Below are positions 1 to 64,000 of a DNA stretch of 64,000 nt, piece after piece. The notes below the pieces were generated by a model. It saw nothing but the letters and a program-made list of their open reading frames with translations. It had not been told where the DNA came from and made no database searches. Numbering within the stretch: the stretch's first letter is position 1; each line of letters begins with the position of its first letter. Made by a program: the position numbers and the translations under genes. This stretch comes from an uncultured Eubacteriales bacterium (GTDB lineage: Bacteria; Bacillota; Peptococcia; Peptococcales; SKKY01), in assembly GCA_964622305.1 (NCBI GenBank), contig CAZUPR010000001.1, positions 5,433 to 69,432 on the forward strand, written 5' to 3'.

Positions 1-1534
1 TTAGTTCCTTTATGGATTCGTTAACCAGCTTTAATTTTTCAGGATCTTGAATGTATTCATTAAGGGCCTGGTTAAAGCTTTGCAAGAGAGCATCAAGACC
101 TTTGTCTGCCCCAATATACTGGCCTTTTTCTTTGATTTCAAAGGCAGATAATTCTGCCACTTCAAAGAGGCCTGGTAAAATAACATCATATGATCCTTCT
201 GCTTCTATAACCTTTTTAAGGCTCTCCCTTGCTTCCTGATCACCATGAACTAAAAATATTTTCTCTTTAATATTATCAAAGTTTTTTACCCAGTTTAAGA
301 GATCTTTTTGATCTGCGTGTCCGGAAAAGCCTTCGATCATTTCTATGTCTGCTCTGACCGTGATTTCTTCGCCGTGTATCCTTACGCTTTGTGCTCCATC
401 AAGTATCCTTCTGCCTAAGGTCCCTTCTGCCTGATAACCTACAAAAAGAATGGTTGATTCCGGTCTCCAGAGATTGTGTTTTAAATGATGTCTGATTCTG
501 CCAGCTTCAGCCATACCGGAGGCTGATATTATTATAGCATTTTTATGGATTGAATTTAACTTCTGGCTTTCCTCCACAGTTAAAGTGTATTTTATATTTT
601 CAAAGGTGAAAATATTATTATCCTTTTCTTTTGAAAGCATTTCAAGGGCTATTTCATCGTAACCGCAGGGGTGCTTAGAAAAAACCTCTGTAGCTTTTAT
701 AGCCAAGGGGCTGTCCAGGTAAATATCCAGCCTGGGAATTTCACCTTCATCCATCAAGGTCCTTAAAATATAAATTACTTCCTGAGTCCTTTCAACAGCG
801 AAAGAAGGAATAATAATATTGCCACCCTTACGGATTGCTTTTTTTACAATTCTGGTAAACTGGCTTTTTTTACTTTCTGTTTGCAGGTGAAAACGACTTC
901 CATAGGTACTTTCCATTACCAAATAATCTGCCTGACTAATATAGTCAGGGTCTTTGATTAAAGGCTGATTATGGCGTCCCAAATCTCCAGAAAAAACAAT
1001 CTTTTTATCATTGAAATAGATTTCTGCTATTGATGATCCTAAAATATGGCCCGCATTTTTAAAAACCAGTTTAAAATCATCATTAATTTGAATTTCCTGA
1101 TCATATTCAATTGAAACAAAATTTTCTAAAACTTTAAAGGCATCTTCAAGTCTGTAAATAGGCTCAAGAAGCTTTTTACCAGAACGCATAGCTTTTCTGT
1201 TTTTCCTTTCAACTTCCATCTCCTGGATGTAAGCTGAATCAGGTAACATGATTTTTGATAATTCTTTGGTCGCAGGCGTTGCATAAATTCTGCCTTTGAA
1301 ACCATCCTTGTAAAGTTTGGGTAAAAGTCCTGAGTGGTCAATGTGAGCATGGGTTAAAACTACAGCATCAATTTCTGCTGGGTTAAATCTAAAAGGCTTG
1401 TAATTAAGTTCCTGAATTGCTTTTTCTCCCTGAAAAAGGCCACAATCAACAAGTATAGATAAGTTATTAGATTTGAGCTGATAGCAAGAGCCAGTAACTG
1501 TTCCGGCACCACCATGAAAAATTAATTCCATCAT
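1..1534 (-). CDS. MBL-fold beta-CASP family (RNA-metabolising type) metallo-hydrolase; 3' end runs off the window
   Basis: Frame is open from ATG at 1532-1534 (AGGAGG a few nt upstream) down to position 2 with no stop. That is why it is absent from the ORF track. Translation starts MMELIFHGGAGTVTGSCYQL and contains THAHIDHSG (HxHxDH). Confidence 0.85.
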   Translation of the reverse strand, partial: MMELIFHGGAGTVTGSCYQLKSNNLSILVDCGLFQGEKAIQELNYKPFRFNPAEIDAVVLTHAHIDHSGLLPKLYKDGFKGRIYATPATKELSKIMLPDSAYIQEMEVERKNRKAMRSGKKLLEPIYRLEDAFKVLENFVSIEYDQEIQINDDFKLVFKNAGHILGSSIAEIYFNDKKIVFSGDLGRHNQPLIKDPDYISQADYLVMESTYGSRFHLQTESKKSQFTRIVKKAIRKGGNIIIPSFAVERTQEVIYILRTLMDEGEIPRLDIYLDSPLAIKATEVFSKHPCGYDEIALEMLSKEKDNNIFTFENIKYTLTVEESQKLNSIHKNAIIISASGMAEAGRIRHHLKHNLWRPESTILFVGYQAEGTLGRRILDGAQSVRIHGEEITVRADIEMIEGFSGHADQKDLLNWVKNFDNIKEKIFLVHGDQEARESLKKVIEAEGSYDVILPGLFEVAELSAFEIKEKGQYIGADKGLDALLQSFNQALNEYIQDPEKLKLVNESIKEL

Positions 1535-1567
1535 TTAACCTCCTCATTTTTTTACCCTAAGATATGT

Positions 1568-1596
1568 TTGACATTTTTTCCAATTGATTATACAAT
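1568..1596 (+). promoter_or_regulatory. Sigma-A type promoter for the tRNA pair (TTGACA-17 nt-TACAAT)
   Basis: TTGACA at 1568-1573, 17-nt spacer, TACAAT at 1591-1596, about 18 nt upstream of tRNA-Asp. Confidence 0.5.
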
Positions 1597-1613
1597 AGTG
1601 TTCGTTGATATAT

Positions 1614-1689
1614 GGAGCTGTAGTGTAGCGGTTATCACGTCGGCCTGTCACGCCGAAGATCGCGGGTTCAATTCCCGTCAGCTCCGCCA
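1614..1689 (+). tRNA. tRNA-Asp (anticodon GTC), encoded CCA
   Basis: GGAGCTG/CAGCTCC acceptor stem. Anticodon loop CT-GTC-AC. GGTTCAATTCC T-arm. 76 nt ending in CCA. Confidence 0.93.
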
Positions 1690-1693
1690 TATT

Positions 1694-1769
1694 GCCGACG
1701 TAGCTCAACTGGAAGAGCAGCTGACTTGTAATCAGCAGGTTGCGGGTTCGAGTCCCATCGTCGGCTCCA
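1694..1769 (+). tRNA. tRNA-Thr (anticodon TGT), encoded CCA
   Basis: GCCGACG/CGTCGGC acceptor stem. Anticodon loop CT-TGT-AA. GGTTCGAGTCC T-arm. 76 nt ending in CCA. Confidence 0.93.
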
Positions 1770-1776
1770 ATAAAAA

Positions 1777-1807
1777 TTCAGCCAGATTAATCTGGCTGAA
1801 TTTTTTT
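1777..1807. terminator. Bidirectional rho-independent terminator shared by the tRNA pair and the convergent lipoprotein gene
   Basis: Perfect hairpin TTCAGCCAGAT-TAA-TCTGGCTGAA flanked by an A-run 5' and a T7 run 3'. Confidence 0.8.
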
Positions 1808-2393
1808 ATTCATCTGAGTCAGAATTTTTGTCATATTTGTAATCTATAATTATAAATCCTTCTTCCTCTGGGTCTTTTTCAAAAGTCATTGTAATAGTAG
1901 CTGCTGACTGCCTTTCAGAACTGGTCCCTTCAATAATAGAATATACTACAGCCTTTGCAATCAGGTAGTTTTCATTCTGATAAACTCCTTCCAGGAGCGG
2001 AAGATGATTCTTATCCTGGCTAGTCAAATAACCTGTAAAGAATTCTAAATTATCCGGCAAATCAGTTTCACTCTTAAGCCCAAAAAGATCATAGGCTACA
2101 TCTTGAATACTTTTCTCAGGAGAGAAGTTATTCTTGTAATAAGCTGCAAAAGAAAGCATTTGTTCTTTATCAATAAAAAACTCATGGCCAGTCTCTTCAT
2201 TTACAATGGGATTAAAATAAAAAGCTTCAATTAGCTCCTGTAAGTCCATTAAAAGGTCTTGGTCTGTAATTTCATTGATAACTAAACCACTGCCTTTATT
2301 TTCATTTTCAGGAAGAAGATCTTTTCCGCCAGAGCTGCAGGCTGTAAGTAAAAAAAGTGAAAGGACTATAAGTATCTTACTTGTTTTTTTCAT
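1806..2393 (-). CDS. Hypothetical lipoprotein
   Basis: 195-aa ORF. N-terminal signal with lipobox LLTAC-SSGG. No recognisable catalytic motif. Confidence 0.7.
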   Translation of the reverse strand: MKKTSKILIVLSLFLLTACSSGGKDLLPENENKGSGLVINEITDQDLLMDLQELIEAFYFNPIVNEETGHEFFIDKEQMLSFAAYYKNNFSPEKSIQDVAYDLFGLKSETDLPDNLEFFTGYLTSQDKNHLPLLEGVYQNENYLIAKAVVYSIIEGTSSERQSAATITMTFEKDPEEEGFIIIDYKYDKNSDSDE

Positions 2394-2904
2394 TTTTAAT
2401 TTCCTTCTCTATGTCTCTGACAACAAAATCTAAACTTGCCCTGTCAGTTTTAATTTTAATATCAGCAATCTCCTCGTACAAATGATTGCGTTCACCTTTA
2501 ATCTTTTTTATCTTTTCTAAAATATCTCCATCTTTTAAGAGTGGCCTGTTTTTATTCCTGCCTGCCCTTTCAGCGATAATTTCTGCCTGGGCATCAAGAA
2601 AAACAATAAAGCCCATTTCCTTTAAGAGCCTTCTGTTTTCCTCTTTTAAAACAATCCCACCACCAGTTGATATTACTGTAGCCTTTCTGTCCTTTAGCCT
2701 TTTTAAAGCAAGGGTTTCTTCAGAACGAAAGCGTATTTCGCCATCTTTTTTAAAAATATCATTTATAGTCCGGCCAGTTATTCTTTCTATTTCGCAGTCT
2801 GTATCTATAAAATCATAATTTAATTTCTGGGCTATTTTTTTACCGACTGTGGTCTTGCCTGAAGCCATTATTCCAATGAAAATAATATTCTCTGATTTTT
2901 TCAT
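2377..2904 (-). CDS. aroK: Shikimate kinase
   Basis: 175 aa. Walker A GIMASGKTTVGK. Size and layout match the AroK family. Confidence 0.9.
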   Translation of the reverse strand: MKKSENIIFIGIMASGKTTVGKKIAQKLNYDFIDTDCEIERITGRTINDIFKKDGEIRFRSEETLALKRLKDRKATVISTGGGIVLKEENRRLLKEMGFIVFLDAQAEIIAERAGRNKNRPLLKDGDILEKIKKIKGERNHLYEEIADIKIKTDRASLDFVVRDIEKEIKNEKNK

Positions 2905-2905
2905 C

Positions 2906-3418
2906 TTATTTTAATACTTGTGATTTTTTAATAAGAGCTTCTTTAACCCTTCTTTCAAAAAAGCGTGATACATAGGTAAACCAATATTCTCTTCCGGGAA
3001 GCGGGTTCACAAGTATTATCTCCAGTCCTGCTCTTTTAGCTCCTAAGGTATCAGTAAAAATCTGATCACCAATCATTATAACATTTTCTGCAGGTAAATT
3101 AAGCTTTTTTAAGGCTTTTAGATAGCCTCTTTTTAAGGGTTTTCTGGCTTTCTCTACATAATCAATTGGGAAATCTTTTATGGTTTCCTTTATCCGGCTG
3201 GCATTATTATTGGATAAAATTACTATCTCAATTTCTGCTTCCAAAACCTTCTTTATCCATTCCTCAACCTGGGGGTCTATCATTCTGGAATTATAAAAGG
3301 TAATTGTATTATCTAAATCTATAATCAGACCTTTTATGAGTCGCTCTTTAAAAAAATCCAGTCTTATATCTTCAATTTTTTCAATCAGGTAATCAGGAGT
3401 TAATAATTTTTTTATCAT
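2906..3418 (-). CDS. yqeG: YqeG-family HAD-IIIA phosphatase
   Basis: 170 aa. HAD motif I in IIDLDNTI. GDQIFTD motif near the C-terminus. Confidence 0.85.
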   Translation of the reverse strand: MIKKLLTPDYLIEKIEDIRLDFFKERLIKGLIIDLDNTITFYNSRMIDPQVEEWIKKVLEAEIEIVILSNNNASRIKETIKDFPIDYVEKARKPLKRGYLKALKKLNLPAENVIMIGDQIFTDTLGAKRAGLEIILVNPLPGREYWFTYVSRFFERRVKEALIKKSQVLK

Positions 3419-3605
3419 AAGCGCTCCATTTTAAAAGATCTAGAACCTCATTTTTAAGGTCTGGGGGGAATAAAAGACTTACAAGGCCTTTTTTCCCGTC
3501 TATAACTGTAAAAATAGCCAGGTTTTCCATACTTTCAAAAATCTTGTCTAAATAGATAATTTCATGGGGTTCCATTTCAATAAGAAGCCGTTCTGATGCG
3601 GTCAT
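3393..3605 (-). CDS. Small conserved hypothetical protein (DUF4911-like by recollection)
   Basis: 70-aa ORF. It overlaps the upstream U32 gene by 29 nt and yqeG by 26 nt. The pattern LLIEMEPHEIIYLDKIFESMENLAIFTVID resembles small proteins found next to U32 genes in Clostridia. Confidence 0.5.
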   Translation of the reverse strand: MTASERLLIEMEPHEIIYLDKIFESMENLAIFTVIDGKKGLVSLLFPPDLKNEVLDLLKWSAYDKKIINS

Positions 3606-4821
3606 TTTCTGCTTCCCTTCTCATTAAATCCATAGCTCTTACAGGCTGAGGGACCGGAATTTTGACTATTGTTTTAGGAGTAGCAACTACATCCATGGGA
3701 AAACCATTTTCACTATATATTTCATTAATAATAAAAGAAAAATCTTCTCCTTCAGGTCCAAAAATCTCCATTTTATCGCCTATTTTAAAATTATTCCTTT
3801 GCTCTATAACTGCCATTTTATTTATAGGGTCATATTCCAAAACCTGACCAGTAAAATCATAAGGTTGGATATAAGAAGAACTGTCAGTAAAGGCAGACTC
3901 CTTATCCATCTCATCAAAATAAAATCCACTTGTATAAGGACGGTGAGAAACCTTATCTAACTCATTGCGCCAATAATTAACATCAAAGTCTTCCTGAGGG
4001 TCGTAGTAATTATCCAAAAGCTTCCTGTAGGCTCTGACGATTGTTGATACATAATAAATACTCTTCATTCTGCCTTCTATTTTCAGACTGTCACTGCCAG
4101 CTTCAATTAGCTTGTTGAGGTGATCAAAGAGACAAAGATCCTGGGAGTTGAAAATATAGGTTCCCCTCTCATCTTCTTCGATAGGATAATATTCCCCTGG
4201 TCTTTTTTCTTCAACGAGATTATAGCTCCAGCGACAGGATTGAGCACATTCGCCCCTATTGGAATCCCTGCCAGCCATATAGTTGCTTAAGAGGCATCTG
4301 CCTGAATAAGAAATGCACATGGCTCCGTGGATAAAGTTTTCGATTTCCATCTCTGTCTTATCTTTTATTTCTCTGACTTCATTTATATTTAGCTCTCTGG
4401 CTAATACCACCCTTTTTATGCCTTGCTTCTTCCAAAAAAGTGCACTCTGATAGTTGGTGCAGTTGGCCTGGGTGCTTAGATGTATTTCAAAATCAGGGAA
4501 GTTTTCTCTGACGTAGTATATTATTCCCGGATCAGCAATTATAAGGGCATCTACACCAATTTCCTGTATCTGTGACAGATAGGTATTTATACCTTTAAAA
4601 TCTTCATTCCGGGGAAATATGTTCATGGTTAAATATACTTTTTTATTTCTTTTATGGGCATAACGGACCCCGGCATCAATTTCATTTAAGGTAAAATTAC
4701 CAGCAAAAGCCCGGAGGCCAAAAACTTTTCCGCCAAGATAAACTGCATCAGCTCCATAATTTATAGCGAATTTTAATTTTTCTATGTTTCCAGCCGGAGC
4801 CAGGAGTTCAACCTTTTTCAT
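3577..4821 (-). CDS. Peptidase U32 family protein (YrrO/TrhP-like, probable tRNA U34 hydroxylation factor)
   Basis: 414 aa. U32 signature ENFIHGAMCISYSGRCLLS. Sits directly downstream of the yrrM/trmR homologue, as in B. subtilis yrrM-yrrN-yrrO. Confidence 0.9.
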   Translation of the reverse strand: MKKVELLAPAGNIEKLKFAINYGADAVYLGGKVFGLRAFAGNFTLNEIDAGVRYAHKRNKKVYLTMNIFPRNEDFKGINTYLSQIQEIGVDALIIADPGIIYYVRENFPDFEIHLSTQANCTNYQSALFWKKQGIKRVVLARELNINEVREIKDKTEMEIENFIHGAMCISYSGRCLLSNYMAGRDSNRGECAQSCRWSYNLVEEKRPGEYYPIEEDERGTYIFNSQDLCLFDHLNKLIEAGSDSLKIEGRMKSIYYVSTIVRAYRKLLDNYYDPQEDFDVNYWRNELDKVSHRPYTSGFYFDEMDKESAFTDSSSYIQPYDFTGQVLEYDPINKMAVIEQRNNFKIGDKMEIFGPEGEDFSFIINEIYSENGFPMDVVATPKTIVKIPVPQPVRAMDLMRREAENDRIRTASY

Positions 4822-5489
4822 TAATCTCTCACCTTCTTTTTAATTATGGCCAAACCATCACCTAGTGGAATCAGGGTCATCTCATAGTCTTTCTTATTTT
4901 TAAAATCTTCTAAAAAATTTCTCATATTAACAACCATGGTCCTCTTTCTTCTTTCTGGATATTCCATATTTACTACCCAGCCATTAATAAGGACATTATC
5001 AGCAATAATGATGCCATCTTCCTGCAAAATTTGATCAAATTTTTCAAAAAATTTAGGATACTGACCCTTGGCTGCATCAAGAAAGACCAGGTCGTATTTT
5101 TCATTTATTTGATCAACTATTTCTCTGCCATCCCCACAAATAAGCTTTATTTTATCTGAATAAGGACTTTTATTTACAAATTCCTGGGCCTTTTCTTTAC
5201 GTCCCGGTAAAAGTTCAATGCTTAAAATTTCTGCACCATCAGGAAGAGCCTTAGCCATGGCCATGGTAGAATAAGCTAAACCAGTGCCAATTTCTAAAAC
5301 CTTTTGCGGTCTCTTTATTCCTGTGATAGTTGTCAAAAAATTTGCTATTTCTTCTTCAACTATAGAGACATGATGTTCTGTGGCATAAGCAAGAATTTCT
5401 TCTTCTAGGGGGGTCTTCTCCGGGAGCAGCATTTTTATAAAATCTTGTAAATCTTTAGCTAATACCTCTTTCACTGTCTGTAACCCCAA
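4821..5489 (-). CDS. trmR: SAM-dependent O-methyltransferase (YrrM/TrmR-like, tRNA mo5U34)
   Basis: 222 aa. SAM motif LEIGTGLAYS. C-terminal PLGDGLAIIKKK is very similar to B. subtilis YrrM. The start is ambiguous: TTG at 5489 or GTG at 5474. Confidence 0.85.
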   Translation of the reverse strand: MGLQTVKEVLAKDLQDFIKMLLPEKTPLEEEILAYATEHHVSIVEEEIANFLTTITGIKRPQKVLEIGTGLAYSTMAMAKALPDGAEILSIELLPGRKEKAQEFVNKSPYSDKIKLICGDGREIVDQINEKYDLVFLDAAKGQYPKFFEKFDQILQEDGIIIADNVLINGWVVNMEYPERRKRTMVVNMRNFLEDFKNKKDYEMTLIPLGDGLAIIKKKVRD

Positions 5490-6490
5490 TCTCTCATTTG
5501 CCTTTCGTGCTCTGCATAGCTTTTATTAAAAACATGCTCTCCACTGCCATTATTTTTTGCAAAGAAGAAAAGATAGTCAGATTGATCAGGTTCATAAACA
5601 GCCCTTAAAGCACTTTCTCCTACTGCACAAATTGGTGTTGGAGTAAGACCAGTATTTCTGTAAGTATTATAAGGTGAATCAATCTCCAGGTCTTTAAAAA
5701 GGACTATTTCTTTCCTTTTACCCAAGGCATATTGGATTGTTGCATCACATTCTAATCTCATATTTAAATTGAGCCTGTTTAAGAAAACTGAGGCTATCAA
5801 AGGCCTTTCTTTTGCTGCCATAGATTCTGCTTCGACAATAGAGGCTAAAATTAAAGCATCACGTTCAGAGAGACCTGATTTGTTTTCTGGCAGCCTCTCT
5901 TTTACTTTCAAAAATTGGTTAATCATTATTTGAAAGACTTTTCTGGGCTCCTCCTGCCTGGAAATATAATAAGTTTCAGGGAAGAGGTAGCCTTCAAGTC
6001 TGTGTTTATCTTTTTTTAAAGGAGCTATAAATTCATATTCAGGAAAATCCTCTTCTATTGCCAGCTTCCAGAAAATATCCTCAGACATTATTCCTTCTTT
6101 TTCCATGACTTCAGCAATTTGCCAGATTGTGTAACCCTCGGGAATAGTAAACTTTTTTTGGATAGAAACTCCTTTAATTATTATATCTGTTATTTCTTCT
6201 ACAGTCATAGTATTTAAAAGAAGATACTGTCCTGCTTTTAGCTGAGGAGCAAGCTTATTGATTTTTACATAAGTTAAAAAAATCTGCTCATCTTTAATTA
6301 AACCTTCCTCCTTCAAGTTCTTGGCAATAATGGCAGGTGTTGCACCTTTCTCCACCGAAAATTCTATTTTTCTTTCTTCATTTTCACTATTGGGTGCCTG
6401 GAGATTTGTTTGATAATAAAAATAAGCACCAGAAGCAGATATTAACAATATAGCCAGTATAATTATTATATATTTAGATATCTTTTTCAT
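5471..6490 (-). CDS. mltG: Endolytic murein transglycosylase MltG (YceG-like)
   Basis: The ORF track extends to 6655. The start supported here is ATG at 6488-6490 (MKKISKYIIIILAILL, single TM) with GGAGAA upstream. The YceG domain includes ASIVEAES. Confidence 0.88.
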   Translation of the reverse strand: MKKISKYIIIILAILLISASGAYFYYQTNLQAPNSENEERKIEFSVEKGATPAIIAKNLKEEGLIKDEQIFLTYVKINKLAPQLKAGQYLLLNTMTVEEITDIIIKGVSIQKKFTIPEGYTIWQIAEVMEKEGIMSEDIFWKLAIEEDFPEYEFIAPLKKDKHRLEGYLFPETYYISRQEEPRKVFQIMINQFLKVKERLPENKSGLSERDALILASIVEAESMAAKERPLIASVFLNRLNLNMRLECDATIQYALGKRKEIVLFKDLEIDSPYNTYRNTGLTPTPICAVGESALRAVYEPDQSDYLFFFAKNNGSGEHVFNKSYAEHERQMRDWGYRQ

Positions 6491-6507
6491 ATTTTCTCCT
6501 TCTTGGC

Positions 6508-6535
6508 AAAATAAAACCACCCCAAAAGGGGTGGT
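6508..6535 (-). terminator. Rho-independent terminator after the DUF1292 gene
   Basis: Minus-strand RNA ACCACCCC-UUUU-GGGGUGGU followed by UUUAUUUU. Confidence 0.8.
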
Positions 6536-6542
6536 ATCCTTT

Positions 6543-6818
6543 TTATTCTTCTTCGTCTTCCTCTTCTGAGAGTTCATCCCAGAGATCAGCAATTTTTTCC
6601 CACTCTTCGTCGTCTTCAATTTCAACAAGAATTTCTTCTCCATCTTCCATTTCAACTCTAAAGATGATTATTTCGTCCATATCTTCATCTTCAGCTAAAG
6701 GGGATAATACTACGTACTCTTTGTCTTCAGAATCAATGCTGCCTACAAATTCAAATTCTATTTCATTACCATCTTCGTCAATTAGTACCAGGGTATCTGT
6801 TTCAGGATTATTAGTCAT
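6543..6818 (-). CDS. DUF1292 (YrzB-like) acidic protein
   Basis: Start supported at ATG 6816-6818 (MTNNPETDTLVLIDEDGNEIEFEF) with GGAGTGG upstream. Occupies the same position as B. subtilis yrzB between ruvX and mltG. Confidence 0.8.
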   Translation of the reverse strand: MTNNPETDTLVLIDEDGNEIEFEFVGSIDSEDKEYVVLSPLAEDEDMDEIIIFRVEMEDGEEILVEIEDDEEWEKIADLWDELSEEEDEEE

Positions 6819-6855
6819 TGGATATCCACTCCTTCCTATCTGCAAGGTTATCAAA

Positions 6856-6884
6856 TCTATATTTAAAAAGCAAGAAATAATCAA
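6856..6884 (-). promoter_or_regulatory. Candidate sigma-A promoter (TTGATT-17 nt-TATAGA) for the DUF1292 gene
   Basis: Hexamers with a 17-nt spacer in the 70-nt ruvX/DUF1292 gap. Confidence 0.35.
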
Positions 6885-6888
6885 TCTC

Positions 6889-7299
6889 TTAATAGTATCT
6901 TTTTAAATAGTTTTGCAAAATTAAATTTGCTGCAAGCTGGTCAATTACTTTTTTTCTTTTTTTTCTGGAGACATTCCCATCAATTAAAACTTTTTCAGCC
7001 TCAACTGTGGTTAATCTTTCATCAGAAAAATCAATTTTAACTTCTGTATAGCCAGATAATTTTTCAACAAAGTCCCTGACTTTGCCAGCCTGGGGGCCTT
7101 CGCTGCCGTCCATGTTTTTAGGCAGGCCAGCAACTAGAATTGAGACTTCTTTTTCTTTAATTAAATCAGCCAGATACTGAAAATCTTGGTCGGAGTTTTT
7201 TCTCTCATAAGTTTCCAGAGCCTGAGAGGTGATTTTAAGAGGATCACTTAAAGCTACCCCTATTTTTTTATCACCTATGTCTAAACCCATTATTCTCAA
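6889..7299 (-). CDS. ruvX: Holliday junction resolvase-like pre-16S rRNA nuclease RuvX (YqgF)
   Basis: 136 aa. N-terminus MGLDIGDKKIGVALSD is typical of YqgF. Confidence 0.92.
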   Translation of the reverse strand: MRIMGLDIGDKKIGVALSDPLKITSQALETYERKNSDQDFQYLADLIKEKEVSILVAGLPKNMDGSEGPQAGKVRDFVEKLSGYTEVKIDFSDERLTTVEAEKVLIDGNVSRKKRKKVIDQLAANLILQNYLKRYY

Positions 7300-7311
7300 A
7301 TTTCTACCTCT

Positions 7312-7566
7312 TTATTTTTCCATATACTTGGTTAAAATTTCTTCTACCAGTTCATTCCTGTCAATCTTTTTAATTTGATTTCTGGCATCATTATAACTGG
7401 TAATATAGGCAGGATCACCAGAAATAATGTAGCCAACCAGCTGATTAACAGGATTATATCCTTTCTCTGTCAAAGAAGCGTAGACATTGTCCAGAACTTC
7501 TTTTATATAACTATCTTTTTCTGGATTGATTTTAAAATGCACTGTTTCATCAAATTTCAGACTCAT
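7312..7566 (-). CDS. ireB: IreB-family regulatory phosphoprotein (UPF0297, YrzL)
   Basis: 84 aa. NQLVGYIISGDPAYITS motif. Sits between alaS and ruvX, as in B. subtilis. Confidence 0.85.
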   Translation of the reverse strand: MSLKFDETVHFKINPEKDSYIKEVLDNVYASLTEKGYNPVNQLVGYIISGDPAYITSYNDARNQIKKIDRNELVEEILTKYMEK

Positions 7567-7593
7567 TATTTCTGCCTCCTTATTTTTTCTTTT

Positions 7594-10266
<2,673 letters not shown>

Positions 10267-10279
10267 TTATTCCATTATA

Positions 10280-11332
10280 TCATAAACTTTTTAGAATTAC
10301 TCCACCAGCAAGTAAGATATTATCCTTATAAATTACAATTGACTGGCCCGGGCTTATGGCCCTTTGATTTTCTAAAAAATATACTTCTATCTTATCTTTA
10401 GATAGGTGTTTTACCCTTGCCTGGGCAGTTTTTAAAGAGTATCTGATTTTTACATCATAAATAATATTTTCATCAAGAAGGCTTCCGTCAACCAAATTGA
10501 GCTCATCGGCCAGTAAACCTCCCGAATAAAGGTCCTTGTCCTGACCCAGGTAAAGGGCATTTCCCTCAAGGTTTTTAGAAACAACATAGGCCGGTTCCTT
10601 TAAACTCAGTCCCAAACCCTTTCTTTGACCTATTGTATAAAAAGGCAGGCCCTGGTGCTGACCCAAAAGCTCCCCTTGCATATTATAGACAGGTCCTTTA
10701 GCAAAAGCCTTCTGTCCAATAGATTCAAGTAAGAATTTTTTATAGTCATTGTCTGAAATAAAACAAATTTCCTGACTATCTTTTTTGCGGGCAAGATGCA
10801 GGTCTGCCTTGAGGGCGAGTTCCTTTACCTCTTCTTTGGTATAAGATGCCAGTGGGAAAATAGTTTTGCTAAGAGAAGCCTGATTTAAATAATAAAGAAA
10901 ATAAGATTGGTCCTTACTTAAATCCCTGGCCTGCTTAAGATAGTAAGCATTTTTTTGTGGATCATGATAAAGATCAACATAATGGCCACTGGCCAGGTAT
11001 TGGATATCAAGGTCTTTTACCAGGTCAAAAAAGAGCTTGAACTTTATTTCCCGGTTGCAAACAACACAGGGGTTTGGCGTCAAGCCTTTTAAATAGCTAT
11101 CTGTAAAATAATCAATTACCTTTTCTTTAAATTCTTTTCTGACATCGAATACCAAGAAATCTATTCCTAATTTTTCAGCAACCTGTCTTGCATCCTCTGA
11201 GGCTGCCTGAGATTTATCCTTTTCAAGCATCTGTAAATAGACTCCTGTAACCTCATAACCCGCTTCTTTTAGTAAAAGGGCTGATACTGAACTATCTACA
11301 CCGCCACTCATTCCAAGAGCAACTTTTTTCAT
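10280..11332 (-). CDS. mnmA: tRNA 2-thiouridine(34) synthase MnmA
   Basis: 350 aa. PP-loop GMSGGVDSSV. Conserved Cys residues (NPCVVCN). Confidence 0.95.
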   Translation of the reverse strand: MKKVALGMSGGVDSSVSALLLKEAGYEVTGVYLQMLEKDKSQAASEDARQVAEKLGIDFLVFDVRKEFKEKVIDYFTDSYLKGLTPNPCVVCNREIKFKLFFDLVKDLDIQYLASGHYVDLYHDPQKNAYYLKQARDLSKDQSYFLYYLNQASLSKTIFPLASYTKEEVKELALKADLHLARKKDSQEICFISDNDYKKFLLESIGQKAFAKGPVYNMQGELLGQHQGLPFYTIGQRKGLGLSLKEPAYVVSKNLEGNALYLGQDKDLYSGGLLADELNLVDGSLLDENIIYDVKIRYSLKTAQARVKHLSKDKIEVYFLENQRAISPGQSIVIYKDNILLAGGVILKSL

Positions 11333-12582
11333 TTATTTTCCCTTCTTTTGAAAAATTTATTATTAATTAATTTATCTGGCAAATACTGTTGATCAACCCA
11401 ATTACCCTCATAATTATGAGGATAAAGATAACCTTCACCACCATGAGAACGCAAATGTCTGGGAACCGGGTATATTTTACCATTGGAAATTTCTTTCATT
11501 GAGTAGTTAATACTCTCATAAGCCTGGTTGTTTTTTTTAGCCAGGGCACAGTAGAGGGCTGCATGAGAAAGGGTAATTCTGGCTTCAGGCATTCCCAATC
11601 TTTCAACAGCCTGATAAGCAGCCAAAACAAGAGGCAAAGCCTGGCTGTCTGCCAGGCCAATATCTTCAGAAGCGAAGATTAAAATTCTTCTGGCTATAAA
11701 CAAAGGATCTTCCCCAGCTTCAAGCATAAGAGCCAAATAGTATACAGTTGCATCAGGATCGGACCCTCTCATGCTTTTTATAAATGCTGAGATAACATCA
11801 TAATGCTGGTCGCCACTTTTATCATAAGTAACTGCAGGCTTTTGTATGGACTCCTGAGCAACCTCAAGATCAATCTTCCGGACTCCTTCCTTATCAGGCA
11901 TTGAAGATAATACAGCTGTTTCCAGAGCATTTAAAGCCTTTCTGGCATCGCCGGAAGCAAAATAAACTATATGATCCAGGGCATCACTTTTTAGATCAAT
12001 CTGGAAGTTTCCCAGTCCTCTTTCTTTATCGCTTATTGCCTCTTCTAATATTTCTTTTATATCTTCTTTTTCCAGTTTTTTTATAGGAAAAACATTGAGC
12101 CTCGATAAAAGAGCTGAGTTTACTGAAAAGTAAGGATTTTCTGTTGTAGCTCCTATTAGTGTGATAAGTCCTGCCTCGACTGAAGGAAGGAGAGCATCTT
12201 GCTGAGATTTATTAAAACGGTGGATTTCATCAATAAAAAGGATGGTCTCCTGGCCGTAAAACTTTTTATTGTCTTCAGCCTTGTTTATTATTTTTTTTAT
12301 ATCCTGTACTCCACTGACAACGGCATTGATTTTGTTAAAATCTGCCTGACTGCTATTAGCTATAGCCATGGCAATAGTGGTTTTTCCTGTGCCTGGAGGC
12401 CCGTGAAAAATCATTGACCCCATCTTTTCAGCTTTAAGAAGCCTGTTTAAAAGTTTGCCCGGGCCCAAAATATGGGACTGGCCTTTAATATTTTCTATTT
12501 TTTCAGGCCTCATTCTGTCAGCCAGGGGAGCATTCTTTTTCTTGTCTAAATTACTATAATCAAATAAATCCAAAAAAATCAC
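11329..12582 (-). CDS. rarA: Replication-associated recombination protein A (RarA/MgsA AAA+ ATPase)
   Basis: 417 aa. Walker A GPPGTGKTT, Walker B FIDEIH. The true start may be TTG at 12571-12573, preceded by AGGTGA. Confidence 0.93.
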   Translation of the reverse strand: MIFLDLFDYSNLDKKKNAPLADRMRPEKIENIKGQSHILGPGKLLNRLLKAEKMGSMIFHGPPGTGKTTIAMAIANSSQADFNKINAVVSGVQDIKKIINKAEDNKKFYGQETILFIDEIHRFNKSQQDALLPSVEAGLITLIGATTENPYFSVNSALLSRLNVFPIKKLEKEDIKEILEEAISDKERGLGNFQIDLKSDALDHIVYFASGDARKALNALETAVLSSMPDKEGVRKIDLEVAQESIQKPAVTYDKSGDQHYDVISAFIKSMRGSDPDATVYYLALMLEAGEDPLFIARRILIFASEDIGLADSQALPLVLAAYQAVERLGMPEARITLSHAALYCALAKKNNQAYESINYSMKEISNGKIYPVPRHLRSHGGEGYLYPHNYEGNWVDQQYLPDKLINNKFFKRRENK

Positions 12583-12594
12583 CTGTAATATTTT

Positions 12595-13329
12595 CTAGAT
12601 TACAAAACCACCATTAGGGCTTATAATCTGACCCGTTATAAAATCAGCCTCTGATAAAGATAAATAAAGAGCAAGACTGGCTATATCTTCCGGTTTTCCC
12701 AGACGCATAAGAGGAGTGTCCTGGCAAAGACATGAGAGAGATTCAGAAGAAAGCCCCTTATTCATATCCGTTTCAATAACCCCTGGGGAAATGGAATTTA
12801 CCTGGATACCAGAAGGGCCAACTTCTTTGGCCAGAGCCTTAGTAAAGCCAATCATACCTGCTTTACTGGTTGAGTAATGGACTTCGCAAGAAGCTCCTAC
12901 CATGCCCCAGATTGAAGAGATATTTATAATTTTTCCGGACTTTTTTCGGATCATCTCCGGAAGAGCCCTTTGGCAGCAATAGAACATCCCCTTAAGGTTA
13001 ACGTCAATCATTAAATCCCAGTCAGCATCATTAATATCAGAAAAAAGCTTAAACTGACTGATGCCTGCATTATTTATTAGAATGTCTGGAGCCGAGAACT
13101 TTTCTTCAGTAAAAGAAAATATTTTTTCTACATCTTCTCTTTTAGTAATATCACCTTGTACACCATAGATTTGGCAGCCTGCTTGCTGCATCCTCTCTTC
13201 AAGGTCTTTTGCTTCCTCAAAGGATTTAAAATAATTAAATATCACCCTATAACCTTTCAGGGCAAAACTTTCAGCCATAGAACGACCGATTCCTTTTGCC
13301 CCTCCGGTTATTAATACTATTTTATTCAA
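12595..13329 (-). CDS. SDR-family oxidoreductase (FabG-like)
   Basis: 244 aa. TGGAKGIG, NNAG and YSTSK classical SDR motifs. Confidence 0.85.
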   Translation of the reverse strand: MNKIVLITGGAKGIGRSMAESFALKGYRVIFNYFKSFEEAKDLEERMQQAGCQIYGVQGDITKREDVEKIFSFTEEKFSAPDILINNAGISQFKLFSDINDADWDLMIDVNLKGMFYCCQRALPEMIRKKSGKIINISSIWGMVGASCEVHYSTSKAGMIGFTKALAKEVGPSGIQVNSISPGVIETDMNKGLSSESLSCLCQDTPLMRLGKPEDIASLALYLSLSEADFITGQIISPNGGFVI

Positions 13330-13355
13330 GACTTCCTACCTTCCTTTTGAGCAAT

Positions 13356-15000
13356 TTAAATTTCAATCCTGTTTTTACCCAATCTTTTTGCCTTGTAAAG
13401 CAATTGGTCAGCCTCTTTTATGATATCTGTCTTATCATTTGTAAGTTCAGCTACACCACCACTTATTGTAATATAAACTCCTGTCCTTGCAAATATTTCT
13501 GCTTCTATTTTACTCCTTATCCTTTCGGCAATGACAAAGGCACTTTTAATATCAGCTTTGAAAATTATTAAAAATTCCTCACCACCATAACGGGCTGCTA
13601 TATCATTTTCTCTTATATTCTCTTTTATTATATTAGCAGTTTCAAGTAAAACCAGGTCACCTTTTTTGTGACCATAGGTATCATTGACCATTTTAAAATT
13701 ATCCAGGTCCATCATGGCAAATGAGTATTTTTTGTCATTTTTCTTCTTCTGAATTTCTTCAACCATCTGACAAACGTATCTGTGATTAAAAAGGCCCGTT
13801 AAACCATCCTTATTAGAGATATCTTCCAAAAATTCTATCTGCTCTCTTTCAGAGGATATTTTAAGAGAAAAGTTTTTATTAACCTCAAAAATCAGAATAA
13901 TAACAAAAACGATGACTCCAAGGGTAAAAGATGTAATTATTTTTGTTCCCAATTGGGTAGAGACAATTTCTATCAATGAGGATACCAATAAAAACAAGGT
14001 GCCCAAAAGAAGCCCTTTACTGCTTTTTTCATCTCTAAAAGTATTTATCAAAATTAAATAGAAAATATAAAGGCCAAGAATTAATGAGACTATATTAACC
14101 CCAATTAAAAGCCTGCTGAAAACATAGGGTGGAGCTAAGATAACAATAATCGAATTTATTAAATAAAATATAATTCCAAACTTAATCAATGGATCAATTT
14201 CTTTATCCAGGTAATTAAAAACAAAGAGAATAAAGAAAACCACTGATAAATAATAGGAGAGATAATCTCCCTTGATTATTGCAGTCCAGGACAGATCAGG
14301 CAAAAAAGTCAAAATCAAAAGATCGGCTGTAAATAATAACCTTACAGCAAGGCCTGCTAAAAATAGTGAAATATAAACAAAAACCTTTTCTCGGCCAGTG
14401 TAATAACCAATACTAAAATAAATAAAAGAAGTGGTAAGAAGGAAGCCAATAATAAGCATATAAGCAGCATTTCTGTTTGTGTCTATTTCTTTAATGTTCT
14501 CCAGATTGCCTATAATTATATTTTCTCTAATCCCACCCTTATAGTGACTATGATTAGAAACTTCAATTTTTAGTTCGTTTTTTTCCTCAGAGGGAAGAAA
14601 AGAAAAAATCTTTACTTGCGCGGCTGGCTGATGTTGATCCTTAGCCTCCCCAACCTGACCAAGTTGACTAATAGGCTGGTCATTAAGATATACTTTATAA
14701 GCTGTGTAGATATTATTTAGCTTGAGATAATATATTTCATTGGGATTAAGGATAAGGTTTATACTATAGCAGCCCATACCATAGCTGCCCATTTTTTTAC
14801 CATCTAAGGAATAATTATTCCATTTGCCTGGTATTTTTACATAAAAAGACTTATCCTCTTTCCTTTATATCGAAAAATCCTTCTTTAACTGAGGCATTTA
14901 CAGGTTGTATTCTGTCTATAAGAATAAGTGAAAAAAGTATTAAAAGAAGTAAAAAAACTGCTCTAATAATTTTTCCTTTGTTAAAAACCATTGCTATCAT
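13356..15000 (-). pseudogene. 7TMR-DISM (DISMED2 + 7TM) diguanylate cyclase split by a frameshift
   Basis: The long ORF 13356-14792 has 7 TM segments, a GGDEF domain (RYGGEEF) and I-site REND. The signal-peptide/N-terminal piece (MIAMVFNKG...EGFFDIKERG*, 14851-15000) is in another frame. The main frame stays open up to 14864 and continues the same extracellular domain (KEDKSFYVKIPGKWNNY). Confidence 0.65.
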
Positions 15001-15050
15001 CCCCTTATAGGCAATTGGTCACAAATCCTTACCTTATTTTCTTAATTTCT

Positions 15051-15079
15051 AAAAAAAAAGAACCTTTTCAGGCTCTTTT
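15051..15079 (-). terminator. Rho-independent terminator after trxA
   Basis: Minus-strand RNA AAGAGCC-UGAAAA-GGUUCUU followed by U9. Confidence 0.75.
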
Positions 15080-15113
15080 CTAAATAATCATTTTAAATTT
15101 TAACTAGTAAAAG

Positions 15114-15431
15114 TTAGATGGCAGCTTCAATAAATTTAATTAATTCTTCTTTAGGAGTAAAGCCAATTGTTCTTGCGACTTCTGCCCCGTCTTTAAAGAG
15201 AATCATTGTAGGGATACTCATAACACCATATTTTTGCGCATATAGCTGGTTATCATCAACATTTAACTTTCCAACATTAACTTTTCCATCCATATCTGCT
15301 GCCAGAGCTTCAACAACTGGTCCTACCATTTTACAAGGTCCACACCAGGGAGCCCAAAAGTCCACAAAAACTGGCTTGTCTGATTTTAAAACTTCACTTT
15401 CAAAATTTGCATCTGTAAATTCTTTTAACAT
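15114..15431 (-). CDS. trxA: Thioredoxin
   Basis: 105 aa. Canonical WCGPC active site. Confidence 0.96.
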   Translation of the reverse strand: MLKEFTDANFESEVLKSDKPVFVDFWAPWCGPCKMVGPVVEALAADMDGKVNVGKLNVDDNQLYAQKYGVMSIPTMILFKDGAEVARTIGFTPKEELIKFIEAAI

Positions 15432-15449
15432 TCTAACTTCCTCCTCCTA

Positions 15450-15725
15450 TTATCTGGTAAAAATTGATAAAGTTCTCATTAATTCTTCCATCTTGTCATT
15501 TTCATCATAACCTTCTCTTGAGGATTTGAAACACTCTTGAGCATAGTTTTCAAAAATTAAGAGGCCTGATTTATTCAAGGCAGACTTTACAGCTGCAACT
15601 TGAATTAAAATATCTGAGCAAGGAGCCTGGTTTTCTACCATTTTTTGGATACCCCTTATTTGCCCTTCAATTTTTTTGAGCCTGGTAATAATATTTTTTT
15701 CCAGCTCTTCTCTTTTATCATTCAT
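15450..15725 (-). CDS. CsoR/RcnR/CstR-family (DUF156) metal- or thiol-sensing transcriptional repressor
   Basis: 91 aa. N-terminal RLKKIEGQIRGIQKMV helix. Cys in APCSD and Cys in AQEC, with no His four residues before the second Cys. Confidence 0.85.
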   Translation of the reverse strand: MNDKREELEKNIITRLKKIEGQIRGIQKMVENQAPCSDILIQVAAVKSALNKSGLLIFENYAQECFKSSREGYDENDKMEELMRTLSIFTR

Positions 15726-15729
15726 TTCA

Positions 15730-15746
15730 ATACCCCCATACGGTAT
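15730..15746 (-). promoter_or_regulatory. Candidate CsoR-type operator (ATACC-N7-GGTAT with a G5 tract)
   Basis: The minus strand reads ATACCGTATGGGGGTAT. It lies between the predicted -10 and the start codon of the regulator gene. It resembles GC-tract-centred CsoR-family boxes. Confidence 0.45.
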
Positions 15747-15751
15747 ATCTA

Positions 15752-15780
15752 ATGATACTAAGTCTTACTTTATTTGTCAA
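15752..15780 (-). promoter_or_regulatory. Candidate sigma-A promoter (TTGACA-17 nt-TATCAT) of the csoR-like/trxA operon
   Basis: Consensus -35, 17-nt spacer, and a -10 matching in 4 of 6 positions. Overlaps the tcdA stop codon. Confidence 0.5.
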
Positions 15781-16466
15781 GTATTTACTATTTGATTAAT
15801 TACCCTTTCTGCCAGTTTTAAGCCTCCCTGACCAGGAACATAAGCAACAGAGGCAATATTACGGTCGCTTACAGTCACATCAGTTGGAGATGCAGAAAAA
15901 AGAACTTCTACACCCTTATAGATACCCTCTTCTTTAAGCTTCTTTCTTAGTTTTCTGGCCAAAGGACATCCATGACTTTTACTTATATCATCAATTTTAT
16001 AATCTTTAAAGGCATAACGGTTTCCTGTACCCATGCTGGAAATTATTTTCAGGTCATTCTGCAGGCAATATTTAATAATTGCTATTTTACCATCAATATC
16101 ATCAATAGCATCAACAACATAATCAGAATCTAAAGGAATAAAAGCAGCTGCATTACTTTGATCTGCTCTTTCTGCAAATTTTCTAACTTTAACATCTGGA
16201 TTTATAAGCTTCATTCTTTTTTCTGCTGCATCAACCTTATATTCACCAAGATTGTCCCTTAAGGCTATAAGCTGGCGATTAAGGTTAGTTATATTTATAG
16301 TATCGTAGTCAACCAGTACAAAATCTTCTACCCCTGATCTTACCAGGGCTTCCAGGGCATATGATCCAACCCCTCCTACACCAAAAAGTACTATTCTGCT
16401 TTTTTGAAGTTTGTTTACTTTCTCCTGGCCAAAAAGGAGTCTTGTTCTGGTAAGAAAATCTTCCAT
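15777..16466 (-). CDS. tcdA: tRNA threonylcarbamoyladenosine dehydratase TcdA (ThiF family, YrvM)
   Basis: Start supported at ATG 16464-16466 (MEDFLTRTRLLFG) with AGGTGA upstream. GxGxxG motif LFGVGGVGSYALE. The 63-codon N-terminal extension in the ORF track overlaps the ncRNA. Confidence 0.88.
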   Translation of the reverse strand: MEDFLTRTRLLFGQEKVNKLQKSRIVLFGVGGVGSYALEALVRSGVEDFVLVDYDTINITNLNRQLIALRDNLGEYKVDAAEKRMKLINPDVKVRKFAERADQSNAAAFIPLDSDYVVDAIDDIDGKIAIIKYCLQNDLKIISSMGTGNRYAFKDYKIDDISKSHGCPLARKLRKKLKEEGIYKGVEVLFSASPTDVTVSDRNIASVAYVPGQGGLKLAERVINQIVNT

Positions 16467-16491
16467 TTTAATCACCTGTTTTTTTATATAG

Positions 16492-16670
16492 AAAAACCCC
16501 ACAATGCCGCTTTCCCAGTTTATATTTGAACCTGCCCAAGCAGGTGGGTGTCCTCTCATTCGCTTCTTAAGTCCATTGAAGGCTTTTATTCCACGAACAA
16601 AGTCAGACTCCCAATAAAAATGTGTTGGCTCAAATAAAAACCAGTTTATGCGCACACCGCAGGGTTTCTT
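16492..16670 (-). ncRNA. ssrS: Candidate 6S RNA (SsrS, 6S-1/BsrA-like)
   Basis: A ~179-nt element in the 255-nt aspS-tcdA gap, the locus of B. subtilis bsrA. It has its own promoter. The 5' strand AGAAACCCUGCGGUGU pairs with the 3' strand GCAUUGUGGGGUUUUU in a ~16-bp closing helix. There is an internal hairpin ACCUGC-UUGG-GCAGGU (16530-16545). The region has no coding signal. Confidence 0.6.
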
Positions 16671-16676
16671 AATAAA

Positions 16677-16705
16677 ATTTTATCATATTTGGCCTTATTT
16701 AACAA
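16677..16705 (-). promoter_or_regulatory. Candidate sigma-A promoter (TTGTTA-17 nt-TAAAAT) of the 6S-like RNA
   Basis: Hexamers with a 17-nt spacer, ending about 7 nt upstream of the predicted closing-helix 5' end. Confidence 0.5.
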
Positions 16706-16721
16706 TAAAGCCTGGTTAAAT

Positions 16722-18503
16722 CTATTTTTTTTCTTTCACATTTAGTTTAATATGAAGTTCCTTTAGTTGCTTGTCGGCAACATCTGATGGAGCGTTTGTC
16801 ATTAAATCAGTAGCACTTTGAGTTTTTGGAAAAGGAATTACCTCACGGATACTATCTTTTTTAGCCATAAGCATTACTAATCTGTCTATACCAAAAGCCA
16901 GTCCACCATGTGGAGGGGTTCCGTATTCAAAAGCATCCAATAAATAGCCAAACTTTTCTTTTGCCTCTTGTTCAGAAAGTCCAAGAAGGGCAAACATTTT
17001 TTCCTGTAAATCTCTATTATAAATTCTTAGACTTCCTCCACCGATTTCAACGCCGTTTAGGACCATATCATAAGCTTCAGCTCTGATTTGACCAGCCTTA
17101 TCACTTGTCATCAGTTCAATATCTTCTTTTATAGGTGATGTAAAAGGATGGTGCATTGCAGTATATCTTTTTTCATCTTCATCCCATTCAAGAAGTGGGA
17201 AATCAATAACCCAAAGAAGGTTTAGTTCATCTTCATCAATCAAATTCTTAATTTTAGCAATTTCAATTCTTAAGTGCCCAAGACTTTCTGCAACAACAAC
17301 TGGTTTATCAGCAACAAAAAGTAAAAGGTCGCCATCTTCTGCCTGCAGACGGTCAAGAATAGCCTGCATCTGCTCCTGGTTAAAGAATTTAGCTATTGGT
17401 GATCTGACCTCGCCGTTTTCAACAATAATATAAGCTAAACCTTTAGCACCATAAATTGCAGCATACTTGGTTAAATCATCTATTTCTTTCCTGGAGAAGC
17501 CTGCGCAAGCCTTGGCATTAATAGCTTTTACTTGGCCGCCAGCCTTTGCAATGTCAGCAAAAACTTTAAAATCGCTTGCTGCAGCTATATCAGTTAAATC
17601 TCTTAATTCCATGCCAAAACGCAAATCAGGCTTATCAGAACCATACTTATCTATTGCTTCAGCATAGGTCATCCTTCTAAGAGGTAGCTTAACCTCTCTG
17701 CCCAGAGCTTCTTTAAAAACATAAGCAACAAGCTCTTCATTAAGAGTTAAGATATCATCTTTATCCATAAAAGAAACTTCCATATCAAGCTGAGTAAATT
17801 CTGGCTGACGGTCGGCTCTTAAATCCTCGTCCCTGAAGCAACGGGCAATTTGAAAGTATTTTTCATAGCCTGCAACCATTAGAAGCTGCTTAAATAATTG
17901 AGGTGATTGGGGCAGAGCATAGAAAGAGCCTGGGTTTACCCTGCTTGGAACCAGATAGTCTCTGGCACCTTCTGGTGAACTTTTTGTAAGTATTGGCGTT
18001 TCTATTTCTAAGAAATCTTTTTTGTCTAAAAAGTCTCTGATAGCTTTAATGGTTTTGTGCCTTAGAATGAGATTCTTTTGCATTTCTGGTCTTCTTAAAT
18101 CCAGATATCTGTATCTGAGGCGGACGCTTTCATCTACATCAATATCATCAGAAATCATAAAAGGTGGAGTTTTTGAACGATTTAGAAGCTCTAAATTTTC
18201 TGCAAAAATTTCTACCTGACCTGTTTTAAGCTTGTCATTATACATATCTTCTGGTCTGAGTCTTACTCTTCCCTTTATAGCAACAACATACTCATTTCTG
18301 ATTTGTTCAGCAAGTGAAAATACCTCCTGGCCCAAGTCTGGGTTAAATACTACCTGGCAGACAGCTGACCTATCTCTTAAATCCAAGAAAATTAGCCCCC
18401 CATGGTCCCTTCTTTTTTGTACCCAACCTGTAAGGACAACCTCCTGACCATCAAGCTCTTTTTGCATTTCAATAATTTTGTGTGTTCTTTTTAATTCAAT
18501 CAT
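16722..18503 (-). CDS. aspS: Aspartate--tRNA ligase
   Basis: 593 aa. Class II motifs including FRDEDLRADRQPEFTQLD and GGLAFGIDR. Confidence 0.97.
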   Translation of the reverse strand: MIELKRTHKIIEMQKELDGQEVVLTGWVQKRRDHGGLIFLDLRDRSAVCQVVFNPDLGQEVFSLAEQIRNEYVVAIKGRVRLRPEDMYNDKLKTGQVEIFAENLELLNRSKTPPFMISDDIDVDESVRLRYRYLDLRRPEMQKNLILRHKTIKAIRDFLDKKDFLEIETPILTKSSPEGARDYLVPSRVNPGSFYALPQSPQLFKQLLMVAGYEKYFQIARCFRDEDLRADRQPEFTQLDMEVSFMDKDDILTLNEELVAYVFKEALGREVKLPLRRMTYAEAIDKYGSDKPDLRFGMELRDLTDIAAASDFKVFADIAKAGGQVKAINAKACAGFSRKEIDDLTKYAAIYGAKGLAYIIVENGEVRSPIAKFFNQEQMQAILDRLQAEDGDLLLFVADKPVVVAESLGHLRIEIAKIKNLIDEDELNLLWVIDFPLLEWDEDEKRYTAMHHPFTSPIKEDIELMTSDKAGQIRAEAYDMVLNGVEIGGGSLRIYNRDLQEKMFALLGLSEQEAKEKFGYLLDAFEYGTPPHGGLAFGIDRLVMLMAKKDSIREVIPFPKTQSATDLMTNAPSDVADKQLKELHIKLNVKEKK

Positions 18504-18506
18504 CCT

Positions 18507-19766
18507 TTATTGCTCCCCCTCAAGATTTTCTAAAAAAGTGGTTAAATCAATTTCTTCCTGATTTCCACTAATCATATCCCTTAACATTATACTGCCATTT
18601 TTAATTTCATTTTCGCCAATAATTATTGTATGTTTTGCCTTTAGTTTATCAGCTGCCTTTAATCTGTTTTTAAAAGATTTGTTTTGGTAATCAAACTCTG
18701 TGTAAAAAGATTTTTCCCTCAACATATTTGCCAGCTTAAAGACTCTGATTTCGGCTTCTTTTCCCATACCAATAATATAATAATCTAAAGTCCTGGGGGA
18801 ATCTACTTCTATTTTTCTCTCTTCCATAAGAAGAAGTATTCTTTCCATGCCCATGGCAAAACCTATGCCTGGAACATCTATCTTTCCTATAGATCCGACA
18901 AGTCCATTGTAGCGTCCTCCGCCGCAGACTGTTCCCTGGGCAGCAAATTCTTTGGCTATTATTTCAAAAGCTGTATTGGTGTAATAATCCAGCCCTCTGA
19001 CCATTCGTGGATTTTCCAAATATTTTATGCCTGATGAAGTCAAAAGTTCCTTAACATTTGCATAATGCGGGCCACAATCATCACAAAGGTAATCAGTAAT
19101 TATTGGGGCTCCTTCTGAAACTTTTTGGCAGCTTTCATTCTTACAGTCCAAAATCCGTAAAGGATTTCTTTCCAGCCTGTCCAGGCAGGCGGAACAAAGC
19201 TGATCTTTTTTATCTGAAAAATAAGCTTGCAGGGCTTTGGTGTATAAAGGTTTGCATTCAGGGCAACCAACAGAATTTATATGTAGTTCCAGGCTATCCA
19301 AACCTATTCTTTTAAGAATAAAAAGAGCCAGTTTGATAACATCAGCATCAGTGACAGCCTCAGATGAGCCTAAGAACTCAACACCGTATTGATTAAATTG
19401 TTTATATCTGCCCTTTTGTGGTCTTTCATATCTGAACATAGGCCCCATGTAATATAGTTTTCTTACTGCTCCGTCGCCGTACATTTTATTTTCTAAAAAA
19501 GCCCGGCAAACACTGGCAGTCCCCTCTGGACGCAAGGTGATACTTCTGTCTCCCTTATCTTTAAAGGTGTACATTTCTTTTCCTACTATATCAGTTGTAT
19601 CACCAACACCTCTGATAAACAATTCTGTGTGTTCAAAAAAAGGTGTTCTTATTTCCTGGTAACCAAAAGTTTCTGAAGCCTGCCTTAAGAGTTTTTCCAA
19701 ATAATGCCATCTTCCCATCTCTTCAGGCAAAATATCATTGGTTCCTTTGGGTCTTCTAATTTCCAT
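18507..19766 (-). CDS. hisS: Histidine--tRNA ligase
   Basis: 419 aa. LRPEGT, MFRYERPQKGR and GGGRYNGL motifs. Confidence 0.97.
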   Translation of the reverse strand: MEIRRPKGTNDILPEEMGRWHYLEKLLRQASETFGYQEIRTPFFEHTELFIRGVGDTTDIVGKEMYTFKDKGDRSITLRPEGTASVCRAFLENKMYGDGAVRKLYYMGPMFRYERPQKGRYKQFNQYGVEFLGSSEAVTDADVIKLALFILKRIGLDSLELHINSVGCPECKPLYTKALQAYFSDKKDQLCSACLDRLERNPLRILDCKNESCQKVSEGAPIITDYLCDDCGPHYANVKELLTSSGIKYLENPRMVRGLDYYTNTAFEIIAKEFAAQGTVCGGGRYNGLVGSIGKIDVPGIGFAMGMERILLLMEERKIEVDSPRTLDYYIIGMGKEAEIRVFKLANMLREKSFYTEFDYQNKSFKNRLKAADKLKAKHTIIIGENEIKNGSIMLRDMISGNQEEIDLTTFLENLEGEQ

Positions 19767-21201
19767 TTGACAGCTCCTTGCTTAATTTTTCTAAGAAATT
19801 TTTTTTAACTCTTACTGCCTGATCGATTTTTTCTCCATAAGAATATATATCTTTAGTAGAAAAAACATTTTCCAGTTTTAAAGTATGTGGATTTACAAAT
19901 TTACTACTGGCTCCACAGCCAAAACCCATAATACTTTGTCTCTCTTCAATCATCATAATATTATAAGGGGAATACTTACCATCTCTGGCAAAACCAATAT
20001 TTTCCTGCCCGCCGCTGCTAAGTTTTTGCTTATAGAGATAATAGGGCTCATAAGAAGCAGCTTCCAAAATTTTAAGGACTCTGGAAAAGCTCTTACCAGC
20101 TGCCTGGGAATTAACTACTTGAGAATCCAGCTCTAAAGAGGCCTTTCTTTTATAGGCCAAACTGTGGATAGTAATATTTTCAGGTTCAAGGGCCAGGACC
20201 TGACCAAGACTTTTAAAGAATTCTTCTTCATTTTCTTCAAGTCCCATTATCAAATCCATATTAATGACAGGGATGCCACAAGCTTTAGCCATCCTGTAGA
20301 CCTTGATAATGTCGTCAACTGAATGCCTGCGACCAAGATTTTTAAGTATTTCATCAGACATTATTTGAGGGTTAATGCTGATCCGTTTAACCCCATAGTC
20401 TTTTAAAATCTTAATTTTTTCTAAATTGAGGCTGTCTGGTCTCCCAGCTTCAAAGGTGAATTCCAGGAGGCCATCTAGATCAAGATAGGATTTTAAAAGG
20501 CTTAAAAGATCTCTAAGCTGGTTTTCATCCAGAATAGATGGGGTCCCACCGCCAATATAAATTTTATCAATCGTAAAACCAAATTCTTTTATACAAGGTA
20601 AAAATGATTTTAATTCTAAATGCAGGTTTTCCAAATAAAGTGGAAGCATTTCCTTATGCCTGCCCAAGAGCAAGGAACCAAAGGTACAGTAAGAGCAAAT
20701 TGAGGAACAAAAGGGTATAGAAATGTAGATGGCTATTTTTTTGCCAGCTTCTTTTTTTGAAAAAAGAAAGGGCCTTTGCCTCTGTGCAAGCTGATAAAGA
20801 AGAAGGCTCTTATCTTTTTTTAAGAGATAATAGTTTTCCAGCCTATCAAGTATTTCTTCTTCAGCCAGGCCCTGATCTAACATCTTATGGACGATCTTGC
20901 CTGGTCTTATTCCAGTTAAAATTCCCCAAGAAGGCTCATCAAGAAAAGAGTTCTGGGCTATTGCCTTAAAAAGCAACCTTTTTAGGGCCCACTTTACCTG
21001 ATCTTCTGAAAAATCATCTAATTTTTCTTGGTATCTTTTGTCCTCCAAGCTAATGATAAGCAAGGGATCTTTAACTTCAATTTCTACTGGCAAATATTTT
21101 TCATCATATAAATCCCGCCAGCTATAGTCGGGAAAAAAGCTTCTGACTGTGTTAAAAAACAAGGTTTCAAAAGCTTTTTGATTTTTTGCAAGTCTTAGCA
21201 T
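19756..21201 (-). CDS. hemZ: HemN-like radical SAM protein (HemZ-type coproporphyrinogen dehydrogenase family)
   Basis: 481 aa. CxxxCxxC cluster motif CSSICSYCTF. Overlaps the hisS start by 11 nt. Confidence 0.8.
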   Translation of the reverse strand: MLRLAKNQKAFETLFFNTVRSFFPDYSWRDLYDEKYLPVEIEVKDPLLIISLEDKRYQEKLDDFSEDQVKWALKRLLFKAIAQNSFLDEPSWGILTGIRPGKIVHKMLDQGLAEEEILDRLENYYLLKKDKSLLLYQLAQRQRPFLFSKKEAGKKIAIYISIPFCSSICSYCTFGSLLLGRHKEMLPLYLENLHLELKSFLPCIKEFGFTIDKIYIGGGTPSILDENQLRDLLSLLKSYLDLDGLLEFTFEAGRPDSLNLEKIKILKDYGVKRISINPQIMSDEILKNLGRRHSVDDIIKVYRMAKACGIPVINMDLIMGLEENEEEFFKSLGQVLALEPENITIHSLAYKRKASLELDSQVVNSQAAGKSFSRVLKILEAASYEPYYLYKQKLSSGGQENIGFARDGKYSPYNIMMIEERQSIMGFGCGASSKFVNPHTLKLENVFSTKDIYSYGEKIDQAVRVKKNFLEKLSKELSNGN

Positions 21202-21202
21202 G

Positions 21203-21823
21203 TCAAATAAAAGGGTTTATTTGCTTTTCAAGACCTATAGAAGTTTTAGGCCCATGACCTGGCAAAACAACAGTCTCATCGGGCAGTTTCATAAGTCTGG
21301 CTAAGGATTTAGTCATTTTTTGATAATCTGAGTTTGGCAAATCAGTTCTGCCTATTGAGCCATAAAAAAGTGTATCTCCTGAAAAAAGAATCTGATCTTC
21401 CTCAGAGTAAAGACCTATACCACCTTCTGTGTGCCCAGGTAAATGAATTACTTCTAAGCTGCTATTGCCAAAAGTAATAATATCTCCTTCTTTTAAAAAG
21501 GCATCAGCTGCCGGACTTTCCTGGCACTGGCTGCCAAAAAGAAAGGAATTTTGACTTGTTGAAGTGAGCATATTTGCATCAGCCTCATGAATAAGCAAAT
21601 CTTTGCCAGTAAATTCTTTAACTTCTTTATTAGCACCAATATGGTCATGGTGGCCATGGGTATTAATGATATATTTAATCTCTACACCACTGTCTTCAAT
21701 TACCTTATTGATTCTCTCCCCATCTCCGCCTGGGTCTATTACTATTCCTTCTTTTGTTTCCTCACAATAGGCAAGATAGCAGTTTGTGCCCAGCATGCCT
21801 ACTTCCATTATTTTGATATGCAT
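21203..21823 (-). CDS. MBL-fold metallo-hydrolase (glyoxalase II-like)
   Basis: 206 aa. HGHHDH motif. Confidence 0.85.
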   Translation of the reverse strand: MHIKIMEVGMLGTNCYLAYCEETKEGIVIDPGGDGERINKVIEDSGVEIKYIINTHGHHDHIGANKEVKEFTGKDLLIHEADANMLTSTSQNSFLFGSQCQESPAADAFLKEGDIITFGNSSLEVIHLPGHTEGGIGLYSEEDQILFSGDTLFYGSIGRTDLPNSDYQKMTKSLARLMKLPDETVVLPGHGPKTSIGLEKQINPFI

Positions 21824-21826
21824 AAA

Positions 21827-22357
21827 TTACCTCCCACTTTCAAAGTAAATTAAATCTTCCTCAAGATATCTTTCCACTGCATAAATTGCATCAGACAGAC
21901 GATTTACATATTTTAAGAGAAGGGGATTGACCTCTTCTTCACGGCTAAGGGTTAAAATTAATCTTTCTGCCCTTCTGGCAACTGTTCTGGAGAAATCCAG
22001 ATGTGCTGATGCCAGGGTTGACCCTGCAATTATAAATTTATTAACTCCATCAATTCTTGCTATGCAGGAGTCTATAATATCTTCCAGTTCCTTTATGTCA
22101 CTTTCCTGGATAGAATAGATTTTTTTCTCTTCTACTCTTGTTGCCAGCTCAGCTGCTACATAAAAAAGTTTTCTTTGAAATCCCAGTAGAATTTCCTTCA
22201 TTTCAGGGTCTTCTACAATACTTCTGGCCATGCCAAGAGTTGAATTTAACTCATCGACTGTTCCATAACATTCAACACGGAGACTATCTTTCTCAACTCT
22301 TTGACCATCCCACAAACTAGTTTTTCCTTCATCGCCTGTTTTGGTATAAATTTTCAT
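21827..22357 (-). CDS. PduO-type ATP:cob(I)alamin adenosyltransferase
   Basis: 176 aa. Hallmark N-terminus MKIYTKTGDEGKTSL. Confidence 0.9.
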   Translation of the reverse strand: MKIYTKTGDEGKTSLWDGQRVEKDSLRVECYGTVDELNSTLGMARSIVEDPEMKEILLGFQRKLFYVAAELATRVEEKKIYSIQESDIKELEDIIDSCIARIDGVNKFIIAGSTLASAHLDFSRTVARRAERLILTLSREEEVNPLLLKYVNRLSDAIYAVERYLEEDLIYFESGR

Positions 22358-22369
22358 TTGTCTGCCTCC

Positions 22370-22819
22370 TTAAAATTTTTTCTGGCTGTCTAATAAGATT
22401 GTCACTGGCCCGTCATTTACAAGGGAAACTTGCATATCCCCGCCAAAAAGGCCTGTTTCAACCTTTAATGTAGATTCTTTTAATATCTGATTAAATTTAT
22501 TATACATTTTTTCTGCGTAATCCGGTTGGGCTGCATCTGTAAAACTTGGTCTTCTGCCCTTCCTTACATCTCCATAAAGTGTAAATTGAGAAACCGAGAG
22601 TATCTGACCTTTGATGTCTAAAAGGGAAAGATTCATCTTGCCGGCTTCATCCTCAAAAATTCGCAGGTTCAAGATTTTATTGACCATATATATAAGGTCT
22701 TCATCCCCGTCATCATCTGAAAAAGCCACCAGTAACAAAAGACCCTGGCCGATTTGACCCACTGTCTTTTGGGCAATTTCAACTTTTGCATTTAAGACTC
22801 TTTGTATTACCAGTCGCAA
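22370..22819 (-). CDS. dtd: D-aminoacyl-tRNA deacylase
   Basis: 149 aa. SQFTLYGD and KGRRPSF motifs. Sits downstream of relA, as in Bacillus. Confidence 0.95.
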
Positions 22820-22831
22820 AATTCATTCTCC

Positions 22832-25015
22832 TTAAGTGGTTTCTACTCTTCTTACTTCAATTACATCCTTGATAGTTTTTACCTTATCCATAACCTTATA
22901 AAGCTGTTCCAAATTATTTATATCCAGGGTCAGATTTATTATTGAGCGTGCATCTTTTGATCTGCCAATAATGTTGCTGATGTGGATTTTCTGGTCATTA
23001 ACTGTAGTCATAACTTCTGCTGTAATTTTAGGTCTGTCCAGGGCTATAACTTCTATTTCAACCTGATAAACCGATTTTGACTCAGCATCCCAGGCTGCTT
23101 CCACCAATCTTTCTGGTTCATTACTTGCATATTCCTTGACGTTTACGCAGTCTTTTCTATGAATAGAAACTCCTCTTCCCCGGGTTATATAGCCTACAAC
23201 CTGGTCTCCAGGCAGTGGGTTACAGCAACGGCCAAACCTGATTACAACTCCATCCAAACCTTTAACTCTGATTCCTTTGGTGTCCTTACTTCCCTTAGTG
23301 GGCTTAACATTTTTTATATCTTCCTGGATTTCTTCAAAGGATATCTCTTTAACAGGCTTGCCTGGTTCTTTCAAGTGTGTGCGTAATTTTAAGATAATTT
23401 GATTTGGCGACAAAGAGCCTTCGCCAAGGCCAACATACATGTCTTCTGTTGTTTTAAAGCCAAGTTTATCAACAATTGACTCTAAATTTGAACTTTTAAG
23501 ATATTTATCTGGATTGAGCTCAAGTTTACGAACTTCTTTTTCGTATATCTCCTTGCCTTTTTCCAGGTATTCTTCTCTTTTTTCCCTCTTGAACCACTGT
23601 CTGATTCTATTTTTCGCCTGGGAAGTTTTGGCAATATTGAGCCAGTCCCTGGATGGTCCGTTGGCTTGCTTTGAAGTCATTACTTCAATGATATCACCAG
23701 TTTTTAATTTATAATCAATTGGAACTATTTTTGCATTTATTTTGGCCCCTATGCACCTGTGACCTACATCTGTATGAACCAGATAGGCAAAATCTATTGG
23801 GGTAGAACCACTTGGAAGTTCAAAAACATCTCCTTTTGGAGAAAAAACAAAAACTCTGTCGGAGAAAAGGTCAACCTTTACAGTTTCAACAAACTCCTTA
23901 GAATCTGTTACCTCATTTTGTAATTCTTTTATACTTTCCAGCCAGGCCAATTCTTTATTTTTTATATCCTGACTTTGTTTGCCTTCTTTATAGAGCCAGT
24001 GGGCAGCAATCCCGTACTCAGCAGTAAAATGCATATCCCAGGTTCTGATTTGTATCTCAATTGGCACCCCTGTTTTGCCTATTACTGTTGTGTGCAGGGA
24101 TTGATACATATTTGGCTTGGGCATTGCTATATAGTCTTTAAAACGGCCTGGAATAGGTTTCCAGAGGGTATGAATGATGCCCAGAATTCCATAACAGTCC
24201 CTGACTGAATCGCAGATGATTCTTACGGCAACAAGGTCATAGATCTCTGATAATTCTTTGCCCTTATTCTCCATTTTTTTATAGATGGAATAAAAATGTT
24301 TGGGCCTGCCACTTATATCGACTTCAATTCCAGCTAAATCAAGTTCACCTTTGAGAGTTGAAATAAGTTCATCCAGATATTCTATTCTTTCTTCCCTTTT
24401 CATTTGGATTTGCTGGACTAAATTATAATATTTGTCTGGGTAGAGATATCTTAGGCAGAGGTCTTCCAACTCCCATTTAATTTTTGAAATACCCAGCCTG
24501 TGCGCCAGGGGGGCATAAATTTCCAGAGTTTCATTGGCGATTTCCCTTTGCTTCCAAAAGCTTTGATACTTTAAAGTTCTCATATTGTGCAGACGGTCAG
24601 CAAGTTTGATAATTACGACTCTGATATCATTAGCCATGGCTAAAAACATCTTTCTGTAGTTTTCCATCTGCCTTTCTTCTTTAGAAACATATTCTATCCG
24701 GCTTAATTTTGTTACGCCGTCAACAAGACTGGCCACGGTTGGGCCAAATTCTTCTGTAATATCTTCAAGGCTTACATCTGTATCTTCAACAACATCATGT
24801 AAAATAGCTGCTGTAAGGGTAACTTCATCCAGACCCAAATCAAGCAAAATTTCAGCAACAGCCAAAGGATGCAGTATATAAGGCTCCCCGCTTTTCCTAA
24901 CCTGACCTTCATGATATTTATTAGCGAATTCATATGCCTTTTCAACCATATCAATATTGTAATCAGGATGCTTATTTGATATTTTTTCTTTTAAATCTTC
25001 ATAGGACTTAAGCAA
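22832..25015 (-). CDS. relA: Bifunctional (p)ppGpp synthetase/hydrolase RelA/SpoT (Rel)
   Basis: 727 aa. HD hydrolase motif (HDVVEDT), synthetase motif (RPKHFYSIYKKM), and TGS and ACT regions. TTG start preceded by AGGTGA. Confidence 0.97.
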   Translation of the reverse strand: MLKSYEDLKEKISNKHPDYNIDMVEKAYEFANKYHEGQVRKSGEPYILHPLAVAEILLDLGLDEVTLTAAILHDVVEDTDVSLEDITEEFGPTVASLVDGVTKLSRIEYVSKEERQMENYRKMFLAMANDIRVVIIKLADRLHNMRTLKYQSFWKQREIANETLEIYAPLAHRLGISKIKWELEDLCLRYLYPDKYYNLVQQIQMKREERIEYLDELISTLKGELDLAGIEVDISGRPKHFYSIYKKMENKGKELSEIYDLVAVRIICDSVRDCYGILGIIHTLWKPIPGRFKDYIAMPKPNMYQSLHTTVIGKTGVPIEIQIRTWDMHFTAEYGIAAHWLYKEGKQSQDIKNKELAWLESIKELQNEVTDSKEFVETVKVDLFSDRVFVFSPKGDVFELPSGSTPIDFAYLVHTDVGHRCIGAKINAKIVPIDYKLKTGDIIEVMTSKQANGPSRDWLNIAKTSQAKNRIRQWFKREKREEYLEKGKEIYEKEVRKLELNPDKYLKSSNLESIVDKLGFKTTEDMYVGLGEGSLSPNQIILKLRTHLKEPGKPVKEISFEEIQEDIKNVKPTKGSKDTKGIRVKGLDGVVIRFGRCCNPLPGDQVVGYITRGRGVSIHRKDCVNVKEYASNEPERLVEAAWDAESKSVYQVEIEVIALDRPKITAEVMTTVNDQKIHISNIIGRSKDARSIINLTLDINNLEQLYKVMDKVKTIKDVIEVRRVETT

Positions 25016-25032
25016 GCGATCACCTTCATTTT

Positions 25033-27375
25033 TTACTTGATTGCCCTGAAAAAAAGCGAATTTTCCAGATTGTTCTTTTTAACATTTTTTGCAAGGACAA
25101 GATCAATAAAAGAATTTTTTAAAGTATAATTTAGAAAGCCCAGTTCCTCAAAAATTATTATTCCACTTAAAAGTTCCTGCTCAGATAAAATAATATCTTC
25201 TTCTTGATTAAAGAGCTTTGTATAATCTGATAAATCTTGGTGCTCTTTGTCTTTAAAATTTCTTTGCAAAGATAAATATAGTTTTGATAAGAGGTCTCTG
25301 TTTAGCCTCTCTTCTTTTTCTTCTTCCAGAGAATTTTCATAAGTGAAAATTTCTAAGGAAGGATTTATTTCTTTTAAGGACGAGGCTATAAAATCTATTT
25401 TATCTCCTGCAGGAAATAAAAAGTATTGTGTCTGATTAAGAATAATATTTTTATATAAAAAAGTATCTGTAAAGAGAATCTGCCTCTCTTCCAGGAGAAA
25501 GTTTTTTAAGGATAAATAATTTTGCGCAAAAGTGTTGGTACTTTGATAAAAAAGACTGTCTTTTTCTTTAATATCCATCTTTTGGCCTGTTTTAATTGGT
25601 TTATCAGCATATATTATTGCCTTTGAATCTCTTAAAAGATTATAAACTTCATTATACTTTATTTCCTGATATTTTGTAAAATTATTGCCTTCTATATAGG
25701 CAAAGGCTGGAAAAAGGGAATAAATTTTTTCTTCCAGGTTTTTATGATTCTTGCCTTTAAGACCAATAATTTCTTTAACTTCCAGCTGTAAAGTTTTTCT
25801 ATTCTGCCATTCGTTGATTCCCAGATTAAAAAGAAGATTGCCTTGGCAGATATCCTGGCTGTATTCCTTGTAATTAAAATAAACAGCACCAATTTTCCCT
25901 GACTGATCCTGGGCAGTAATCCTTAAATGATCCTTATTTTTACCAATTCTTTGCATACTCAATTTTAAATCATTGGCAAAGGAAAAGAGTGGTTCTGGGT
26001 TGCCTTGCCCAAAGGGTTCAAGATAAGCTAAGTCATTATAAAAATCACAGTCAATTTCGGCAATATTTTCAAAATAAAGATCAACCTCAGTTTTTTCTTC
26101 TAAATCCTTTTCCTCCAAAACTTTGTAAACATATTTATTTAGAGCCTCTCTAAAAGGAATAATATCCTCTTCCAGGAGGGAAAGACCTGCAGCCTGTGGG
26201 TGCCCCCCAAATTCTTGCAGATAATCCTGATTGTTTTCTAAGGCCTTAAAAATATCAAAATTGGCAATACTTCTTCCAGAACCCTTCCAGAGACCTTCTT
26301 GATCCTCAGATAAAAGAATAACCGGCCTTTTAAAATCTTCAACTAAACGAGCAGCAACAATACCAATAATGCCTGCCTGCCAATTTTTATTACCCAGCAA
26401 AATAAAAGGATCCAAAAACAATTGCTTTTCCAGGACAATTTTTCTGGCTTTAAGATAAGTAGAATCAACCAAATCTTTTCTCTTTTTATTTAAGTTAAGC
26501 AGCTCAGTAACTAATTGATCAATCCTGACATGATTATTGGTGGTTAAAAGTTCCAGAGCTAATTCCGGTTTACCCATTCTGCCACTGGAATTTATTACTG
26601 GTCCAAGAAAAAAAGCTATATTTTTACTCTTAACCTGAGAAAGATCATTACTCTCAAGAAGTTTCTTTAAGGCTCTTAAATTTGTCTGATTTAAATATGC
26701 CAAACCTTTTCTAACAATCTTTCTGTTTTCCATTTTCAAATCTACAAGATCGGCAATTGTACCTAGAGTTGCAAGTTGCAAGAGGTCAGCATCTATTTTT
26801 TTTATATTTTCTTCATCCTGGGCTAATGCAAGGCTTAGAAAATAAGCGATGCCAGCTCCAGCTAAATCATAAAAGATCTCTTCTTTAGAAACTTTAGGGT
26901 TAACGATTATAGTTTCTGGCAAAACTTCCCCAGGCAGATGGTGATCTGTAACTATGAAATCCAAGCCCATATTTTTATATTTAGCAACTAAATCTTTAGA
27001 TTTAATCCCACAGTCAACAGTTATTATTAAATTTGTTCCTCTGGTTAGAAGCTCTGCCAAGGCAAGATCATTAAGACCATAACCTTCATTATCTCTTTCT
27101 GGAATATAAGTATCTATCTTTGAATAAATAGCCGAAATAGCCCGGTAAAGAATGGCAGTTGCGGTAATGCCATCAGCATCATAATCACCGTAAATTGTTA
27201 TTTGTTCTTCTTTTTTTATGGCCTCTTTAATCCTTTCACAGGCCTTTTTAACACCATTAAGTAAAAAAGGGTCTGCCAGGGGAAGCTTTTCCGGAAAGAG
27301 AAATTCTTCTAATGAAATATTTTCTGGGCATCTTTTTTGAGCCAGTTCAAGAACTTTTTGGTTTATTTTCTTCAA
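25033..27375 (-). CDS. recJ: Single-stranded-DNA-specific exonuclease RecJ
   Basis: 780 aa. DHH motifs DYDADGITA and VTDHH. DHHA1 motif GGHPQAAG. TTG start. Confidence 0.95.
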   Translation of the reverse strand: MKKINQKVLELAQKRCPENISLEEFLFPEKLPLADPFLLNGVKKACERIKEAIKKEEQITIYGDYDADGITATAILYRAISAIYSKIDTYIPERDNEGYGLNDLALAELLTRGTNLIITVDCGIKSKDLVAKYKNMGLDFIVTDHHLPGEVLPETIIVNPKVSKEEIFYDLAGAGIAYFLSLALAQDEENIKKIDADLLQLATLGTIADLVDLKMENRKIVRKGLAYLNQTNLRALKKLLESNDLSQVKSKNIAFFLGPVINSSGRMGKPELALELLTTNNHVRIDQLVTELLNLNKKRKDLVDSTYLKARKIVLEKQLFLDPFILLGNKNWQAGIIGIVAARLVEDFKRPVILLSEDQEGLWKGSGRSIANFDIFKALENNQDYLQEFGGHPQAAGLSLLEEDIIPFREALNKYVYKVLEEKDLEEKTEVDLYFENIAEIDCDFYNDLAYLEPFGQGNPEPLFSFANDLKLSMQRIGKNKDHLRITAQDQSGKIGAVYFNYKEYSQDICQGNLLFNLGINEWQNRKTLQLEVKEIIGLKGKNHKNLEEKIYSLFPAFAYIEGNNFTKYQEIKYNEVYNLLRDSKAIIYADKPIKTGQKMDIKEKDSLFYQSTNTFAQNYLSLKNFLLEERQILFTDTFLYKNIILNQTQYFLFPAGDKIDFIASSLKEINPSLEIFTYENSLEEEKEERLNRDLLSKLYLSLQRNFKDKEHQDLSDYTKLFNQEEDIILSEQELLSGIIIFEELGFLNYTLKNSFIDLVLAKNVKKNNLENSLFFRAIK

Positions 27376-27407
27376 CTTATTTACATCCTCATTTTATATT
27401 TTCTTAA

Positions 27408-27436
27408 AAGAAAAATACCTCTTTTACAGAGGTATT
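27408..27436 (-). terminator. Rho-independent terminator after secF
   Basis: Minus-strand RNA AUACCUCU-GUAAA-AGAGGUAU followed by UUUUUCUUUU. Confidence 0.8.
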
Positions 27437-27439
27437 TTT

Positions 27440-28294
27440 TTATGCTTTTTTAAATTTAAATTTTCTAAAAATCAACCAGAAGTTGCTGGCCAAGAAAACT
27501 GATGAGTAAAGTCCACTTGTCACACCAAGTAAAAGTACCAAGTTAAAGTTTCTAATTGTTTCTCCCCCCAATATTAAAAGAGCAAAGATAACAAAAAGTA
27601 CTGTAAGGGTTGTGTTTATTGATCTAGCAATAGTTTGCCAGATACTAAGATTGACAATTGCCTCTGGTCCCTCTTTTTTATGAGAAACAAGATTTTCTCT
27701 GATTCTGTCAAAAATTACTATAGTAGCATTTACAGAATAACCTACAACTGTAAGCACTGCCGCTATAAATTCAGAGTTTACCTCAAATTGCAAGATAGAA
27801 AAAATCCCAACTATAATTAAAACGTCATGTGTCAAAGCCATAATGGCAGCAAGGGCAAAAGCAAGTTCAAACCTGACAGTAATATATAAAACCATCATAG
27901 CCATTGCTAAAAAGAGTGAAATCAAGCCTGCTCTTCTAAGTTCAGAACCTATACTTGGACCAACAGCTTCATTTCTCATTATTTCAAAATCACCCAGAGC
28001 ATTTCTTAAGCTCTCAAGCATTTCTTTTTCTTGTTCTTCAGATATTACTCTTGTTTTTATAATGTAAATATTATCTTCAGACTCTTGAATCATGGCATCA
28101 TGAATCTCGGATCTGTTCATTGCCTCTCTTACGTCTTCTGAATCTACCTTTTCCTGAAAATGTATTTGAACCAAATTGCCACCAACAAAGTCAATTCCAA
28201 AGTTCAAGCCATTTATCATTAGAGAAACCATACCTGGTAAAATAATAACTAATGAAATTATAAACCATAGAATCTTTTTTCCTGCGAAATCCAT
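27440..28294 (-). CDS. secF: Protein translocase subunit SecF
   Basis: 284 aa, six TM segments. Start overlaps the secD stop. Confidence 0.95.
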   Translation of the reverse strand: MDFAGKKILWFIISLVIILPGMVSLMINGLNFGIDFVGGNLVQIHFQEKVDSEDVREAMNRSEIHDAMIQESEDNIYIIKTRVISEEQEKEMLESLRNALGDFEIMRNEAVGPSIGSELRRAGLISLFLAMAMMVLYITVRFELAFALAAIMALTHDVLIIVGIFSILQFEVNSEFIAAVLTVVGYSVNATIVIFDRIRENLVSHKKEGPEAIVNLSIWQTIARSINTTLTVLFVIFALLILGGETIRNFNLVLLLGVTSGLYSSVFLASNFWLIFRKFKFKKA

Positions 28295-29538
28295 TATTTT
28301 ACCACCTCCTTAGCACCATAGAGTCTTGCATTTGTAGCAACTATTGAAAACTGCTTTAAAAGCATTCTGGTAAAGGTTATGGCTGTCAACATACTGGTTG
28401 CAACCCCGATACTTAAAGTAATGGCAAAGCCTTTAACTGTACCTGTTCCAAAATAAATCAAAACGAAACAGGCTATTAAGGTGGTTAGGTTAGAGTCAAA
28501 AATAGTCCAGATTGCCCTTTTAAAGCCAGAATCAATTGAGGCACGCAAGCTTTTTCCATTTGCCAACTCTTCTTTTATTCTCTCATAAATAATAATGTTA
28601 GCATCTACCGCCATCCCTACAGATAAAAGGAAACCTGCAATACCTGGAAGTGTGATGGTAGCATTTAAGAAATGCAATATAGTCCAGACTATTACTGAAT
28701 AAAGTATAAGAGAAACAACTGCCACAAAACCTGGTAATCTGTAATAAGCTAACATAAAGATCCCTATAGCTAAAAGACCATAAAAAGCTGCCTGAGCACT
28801 TTTTTCAAGTGAATCTGTACCAAATTTTGGACCTACTGTTTTTTTCTCAATAATTTCCATTTCAACTGGAAGTGCACCTGAACGAAGTAAGAGTGCTAGT
28901 GAGTTTGCTTCTTCCAAGGTTTGGAAGCCACCTGAAATGGATGCTTTACCATCTAAGATTGGAGTTTTAACCATTGGTGATGAGATAATATTACCGTCAA
29001 GAACGATAGCAATTACCCTTTGAGGATCTTGTTCTGAATATTTGGAAACCAAATCACTGGTTGCATCAGCAAACTTTTTGGCTCCTTCGCTGTTAAATTC
29101 CAGGCTTACGTAATACTCTCTGCCTGAGAACTGGTCTGATCCCATTCCCTCGAGAGCATTTTTCAAATCTCTGCCTGTAACTACAACCTCTTCATTATCA
29201 ACTCTGATAAATTCTAAAAGAGCTGTTTTACCAATTATATCTACAGCTTCTTCAGGGTCTTCGACACCTGGAAGCTCAATAAGAATTCTTTTTTCGCCTT
29301 CTCTTCTAATTTCTGGTTCTGTAACACCCAGAGCATTAACCCTGTTGTCAATAATGGCAACAGCCTTGGCCATATCTTCAGTTGTGGCTTCTCCCACTGC
29401 TTCAAGTCTTACCTGTACTCCACCTTTTAAATCAAGTCCCAGCTTTAATTCATCCTTCAGGTAGCCAAATGAAAAGAAAGCCAATACAATTACGAGCAGA
29501 GTAATAATTGATACTGCTGCCAAACTACTATTGCGCAT
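28294..29538 (-). CDS. secD: Protein translocase subunit SecD
   Basis: 414 aa. Periplasmic P1-type domain plus a C-terminal 5-TM block with MAVDANIIIYERIKEE. Confidence 0.95.
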   Translation of the reverse strand: MRNSSLAAVSIITLLVIVLAFFSFGYLKDELKLGLDLKGGVQVRLEAVGEATTEDMAKAVAIIDNRVNALGVTEPEIRREGEKRILIELPGVEDPEEAVDIIGKTALLEFIRVDNEEVVVTGRDLKNALEGMGSDQFSGREYYVSLEFNSEGAKKFADATSDLVSKYSEQDPQRVIAIVLDGNIISSPMVKTPILDGKASISGGFQTLEEANSLALLLRSGALPVEMEIIEKKTVGPKFGTDSLEKSAQAAFYGLLAIGIFMLAYYRLPGFVAVVSLILYSVIVWTILHFLNATITLPGIAGFLLSVGMAVDANIIIYERIKEELANGKSLRASIDSGFKRAIWTIFDSNLTTLIACFVLIYFGTGTVKGFAITLSIGVATSMLTAITFTRMLLKQFSIVATNARLYGAKEVVK

Positions 29539-29575
29539 TTATTTCTTCCTCCTAACGGTCTAATAACACCAAATC

Positions 29576-29604
29576 ATTATATACCTCTTCAACAAGTTTT
29601 TCAA
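29576..29604 (-). promoter_or_regulatory. Candidate sigma-A promoter (TTGAAA-17 nt-TATAAT) for secDF
   Basis: Near-consensus hexamers with a 17-nt spacer, about 35 nt upstream of the secD ATG. Confidence 0.55.
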
Positions 29605-29605
29605 A

Positions 29606-29632
29606 TAAAAAAAGTCTCTGATTACAGAGACT
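29606..29632 (-). terminator. Rho-independent terminator overlapping the yajC stop codon
   Basis: Minus-strand RNA AGUCUCUG-UAAU-CAGAGACU followed by U7. Confidence 0.75.
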
Positions 29633-29891
29633 CATCATCTTCAGTGATTACATGCGCAACCCCACTTTTTTCAAGTTCTATCTGAACATTTTCAGCAATT
29701 TCAAGGATTAAAGATTGGTCCATAACCCTGATAATTCTTCCTTTTATACCTCCAACTGTTGATATGATGTCATCTTCAGCAAGAGAGGCAATCATTTTCT
29801 TGCGGTTTTCCATTTGAGTTTTTTGTGGTTTTATTAAAAGAAAATACATCATGGCAAACATTGCAATCAAAACTATAAAATTTGAGCCCAT
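29622..29891 (-). CDS. yajC: Preprotein translocase subunit YajC
   Basis: 89 aa. Single N-terminal TM then the PQKTQ...GGIKGRI pattern. Sits between tgt and secD. Confidence 0.93.
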   Translation of the reverse strand: MGSNFIVLIAMFAMMYFLLIKPQKTQMENRKKMIASLAEDDIISTVGGIKGRIIRVMDQSLILEIAENVQIELEKSGVAHVITEDDESL

Positions 29892-29916
29892 AAATCAAAC
29901 CTCCTTTTTTAGTATT

Positions 29917-31041
<1,125 letters not shown>

Positions 31042-32067
31042 TTATTTAATAAACATGGCGTCTCCAAAACTAAAAAAACGGTATTTTTTTTCGACGGCCT
31101 CATTATAAGCTTTTAAAACCTCTTCCCTGCCTGCCAAGGCAGATACTAACATTAAGAGAGTAGATTTTGGCAGATGAAAGTTAGTAATCAGAGCATCTAC
31201 TGCTTTAAATTTATATCCAGGATAAATAAAAATATCTGTCCAGCCCTGGTCTTTTATTATCAAACCATTTTCAACAACTGTTTCCAGGGTCCTGGTTGTT
31301 GTTGTCCCAGCAGCTACAATCCTTTTTTTATCTTTTAAAGCTTTTTCAATAATTTCCTTGTTTTTTGAATCAATAAAAAAATACTCTGAATGCATCTTAT
31401 GTTCTAAAATATCTTCGCTGCTTACTGGTCTGAAGGTACCCAGTCCAACATGTAGGGTGATTTCTGCTATTTCAATGTTTTTTTGCCTGATAATTTCCAT
31501 TAATTCTTCAGTAAAATGGAGGCCTGCTGTTGGAGCTGCAACTGATCCAGACATTTTAGAATAAACCGTCTGGTAACGGTTAGCATCATCAAGCTTTTCT
31601 TTAATATATGGAGGGAGAGGAATTTGACCAACCTTTTCCAATTCTTCCATAAAATTGCCATGGCAAGTGAATTTAACAATCCTGCCACCAGTTTCTGTTC
31701 TGGAAATAATTCTAGCCCTAAGTGAAGATTGAGGAAACTCAACTTCAACATCTTCTTTAAGTTTTCTGCCTGGCCTAACCAGACATTCCCAACTATGGTC
31801 TTCAGAAGTTGGGTGAAGTAAAAAAATTTCAACCTTGGCTCCACTATCTACCTTTTGCCCTAAAAGCCTGGCTGGTAAAACCTTAGTGGAGTTTAAGACC
31901 AAAAGATCATTAGAATCTAAATAATCAATTATATTATAAAAATCCCTGTGCTCAATTGCTCCCTTTTTTTTATCCAAGACCAATAATCTGGAAGAATCTC
32001 TTTTTTCAAGAGGCTTTTGGGCAATCAATTCCTTAGGGAGAAAATAATCAAAATCGCTGGTTTTCAT
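31042..32067 (-). CDS. queA: S-adenosylmethionine:tRNA ribosyltransferase-isomerase
   Basis: 341 aa. N-terminus [20 protein letters not shown] and [10 protein letters not shown] motif. Confidence 0.97.
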
Positions 32068-32084
32068 AAAAGCTCCTGAATTTT

Positions 32085-33101
32085 TTAAAATAATTTTTCC
32101 TGCTGACTTCCTTCCTCACAGGGAACCTGTAAGTGATCGTAAGCAAGTTTTGTAGCTACCCTGCCTCTGGGGGTTCTTTTTATAAAGCCAAGCTGCAGTA
32201 AGAAAGGTTCATAGACATCTAAAATTGTATCTGCATCTTCACTGATAGTTGCACTTAAAGTGTCTAGGCCAACCGGACCTCCATTAAATTTATGAATTAT
32301 TGCTTCAAGCAGTTTCATATCCAGTAAATCAAGTCCAAGGGGGTCAATTTCAAGCATATCCAAGCCCTGTCTGGTTATTTCTAAATTAATCAGGCCGTCA
32401 GATTTTACCATAGCAAAATCTCTGATCCTTCTTAAAATACGGTTTGCAATCCTTGGTGTTCCTCTGGCCCGGGAGGCAATTTCGCTGGCAGCTTCATCTT
32501 CAATTGGTGACTGCATTACCTTGGAGCTCCTTTTTACAATTTGAGTTAATTCCTCGGATGAATAATATTCCAGCCTTGAGACAACCCCAAAACGAGCACG
32601 CAGAGGAGAAGTTAAAAGCCCAGCTCTGGTAGTGGCTCCAATTAAAGTAAAGGGAGGCAAATCAATCCTTAGAGAACGGGCGCTTGGCCCCTTTCCTATT
32701 ATGATGTCCAGGGAATAATCTTCCATGGCTGAATATAAAATTTCTTCTATATTTGTATTTAAACGGTGAATTTCATCAATAAATAAAACATCAAATGGCT
32801 CCAGATTTGTTAAAATTGCTGCTAAATCCCCTGCTCTTTCCAAGGCAGGCCCTGAGGTAATCCTTATACTGGAATTGACCTCATTAGCAATTATTGAAGC
32901 AAGGGTAGTCTTACCCAAACCTGGTGGTCCATATAAAAGGACATGGTCAAGGGCATCCCCTCTGATTTTGGCAGCTTCAATATATATTTTCATTAACTCT
33001 TTTATTTTTTCCTGACCTATATAATCATCCAGATACTTAGGACGAATTTCTAATTGATCCTCATCTTTTTGGAGGTCAGGAGAAAGGAGTCTCTCTTCCA
33101 T
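32085..33101 (-). CDS. ruvB: Holliday junction branch migration helicase RuvB
   Basis: Walker [10 protein letters not shown], Walker B FIDEIH. The ORF track starts at GTG 33110. ATG at 33099-33101 (MEERLLSP) has AGGTGA 5 nt upstream. Confidence 0.96.
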
Positions 33102-33110
33102 TCTTTTCAC

Positions 33111-33716
33111 CTATCTGACAGACAATATTTTTAATGCAGCCTTGATAGCTTCTTCCGGGGACAGGCCTTCCTTTTCTTCCAGGAGAGGCATAACTGACAG
33201 TATCTCTTTAGAAGAATAGCCCAGGGCTTCCAGAGTATCAAAAATCACAGAGTTTTTTTCATTGGCAAGAGGCAAAATAAAATCTTGGCCAGCCCCTAAA
33301 TTATGTAAATCATCTCTTTTTGCCAGTTTATCTTTTATATCCAAGATAATCCTTTGGGCAGTTTTTTTACCTATACCAGGGAGTTTAGTTAAAATTGTCA
33401 TATCTTCACTTAGGATAGCCTTAGACAGGCTGGAGCCATCAATAGCAGAAAGTATGTTAATACTTGTTTTTGGCCCTATACCAGAAACTTCATTTAAAAG
33501 ATTAAAAAAAGCCTTATCTTCCCTGGTTAAAAAACCATAAAGGGTCAGTTCATTTTCTCTGACTACCATTTCAGTGTAAAACTCATTTTCACTGCCAATC
33601 TTAACAAAGGCCAATTCCTTTTCTGGCATAAAAAGAGAAAAACCTACATTATTAACTAAGATTAAAATACTCTTATCATCTTTTTCCAGGACCAGGCCCT
33701 TTAAGTATCCAATCAT
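33111..33716 (-). CDS. ruvA: Holliday junction DNA-binding protein RuvA
   Basis: Start supported at MIGYLKG (ATG 33714-33716, ATGA overlap with the ruvC stop). HhH motifs GIGPKT and GIGKKTA. Confidence 0.95.
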   Translation of the reverse strand: MIGYLKGLVLEKDDKSILILVNNVGFSLFMPEKELAFVKIGSENEFYTEMVVRENELTLYGFLTREDKAFFNLLNEVSGIGPKTSINILSAIDGSSLSKAILSEDMTILTKLPGIGKKTAQRIILDIKDKLAKRDDLHNLGAGQDFILPLANEKNSVIFDTLEALGYSSKEILSVMPLLEEKEGLSPEEAIKAALKILSVR

Positions 33717-34210
33717 TTTAAACTCCTGAATCTTATTTGACTTGTATAGAATTGACTGTGGCAAATAGCAATAGCCAAAGCATCGGCAGCATCATCAGGC
33801 TTAGGTATCGTTTCTAATGATAAGATAGTCTTTACCATTTTTTGTACCTGGGCCTTATCAGCCCGCCCATAACCTGCTATAGCTTGCTTAACCTGCAGAG
33901 GTGTATAACCTTCTACTATTAAATCCCTTCTTTGGCCAGCAAGAAGAATAACCCCTCTGGCATGGCCTACACTTATAGCCGTTTTGGCATTAGTATTAAA
34001 GAAGAGCTCCTCAACAGCCATATGGTCAGGCTTATATTCTTCAATAAGCTCAATAAGATCAGAATAAATCTTATCCAGCCTCCTGGTCAAAGGCCAGGAG
34101 CTTTCAGTATAAATACAACCATACTTAAGTGGAAGTAATTTATTGCCATTTTTATCGATGATACCATAACCTGTTGTAGCAGTCCCCGGGTCAATTCCTA
34201 AAATTCTCAT
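33713..34210 (-). CDS. ruvC: Crossover junction endodeoxyribonuclease RuvC
   Basis: 165 aa. MRILGIDPGTATTGYG, with catalytic acidic residues spaced as in RuvC. Confidence 0.95.
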   Translation of the reverse strand: MRILGIDPGTATTGYGIIDKNGNKLLPLKYGCIYTESSWPLTRRLDKIYSDLIELIEEYKPDHMAVEELFFNTNAKTAISVGHARGVILLAGQRRDLIVEGYTPLQVKQAIAGYGRADKAQVQKMVKTILSLETIPKPDDAADALAIAICHSQFYTSQIRFRSLK

Positions 34211-34274
34211 AAATACCTTCCTTCGAACATCCTTTCTTATATTATTACCTAAAAGAAAGAATTAGGCAAAGGAT

Positions 34275-35030
34275 TTATTCTAAAGCCTGGAGAATTTCTT
34301 CTGGAATTTCAACATTTGAATATAAGTTTTGCACGTCATCATGATCTTCCAGGCTCTCCAAAAGTTTGATAACTTTTTTCGCTTGTTCGATATCATCAAC
34401 TATAACGTTATTTTCAGGAACCATTGAAAGAGAGGCTTCAGAAATCTCTATTTTATCATTTAAAAGTTCTTTACGGACTTCCTCAAAGAAATCCATCTCA
34501 ACATAAAGTTCATAGATATCTTCTTTAACAATAATATCGTCTACACCTTTTTCTATGGCGTATAAGGTAAATTCTTCTTCATCCATTGAGATTTTATCTT
34601 TTTCAATTTCGATATAGCCCATTCTTTTGAACATCCAGCCAACACAACCAGTTTCACCAAGGTTGCCACCATTTTTATCAAAAATATGCCTGATATCACC
34701 AGCAGTTCTGTTACGATTATTGGTCATTAATTCCAGAATAATTGCTGTACCAGCCGGGCCATAACCTTCGTAGATCATTTCGTCATAATTCTCGCCATCC
34801 ATACCACCTGCACCCTTCTGGATAGCTCTTTTTATATTGTCATTTGGCATATTGTTTTCTCTTGCTTTATCTATAGCTATTCTAAGGCGAAAATTTCCAT
34901 CAGGATTATCCCCGCCTAATTTTGCTGCTACCATAATTTCTTTAGATATTTTTGTGAATATTTTTCCTCTTGCTCCATCTATCTTTGCTTTTTTATGTTT
35001 GGTTGTAGCCCATTTTGAGTGACCAGCCAT
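34275..35030 (-). CDS. yebC: YebC/PmpR-family DNA-binding transcriptional regulator
   Basis: Start supported at MAGHSKWATTKHKKA (ATG 35028-35030). The 28-codon extension in the ORF track crosses a terminator. Confidence 0.93.
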   Translation of the reverse strand: MAGHSKWATTKHKKAKIDGARGKIFTKISKEIMVAAKLGGDNPDGNFRLRIAIDKARENNMPNDNIKRAIQKGAGGMDGENYDEMIYEGYGPAGTAIILELMTNNRNRTAGDIRHIFDKNGGNLGETGCVGWMFKRMGYIEIEKDKISMDEEEFTLYAIEKGVDDIIVKEDIYELYVEMDFFEEVRKELLNDKIEISEASLSMVPENNVIVDDIEQAKKVIKLLESLEDHDDVQNLYSNVEIPEEILQALE

Positions 35031-35061
35031 TTTAAAACCACCTTTTAAAATTAGATTTTTA

Positions 35062-35090
35062 CAAAAAAAAAGGCTTTTCAGCCTTCTTTT
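35062..35090 (-). terminator. Rho-independent terminator after the lipoprotein gene
   Basis: Minus-strand RNA GAAGGC-UGAAAA-GCCUUU followed by a U run of about 9. Confidence 0.7.
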
Positions 35091-35097
35091 TAATGTT

Positions 35098-35472
35098 TCA
35101 TGATAAAGATTCAATAATATCTTTTAGTTGATTAAGAGAATCGTCAAAATCTTTGCGGAAATTGGCCAATTGCTGTTCTTCATTAGTTTCAAAATAAGTA
35201 ATGAGCATAACATAGTTAGTAGATAATTTTTCTACTGATTCTGATAATTCACTGTAGTCCTTAGCTCTTATACTTAGTTCGGTCAACTCACTCCAAACTT
35301 TTCTGGCCTTTTTAATATCATTATTTGCAATAGCAATATTTGTTTCTTTGACATAATTATCAATGATTGTATCTAGTTTATCTTTATCCAAAGTATTTTT
35401 ATCTGAACAACCGGCTGCAAAAACCAGTAACATGATAAGAAGCACAAAGATATACTTTTTAGATTCTTTCAT
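35098..35472 (-). CDS. Hypothetical lipoprotein (helical)
   Basis: 124 aa. Lipobox VFAAGC-SD. No recognised domain. Confidence 0.65.
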   Translation of the reverse strand: MKESKKYIFVLLIMLLVFAAGCSDKNTLDKDKLDTIIDNYVKETNIAIANNDIKKARKVWSELTELSIRAKDYSELSESVEKLSTNYVMLITYFETNEEQQLANFRKDFDDSLNQLKDIIESLS

Positions 35473-35506
35473 AATTCACACCTTTTTTACTAACTATGCA
35501 AAAAAT

Positions 35507-35535
35507 ATTTTATATTTTTATTGCACTTTTGTCAA
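35507..35535 (-). promoter_or_regulatory. Candidate sigma-A promoter (TTGACA-17 nt-TAAAAT) for the lipoprotein gene
   Basis: Consensus -35 with a 17-nt spacer in the 82-nt gap. Confidence 0.5.
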
Positions 35536-35554
35536 ATTTGCCTGAGAAGGTGAA

Positions 35555-36910
35555 TCAGGCCTCTTCCTTAGCTTTTATATTTTCCATATAATCTTTTGTT
35601 TCTTTAACAACTATACCACTTAAACCAACCAAACCAATTAAGTTAGGTATAGCCATAAGACCATTCATTGTATCTGCCAAATCCCAGATAAACTGGAGAC
35701 CACTAAGAGCGCCTACCATAATGAACAGAACAAAAGTTACCCTGTAGATTATAATTCCTTTTTCTCCAACCAAGTAGGCAAGACATTTTTCACCATAATA
35801 GGACCAGCCTAAAATAGTTGAATATGCGAAGAATATAATCCCTACTGCAACAATAACTCCGCCAATTCCAGGAATGGAAGAATTAAAAGCCATAGTTGTC
35901 AAGGCTGCACCAGTATAGGCTGAACCAGTAGCAGGGTTTATTTGTCCAAGGACACCAGATGTAAGAATAGATAAGGCCGTAAAAGAACATACTATCAGGG
36001 TGTCAATGAAAGTTTGAGTCATAGAAGCCAGTGCCTGCCTGACAGGGTGATCAGTTTGAGCTGCTGCTGCTGCAATTGGAGCAGAACCAAGACCAGCTTC
36101 GTTTGAGAAAACCCCTCTGGCTACCCCATATTTAATAACTGTACCTAAAGCACCACCAGCAATAGCGTTACCAGTAAAAGCATCCGAAAATATTGCTGAA
36201 AAAGCAGCTGGTACCATGGCTGCATTTTTATAAATTACTATTGAACCACCTAGAAGATAAAAAACTGCCATTACAGGAACCAAAAGAGCTGTTACTTTAC
36301 CTATACTTTTTATTCCACCTAATAAAACAATGGCTGTGAAAACAACAAGAACAAGTCCTGTCTGCCAGTGAGGAACACCAAAAGTTGTGAAAATAGCGTC
36401 GGCAACAGAGTTAGCCTGAACCATATTTCCTATACCAAAAGCTGCTACAGCCCCAAAGAAAGCAAAAAGAACAGCCAGCCATTTTAAGCCAAGGCCTTTT
36501 TCTATGTAGTACATAGGGCCCCCTGCCATTTCACCTTTATGATCTTTGGTTCTGTATTTAACAGCAAGAACTGCTTCGGCATATTTTGTTGCCATACCCA
36601 CTAGACCTGTTACCCACATCCAAAAAACTGCACCAGGTCCACCAGAAGCAATAGCTGTTGCCACCCCGGCTATATTACCAGTTCCAATTGTGGCAGCCAG
36701 GGCTGTTGTAAGGGCTTGATAGTTGGAGATATCTCCTTCTGCACCTTCGTTTTTCTTAAAAATCATCTTATGAGCGTAAATTAAATTGGAAAACTGAAGA
36801 CCTCTAAGTCTTAATGTCAGCAGGATACCTGTTCCTACTATTAAGACAAGCATTGGGGGGCCCCAGACCATTCCATTCAACTTACCATTAATCATTGCTA
36901 TTAATTCCAA
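35555..36910 (-). CDS. Alanine/glycine:cation symporter (AGCS family)
   Basis: 451 aa, multi-[24 protein letters not shown] signature. TTG start 7 nt after AAGGAGGG. Confidence 0.92.
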
Positions 36911-36934
36911 AAAATATCCCTCCTTTTATAGAAG

Positions 36935-36963
36935 ATTATAGCTATCATCCTCTGTTCCAACAA
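36935..36963 (-). promoter_or_regulatory. Candidate sigma-A promoter (TTGTTG-17 nt-TATAAT) for the symporter gene
   Basis: Consensus -10, 17-nt spacer. No room for a riboswitch. Confidence 0.45.
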
Positions 36964-36981
36964 GAGGAAATTTATAGAATC

Positions 36982-38085
36982 TTAACAATTTTTTATTATA
37001 TTGATAACAATCTCCATAACGGAGTAAAGATCTTTCTTAAGCATGTATTCTTCTTTGGTGTGAATCTTTTTATAACCCAAGCCTAAAATAACAGAAGAGA
37101 AATCTTTTTGATTATAAATATTTGCATCTGAGCCCCCGCCAGCTGACAAAGCCTGGGCTTTTAAGCCGGCCTTTTCAATGGCTCTTTTAGCCCTGCTAAT
37201 TACTTCTTCTGACTCATCTATATTAAAAGTATCATATTCCATTTTTCCGTCAAAAAATGCTTCTGTCCCCATTTCTTGTGCTGTTTTTAGGAAAATGTCC
37301 CTTGTTTCTTCTAAGAGACTCAAAGCTTCTTCTCTATTAAAGCTTCTGACTTCTCCCCTAACCTTTACTTCCTCAGGAACAATATTGGTAGCTGCACCAC
37401 CAGAGATAATAGCTATATTAGCAGTAGTTTGAGGGTTCATTCTTCCGCTGGGAGCCCTGTCTATTGCTTTAGCAGCAACCTTAATAGCATTAATCCCTTT
37501 TTCAGGAGAAATACCAGCGTGAGCAGCCAAACCCTTAAATAGGACTTCATAGGTATAGTGAATGGGGGCCTGCTTAACAATATCACCAGGCTCAGTGCTG
37601 GAGTCCAAGATATAGCCATAATCAGCCTTTAATTCAAAACCGAGGTTTTTAGCACCAAGAAGTCCTGTTTCCTCTGATACTGAAAAAACAAAAACCAAGG
37701 TTTCTGTTTCCAGCTGATTTTCTTTTATATATTTAATCAGCTCCAAAATTACAGCTATACCAGCCTTGTCATCAGCTCCTAAAACACTGTTGCCAGATGA
37801 GGATATCTTTTCTTCATCTTCAATAGGCTTTACATCTTTTCCAGGCACAACAGTATCCATATGGGCTGAAAAAAATATCCGTCCTGGCTTCTTGCCTTCA
37901 AGTTCAAAGTAAAGATTACCCGCATTTCCTCCTGTTTTTTGACCTGCATCATCTTCCATAACTTCAATATCAAGTTCCTTGAGATGATTAATCAGGTAGT
38001 CTGCCAGCCTTCTTTCGTCACCTGATTCAGAGTCAATTGAACAAAGCTCAATAAAAGTTTTTACTAATCTTTCTTTATTTATCAT
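36982..38085 (-). CDS. M20/M25/M40-family metallopeptidase (peptidase T-like)
   Basis: 367 aa. Metal-ligand motifs HMDTV, GADDKAG and SEETG. Confidence 0.88.
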   Translation of the reverse strand: MINKERLVKTFIELCSIDSESGDERRLADYLINHLKELDIEVMEDDAGQKTGGNAGNLYFELEGKKPGRIFFSAHMDTVVPGKDVKPIEDEEKISSSGNSVLGADDKAGIAVILELIKYIKENQLETETLVFVFSVSEETGLLGAKNLGFELKADYGYILDSSTEPGDIVKQAPIHYTYEVLFKGLAAHAGISPEKGINAIKVAAKAIDRAPSGRMNPQTTANIAIISGGAATNIVPEEVKVRGEVRSFNREEALSLLEETRDIFLKTAQEMGTEAFFDGKMEYDTFNIDESEEVISRAKRAIEKAGLKAQALSAGGGSDANIYNQKDFSSVILGLGYKKIHTKEEYMLKKDLYSVMEIVINIIKNC

Positions 38086-38104
38086 CTTTATCTGCTCCTT
38101 TTAA

Positions 38105-38136
38105 ATTACAAAAGAGCCAGGATTCCTGGCTCTTTT
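38105..38136 (-). terminator. Rho-independent terminator after ilvE
   Basis: Minus-strand RNA AGAGCCAGG-AAU-CCUGGCUCU followed by UUUGUAAUUU. Confidence 0.75.
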
Positions 38137-38138
38137 TC

Positions 38139-39197
38139 TTAAATTTCTAATGTCCAGCCAAATTCATCATCAATTTTACCATATTGTAAATCGGTGATAT
38201 ATTTATATACTTTCATAGCTAAACTTTCTTCTGTATAATCATTAACTTTTATAATTTTATCTTTGTATTTTAATTCCGAAACAGGGGAAATAACAGCAGC
38301 TGTGCCTGTACCAAAAATTTCTTCCAGACCGCCTTTTTCTCCCTCTTCAATTAGCTCATCAATAGAAATTTTTCTTTCTTCTACCTCATAACCCCATTTT
38401 TTTAGAATCTGAATGACGGAATTTCTGGTGATACCAGCCAGGATGCTTCCTTGAAGTGCTGGTGTTACCACTTTACCATTTATTTTAAAGAAGATATTCA
38501 TGGTTCCAACTTCTTCAACATACTTTCTCTCAACACCATCTAACCAAAGGACCTGAGTGTATCCCAGTTTTTTTGCTTTTTCACCTGCCATAAGGCTGGC
38601 TGCATAGTTGGCCATTGTTTTAGCTTCACCCAGACCACCAATTACTGCCCTGACATGTTCTTCCTCAACCATAATTTTAATAGGTTTAAGGCCTTCAGGA
38701 TAATAAGCTCCTACCGGTGAGCAAATAATTAAAAATTTATAGTTTTTAGAAGGATTAAGACCAAGAAAGGCTTCGCTGCCGATAATGAAAGGTCTTATAT
38801 AAAGAGATTCTCCGTCTTTTTTAGGAACCCAGTCTTTATCAATTTTAAGCAATTTTATAAGAGCTTCTAAGGCAAAGTCAGGATCCTGCTCAGGGATGCA
38901 AACTTTTTCCGCAGACCTGTTCAAACGTTTAAAGTTTTCCATGGGCCTGAAAAGATTAATTTTACCATTTTCTTTGTAGTAGGCTTTCATTCCTTCAAAA
39001 ATCCCCTGACCATAATGAAGGGTACAGCAAGCCGGGTCAAATTCTAAAGGCTTATAGGGCATAATAACCGGATCGTGCCAACCTCTACCTTCTGTGTAGT
39101 CCATGACAAACATGTGGTCTGTAAAATAAGAACCAAAAGATAATTCACCCTGGGGTTTTTCTTTAAGTTCTTTTTTCAAATCCAGCCGAACTTCCAT
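38139..39197 (-). CDS. ilvE: Branched-chain-amino-acid aminotransferase (class IV)
   Basis: 352 aa. FTDHMF, YIRP and GTGTAAVISPV motifs. Confidence 0.93.
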   Translation of the reverse strand: MEVRLDLKKELKEKPQGELSFGSYFTDHMFVMDYTEGRGWHDPVIMPYKPLEFDPACCTLHYGQGIFEGMKAYYKENGKINLFRPMENFKRLNRSAEKVCIPEQDPDFALEALIKLLKIDKDWVPKKDGESLYIRPFIIGSEAFLGLNPSKNYKFLIICSPVGAYYPEGLKPIKIMVEEEHVRAVIGGLGEAKTMANYAASLMAGEKAKKLGYTQVLWLDGVERKYVEEVGTMNIFFKINGKVVTPALQGSILAGITRNSVIQILKKWGYEVEERKISIDELIEEGEKGGLEEIFGTGTAAVISPVSELKYKDKIIKVNDYTEESLAMKVYKYITDLQYGKIDDEFGWTLEI

Positions 39198-39258
39198 TAA
39201 ACTCCCTCCATTTTCTTGTTATAGTATTTATAAAAATCTTTTTATTATTATATAACAA

Positions 39259-42200
39259 TTAAGCAAAAAATGACAATTGATTATTTTCTGGAACTCCGGC
39301 AAAAGTGCCATGGGCAACCAGCGCATCAATAACAGTTTTACTTACCTTGGTTCTGTTACGAAAATCTTCTATCGATTTAAATTCTTTATCTTTAATTTCA
39401 TTTTCTATATTTAGAGCCGCTGTTTGACCAATGCCGGGCAAAGATGAAAAAGGCAGAATTAATTGTTGGCCTTCTATAAGAAATTCCCTGGCCGATGATT
39501 TTTCTAAAGAAATATTCTGGAAGGAAAAACCTCTTTGATACATTTCTAAAATAACTTCTAAAATTGTAAGAGATTTTGCTTCTTTTGGTGTAGCCTGATT
39601 GCCTAAAGCATTGATTCTTTTTATTTCTCCTTCAACCCCATCCTGTCCTTTGATAGCAATTTCTGCATCAAATTCTGATGATCTGACCGTAAAATATGTA
39701 GCATAAAAAGCTAAAGGATGGTGAATTTTAAAATAGGCAATCCTAAAGGCCATCATTACATAGGCAACTGCGTGAGCTTTAGGGAACATATATTTTATTT
39801 TGTTACAAGAGTCAATATACCAGGCAGGAACTTTATGTTCCTTCATTGCTTCTTCATATTCTTCCTTGAGTCCTTTACCTTTTCTCACATCTTCCATTAT
39901 TTTAAAGGACATAAGAGGATCCATTCCCTTATTTATCAAATAAATCATAATGTCATCTCTGGCAGAAATAGCTTCAGAAAGGCTGCATACCTTGTTCCTA
40001 ATCAGATCTTGAGCATTGTTAAGCCATACATCAGTTCCATGAGAAAATCCACTAATACGAACTAAATCAGAAAATTTTTCTGGCTTGGTATCATCAAGCA
40101 TCTGGCGAACAAACCTGGTTCCAAATTCAGGAACGCCCAAAGTTTGTTTGGTCGAGAAAAGCTCCATTACGTCCGGATCATCTAAAGAGATTTCCATGGC
40201 CCTAACTCCTGTAATGTCCTCAAGCATTTTGATTACTGTTGGGTCATCATGGCCCAGTATATCAAGCTTGATTAAATAGTCATGTAAAGAATGGAAATCA
40301 AAGTGAGTGGTTATTATCTCTGAATCAACCATTTCTGCCGGCCTTTGCAGGGGAGTAAAATCAGATGCTTCTTTACTTGTAGGTACGACAATCAAGCCAC
40401 CAGGGTGCTGACCTGTTGTCCTTTTAACCCCACTGCAACCTTTTATTAATCTGTTTAATTCAGCAGAATTATAGTAAATGTTTCTTTCATCTAAGTAGTT
40501 TTTCACATAACCGAAGGCAGTTCTTTCTGCAATTGTTGAAATTGTGCCAGCTCTGAAAACATGATCTGAGCCAAAAATTTCTTCAACATATTTGTGGGCA
40601 CTGGCCTGATATTCACCTGAAAAGTTCAAATCTATATCTGGTACCTTGTCTCCTTCAAAGCCAAGGAAAACTTCAAATGGAATATCAAATCCATTTTTAT
40701 TTAATTGGCTGCCACAAGAAGGACAGGTTTTTTCTGGCAGGTCTGCTCCAGAACCATACTGAGAACTATCAAAGAATTCACTAAAGTAGCAAGAAGGACA
40801 AATATAATGGGCTGGCAAGGGATTAACCTCTGTTATACCTGTGAAGGTAGCTACCAATGAGGAGCCAACAGACCCCCTTGACCCAACCAAATAACCATCA
40901 TCATTTGATTTTTTAACCAGCTTTTGCGCTATCAGATACAAAACAGCATAGCCATTATTAATAATTGAATTTAATTCTTTATCAATTCTTTTAGCCACTA
41001 TTTCTGGAAGCTTTTCGCCGTAGATGCTGTGGGCGCCTGCAAAAGTCATTTGACGAATTTCTAAATCTGCCCCTTCAATTTCCGGGGTATGAAGCCTGTC
41101 AGGTATTGGCCTTATTTCTTCAATTAGATCTGCAATTTTATTGGTATTCTCTACCACAACCTCATAGGCTTTATTTTCGCCCAGATAGGCAAATTCTGCC
41201 AGCATCTCTTCTGTTGTCCTGTAAAAAAGGGGCGGTTGATTATCAGAATCCTGATAACCCTGGCCGGCCTGGATAATTCTTCTGTAAATTTCATCCTCTG
41301 GGTTTAAAAAGTGAACGTCACCGGTAGCAATAACCGGCAGCTCGAGTTCATGGCCAATTTCCAGAACCTTCTTATTTATGTTTTCTATATCCTTTAAGGA
41401 TTTTACTATTCCATTTCTGATCATAAATTCATTGTTGCCCAGGGGCTGTATTTCCAAAAAATCATAAAATGATGCGATTTCTTTTAATTCTTCTTCATCT
41501 TTTTGATCAATTATGGATCTTATCAATTGGCCAGCTTCACAGGCTGATCCATAAATTAAACCATCCCTGTACTCCTCCAGGAGTTCAAAAGGAATCCTGG
41601 GAACTTTTTTATAGTGTTTTAGCTGCGACTCTGAAATTAAATGATAGAGATTCTTTAAACCTTTTCTATTCTTAACCAGGATAATAAAATGATAGCTTTT
41701 ATTATCTCTTAAGGCGTAGGCTTCTACTCCATAAATAATTTTAACTCCATATTTTTGGCCAGCAAAAAAAGCATCAGGAAAAGCCTGAACTACACCATGA
41801 TCAGTTATAGCCAGGGCTTTGTGCCCCCATTGGGCAGCTCTTTTAACATAGTCAGCAACTGGCGTCATAGCATCAGTTTTGCTCATATTAGTATGGAGAT
41901 GAAGTTCAACCCTCTTAACCTGAGATAAATCCTTCTTATCTTCGAGCTCAGTTTGCAGATAATTTTTGACCATAAGAATATATTCCCTGGCAAACTGATC
42001 ATACTGCACATTTCCTGAAAACTTGTAGTAATTGTCTTTTTTAAGGTCATCCAGAATAGAAAGTCCTTCTTTTTGATCCCTGATAATTTTACAGGTGTAG
42101 GATGCGGTGGAATCATTTATTAATATGTTTATTAGGAGCTTATTGTTTTTAAGCTCCCTGCTGCTTATATCAAAGATTCTGCCTTCTACAAGAACATTTT

Positions 42201-42864
42201 TCTCTTCTTCTCTTAAGTCAAGCAAACTTTTAACTGGCCCCTGATGAAGAGACAGTTTTCTTGTCCCTCTTTTTTTATCTTGTGCCGGTTTCTTTTCCTT
42301 CACAAGGCTTTCATTTAATTCTATCTTCGGGAAAAAATCTTCAAGTTTGCCAACAGCAGAAAGATCTTCAAGATCCTCATTTAGCTCAAAAACAATCTCA
42401 AAATCTTCCTTTTCTGTCAGAATCAGTCTTTCCTCCAGAAGATCTTTTACCTTTTTATTTTTTAAATATTTATAGGCCCAGGAAGAACCTGTGATTATTT
42501 TTATGAGTCCCTCGTCTTCTAAATATTCAACATTTATTTTTTCAAGGCAGGATCTTAAGACAGGTGCCTGATCGTCCAGGAGCCTGCAAAAAATTCCTTT
42601 CATTCTCTCCTGGTCACAGAGACAAGGTCCAGAAGCTACGGGCATGAGATTAATTCCACTAACTTTGGGTAATTTTTGCAAGAGGAATTCTTCAGCTTCT
42701 TTTAAAAGTTTTTTACTAAAGGGACTTTTTGAAAAAAAATATATTTCCCAGGTATTTTCAACCTGGGAAACAGTAAGCTTGCATATATCAATTTCTTTTA
42801 AGAATGCAGAAATATGACTCTGGTCATTTTCTGAAAACAATTCCTGAGGAAGTTTTTTATACAT
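39259..42864 (-). CDS. polC: PolC-type DNA polymerase III alpha subunit, lacking the 3'-5' exonuclease insert
   Basis: 1201 aa. N-terminal and OB regions. PHP motifs (VELHLHT, ITDHG, YGVE, GDVHF). Zn module CPSC...CPSC. Palm motifs GSRGSVGSS and DIDLNF. C-terminal HhH. No DxETTG or HNAxFD exonuclease motifs anywhere. Confidence 0.93.
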
Positions 42865-44557
42865 TTTTAAAATAATCCTTTACTTTTTCTATAACTAAGT
42901 CAATTTTTAAGTCTTCAGAGTTTTCATTGCTTCTTTCTTTAAATTCAACCATGCCTTCATGAATCTTTTTACCAACAGTTATTCTCAAAGGATAACCAAT
43001 TAAATCAGCATCATTAAACTTAACACCAATTCTTTCCGGCCTGTCATCTAAAACGGCTTCTATTCCAGCTTCAAGCAAGTCCTTATATAGTTTTTCTGCA
43101 GCTTCAAATTGCTCCTGATCTTTGGCCTGAACAGGAATTACTAAAACTTGCCAGGGTGCAATGTTTTTAGGCCAGATAATGCCTCGGTCATCAAAGTTTT
43201 GTTCAACACAAGCTGACATAGTCCTGGAAACACCAATTCCATAACAACCCATTAGCATAAACTGTTCTTTACCATTCTCATCCAGATAAGTGGCCTTTAG
43301 GCTCTCAGAATATCTGGAACCAAGTTTGAAAACTTGTCCCACTTCGATCCCTTTGGCAAAGGAAAGTTTGCCACCACAAGCCGGACAGGAATCTTCTTCT
43401 GTCACTTCTCTAAGGTCATGAAAGATTGCCTCAGGAAAATCTCTTTTTACATGGGCATGCAGGTAGTGGTAACCCTCTTCATTAGCACCTACAACCGCAT
43501 CATCCATATATTCTACTTCTTTATCAGCAAGAACCTTTATCCCCTTAATTCCTATAGGAGAAATATAGCCTGGAATGCAGGAGAAAATTCTTTGAATTTC
43601 CTCTTCCTCGGCCTTGTCCAGAAAATCTGTTTTTAATACTTTTTGCAACTTAATTTCGTTTAGTTCCCTGTCCCCTCTTAAAACAACAACCACGGTCTCC
43701 TCTTCAGTCTTATAGACTAAAGTTTTAATGGTCATTTCTTGTGGAACTTGCAAGAATTCTGCCACGTCATCAATGGTCCTCTTATCAGGTGTTTCTACTT
43801 TTTCTAAAGCTTTTTCAGGTCCAATCTCTTTAACTGGAGTCACGACTTCTGTAATTTCGGTATTGGAAGCATAGGAACACTCCTGGCAATAGGCAATAGT
43901 AGCCTCACCATTTTCTGCCAGAACCATAAATTCATGGGTATCATCGCCACCAATGGCGCCAGAATCTGCCTCAACAGGTCTGAAATTTAGGCCCATTCTG
44001 GAGAAAATTTTATTATAGGCTTCATACATTTGATCATAGGATTTATCAAGGCCTGCCAGATCTTTATCAAAAGAATAAGCATCCTTCATGATAAATTCAC
44101 GGCCTCTCATAAGACCAAATCTTGGCCTTCTCTCATCCCTGTATTTATTTTGTATTTGGTAAAGATTCATGGGTAATTGCTTATAGGATCTTATCTCGCC
44201 TCTGGCAAGATCTGTAATAATTTCTTCGTGGGTTGGCCCCAGGCAAAAGTCTCTGTTATGCCTGTCTTTTAAGCGGAAGAGCTCATCTCCATAAATATCC
44301 CAGCGCCCAGATTCTTCCCAAAGCTCGGCAGGCTGAATTATTGGCAAAAGGACCTCTTGAGCCCCAGCCTTATCCATCTCCTGACGGACTATTTCTTCTA
44401 TTTTTTTAAGAACTCTCATCCCTGCTGGCAGATATGTATATACCCCAGCTGCACTTCTTCTGATAAAACCTCCCCTGATCAGAAGCTGATGACTGATTAT
44501 TTCTGCCTCAGCCGGAACATCTCTCAAAGTTGGTAGCAAAGATTTACTGATTCTCAT
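42857..44557 (-). CDS. proS: Proline--tRNA ligase (bacterial type with INS editing domain)
   Basis: 566 aa. Class II motifs ([26 protein letters not shown]). Overlaps polC by 8 nt and ispG by 14 nt. Confidence 0.97.
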
Positions 44558-45620
44558 TCTTTTCTCTCCTTATTTTTTCTAATTCTGACATGATCTCATT
44601 AACCAGATCTTCTTCTCTTATTTTACGTATTACTTGTCCTTTTTTAAAGAGAAGGCCCTCATTTATTCCACCTGCTATCCCAAGATCAGCCTCTCTGGCC
44701 TCTCCTGGTCCATTAACCGCACAACCCATGACCGCAAGTTTAATATTTTCTTTTATATTCTGGGTTCTCTCTTCTATTTCTAAAACAACTTTTTCCAAAT
44801 CAACCTGACAACGCCCACAAGTAGGGCAAGAAACAATCTCAAGGCCCTCTTCTTTAAGTTTTAAGGCCCTTAAAATATCTCTTGCTACTCCTATCTCATT
44901 TAGAGGGTCCCCCGTCAGAGATACTCTTATAGTGTCTCCTATACCTTGGGCCAGTAAACTGCCGATACCAACAGAACTTTTTATAATGCCAGTATTTATA
45001 CTTCCTGCCTCAGTTACCCCCAGGTGCAGGGGATATTCCACCAGTTTAGCCAGGATTTGATAGGATTCTATCATCAAAGGAACATCAGATGCTTTTACTG
45101 ATATTTTTATCTGGTCAAAATTTAAATCCTCAAGTATTTCTACGTGTTTCATAGCACTTTGAGTAAGGGAGAGAGCATTGACCCCACTATATTTTTCCAG
45201 CATTCCTTTTTCTACTGAGCCAGAATTTACGCCAATCCTTATTGGAATATTATAAGCTTTTGCAGCATCTACCAAAAGCTTTATTCTTTCTTTGCTGCCT
45301 ATGTTGCCAGGGTTTATTCTTAAGCCATCAATACCATTTTTTATTGCTTCCAAAGCCAGTTTATAGTCAAAGTGAATATCGGCAATAACTGGTATGGGTG
45401 AATTGGCAACTATTTCTTTAGTTTTTTCTGCAGCTTCAAAATCAGGCACAGCAATCCTTACGATTTGGCAACCAGCAATAGCCAGAGCCTTTATCTGTTC
45501 AATGGTTGCCTTTGTATTCCTTGTGTCAGTATTAGTCATAGATTGAATAGTCACTGGATAATCAGAACCAACACCAAGATCCCTGATGAAAATATTTTTT
45601 GTTTTTCTTCTTTCAAGCAT
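44544..45620 (-). CDS. ispG: 4-hydroxy-3-methylbut-2-en-1-yl diphosphate synthase
   Basis: 358 aa. TIQSMTNT, plus Fe-S cysteines ([17 protein letters not shown]). Confidence 0.96.
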
Positions 45621-45634
45621 AATATGACCTTCTT

Positions 45635-46672
45635 TTAGTTCCCAAAAAAGCGGGAGATATCATTATAGGTGATTAAAATAATTAAACCGAAGAGGAAGGC
45701 AAAACCAAGCATGGTTAAAAAGCCTTCTTTCTTTCTGTCAATTGGACTTCCCTTTATACCCTCATAAGCAAGAAAAATAATCTTACTTCCATCCAAACCT
45801 GGAATAGGCAATAAATTTATAAAACCTATGTTAGCAGACATAAAGCCGGTCAAATAAAGCAGGGGTAAAAAACCTATCTTGGCAGTTTCATCTATAACCT
45901 GAATTATTCCAACAGGACCTGAGAAGGAATCTAAACCAATATGGCCGGAAAATAAAAATTTAAATGAGGCGATAATATAAACCATCAGTCTGGTCGTCTC
46001 GTTAAATGAATATTTTAAGGCTGCAAAGATCCCCGGTTTTTCCAGTAAAAAAGTATCTCCGGCAATGCCCAAAAAGCCTAATTTTTCTTCACCTTCGCCA
46101 AGAAGGGGATAAAGATTTATCAGTTGGCCATCTCTTTCAACTTTAAATTCAACTTCTTTGTTTGGATTGGTTTTAATTACGGTATCAAGGTCGTTTCTGT
46201 CATTTATTTTTTTACCATTAGCCTCAATAATTATATCTCCAGCTAAAAATCCTGCTCTCTCTGCAGGCGAATCTGAAACCACACTGGCAATTTGAGTTGA
46301 ACCACTGGGGATGCCTGCTGAAAAAGCAATAATGGCAAAAATGATAAAAGCCAGAATAAAGTTCATTATTACACCGGCAATTACAACAAAAATTCTATTT
46401 AGTATAGGCTGATTATTAAAATTTCTGGGGCTGGTTACCTTTTCTTCTTCTTGGTCATAATACTCCCCTTCCATTTTAACAAAACCGCCAACAGGGAGGA
46501 GTCTAAGAGAATAAAGAGTTTCCTGGCCCTGATGGCTGTAAACTTTAGGCCCCATGCCAATACTAAATTCTTCTACATATATACCTGAAGCCTTGGCTGC
46601 AGCAAAATGTCCAAATTCATGAACTGCTATTATCAAGCCAAAGATTAAAACACTAACTATTAAGGTTTGCAA
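45635..46672 (-). CDS. rseP: RIP zinc metalloprotease RseP/RasP (M50, single PDZ)
   Basis: 345 aa. HEFGH in TM1, a PDZ region, and NLLPIPGLDG. Confidence 0.94.
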   Translation of the reverse strand: MQTLIVSVLIFGLIIAVHEFGHFAAAKASGIYVEEFSIGMGPKVYSHQGQETLYSLRLLPVGGFVKMEGEYYDQEEEKVTSPRNFNNQPILNRIFVVIAGVIMNFILAFIIFAIIAFSAGIPSGSTQIASVVSDSPAERAGFLAGDIIIEANGKKINDRNDLDTVIKTNPNKEVEFKVERDGQLINLYPLLGEGEEKLGFLGIAGDTFLLEKPGIFAALKYSFNETTRLMVYIIASFKFLFSGHIGLDSFSGPVGIIQVIDETAKIGFLPLLYLTGFMSANIGFINLLPIPGLDGSKIIFLAYEGIKGSPIDRKKEGFLTMLGFAFLFGLIILITYNDISRFFGN

Positions 46673-46676
46673 GTAA

Positions 46677-47828
46677 TCACCTCTGGATTTTTTCGCTGTA
46701 TTCTACAGCTTTTTTTCTGGCCCAGGAATCTATGACCAGTATTTCTTCTAAGTCAAACTTCCTTTGAGTCATGTGCTGACTCATAACTTTTTCTGTCAGG
46801 GATGGAATATCTATAAAAGAAATTCTCCTCTGTAAAAAAAGATCAACAGCAACTTCATTAGCAGCATTTAAAACTGCTGGCATACTTCCTGCCTCATTAC
46901 CGGCTTCATAGGCCAGCCTCAAGGCTGGAAATTTTTCGAAATCTGGCTTGTAAAAATTAAGCTGGGCAATTTGCGTCAAATCTATTTTCGGAAAAGTATT
47001 ATCTTTTCTTTCAGGCCAGCTTAAAGCATATTGAATTGGGATTCTCATATCCTTAGGACCTAAATGAGCCAGGATACTCCCGTCACCATATTCTACCATA
47101 GAATGAACTATACTCTCAGGATGAATTACGACTTCTATATCTTTATAGGGAATGTTAAAAAGCCAGTTGGCTTCTATAACTTCAAGGCCTTTATTCATTA
47201 ATGTGGCTGAATCTATAGTAATTTTTTTGCCCATATTCCAGGTTGGATGCTTAAGAGCATCTTCAGGGGTAACGTTTTTTAGCTCTTCTTCATTAAAGAG
47301 TCTAAAGGGTCCGCCTGAAGCAGTAAGAAGAATCCTTTTACTTGCCTTGGTATCTTCCATACACTGCATAATTGCTGAATGTTCACTGTCTACGGTAATA
47401 AGTTTTGCTCTACTCTTTTCAATTACCTCTCTTACAAGGCATCCGGCTGTAACCAAGGTTTCTTTATTGGCCAAAGCCACTGTAATTCCTTCTTCCAAAA
47501 AGGTCAGAGTTGGGCCAATTCCTGCTGCTCCAGAAATACCACCAATACAGATATCAGGCCTGTATGATTGTAAAACTGCCTTTAAATCAGAAAAGGAGTA
47601 AAAGATCTTACTCATGCCTAAATCCTCTTTTAAGAGTTTGTCATAAGTTTCCTTATGGCTGATAAAAACATATTCAGGCTTGTATTTAATTACCTGTTCC
47701 AGGACCTTTTGATAATTGCTGTGGCCAGAAATAAGCCCCAGTTTGTAGGTATCTGGAAATTCATCTATAACCTGAAGACTCTGCTGGCCAATTGAACCTG
47801 TCGAGCCCAAAATAGCAATTTTTTTCAT
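46677..47828 (-). CDS. dxr: 1-deoxy-D-xylulose-5-phosphate reductoisomerase
   Basis: 383 aa. GSTGSIG NADPH motif. LANKE and DSEHSA motifs. Confidence 0.97.
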   Translation of the reverse strand: MKKIAILGSTGSIGQQSLQVIDEFPDTYKLGLISGHSNYQKVLEQVIKYKPEYVFISHKETYDKLLKEDLGMSKIFYSFSDLKAVLQSYRPDICIGGISGAAGIGPTLTFLEEGITVALANKETLVTAGCLVREVIEKSRAKLITVDSEHSAIMQCMEDTKASKRILLTASGGPFRLFNEEELKNVTPEDALKHPTWNMGKKITIDSATLMNKGLEVIEANWLFNIPYKDIEVVIHPESIVHSMVEYGDGSILAHLGPKDMRIPIQYALSWPERKDNTFPKIDLTQIAQLNFYKPDFEKFPALRLAYEAGNEAGSMPAVLNAANEVAVDLFLQRRISFIDIPSLTEKVMSQHMTQRKFDLEEILVIDSWARKKAVEYSEKIQR

Positions 47829-47844
47829 TTATACCCTGCCTTAT

Positions 47845-48645
47845 CTAAAAAATAAAAAATTTAATGAAAATATAATATAGGGGTGCAGTAAAAAGGGTGG
47901 AGTCAAAACGATCCAAAACCCCTCCATGCCCGGGAAAGATTTTACCCGAATCTTTTATATTATAAAGTCTTTTTAAGGTGCTTTCAAATAGATCACCAAT
48001 TTGTGAGATAATTGTTAATAATAAGACTGCCAGTACAAATAATACTAGTGGAGTCTCCGTAAAAAGTGCAAATTCTTTGTTGAATAAAAGAGCTATAAAC
48101 AAGGCCGATAAAGATCCTCCTATTGAGCCTTCTATTGTTTTATTAGGGCTTATCAGTGGGGAAAGTTTGTTTCTGCCAAAGGCCCGGCCAGAAAAATATG
48201 CCATACTGTCCGTGGACCAGATAATTAAAAACATAAAAAAGGAATATAAAAAACCCTCATCAAGAGCTCTAATTTTTAATATGTATGTAAAAGGAAAGGC
48301 TACATAGAAGTAAATAAAAAATGATTTAAGCAACTTTTTTAGATTTTCTTGATTTGAATCAATATTATCTGAAAATTTTTTAACATATAATATCAGATTT
48401 GCAAGGAGAAAAAGTGAGAGAATTTCAGGAGTTGAGGCCCAGTCTTTTAAAAAGACCAATACAAGTGAAAAAAGGCAAAGAAGAAAAAGCGAAATGTTAT
48501 CATTAAGATTGGTCATCATATAGAGTTCATAAATGCCAACTATTATCAAAGCCAAAAAAAGAAGCTGGCTATAGATGCCACCCATATAAAGTAAGAATAA
48601 AAAGGCTGGTAAAGCCACAAGGGCTGTAACTATTCTTGTAATCAT
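47845..48645 (-). CDS. cdsA: Phosphatidate cytidylyltransferase
   Basis: 266 aa, polytopic. C-terminal signature SxxKRxxxxKDxGxxxPGHGGxxDRxD. Confidence 0.94.
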   Translation of the reverse strand: MITRIVTALVALPAFLFLLYMGGIYSQLLFLALIIVGIYELYMMTNLNDNISLFLLCLFSLVLVFLKDWASTPEILSLFLLANLILYVKKFSDNIDSNQENLKKLLKSFFIYFYVAFPFTYILKIRALDEGFLYSFFMFLIIWSTDSMAYFSGRAFGRNKLSPLISPNKTIEGSIGGSLSALFIALLFNKEFALFTETPLVLFVLAVLLLTIISQIGDLFESTLKRLYNIKDSGKIFPGHGGVLDRFDSTLFTAPLYYIFIKFFIF

Positions 48646-49391
48646 AAGCTCTTCCTCTCTTTTTTTAGAGCACCAAATCTTCTGTCTCTGTTTCTAAAAT
48701 CATTTATTGCTTCTTCTAGGTCTTTTTCTGTGAAATCTGGCCAAAGAACATTTGAAAACCACAATTCTGAGTAGGCTGCCTGCCAAAGGAGAAAATTGCT
48801 AAGTCTTTTTTCTCCAGATGGCCTGATTATTAAGTCAGGTTCTGGTTGATTTGCAGTGTAAAGAGAGGCCGAAATCATTTGATCGTCTATATCTTCCGGG
48901 CTTATCTGACCATCTGCAACTTTTTGGGCTATCTTTTTAAAACCTTCTCTTATTTCGGCCCTGCTGCCGTAATTTAGGGCTACATTTAGAACCAGCTTAG
49001 AATTATCCTTGGTTTTTTCCACAGCTTTTTGAATTTCTTTTACTGTTTTTTCTGGCAATTTTTCATATTCGCCAATTGGATTAATTTTAACACCATTTTT
49101 ATGAAGGATGTCTAATTCTTTTTTTATATATTCGATGATTAATGACATTAAGATAGATACTTCTTCCTGGGGCCTTTTCCAGTTTTCAGTCGAAAAGGCA
49201 TAAACTGTCAGATAGGCAATCCCATGATCGCCACAATACTGAACAACTCTTTTTAATGCTTCTATGCCTACCTTATGGCCAGCAGTCCTGGGAAGTCCCC
49301 TTTTTTGGGCCCATCTGCCATTCCCATCCATTATAATCCCAATATGTACTGGCATCCTTTTCGCCCCCAATATAGCCAATAAGCCCCCCAT
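48642..49391 (-). CDS. uppS: Isoprenyl transferase (undecaprenyl-diphosphate synthase)
   Basis: IIMDGNGRWA and RLSNFLLWQ motifs. The true start may be ATG at 49353-49355 (MPVHIGII), because the upstream ATG lies inside a 9-bp hairpin and lacks an SD. Confidence 0.94.
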   Translation of the reverse strand: MGGLLAILGAKRMPVHIGIIMDGNGRWAQKRGLPRTAGHKVGIEALKRVVQYCGDHGIAYLTVYAFSTENWKRPQEEVSILMSLIIEYIKKELDILHKNGVKINPIGEYEKLPEKTVKEIQKAVEKTKDNSKLVLNVALNYGSRAEIREGFKKIAQKVADGQISPEDIDDQMISASLYTANQPEPDLIIRPSGEKRLSNFLLWQAAYSELWFSNVLWPDFTEKDLEEAINDFRNRDRRFGALKKERKSL

Positions 49392-49403
49392 TCTGGAGGG
49401 CTT
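49381..49403 (-). other. Stable stem-loop in the frr-uppS gap (possible weak terminator or processing site)
   Basis: Minus-strand RNA AAGCCCUCC-AGAAU-GGGGGGCUU (9 bp). No clear U-tract. Confidence 0.3.
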
Positions 49404-49435
49404 ATTAATATACTTATTAAATAAATTAATAGGAT

Positions 49436-49993
49436 TTAAATTTCGGTTACTTCTTTTTCTTTGTTTTCAAAAATCCTGTCTATTTCTGCAATAAATTTGT
49501 CAGTTAACTTTTGAATATCATCTGCCGAAACCTTGCTTTGATCTTCAGTTATTTCTTTGTCTTTTTCCATTTTCTTAATTCTATCATTTGCATCCCTGCG
49601 AATATTTCTAACTCTTATTTTATTATCTTCGGCCATTTTCTTCAACTGTTTTACCAGTTCCTGCCTTCTTTCATTAGTAAGTTGAGGAACAGCCAGCCTG
49701 ATTACCGTACCATCACTAGTTGGGTTAATGCCCAAATCTGATTTTAGTATAGCTTTTTCTATCATAGGAATTGAGCTTTTATCCCATGGCTGGATTACCA
49801 GTAACCTTGCCTCAGGAACAGAAATATTAGCTAATTGATTAATTGGTGTGTCTGCACCATAATATTCTACAAAAATCCTGTCTATCATTTGTGGAGTTGC
49901 CCGGCCTGCTCTCATAACAGCATAATCACTTTGCAAAGCCTTTATTGAAGCCTCCATTTTTTCTTCCGTTTCCAGTAATAATTCTTCAACCAT
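49436..49993 (-). CDS. frr: Ribosome recycling factor
   Basis: 185 aa. Typical RRF sequence ([14 protein letters not shown]). Confidence 0.97.
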
Positions 49994-49997
49994 TGTC

Positions 49998-50720
49998 TTA
50001 ACCTCCTACGTATGTACCAATTTTTTCTCCAAAGATAACCTTCTTTATATTACCCTCTTCTATTATACTAAAAACAATGAGAGGAATATTGTTATCCATA
50101 CAAAGGGACGCAGCGGTGCTGTCCATAACACCCAGAGATTTGTTTATTACATCTATAAAAGTCAGTTTATCGAACTTTTTAGCCGATGGATTAATAAGGG
50201 GATCGCATTCGTAAATGCCATCAACTTTTTTAGCCATAAGAATTATCTCAGCTTCAATTTCAGCTGCCCTCAGAGCCGCAGTTGTATCAGTTGAAAAATA
50301 AGGGTTGCCTGTGCCGGCAGCAAAAATTACCACTCTTTTTTTCTCAAGATGTCTTATTGCCCTGCGTCTTATATAAGGTTCTGCAATTTGCCTCATTTCT
50401 ATTGCAGTCTGTACCCTGGTTGAAACACCATGATTTTCTAAAGCATCCTGGAGAGCCAGAGAATTTATAACTGTTGCCAACATACCCATGTAATCTGCAG
50501 TAGCCCTGTCCATGCCTTGCTTGCTTCCGGAAACACCCCGCCAGATATTGCCGCCACCAACAACTATAGAAACTTCTACGCCCAGGCTGACAATCTCGCT
50601 TACCTGCGATGCAAAGGAAGAAAGGGTATCTTGATTTATACCATATCCCAGGTTTCCTGCTAATGACTCACCACTTAGTTTAATTATAACTCTTTTATAT
50701 TTTGGACTAATCATTCTCAA
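49998..50720 (-). CDS. pyrH: UMP kinase
   Basis: 240 aa. [15 protein letters not shown] and [10 protein letters not shown] motifs. Confidence 0.97.
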
Positions 50721-50740
50721 CTCCCCTTGGTCTTTATTTT

Positions 50741-50768
50741 AAAAAAAAAGAACACAAAGTGTTCTTTT
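50741..50768 (-). terminator. Rho-independent terminator after tsf
   Basis: Minus-strand RNA AGAACAC-UUU-GUGUUCU followed by U9. The structure is symmetric with A- and T-runs on both sides. Confidence 0.75.
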
Positions 50769-51419
50769 TTATTTATTAATTTCAGCCATTACTTCACTGG
50801 CAAAGTCTTCAACTCTTTTTTCAAGGCCTTCACCCATTTGATAACGAGTAAATCTTCTGACTTGGATGTTTTCACCAATTTCACTGATAGCTTCAGTGAT
50901 CATTTGATTAACAGTCTTGGATGGATCCTTTACAAAATCTTGTTCAAGCAAGCAGATTTCCTGATAGTATTTTTTGATTCTGCCTTCTACCATTTTATCT
51001 ACAACTTGTTCAGGCTTTCCTTCATTAAGAGCCTGAGCCTTAAGAATTTCTTTTTCTTTAGCAATCTCTTCAGGATTAACTTCTTCAACTCTGATATAAG
51101 ATGGGTTTGAAGCTGCAATTTGCATTGCAATATCTCTTACCAATTGTTTGAATTCATCTGTTTTAGCAACAAAGTCTGTTTCGCAGTTCACTTCTACCAG
51201 AACACCAATCTTACCACCCAAGTGAATGTAAGATTCTACAATACCTTCTGCTGCGATTCTTGATGATTTTTTTTGAGCTGCTGCCAATCCTTTTTCTCTC
51301 AAATACTCCATGGCTTTTTCAATATCACCATTAGTTTCGACCAAGGCTTTTTTGCAGTCCATCATACCTGCGCCAGATTTTTCTCTAAGTTCTTTTACCA
51401 TTGCTGCAGTTACTGTCAT
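50769..51419 (-). CDS. tsf: Translation elongation factor Ts (short form)
   Basis: Start supported at [26 protein letters not shown] (ATG 51417-51419, GAGGAGG upstream). 216 aa. Confidence 0.95.
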
Positions 51420-51440
51420 CTTATTACCTCCTCTATAGTG

Positions 51441-51486
51441 AAAAAGGGGCGCCATTAATGGCATCTTAACCTAATGGAACCCCCTT
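51441..51486 (-). terminator. Candidate attenuator/terminator between rpsB and tsf
   Basis: Minus-strand RNA GGGG..CCAUUA-14 nt-UAAUGG..CCCC followed by U5. Confidence 0.4.
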
Positions 51487-51490
51487 ATTC

Positions 51491-52270
51491 TTAATTTTCT
51501 TCTTCTATTACATCTTCTACAAGATCTTGACTTGTATCTTCAATAATTTCTTCTTCCACAGCTTGAGCTTCCTCAGCTGCTTTAACCATACCTTGTTTAC
51601 CTTCAAAAACTGCATTAGCCATGATTCTGGTAATTAAGTTTACTGCTCTGATAGCATCATCATTACCTGGAATTACATAATCAACTTCTTCTGGGTCACA
51701 GTTAGTATCAACAATTGAAATAATAGGAATACCCAATTTTCTTGCTTCAAGTAAAGCTATTCTTTCTTTTTTAGGATCAATTACAAAAATTGCTCCTGGA
51801 AGACCTTTCATGTCTTTGATTCCACCTAAGAATCTTTCCAGTCTTTCATGTTCTTTTTCTAATTGGAAAACTTCCTTTTTAGGCAGAAGATCCATAGTAC
51901 CATCTTCCATCATTCTTTCAAGTTCAAACAGTCTGTCAATTCTCTTCTTGATTGTTTTGTAGTTGGTAAGCATACCACCCAACCAACGCTCATTTACAAA
52001 ATATTCTCCACATCTGAGTGCTTCGTCTTTAATTGTGTTTTGAGCTTGTTTCTTTGTGCCTATAAAAATAACAGGTTTACCTTCTTGAGCAACACCTCTT
52101 AGAAAGTCATAGGCTTCTTCAATTTTTTTCATAGTTTTTTGCAAATCTATGATGTAAATACCATTTCTTGCTCCAAAGATATACTTATTCATCTTTGGGT
52201 TCCATCTTCTTGTTTGATGACCGAAATGTACGCCAGCTTCTAATAATTGCTTCATAGTTACTACTGCCAT
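51491..52270 (-). CDS. rpsB: 30S ribosomal protein S2
   Basis: Start supported at [27 protein letters not shown] (ATG 52268-52270, GAGGAGG upstream). The 22-codon extension in the ORF track is non-coding leader. Confidence 0.97.
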
Positions 52271-52382
52271 TCGGGCACCTCCTCTCGTTTTTTTCCTCCG
52301 TTTTCTTCTGCTTATAACCCTACTCACAAGGAGCAACGGGGCTATAATCCAAAAACGTGCGTTTTAACACCACTCAAGATAA

Positions 52383-52428
52383 TATCACAAAAGGACTATT
52401 AAATCAATAGTTCTTTTAATAGTCCTTT
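52383..52428 (-). terminator. Rho-independent terminator at the end of the fla/che operon
   Basis: 14-bp perfect stem AAAGGACUAUUAAA/UUUAAUAGUCCUUU with an 11-nt loop, followed by UGUGAUAUU. Confidence 0.7.
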
Positions 52429-52739
52429 TATATTTTTATATCCAGTTTTCCAGGAGCAAAGCAATAATTTTCTTCTTCTTTTTCTCCCTTTTCTTCTTTT
52501 TTCTTTTGTCCTTTATCATGGGTTTGGTCCTTGTTTCCTTCCTGATCATTTTGCAATTTTTGTTTATCTGTTTTTTCCAGGTCAGTTACTGTGGACATTT
52601 TTTTTGCCAGCGTCTCATTATGACTTATATTATTCTGCATACTTTCCATATCATTTCTTCTCAATAAGTTCTGTTGTTCCCTGCTGGCTTCAAAAGCTTT
52701 AGGAATAGATACCTGAAATTCTATCGGCCTTACAGACAT
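52428..52739 (-). CDS. Hypothetical K/E/Q-rich protein, last gene of the fla/che operon
   Basis: 103-aa ORF, 15 nt downstream of the DUF342 gene, followed by a strong terminator. No recognisable domain. Confidence 0.55.
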   Translation of the reverse strand: MSVRPIEFQVSIPKAFEASREQQNLLRRNDMESMQNNISHNETLAKKMSTVTDLEKTDKQKLQNDQEGNKDQTHDKGQKKKEEKGEKEEENYCFAPGKLDIKI

Positions 52740-52754
52740 CTTGCCACCTCCAGA

Positions 52755-54341
52755 CTATATAAGTGGAGAAAGAACAATATCACCATGAGTCAATAAAACT
52801 CTCACCTTATAATTGGGATTAGTGAACCTTTTTGCATATTCTCCAATTCTTACTTCCACACCTGGGTTAAGGCTTTCTTCAACATCAAGAAAAGCATCCT
52901 TTAATTCACTTAATTTGTTGCTAAATTCAGAAACTTCTATTCTTAGTTCTTCTTCTTTTTCCATGGCATTTTTAAGGTTAGTTAATAAATCTCCAAGCAT
53001 TTTCTCCTTGGGAAGTGGAAGTTCGCCTGCCTTCTCTTTAGCTTCTTGTAGAATCTTAATGCCTTGTTTGGATTTTTTTATAATATCTTTTACTTCTTCA
53101 TACCTGGCTGAAACTTCAAGATATTCATCCTTCAAAGCTGGGTCAATCCCCAATTCTACTTCAGTTTTAGTTGCCATTGAGTTACCAATATTTTTGCATT
53201 TTATAAATAAGGCAGCTCTTGTAATTCCACCAACCAAGAGACCTTTGTTTTTATTAAGAACGACTGAGTTACCGGCAATTGTTTCACAATGCATAATTGC
53301 CTCATCAACCAAGACATCCAAATTAGCTCTAACAAAGGCATTTTCAATAAATTTAGTTGTTACAGAACCCTTGGCAAATATTCTTGATTTTTTCAGCCCT
53401 CTTATACCTGTCTGAACAAAGACACTTCCATCAGCTTCAATGGAACCGCCTTCAATAATTCCATATATATGAACATTACCACCTGATTTAATATGAAAAC
53501 CATTCTTTAAATTTCCTTTGACGATTACGTTACCTAAAAATTCAATATTTCCAGTTGAAAAATCAACATCACCATTTACTTCAAAAACAGGCAAAATAGA
53601 AATCCTGTTTCTGGCCATAGAAAGCATGCCATCAATTGTTGCAAAGGCTTTAAGACCATCAGAAGAATGCTCAACATTTTTGCCTGGTGGAAGTTTTTTG
53701 TTTTTTCCGTTCATGGCATGAAGAGCTTTGCCCTTAACAGTAATGCCAGGCTGCCCGGCAGTAGGTGGAATTTTTTCGATAAGAACTTGGTTCTTTTTTA
53801 CGTTTTCAATTACACTGGTATTGTAATAATCTGTCGACCCATCTTCCAAAATTTTAGGTTTTACTGCCCCTTGCGCCTTTACAAGATAAACAATCTCAGC
53901 ATCTTTACCATTAACAGCATCTTTAGTTTCAGCAATCAGTTCATCGGTAAATTTTTCTTGTATATTTCTTATTCTTATTAAATTTACCTCAATTATCCCA
54001 TGGCTTATTCCTTGTTTATTGATTTCAGAATTAATAAGTTCAACTGAAGGAAAATGACCCGTAATAATATCTGGATATGTTGTTACAAAAGCCTGGGTCA
54101 TCTTTTGATTGTAAGTTACTTCTACCTTAGGGGAAGTATCAACTTTTTCTTTGGGGCCTATTTGTAATTCAACGATTGAACCATCAGCCCATTTAGCGAT
54201 TGCCATGGAATCAAGTTTTATGTTTCTTAGCTTTACTTCTCTGGTAAAAAAGCCTATCAGTTCATTTGTGTCATTTACACTCTGCGTTTTTTGAACAGAT
54301 ATCATATCACCATCATAAAGCCACTCATAAAGTTTTGACAT
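52755..54341 (-). CDS. FapA/DUF342-family protein (flagellar assembly protein A-like)
   Basis: 528 aa. Beta-helix repeat segment GNVIVKGNLKNGFHIKSGGNVHIYGIIEGGSIEADGSVFV. C-terminal coiled coil. Immediately downstream of fliA. Confidence 0.8.
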   Translation of the reverse strand: MSKLYEWLYDGDMISVQKTQSVNDTNELIGFFTREVKLRNIKLDSMAIAKWADGSIVELQIGPKEKVDTSPKVEVTYNQKMTQAFVTTYPDIITGHFPSVELINSEINKQGISHGIIEVNLIRIRNIQEKFTDELIAETKDAVNGKDAEIVYLVKAQGAVKPKILEDGSTDYYNTSVIENVKKNQVLIEKIPPTAGQPGITVKGKALHAMNGKNKKLPPGKNVEHSSDGLKAFATIDGMLSMARNRISILPVFEVNGDVDFSTGNIEFLGNVIVKGNLKNGFHIKSGGNVHIYGIIEGGSIEADGSVFVQTGIRGLKKSRIFAKGSVTTKFIENAFVRANLDVLVDEAIMHCETIAGNSVVLNKNKGLLVGGITRAALFIKCKNIGNSMATKTEVELGIDPALKDEYLEVSARYEEVKDIIKKSKQGIKILQEAKEKAGELPLPKEKMLGDLLTNLKNAMEKEEELRIEVSEFSNKLSELKDAFLDVEESLNPGVEVRIGEYAKRFTNPNYKVRVLLTHGDIVLSPLI

Positions 54342-54353
54342 TTTTTTATTCTC

Positions 54354-55109
54354 CTAACTCATATAACTTTGGAGTGCACCTTTTAATTTTGTAATCGCTT
54401 TTTTATGTATCTGTGATATTCTTCCCTCTGAAAGTTCAAGAATTTGCGCTACTTCCTTGGTAGTCACTTCCTCAAAATAAATTAATGTAATTACCATTTT
54501 TTCCTTTTCATTCAGTTCTTTAATTTTATTTAAAAGAATTGTCTTAAGTTCACTTCTTTCTAAAACTGCCTGGGGACCATCTTCATCCTTATCAGCCAGA
54601 AAATCTTTCAAAGTGAAATTATCATCATTACCAGTATCCAGTGAATTTTCTAAAGAGTATATCGTTAAAGAGGCCGCATCATTTAGGCCTTTTTGATAAG
54701 TTTCCATATCCATTTCAAGAAAAGAAGCTACTTCATGATCTTCTGGCTCTCTCCCTTTTTCTTCTAAAAGGGTCTGATAGGCTCTTTCCATCTTTTTTGC
54801 TTTTCTTCTCAAAGATTGAGGAGCCCAATCCATTTTCCTTAAACCATCGTAAATAGCCCCTCTTATTCTTAATGAAGCATAGGCTTCAAAAACAACATTT
54901 TTACCAGGATCAAATTTAACAATGGCGTCAATAAGGCCAAAGGTTCCATAGGAAATCAGATCATCAAAATCAACCTGGCTGGGCAAACTTTGATAGATTC
55001 TATAAGCATGGGTTTTTACCAGGGAAGCATAATTGATTATTAACTGGTCTCTGGTTGTATTTGTTTTTTTCTTGCTGTAATTTTCCCATAGCTTATTTAT
55101 GTCATCCAT
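54354..55109 (-). CDS. fliA: Flagellar sigma factor FliA/SigD (sigma-28)
   Basis: 251 aa. Region 2 (DLISYGTFGLIDAIVKFD) and region 4 HTH (TTKEVAQILELSEGRISQIHKKA). Confidence 0.95.
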   Translation of the reverse strand: MDDINKLWENYSKKKTNTTRDQLIINYASLVKTHAYRIYQSLPSQVDFDDLISYGTFGLIDAIVKFDPGKNVVFEAYASLRIRGAIYDGLRKMDWAPQSLRRKAKKMERAYQTLLEEKGREPEDHEVASFLEMDMETYQKGLNDAASLTIYSLENSLDTGNDDNFTLKDFLADKDEDGPQAVLERSELKTILLNKIKELNEKEKMVITLIYFEEVTTKEVAQILELSEGRISQIHKKAITKLKGALQSYMS

Positions 55110-55110
55110 C

Positions 55111-55593
55111 TTAAATTACCTTTTTTCCATATTTTATTGATTTTACGGTTAAACTGCCATCACTGGCAAAAAGTTCTATTGTCCTGCCAAAATTCTCCCC
55201 GGTATCATCAGCTATAATCCTTATTTTATGAAGGTCCAGCTGTTTTTTTACTGCTTCAACATTTCTTTCTCCAATTTTCATTATATCTGAGGCATTGGAA
55301 GAGGTAAACATTTGTGCTCCCCCAGCTATCTTGGCTGTCATTCTTGTCTTGGCAGCCCCATTTTTTTCCATATTATCTATCAAATCTGCAATTCCTGTGT
55401 CTGCAAACTTGTATCTGTTGCTGTTATTTTTTGTATTTGTGCTGTCAGGTAGCATGACGTGAACCATGCCAGCAACCTGTCTAGCCGAATCATAGAGGCA
55501 GACTCCTACGCAAGAACCCAGGCCAATGGTTATAATAGAGTCTTCCTTGCCGCAAACTGCAGCTTCGGCTATTCCTACCTTGTGTTGAATCAT
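55111..55593 (-). CDS. cheD: Chemoreceptor glutamine deamidase CheD
   Basis: 160 aa. GLGSCVGV and MVHVMLP motifs. Confidence 0.95.
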   Translation of the reverse strand: MIQHKVGIAEAAVCGKEDSIITIGLGSCVGVCLYDSARQVAGMVHVMLPDSTNTKNNSNRYKFADTGIADLIDNMEKNGAAKTRMTAKIAGGAQMFTSSNASDIMKIGERNVEAVKKQLDLHKIRIIADDTGENFGRTIELFASDGSLTVKSIKYGKKVI

Positions 55594-55596
55594 TTT

Positions 55597-56208
55597 TTAA
55601 GAAACTCCCAGTCTCTCTAAAATTATTTGTAAAGATTCTGGCTCAGGGAGCAAGAAAAAGTGGCCTTTTACCTCTACTTCCTCTTCTAAGAAAACGCTTT
55701 CTATAACAAATGAATAATCACTTACTTCACCATAAAGCTGTAAAACGTTACCGATTATAGCGCCAGACATATCGTAAGCAAGTGCGGGAACTGTTGCTTC
55801 AAAGAGCAGATTAGTAAACATCCCCAGTGAATTTAGGTATGACCCAGCTAATATATTTGTAACTTCTTTAATTACAGATGCTGTCATGTCATCAAAATCA
55901 TCAATTCCATGAACTTCTCTGCCAAGAAGAATTTTCATAAAAAGGGACACACTTTGTTCTGGTACAGCAAACAGAATACTCATAGGAGCATCTCCCTTTA
56001 CTTCCAGATAACCTCCAGCCACCAAAGAATCAGCACCACCCATAATTTCAACTACTTCATTAAAGGGCATGATGCCTATTTCCGGGACTGACATATCAAT
56101 CCTTTTATTTAAAAGCGTGGACAGGGCTGTAGCAGCATTGCCAGCACCTATATTACCTATTTCCTTTAGAGCATCTATCTGCATAGGATTAAGATCTTCA
56201 AATTTCAT
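55597..56208 (-). CDS. cheC: CheY-P phosphatase CheC
   Basis: 203 aa. Duplicated D/S-xxx-E-xx-N-x22-P type motifs (EIGNIGAGNAATAL and EVTNILAGSYLNSL). Confidence 0.92.
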   Translation of the reverse strand: MKFEDLNPMQIDALKEIGNIGAGNAATALSTLLNKRIDMSVPEIGIMPFNEVVEIMGGADSLVAGGYLEVKGDAPMSILFAVPEQSVSLFMKILLGREVHGIDDFDDMTASVIKEVTNILAGSYLNSLGMFTNLLFEATVPALAYDMSGAIIGNVLQLYGEVSDYSFVIESVFLEEEVEVKGHFFLLPEPESLQIILERLGVS

Positions 56209-56217
56209 TATTTCTTC

Positions 56218-56664
56218 CTAGTCTCCTTTTTCTTCATTGGCTTCAACAATTGTAAGGATTTGCTCAAGTTTTAAGAGTATAAGTAAACGACCATCATATT
56301 TTCCTACTCCCTCAACATATTTTTTATCAAGAGAATCAATTAAATTTGGCTCCTCAATATCTTCTGTATTGATCCTGATAACTTCAGTCACATTATCGAC
56401 AATTATACCAAAGCGATTATCATCAATTGTCAAAATGATTATTCTTGTAGTATCATCTACAGCCTTTTCCTCGCCCTTAAATTTTTTCCTTAGATTAATA
56501 ATGGGAACAACATTCCCTCTTAAGTTAATAACTCCTCTTACAAACTCATTTGCTTTAGGAACTCTGGTTATGGGTGTCATTTTTAAAATTTCATTTACAG
56601 ACAAGATATCAACCGCGTATTCTTCTTCCCCAAGCATAAAACCTACTATTTGTAATTCTTCCAC
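56218..56664 (-). CDS. cheW: Chemotaxis coupling protein CheW
   Basis: 148 aa. GVINLRGNVVPIINLR motif. Confidence 0.95.
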   Translation of the reverse strand: MEELQIVGFMLGEEEYAVDILSVNEILKMTPITRVPKANEFVRGVINLRGNVVPIINLRKKFKGEEKAVDDTTRIIILTIDDNRFGIIVDNVTEVIRINTEDIEEPNLIDSLDKKYVEGVGKYDGRLLILLKLEQILTIVEANEEKGD

Positions 56665-56675
56665 ATTTATCCCTC

Positions 56676-57758
56676 CTATTTTGTAAGAATCTTATATGCA
56701 CTTCTTATTTCTAAAGCAATATTATCAAGAGCTGTCTTAACAGAAACTGCCTTAGCTTCAACTGCAGCCTTGGGCATGCCATAGACAACACAAGTTTCTT
56801 CTGATTCAGCAATGGTAATTGCCCCTTGTTTGTAAAGGCGTAACATGCCGTCCCTTCCATCGTACCCCATTCCAGTCATAATTACTCCTATTATCCTGGA
56901 AAAATTATAATTTGCAAAAGAATTATACAAATAATCGACTGATGGACGATGACCATTAACCAAAGGATCATCGGTAAGCTTAATTTTTAATTGACTGCCA
57001 CTTTGAACAATTCCCATTTGCAGGCCTCCTGGAGCCAAATAAGCATGTCCTGGCATTAATATATCTCCATCTTCAGCCTCTTTTACAGAAAACTTTGACA
57101 CAGAGTCCAGTCTCATAGCCAAAGATTTGGTAAAAGTAGCTGGCATGTGCTGAACAATAAGGACCGGTGCTTTTATATCTTCATGAAGCTGGCTCATAAC
57201 AGTATGCAGAGCCCTTGGTCCGCCTGTTGATGTTCCTATTAAAATTACTGGCCAGGGTAAATCTTTTTTAGGACTTTCTGTTTTTACTGGTACCGGTGCC
57301 TGGATTTGGCTTTTATGGTCAACAAGAGGGAGAGCCCTAACCGATACTCTTTTGGGCCGGGATTTGCTGGCAATTTTAACTTTTTCAATAATTTGCTCTC
57401 TAACATCCTCCATTTTAAGGGAGATGGATCCCCCGGGTTTTGCTATAAACTCAACTGCCCCTAATTCCAGGGCCTGTAAGGTTGTATCTGCCCCCTCACT
57501 GGTTAAGCTGCTTACCATAACAACTGGTATGGGATTTTTTTTCATTATCTCCCCCAGAGCTGTAAGACCATCCATAACTGGCATTTCAACGTCCAGGGTT
57601 ACAAGATCTGGTTTTAATTCTTCTATTTTAAGAAGAGCTTCTTTACCATTCCTTGCAGTATCAATCACACTAATTTCTGGATCACTTTCAAGAATATCTT
57701 TAATAATTTTTCTCATAAAAGAAGAATCATCTACTACCAATACTTTTATTTTCTCCAT
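56676..57758 (-). CDS. cheB: Protein-glutamate methylesterase/glutaminase CheB
   Basis: 360 aa. REC domain (DVEMPVMDG) plus esterase domain (GTSTGGP, HMP). Confidence 0.96.
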   Translation of the reverse strand: MEKIKVLVVDDSSFMRKIIKDILESDPEISVIDTARNGKEALLKIEELKPDLVTLDVEMPVMDGLTALGEIMKKNPIPVVMVSSLTSEGADTTLQALELGAVEFIAKPGGSISLKMEDVREQIIEKVKIASKSRPKRVSVRALPLVDHKSQIQAPVPVKTESPKKDLPWPVILIGTSTGGPRALHTVMSQLHEDIKAPVLIVQHMPATFTKSLAMRLDSVSKFSVKEAEDGDILMPGHAYLAPGGLQMGIVQSGSQLKIKLTDDPLVNGHRPSVDYLYNSFANYNFSRIIGVIMTGMGYDGRDGMLRLYKQGAITIAESEETCVVYGMPKAAVEAKAVSVKTALDNIALEIRSAYKILTK

Positions 57759-57788
57759 TATTAGCCCTCTTTCTTTAGCAATATTATT

Positions 57789-58688
57789 TTACCCTCTTAA
57801 TAAAGAAGAAATTTTTGAGAAGTAATCCCTTAAACCCTTATTGGCTTTTTTCTCATGTTTTATATTGAGAATTTCTGCAGCTATGCTGTAAATATCGGCT
57901 GCTGCTCTTGAATCAGGGTGGGAAATTATAAAAGGTTCCTGTCTCTTAACTGCATCTATAACTGATCTATCATCACTAATAAAGCCCAGGATTTCTAAAT
58001 CACAGTCTTTTAAAAATCTTTGTACAACTATTTGAATTTTTTTGCCGGTTATTTCGCCCTCTTCTCTGGAGGTGCTTTTATTAACAATCAATTTTATTTT
58101 ACCCAAATATCTGTGTTTGCTAATCGTTTTAATCAAGCCATATGCATCTGTTAAAGAAGTTGGTTCGGGCAGAGTTATTACAAAAACCTCATCTGCAGCC
58201 AGAGAAAAGCTCAAAACTGTTTTGCTGAGTCCTGCCCCAGTATCAATTAAAAGAAAATCATAATTTTTATCTATTTGTCCTAAATGGCTCAAAAAGTCAT
58301 TTAGCTCCTCTTCTGAGAGTTGAGCCAGTTCAAAAACTCCAGAGCCACCTGGGATAATATCAATATTATTTGGACCTTTAATTATAATTTCCTGGATTTC
58401 TTTGTTACCAGCAATTACATGGGAAAGGTTAAATTTAGGGGCCGCCCCCAAAAGAACATCAATATTGGCCAGGCCAAGATCTGCATCCAGGATAAGAACC
58501 TTCTTGCCAAATTCTGCCAGGGCTATACCCAGGTTAAGGGTGAAGTTTGTTTTGCCAACCCCACCTTTACCAGAAGCGATTGTTATAATTTTTGTTTGCG
58601 ATTCTTTACCTTCAATTTTTTTCTCTAAGTCATCCTTTAAATTTTCTGCCATAATTCTTAGGCGGTCTAGTTGTTTATTGCTGCTCAT
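57789..58688 (-). CDS. flhG: MinD/ParA-family ATPase FlhG (YlxH)
   Basis: 299 aa. Deviant Walker A SGKGGVGKT. C-terminal amphipathic helix. Confidence 0.93.
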   Translation of the reverse strand: MSSNKQLDRLRIMAENLKDDLEKKIEGKESQTKIITIASGKGGVGKTNFTLNLGIALAEFGKKVLILDADLGLANIDVLLGAAPKFNLSHVIAGNKEIQEIIIKGPNNIDIIPGGSGVFELAQLSEEELNDFLSHLGQIDKNYDFLLIDTGAGLSKTVLSFSLAADEVFVITLPEPTSLTDAYGLIKTISKHRYLGKIKLIVNKSTSREEGEITGKKIQIVVQRFLKDCDLEILGFISDDRSVIDAVKRQEPFIISHPDSRAAADIYSIAAEILNIKHEKKANKGLRDYFSKISSLLRG

Positions 58689-59874
58689 GATCTAAACCTC
58701 CCATCAAAAAGCTGTAGTATTTCTCCTGGTCTGCGATTTCTATATCATCTGGGACGCTTTGCCCGACTGTAAAATAACTCAGGCGTTTTTTTGTTTTATC
58801 AGCAATATTTAAAATTGCACCAAAATTACTAGTTTCATCAAGTTTTGTAAAAATAATTTTTTTAATATTTAAAGGTTGATATTTTTCTATTATATCAAGC
58901 ATATCTTTATATTTGGTGCCTGAGCTTAAAACCAAGAAAGTGTCATCTGCCTGAGCAGCATCTAAAAAAGCCTTTATTTCAGACATCTGCATGGTATTTT
59001 TATGGCTCCTGCCTGCTGTATCGATAAAAATAAAATCCTTATCAGAATTTTCCTGGATAGCATTTTTTAAATTCTGTGGGGTAAAGACTACTTCCACCGG
59101 AACCCCTATAATATCACCAACCGTCTTTAATTGTTCTACAGCAGCTATTCTGTAAGTATCTACAGTTAATAAAGATACCTTTTTTTTATCCTTAATAGTG
59201 TAATTGGCTGCAAGTTTTGCAATTGTTGTCGTTTTGCCAACTCCAGTAGGGCCAACAAGAGCTACTACTTTTTGTTTGTTCTTTATTTTATCATCAAGTG
59301 GCTGAGGTTTTTTTATGATTCTAAAAATTTCATCCTTTAAAAGGTCATAAGGATCATCCTGGCCTCCACCCTCGAAATATTTCTTTTCAATTTTTTTAAC
59401 AATTTTTCCAGCTATTCTGGCTTCTGTCTCTTCTTCAAGCAGATAATCGTATATTTTTTTAAATTCTCCTTTAAAACTTGTTTGCCTGCTTTCCAAGAGT
59501 TCCATCATTTCATCCATTTTTTTCTGCATTTCTATAAGTTCTGTGCTATCGGTCTTTTTTTCTTCCAGTTTTTCTTTTTCTTCCTCTTCTGCTAACTCCT
59601 CTTCTATTTCTGTTTTAATTAACTGGCGATTTAAGATTTCAGGAATGATTTCATTTTTTCTTTCTTCTTTTTCCTGATTTAAGGAAAGCTGGTCATCATA
59701 ATTAAATTCTTCAACAGCAGCTGTTACTTCATAGACTTCTTTAGCAAAAAAACCTAAAAAGCCACCTTTTTTTTGTTTTTTTGTATGCAAAATTACAGCA
59801 TCATTGCCCATGTCCAGCTTTATATTTTGATATATTTCTTGAATGTTTTTTCCTGTAAACTTTTTAACCTTCAT
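58675..59874 (-). CDS. flhF: Flagellar biosynthesis SRP-type GTPase FlhF
   Basis: 399 aa. Acidic/basic N-region. G1 GPTGVGKTTT, DTAGR and TKLDE motifs. Confidence 0.95.
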   Translation of the reverse strand: MKVKKFTGKNIQEIYQNIKLDMGNDAVILHTKKQKKGGFLGFFAKEVYEVTAAVEEFNYDDQLSLNQEKEERKNEIIPEILNRQLIKTEIEEELAEEEEKEKLEEKKTDSTELIEMQKKMDEMMELLESRQTSFKGEFKKIYDYLLEEETEARIAGKIVKKIEKKYFEGGGQDDPYDLLKDEIFRIIKKPQPLDDKIKNKQKVVALVGPTGVGKTTTIAKLAANYTIKDKKKVSLLTVDTYRIAAVEQLKTVGDIIGVPVEVVFTPQNLKNAIQENSDKDFIFIDTAGRSHKNTMQMSEIKAFLDAAQADDTFLVLSSGTKYKDMLDIIEKYQPLNIKKIIFTKLDETSNFGAILNIADKTKKRLSYFTVGQSVPDDIEIADQEKYYSFLMGGLDHEQQ

Positions 59875-61940
59875 TAGCGAATTGTCACCGTCCCTACAAC
59901 TTCTATATTAACATTTTGTGGTATCTCATTATAGGAAAGTACCGGAACTGCGGGAAAATTTCTCTCAATAAGCCTTCTGAAATAGAGTCTTATTATAGGT
60001 GGAGTTAAAATCACTGGTTGTAAACCCATAATTGACAATCTTTCAACTGCCTCAGAAATACTTTCAGCAATCAATTGGATATCCTTGGGCTCCAGGGCCA
60101 GGTAGTTTCCACTGTCTGTTTCTTGTAGACTGTTTCTGATAAGGCTCTCAGTCTCCGGAGAGAGGGTTAGAACATTAAGAGTATCATTTTCTAAATAGGT
60201 ATTAATAATTTGTCTGGAAATGGCCTGTCTGACGTACTCAGTTAAAATATCCAAATCTTTGGTTATTCCCGAATAATCTCCAATAGCTTCAAAAATTGTA
60301 ACCATGTCCCTTACTGGTACCCTTTCATTAAGAAGATTAATAATAATCCTGTGTACCTCACTTAAAGAAAGAAGTCTTGGGATAACTTCATCTACAACAG
60401 ATGGAGCTGTTTCTTTAACATGATTAATAATATTTTGTACGTCCTGCCTGGAAATAATTTCAGTTGCATGGCTTTTTATAAACTCTGTCAAATGTGTGGA
60501 AAGAACTGAAGGTGGATCTACAACTGTGCAACCTGCAATTTCAGCTTCCTCCTGATCCTCCTCTTCAATCCAGATAGCAGGAAGGCCAAAGGCTGGCTCA
60601 ATTGTTTGTATTCCTGATATCAAAAGTTCCTCACCAGGGTTCATAGCCAAAAGCCGGTCCAGCATAAGCTCACCGGTAGCCATTACAACTCCTTTAAGTT
60701 TTATTAAATATTTATTTGGTTCAAGCTGCATATTGTCTCTGATTCTTACAGGAGGAACAACAATCCCCAGTTCTATTGCAATCTGTCTTCTGATAAGAAT
60801 AACCCGGTCTAATAAATCTCCTCCTTGATTGGTATCAACCATAGGAATCAAACCATAGCCAAGTTCCAGTTCCAGGGTGTCAACATTTAGAAGATTGTAA
60901 ACATTTTCTGGTCTCTTGCTTTCTTCTACTTCTGCTTCTATTTCATCAATTTCTTCTACATCTATTGCATCCTTGGCAGTTTTTCTCATTAAATAAGCGA
61001 TATAGAGTAAAAAGACACCTATTGAGGCAAAGGGGAAAAATGGCAGTCCTGGAACAAGAGCAAGCAGAACTAAAAAGACGCCTGTAATAGTTAAAACTTT
61101 GGGATTTTCAAAAATCTGGCTAACTAAATCGTCACCCAAATTTTCTTCTGAGGCAGCCTTGGTTACGATAATACCGGTAGCTGTAGAGAGCAAAAGAGCT
61201 GGAATCTGAGAAACAAGTCCGTCACCAACAGTTAAAAGTGTAAAACGTACCGCAACTTCGCCGATGCTTCCCATGTTAAGCTGGAAAGTACCAATGATAA
61301 TCCCACCAGTGATATTTATGATGGTGATGATAATACCTGCAATAGCATCACCTTTTACAAATTTAGTGGCACCATCCATGGCGCCGTAGAAATCGGCCTG
61401 TCTTTGAACATCAATCCTGCGCTGACGGGCTTCCATATCATTAATAAGGCCTGCGTTTAAGTCGGCATCTATAGCCATTTGCTTACCTGGCATAGCATCC
61501 AGGGTAAATCTGGCCGCAACCTCTGCAACCCTCTCAGCACCTTTGGTGATAACAAGGAATTGAATTATAACAAGAATTAAGAAGACGATAAGACCTACAA
61601 TTGGGTTTCCGCCCACAACGAAGTTACCAAATTGTTCAATTACCTCACCAGCGTCCCCGTATAGTAGGATTAATCTGGTTGAAGATATATTCAGTGCCAA
61701 TCTAAAGAGGGTCATGATTAATAAAAGGGCCGGGAAAATAGAAAATTCCAGAGGATTTTGATTGTACATGGCTACTAAAAGGATAGTTAGAGCCAGGGAA
61801 ATATTAAAAACAATAAATAAGCTTAATAACCAGGTTGGCATAGGAATAATCATCATTACGACAATTAAAATTACACCAAAGGAAACAATAATATCGCTGT
61901 ATTTACTTATGAAAGTATTTTTACCATCAGCTTTTGCCAT
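59874..61940 (-). CDS. flhA: Flagellar type III export protein FlhA
   Basis: 688 aa. N-terminal 8-TM domain with FHIPEP-family sequence (VAARFTLDAMPGKQMAIDADL). Cytoplasmic C-domain. Confidence 0.97.
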   Translation of the reverse strand: MAKADGKNTFISKYSDIIVSFGVILIVVMMIIPMPTWLLSLFIVFNISLALTILLVAMYNQNPLEFSIFPALLLIMTLFRLALNISSTRLILLYGDAGEVIEQFGNFVVGGNPIVGLIVFLILVIIQFLVITKGAERVAEVAARFTLDAMPGKQMAIDADLNAGLINDMEARQRRIDVQRQADFYGAMDGATKFVKGDAIAGIIITIINITGGIIIGTFQLNMGSIGEVAVRFTLLTVGDGLVSQIPALLLSTATGIIVTKAASEENLGDDLVSQIFENPKVLTITGVFLVLLALVPGLPFFPFASIGVFLLYIAYLMRKTAKDAIDVEEIDEIEAEVEESKRPENVYNLLNVDTLELELGYGLIPMVDTNQGGDLLDRVILIRRQIAIELGIVVPPVRIRDNMQLEPNKYLIKLKGVVMATGELMLDRLLAMNPGEELLISGIQTIEPAFGLPAIWIEEEDQEEAEIAGCTVVDPPSVLSTHLTEFIKSHATEIISRQDVQNIINHVKETAPSVVDEVIPRLLSLSEVHRIIINLLNERVPVRDMVTIFEAIGDYSGITKDLDILTEYVRQAISRQIINTYLENDTLNVLTLSPETESLIRNSLQETDSGNYLALEPKDIQLIAESISEAVERLSIMGLQPVILTPPIIRLYFRRLIERNFPAVPVLSYNEIPQNVNIEVVGTVTIR

Positions 61941-61948
61941 GAACCCAC

Positions 61949-63028
61949 CTAAACGATTTTATTTTTTAATTTATAGACATAGGCCAAAACCTCAGCTACT
62001 GCCTGAAACATTTGGCCAGGAATTTCTTGCCCTATCTCTACATTATAATACAAAGTTCTGGCTAATGCCTTGTCTTCATACAAAATAATATTATTTTCTT
62101 TGGCTATTTCCCTTATTTTCAAGGCAACATAGTCCTGCCCTTTGGCAATTACCTGGGGTGCATTCATTCCACTTTCATATTTTATAGCTACAGCAAAGTG
62201 CGTGGGGTTTGTAATAACAACGTCAGCAGAAGGAATTTCCTGCATCATTCTGCTCATGGCCATCTGCCTTTGCCTTTCTTTAATCTTACTTTTAATTAAA
62301 GGATCCCCTTCAATATTCTTATATTCATCTTTAATTTCCTGTTTTGACATTTTTTGGTTTTCCATATAATCATATCTTTGAAAAATAAAGTCCATTATGG
62401 CAAGAATCAAAAGGAAAATCAGAACCCGCCAGATTATGGCAAAAATTAACTCCCCAATAAAAAGTAAAGAAACCTGAATGTCCATGTCCATAAATTGCGG
62501 AAAAGTCATAGTCCGGTTTTTAATAACTGTATATGCCAGATATAGTATGCCTGCTATCTTAAAAATAGATTTAAAAAGCTCCATTAGAGTTCTTTTTGAA
62601 AAGATTTTTTGAAAACCTTTTATAGGATTTATCTTTTCCAGTTTCATTTTTAAAGGTTCAGGAGTAAGGAGAAAGCCAATTTGCACATAATTGGAGATAA
62701 GACCAGCCAGCATACTTAAAAGCATAACCGGAAGAACAATTCTGGCCAGCCAGAGAAGTACAGTTATATAAATATGCTGAACTATTTCAACAGTCAAAAC
62801 TCTGTTAGAATCAAACTGAAAAAAGGTCACAAAAATAGCCTGCATATTTTTTACCATATCAGACATAAAAAATCTGAGAAAAACTAAGCTGACTAAAAGT
62901 ATCACAGCAGAGTTTATCTCCATGCTTTTTGCTACCTGCCCTTTTTTTCTGGCATCTTCCAGTTTTTTGGGGGTAGGCTTTTCAGTTTTCTCTCCTGAAA
63001 ATAATTGCAGGTTTACATAGTATCTCAT
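61949..63028 (-). CDS. flhB: Flagellar type III export switch protein FlhB
   Basis: 359 aa. NPTH autocleavage site in VVITNPTHFAVAIKY. Confidence 0.97.
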   Translation of the reverse strand: MRYYVNLQLFSGEKTEKPTPKKLEDARKKGQVAKSMEINSAVILLVSLVFLRFFMSDMVKNMQAIFVTFFQFDSNRVLTVEIVQHIYITVLLWLARIVLPVMLLSMLAGLISNYVQIGFLLTPEPLKMKLEKINPIKGFQKIFSKRTLMELFKSIFKIAGILYLAYTVIKNRTMTFPQFMDMDIQVSLLFIGELIFAIIWRVLIFLLILAIMDFIFQRYDYMENQKMSKQEIKDEYKNIEGDPLIKSKIKERQRQMAMSRMMQEIPSADVVITNPTHFAVAIKYESGMNAPQVIAKGQDYVALKIREIAKENNIILYEDKALARTLYYNVEIGQEIPGQMFQAVAEVLAYVYKLKNKIV

Positions 63029-63810
63029 TGGGCCAACACCTTTATCATAGTATATATATCTATAAAGGATCTTTCAAAAAAAGCACTCAGAATGTATATA
63101 TAAAGAGGAATTATTACTAGAGAAAGGATAAAACCAATCCCAATTTTAAGAGGCATCCCTATCATGAAAACGTTCATTTGTGGTACAGTCCTGGCAATAA
63201 TACCCAAAATAAAGTCAGTCGCAAAAAGAGCTCCTACATAGGGAAGGGCAATTTTTAGAGCTATTACAAAAAGATTACTGGTTGCATAGATCACAAAATT
63301 AATAGTTTCCATTTCCACCGTAAAATTTCCCAGAGGTATTATCTGATAGGATTTCATTAAAGCATCTAAAAGTAAAATATGCCCATTCATTGATAAATAA
63401 AAAAACATAGTTAAAAAGTACTTGAAAGTACCCATTACAGGCATTTGTGCTCCAGATTGGGGGTCAACAACGTTTACTATCCCAAAGCCCATTTGCATAT
63501 CTATCATTTGTCCTGCCAGGTTTATTGAAGCAAATAAAAGTGAGGCTATATAACCTATCGAAAGTCCAATAGCAAACTCAGCTAGCCCATAAATAAAAAA
63601 AGACAGTAAGGATGAATCAACGCTTAAAATGCCGGGGGTGCTTAAAGTGGGTACTACAACAATACTGATAAGCAAAGCAAGGCCGGCTTTCATCATTGAT
63701 ATAACATTCTTACTGCTAAATAAAGGGGCGATGATAAGAAAGCCCATTACTCTCAGAAATGTCATCATATATACTGGAAAGTTTTCATAAAAAATCTGTA
63801 GGTATTCCAT
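63025..63810 (-). CDS. fliR: Flagellar export apparatus protein FliR
   Basis: 261 aa, polytopic. Overlaps the flhB start by 4 nt. Confidence 0.94.
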   Translation of the reverse strand: MEYLQIFYENFPVYMMTFLRVMGFLIIAPLFSSKNVISMMKAGLALLISIVVVPTLSTPGILSVDSSLLSFFIYGLAEFAIGLSIGYIASLLFASINLAGQMIDMQMGFGIVNVVDPQSGAQMPVMGTFKYFLTMFFYLSMNGHILLLDALMKSYQIIPLGNFTVEMETINFVIYATSNLFVIALKIALPYVGALFATDFILGIIARTVPQMNVFMIGMPLKIGIGFILSLVIIPLYIYILSAFFERSFIDIYTMIKVLAQ

Positions 63811-63812
63811 AA

Positions 63813-64000
63813 TCAGCTTCCCATTTTAGTCATTATTATAAAAAGATTGTTGGTAAAGGCCAGCAAAATATTAAGCATCCAGGGACCAAGAATTACAATC
63901 ATAATAAAAATAGCAACAATCTTGGGAACGAAGGTCAGAGTTTGTTCCTGAATTTGTGTTGTGGCCTGAAAAATACTTATAGTAAGACCTATTAAAATAC
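63813..64000 (-). CDS. fliQ: Flagellar export apparatus protein FliQ (5' end outside the window)
   Basis: Open frame from the window edge to TGA at 63813-63815. Translation is ...ILIGLTISIFQATTQIQEQTLTFVPKIVAIFIMIVILGPWMLNILLAFTNNLFIIMTKMGS. Confidence 0.9.
   Translation of the reverse strand, partial: ILIGLTISIFQATTQIQEQTLTFVPKIVAIFIMIVILGPWMLNILLAFTNNLFIIMTKMGS

Follow-up and report, generated by a model that had tools for sequence, protein, structure and literature searches.

A PolC replicase gene without the inserted DEDDh exonuclease domain, and with an intact PHP metal site, in an uncultured lineage with Clostridia-type relatives

Bacillota depend on PolC as their essential replicase, and the enzyme is targeted by an antibiotic (ibezapolstat). 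The DEDDh exonuclease (Exo) domain inserted into it is usually taken as its defining feature. A recent survey defined PolC by this RNase_T insertion (PMC11963600), a criterion by which Exo-less PolCs are silently dropped. Timinskas, Balvociute, Timinskas & Venclovas (NAR 2014) put the share of PolCs without Exo at 6% (PMC3919608). These are found in Clostridia and Negativicutes, the exception being one extra copy in Thermotogae, and all of them belong to PolC+DnaE1 systems (PMC3919608). Their domain order is NTD-OB-PHP-Pol3-HhH, with a conserved PHP metal site and a PHP domain that lacks the Exo insertion. An engineered counterpart is the delta-N delta-Exo construct of G. kaustophilus PolC (PDB 3F2B, 3F2C, 3F2D), which carries a Gly-Ser linker and is devoid of the N-terminal domain. 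In a polymerase branch other than PolC, M. tuberculosis DnaE1 proofreads by its PHP domain (PMC5636811), and Thermus DnaE does likewise.

The window analysed here, a 64-kb stretch of DNA from an uncultured lineage, contains the polC gene whose features are listed in Table 1. Its product scores 1531.5 bits against NF001688 (cut-off 873) and 1387.5 bits against TIGR01405 (cut-off 1043.45), both of which are NCBIfam PolC equivalogs. The NF001688 match is split into two stretches, the second of which pairs aa 387-1200 with profile positions 611-1444. The match to 3f2b is a single stretch over aa 208-1200 (E=0). Pfam at E<=1 reports PHP, DNA_pol3_alpha, finger, HHH_6 and NI domains, and the PolC order is kept: NTD and OB fold precede PHP, and the Pol3 core comes after it, with HhH at the C-terminus. 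The gene is the chromosomal, orthologous polC of its host, an Exo-less variant of Clostridia-type Bacillota.

The individual domains were assigned from Pfam, alignments and an AlphaFold (AF2) model. PF14480 (DNA_pol3_a_NI) matches aa 18-67 (25 bits; cut-off 22), and the N-terminal domain is folded in the model (pLDDT 75-89). A disordered linker (aa ~167-207, pLDDT <50) comes next, and then five long beta-strands at 220-304 (pLDDT ~86-92). The alignment with 3f2b, which begins at aa 208, pairs this region with the OB domain, and PF01336 is present in homologues. PF02811 (PHP) covers aa 320-467 (E=3.8e-34). In the Pol3 core, the catalytic Asp triad consists of D743, D745 and D868 and the PDIDLNF motif is invariant. 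The four cysteines of the Zn module are invariant in both the 12- and the 66-sequence alignment, as are Q1196 and F1200 of the clamp motif in the former. The parts needed for clamp-tethered polymerisation (NTD, OB fold, Asp triad, Zn module, HhH and QLSFF) are all intact.

Table 1 Features of the polC locus in the window (residues in ORF numbering)
Feature	Position (nt)	Strand	Remarks
polC ORF, 1201-aa PolC	39259..42864	minus	ATG start; 3606 nt
PolC N-terminal domain, aa 1-~165	42370..42864	minus	PF14480, AF2 model
OB fold, aa ~220-305	41950..42207	minus	AF2 model, 3f2b alignment
PHP domain, N-terminal part, aa 318-387	41704..41913	minus	ligands H322, H324, D331, H356, E381
Junction, the insertion point of the canonical DEDDh Exo, aa 384-391 (ALRDNKSY)	41692..41715	minus	alignment, AF2
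PHP domain, C-terminal part, aa 388-~600	41065..41703	minus	ligands H392, C442, D516, H518
Pol3 core (palm, thumb, fingers), aa ~601-1110	39535..41064	minus	PF07733, PF17657
Zn-binding module C689, C692, C714, C717	40714..40809	minus	alignments
Second, clade-specific 14-aa deletion, between L909 and G910	40135..40140	minus	PolC comparison
Tandem helix-hairpin-helix duplex-binding domain, aa 1123-1194	39283..39498	minus	PF14579 HHH_6, E=2e-11
C-terminal beta-clamp-binding motif QLSFF, aa 1196-1200	39265..39279	minus	regex match
proS, immediately upstream of polC	42857..44557	minus	stop overlaps polC start by 8 nt

A sequence-only reading of the window had described a PolC that is about 230 aa short, with the gap at nt 41689-41730, exactly where canonical PolC carries Exo. 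The shortfall holds, since PF00929-bearing canonical relatives have lengths of 1382-1467 aa. The codons of D387 (nt 41704-41706) and H392 (nt 41689-41691) fall inside the interval, and H392 leads into FIILVKN. An alignment of 12 sequences, in which the Exo+ PolCs are those of Phosphitispora, Desulforamulus, Acetivibrio and Anaerosalibacter, likewise places the insertion at this point: Exo+ PolCs have ~205 extra residues at the junction, including the DxETTG and HNAxFD motifs. The reported lack of Exo I and Exo III motifs was reproduced by a regex search for Exo I/II/III, with no match anywhere in the window PolC. The profile check for RNase_T/DEDDh came out the same way. RNase_T (PF00929) has no match in the window PolC with Pfam at E<=1, and a custom Exo HMM, built from four PolC Exo domains, has none in the six frames of the 64-kb window.

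Between Y383 and H392 lie 8 residues, where Exo+ PolCs have 195-214 and the other Exo-less ones 8-27. In place of the canonical insert, the junction forms a tight beta-hairpin with a two-residue turn. The flanking strands span 374-385 and 388-396 in the AF2 model (pLDDT ~90-96), whose numbering is that of the ORF minus 1, and the model is confident across the junction. The whole DEDDh domain has been cut out of the PHP barrel, in which a tight hairpin now joins strands three and four. In the engineered G. kaustophilus construct, Exo was removed at the same point of PHP. The window PolC aligns with 3F2B through the junction at 52% identity, and its AF2 model superposes with a TM score of 0.90 (normalised to the target). 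In contrast to the construct, the window PolC is natural, retains the N-terminal domain and has an even tighter junction.

Among 195 relatives, 88 PolCs are Exo-less and the other 107 are Exo+. The count of 88 excludes L028 and L035, which are non-PolC ORFs with broken PHP motifs. The missing Exo is a whole-domain absence common to dozens of homologues and no chance pattern. On a neighbor-joining (NJ) tree with Kimura distances, Exo-less PolCs are scattered over the PolC tree. In 100/100 bootstraps, 6-9 changes of Exo state are required, and one group of Exo-less PolCs falls together with Exo+ sequences at 100% support. Such a scatter, which takes no fewer than 6 state changes in any bootstrap, points to recurrent loss of Exo in PolC.

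The best named relative of the window PolC is 67% identical, and its PolC clade takes in Clostridia and Syntrophomonadaceae MAGs. A close relative with a name was not found for the host; its nearest named AlaRS matches are from a Eubacteriales MAG (80%), Peptococcaceae MAGs (65%) and Thermanaerosceptrum (60%), the MAGs being of Clostridia type. The novelty implied by the sequence-only reading does not stand: Exo-less PolCs of Clostridia and Negativicutes were reported in 2013-14 (PMC3919608), which answers that reading's own caveat on earlier documentation. Many anaerobic Clostridia have the variant, and the window PolC is a further example of a published architecture and no discovery. It shares domain order, uninterrupted PHP, conserved metal site and probably also a Clostridia-type Firmicutes host with the PolCs described by Timinskas et al., and differs from them in its origin from an uncultured lineage and in two structural details. 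The window protein and two relatives (P0001 and P0002) have the shortest junction seen, 8 residues, compared to 11-27 in the remaining Exo-less PolCs. The 14-aa segment of the fingers, in addition, is missing only in these three among 197 PolCs.

The Exo-less gene could in principle stem from an assembly collapse, be a pseudogene, or be an accessory second polC in a genome that also has a normal Exo+ copy. The contig ERZ4240871 NODE_295 has a low coverage of about 4.9x, and the Thermotogae copy is a known case of an extra Exo-less PolC (PMC3919608). This explanation is nonetheless very improbable. Four assemblies, each from a different sample (ERZ4240871, SRR8925714, SRR8925724 and SRR12132972), agree in the polC sequence at 3606/3606 nt, which argues against an artefact. 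An 87%-identical orthologue (L087) has the same junction, and there are the 88 Exo-less homologues. The frame is uninterrupted, and the dN/dS of polC relative to L087 is ~0.06 overall, 0.04 in PHP and 0.025 in Pol3; strong purifying selection acts on polC. The position is syntenic with canonical polC. The locus has the ancestral order fla/che-sigD-rpsB-tsf-pyrH-frr-uppS-cdsA-dxr-rseP-ispG-proS-polC, of which uppS-cdsA-dxr-rseP-ispG-proS-polC is conserved gene order in Bacillota. An apparent split of fliR in the ENA gene calls was dismissed, as the window has one intact 261-aa ORF.

The window PolC can be regarded as real, namely a natural Exo-less replicase of functional type, and as neither an artefact nor a pseudogene. 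The sequence-only reading had come to the same view, now borne out by the four identical assemblies, the dN/dS, the ancestral locus and the AlphaFold model. It was also right that the remainder of the protein is intact, as seen from the Asp triad, the Zn module, the clamp motif and the uninterrupted frame. Conservation and the dN/dS of 0.06 suggest that the protein is active as a polymerase and probably serves as the essential replicase.

All nine PHP metal ligands, which the sequence-only reading had listed as seemingly present, were located by alignment: H322, H324, D331, H356, E381, H392, C442, D516 and H518 (HHDHEHCDH). Their columns are invariant in the alignment. The window PolC thereby agrees with the 'active PHP' signature HHDHEH[C/H]DH (PMC12926913). 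Like the window PolC, 88/88 genuine Exo-less PolCs have an intact nonamer, but the 107 Exo+ clostridial PolCs have it equally intact; its presence is therefore no proof of compensation. The DnaE1 PHP exonucleases of M. tuberculosis and T. thermophilus have the same signature in a polypeptide without DEDDh, but belong to the other polymerase branch and have another domain order. The window PolC is about 18-20% identical to 5lew and 7pu7. In C. thermocellum PolC, C669Y, a substitution of the PHP cysteine ligand, causes a roughly 30-fold mutator phenotype (bioRxiv 10.1101/2021.07.30.454558). C669 corresponds to C442 of the window PolC, an equivalence of columns that was checked by alignment. The C. 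thermocellum enzyme is a clostridial PolC that still has its Exo domain, and the measurement concerned the mutator phenotype, not exonuclease chemistry. The mutant backs a role of PHP in fidelity, although the effect of the mutation could be structural and not catalytic. The literature search found no biochemical test of a PHP exonuclease in any PolC.

We consider it reasonably probable that this Exo-less, orthologous PolC is proofread by its PHP metal centre, and that redundancy lies behind the repeated loss of Exo. In this scheme, 3'-5' proofreading would most likely be carried out by the trinuclear metal centre of the PHP domain itself, and this site is the best candidate for proofreading in Exo-less PolCs generally. 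An intact PHP site alongside a DnaQ-type Exo in clostridial PolCs would amount to redundancy, hence loss would be tolerated, and Exo would have been lost repeatedly because of it. The heading of the sequence-only reading, 'no intrinsic proofreading exonuclease domain', stands as far as DEDDh is concerned; its wording goes too far if PHP is an exonuclease. Tighter constraint on PHP as a form of compensation was considered and rejected. At matched identity of the Pol3 core, PHP is conserved slightly less well, and no better, among Exo-less PolCs (identity of 0.56-0.61 in Exo-less pairs versus 0.62-0.66 in Exo+ pairs). No residue separates Exo-less from Exo+ PolCs; one weak column differs (position 591, T versus L), from which no conclusion is drawn.

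E. coli epsilon docks on the PHP domain of DnaE, and by this established precedent a separate DnaQ-like (DEDDh) exonuclease would dock on PolC and proofread in trans, with the PHP site left to a structural or other role. Stand-alone DnaQ homologues number >3 per bacterial proteome on average (PMC12926913), and the PHP site is under no extra constraint in Exo-less PolCs, both of which suit such an arrangement. Candidates are missing from the neighborhood, however. The custom HMM found no Exo-like ORF in the 64-kb window, and PF00929 is unrecorded for the called genes of the source contig over ~78 kb. At ~30 other Exo-less loci, the ±10 kb around polC are free of Exo-like ORFs, and no split-off Exo gene was found beside polC in 84 loci. 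Under the criteria of PMC12926913, a separate DnaQ subunit is assigned to no Clostridia. The PHP ligands are kept at all nine positions in 88/88 Exo-less PolCs, whereas the site is typically degenerate where a lineage depends on DnaQ. Proofreading by a trans-acting DnaQ is unlikely.

Quite unlikely, too, is a PolC without any proofreading that is confined to a restricted role, while a DnaE1 with active PHP replicates most of the chromosome or edits in trans. This possibility was raised by Timinskas et al., whose Exo-less PolCs all come from PolC+DnaE1 genomes and who noted that some Clostridia have DnaE1 alone (PMC3919608); trans proofreading between two replicases has been described for B. 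subtilis (reference in PMC12926913). Neither the window nor ~78 kb of the source contig contains a dnaE gene. A restricted role fits poorly with purifying selection at the level expected for an essential replicase (dN/dS 0.06) and with the retained clamp motif and ancestral locus. PHP ligands that are not used would be free to decay, yet they are invariant. Proofreading by the PHP centre remains the preferred reading.

Published accounts of the phenomenon go back to 2013-14, so the known picture is refined but unchanged. The window PolC is an unusually compact case, contributed by an uncultured lineage, and the survey of its relatives adds evidence for recurrent loss. Natural Exo-less PolCs pose the question of whether the ancestral PHP metal centre alone can keep a PolC replisome accurate. 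A bolder answer, held tentatively and with somewhat less than even confidence, is that Exo was lost independently at least 6 times, and only where the PHP site is perfect, and that PHP may be a sufficient proofreader of PolC and the DEDDh insert dispensable. If true, the clade of the window PolC, P0001 and P0002 (1192-1201 aa) would represent the most reduced natural PolC, and its hairpin-tight junction and 14-aa fingers deletion would provide a ready-made minimal enzyme for tests of PHP proofreading in the PolC branch.

The polC gene of the window has an ATG start on the minus strand and encodes a protein of 1201 aa, the length given in the sequence-only reading. It scores above the cut-offs of both NCBIfam PolC equivalogs, NF001688 (1531.5 bits, cut-off 873) and TIGR01405 (1387.5 bits, cut-off 1043). 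Besides PHP, the Pfam matches comprise DNA_pol3_alpha, DNA_pol3_finger, HHH_6 and the PolC N-terminal domain, while no RNase_T/DEDDh match is found in the protein even at E≤1. The NF001688 match is split in two, and in its second stretch aa 387 meets profile position 611. The window PolC was aligned with seven other short and four canonical PolCs. At the junction, precisely after …GVEAYALRD, the canonical proteins carry ~205 additional residues that include the DxETTG and HNAxFD motifs of the exonuclease (Exo) domain. The junction had been assigned to nt 41689-41730, and the codons of D387 (41704-41706) and H392 (41689-41691) fall within this interval. The Exo I and Exo III motifs are missing as claimed: no Exo I, II or III motif occurs anywhere in the protein, and a custom HMM derived from the Exo domains of four PolCs has no match in any frame of the entire 64-kb window, this ORF included. 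The observation is confirmed, and its structural interpretation is supported.

Residues 208-1200 align in a single unbroken stretch with the G. kaustophilus PolC construct 3F2B, from which the Exo domain was taken out for crystallisation. An AlphaFold2 model (residues 2-1201, 66-sequence alignment) has a mean pLDDT of 84.4, with the PHP-domain blocks mostly at 84-98. A Foldseek search with this model returned 3F2B at the top (TM 0.90 normalised to the target), followed by the full-length E. faecium PolC 9QPC. In this model the junction is a predicted two-residue turn joining two long beta-strands. This fits the Exo insertion point seen by cryo-EM, which lies between strands three and four of the PHP domain (PMC12592400).

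An assembly artefact, a pseudogene or a second polC copy is effectively excluded. Four assemblies from four samples (ERZ4240871, SRR8925714, SRR8925724 and SRR12132972) share the 3606 nt of polC without a single difference. The orthologue P0001, encoded on the related locus L087, has equal length and the same junction at 87% protein and 82% nucleotide identity. Between the two genes, dN/dS (Nei-Gojobori, with dS near saturation) is ~0.06 overall, 0.04 in PHP and 0.025 in the polymerase core. The gene order is fla/che operon-sigD-rpsB-tsf-pyrH-frr-uppS-cdsA-dxr-rseP-ispG-proS-polC. Since this is the classical Bacillota arrangement, polC is the orthologous chromosomal copy and not an extra one. 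Its first 8 nt (42857-42864) also form the end of proS, an overlap that suggests translational coupling in the conserved dxr-rseP-ispG-proS-polC string. Together with the intact motifs listed below, these data bear out the earlier view of a natural delta-Exo PolC, intact in its remainder.

Features of the window and of its PolC
Feature	Position	Strand	Remark
polC ORF	39259-42864	-	
PHP domain	aa 320-467	-	Pfam match
14-aa deletion	40135-40140, between L909 and G910 of PolC	-	N-terminal part of Pfam finger domain
Catalytic aspartates	D743, D745, D868		intact
Zn module	four cysteines		intact
Clamp motif	QLSFF, C-terminal		intact
Replication/repair genes in the co-oriented block of polC	11329-12582, 25033-27375, 32085-34210		MgsA/RarA-like AAA+ protein, RecJ, RuvCAB
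195-aa ORF	1806-2393	-	downstream of shikimate kinase; no Pfam match at E≤0.001
fliR	63025-63810		single intact 261-aa ORF

In ENA gene calls of the same contig (locus L086, 6069-6850), fliR appears as products of 123 and 136 aa. A frameshift was rejected given the intact ORF in the window, and the split is a gene-calling discrepancy.

The Exo-less architecture is already documented, as it was reported by Timinskas et al. (NAR 2014, PMC3919608), who discussed its possible meaning. In that survey, 6% of PolCs lack the insertion; all are from Clostridia and Negativicutes except one extra Thermotogae copy, and every one comes from a genome with PolC and DnaE1. The window PolC is an unusually compact further case of the kind described in 2013-14. 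About half of its top 120 database relatives are likewise short (1190-1270 aa) and without PF00929, among them Heliorestis, Candidatus Formimonas and MAGs of Desulfitobacteriaceae, Peptococcia and Dehalobacterium, and Exo-less PolCs are also found in many GTDB species representatives. A PolC survey of 2025 concerned with ibezapolstat susceptibility retained only sequences with the RNase_T insertion in PHP (PMC11963600) and therefore left out Exo-less PolCs by definition. Those outside this criterion include PolCs from MAGs labelled Oscillospiraceae (e.g. loci L029, L043 and L047). Further Exo-less PolCs come from MAGs with the labels Candidatus Wallbacteria, Deltaproteobacteria and Ignavibacteriales (locus L073, proteins P0112 and P0118). 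PolC is not expected in these phyla, and its presence there could stem from horizontal transfer, mis-binning or wrong labels.

On an NJ tree of 76 representatives (878 shared PHP, Pol3 and HhH columns), the distribution of Exo requires seven changes of state, and 6-9 in every one of 100 bootstrap replicates. One Exo-less group nests with Exo-containing sequences at 100% support, and the residual junction varies by group from 8 to 27 residues. Exo is homologous and sits at the same insertion point wherever present, so repeated loss is the economical reading of this tree, which was built with a simple distance method and has short internal branches. The window PolC clusters with sequences of uncultured Clostridia/Eubacteriales MAGs (100% bootstrap). 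Syntrophomonadaceae MAGs join it in a 16-sequence Exo-less group of the full-set NJ tree, but this wider grouping has only 13% bootstrap. The AlaRS of this uncultured organism has its closest matches in a Eubacteriales MAG (80%), Peptococcaceae MAGs (65%) and Thermanaerosceptrum (60%). The window PolC, P0001 and a further homologue, P0002, have the shortest junction of all PolCs surveyed and, among 197 PolCs, are the only ones with the 14-aa deletion. Other PolCs have roughly GISEKELLSNVGTY at this site, where the model's pLDDT is <50.

Across window 1-64000, the minus strand carries every one of the 53 ORFs of 150 aa or more, and each 2-kb bin has a negative GC skew. In PolC-containing Bacillota, such extreme co-orientation of genes with a single replichore is typical, and it is evidently kept in an organism with an Exo-less PolC.

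The window polymerase is complete and conserved without a DEDDh domain. Proofreading in trans by a DnaQ appears unlikely: there is no Exo-like match in the 64-kb window, no PF00929 is recorded across ~78 kb of the source contig, and no Exo-like ORF turned up when ~30 Exo-less polC loci were searched to ±10 kb. DnaQ homologues nevertheless average more than three per genome. Of the replication and repair proteins encoded in the co-oriented block of polC (see table), none is a 3'-5' DEDDh exonuclease. A PolC that does not proofread at all, with DnaE1 performing most of the work or editing in trans, likewise appears unlikely; this possibility was put forward by Timinskas et al. (PMC3919608).

Proofreading probably resides in the PHP centre, by analogy with M. 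tuberculosis DnaE1, for which 3'-5' proofreading by this centre is reported (PMC5636811). All nine metal ligands are present, as had been proposed (H322, H324, D331, H356, E381, H392, C442, D516 and H518), and match the 'active' signature HHDHEH[C/H]DH (PMC12926913). The nonamer is intact in 88 of 88 genuine Exo-less PolCs. Indirect experimental support comes from C. thermocellum PolC, in which C669Y, at the equivalent of C442, causes a ~30-fold mutator phenotype. However, the nonamer is also intact in 107 of 107 Exo-containing clostridial PolCs sampled. Compared with these, the Exo-less set shows neither relatively higher PHP conservation nor group-specific substitutions, which cautions against over-reading PHP. 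No published report of a biochemical test of an Exo-less PolC was found. The simplest evolutionary picture is redundancy: with two candidate proofreaders present in clostridial PolCs (PMC12926913), Exo could be lost. Whether PHP alone can act as the proofreader of a PolC replisome is a real question, and one already posed in the literature.
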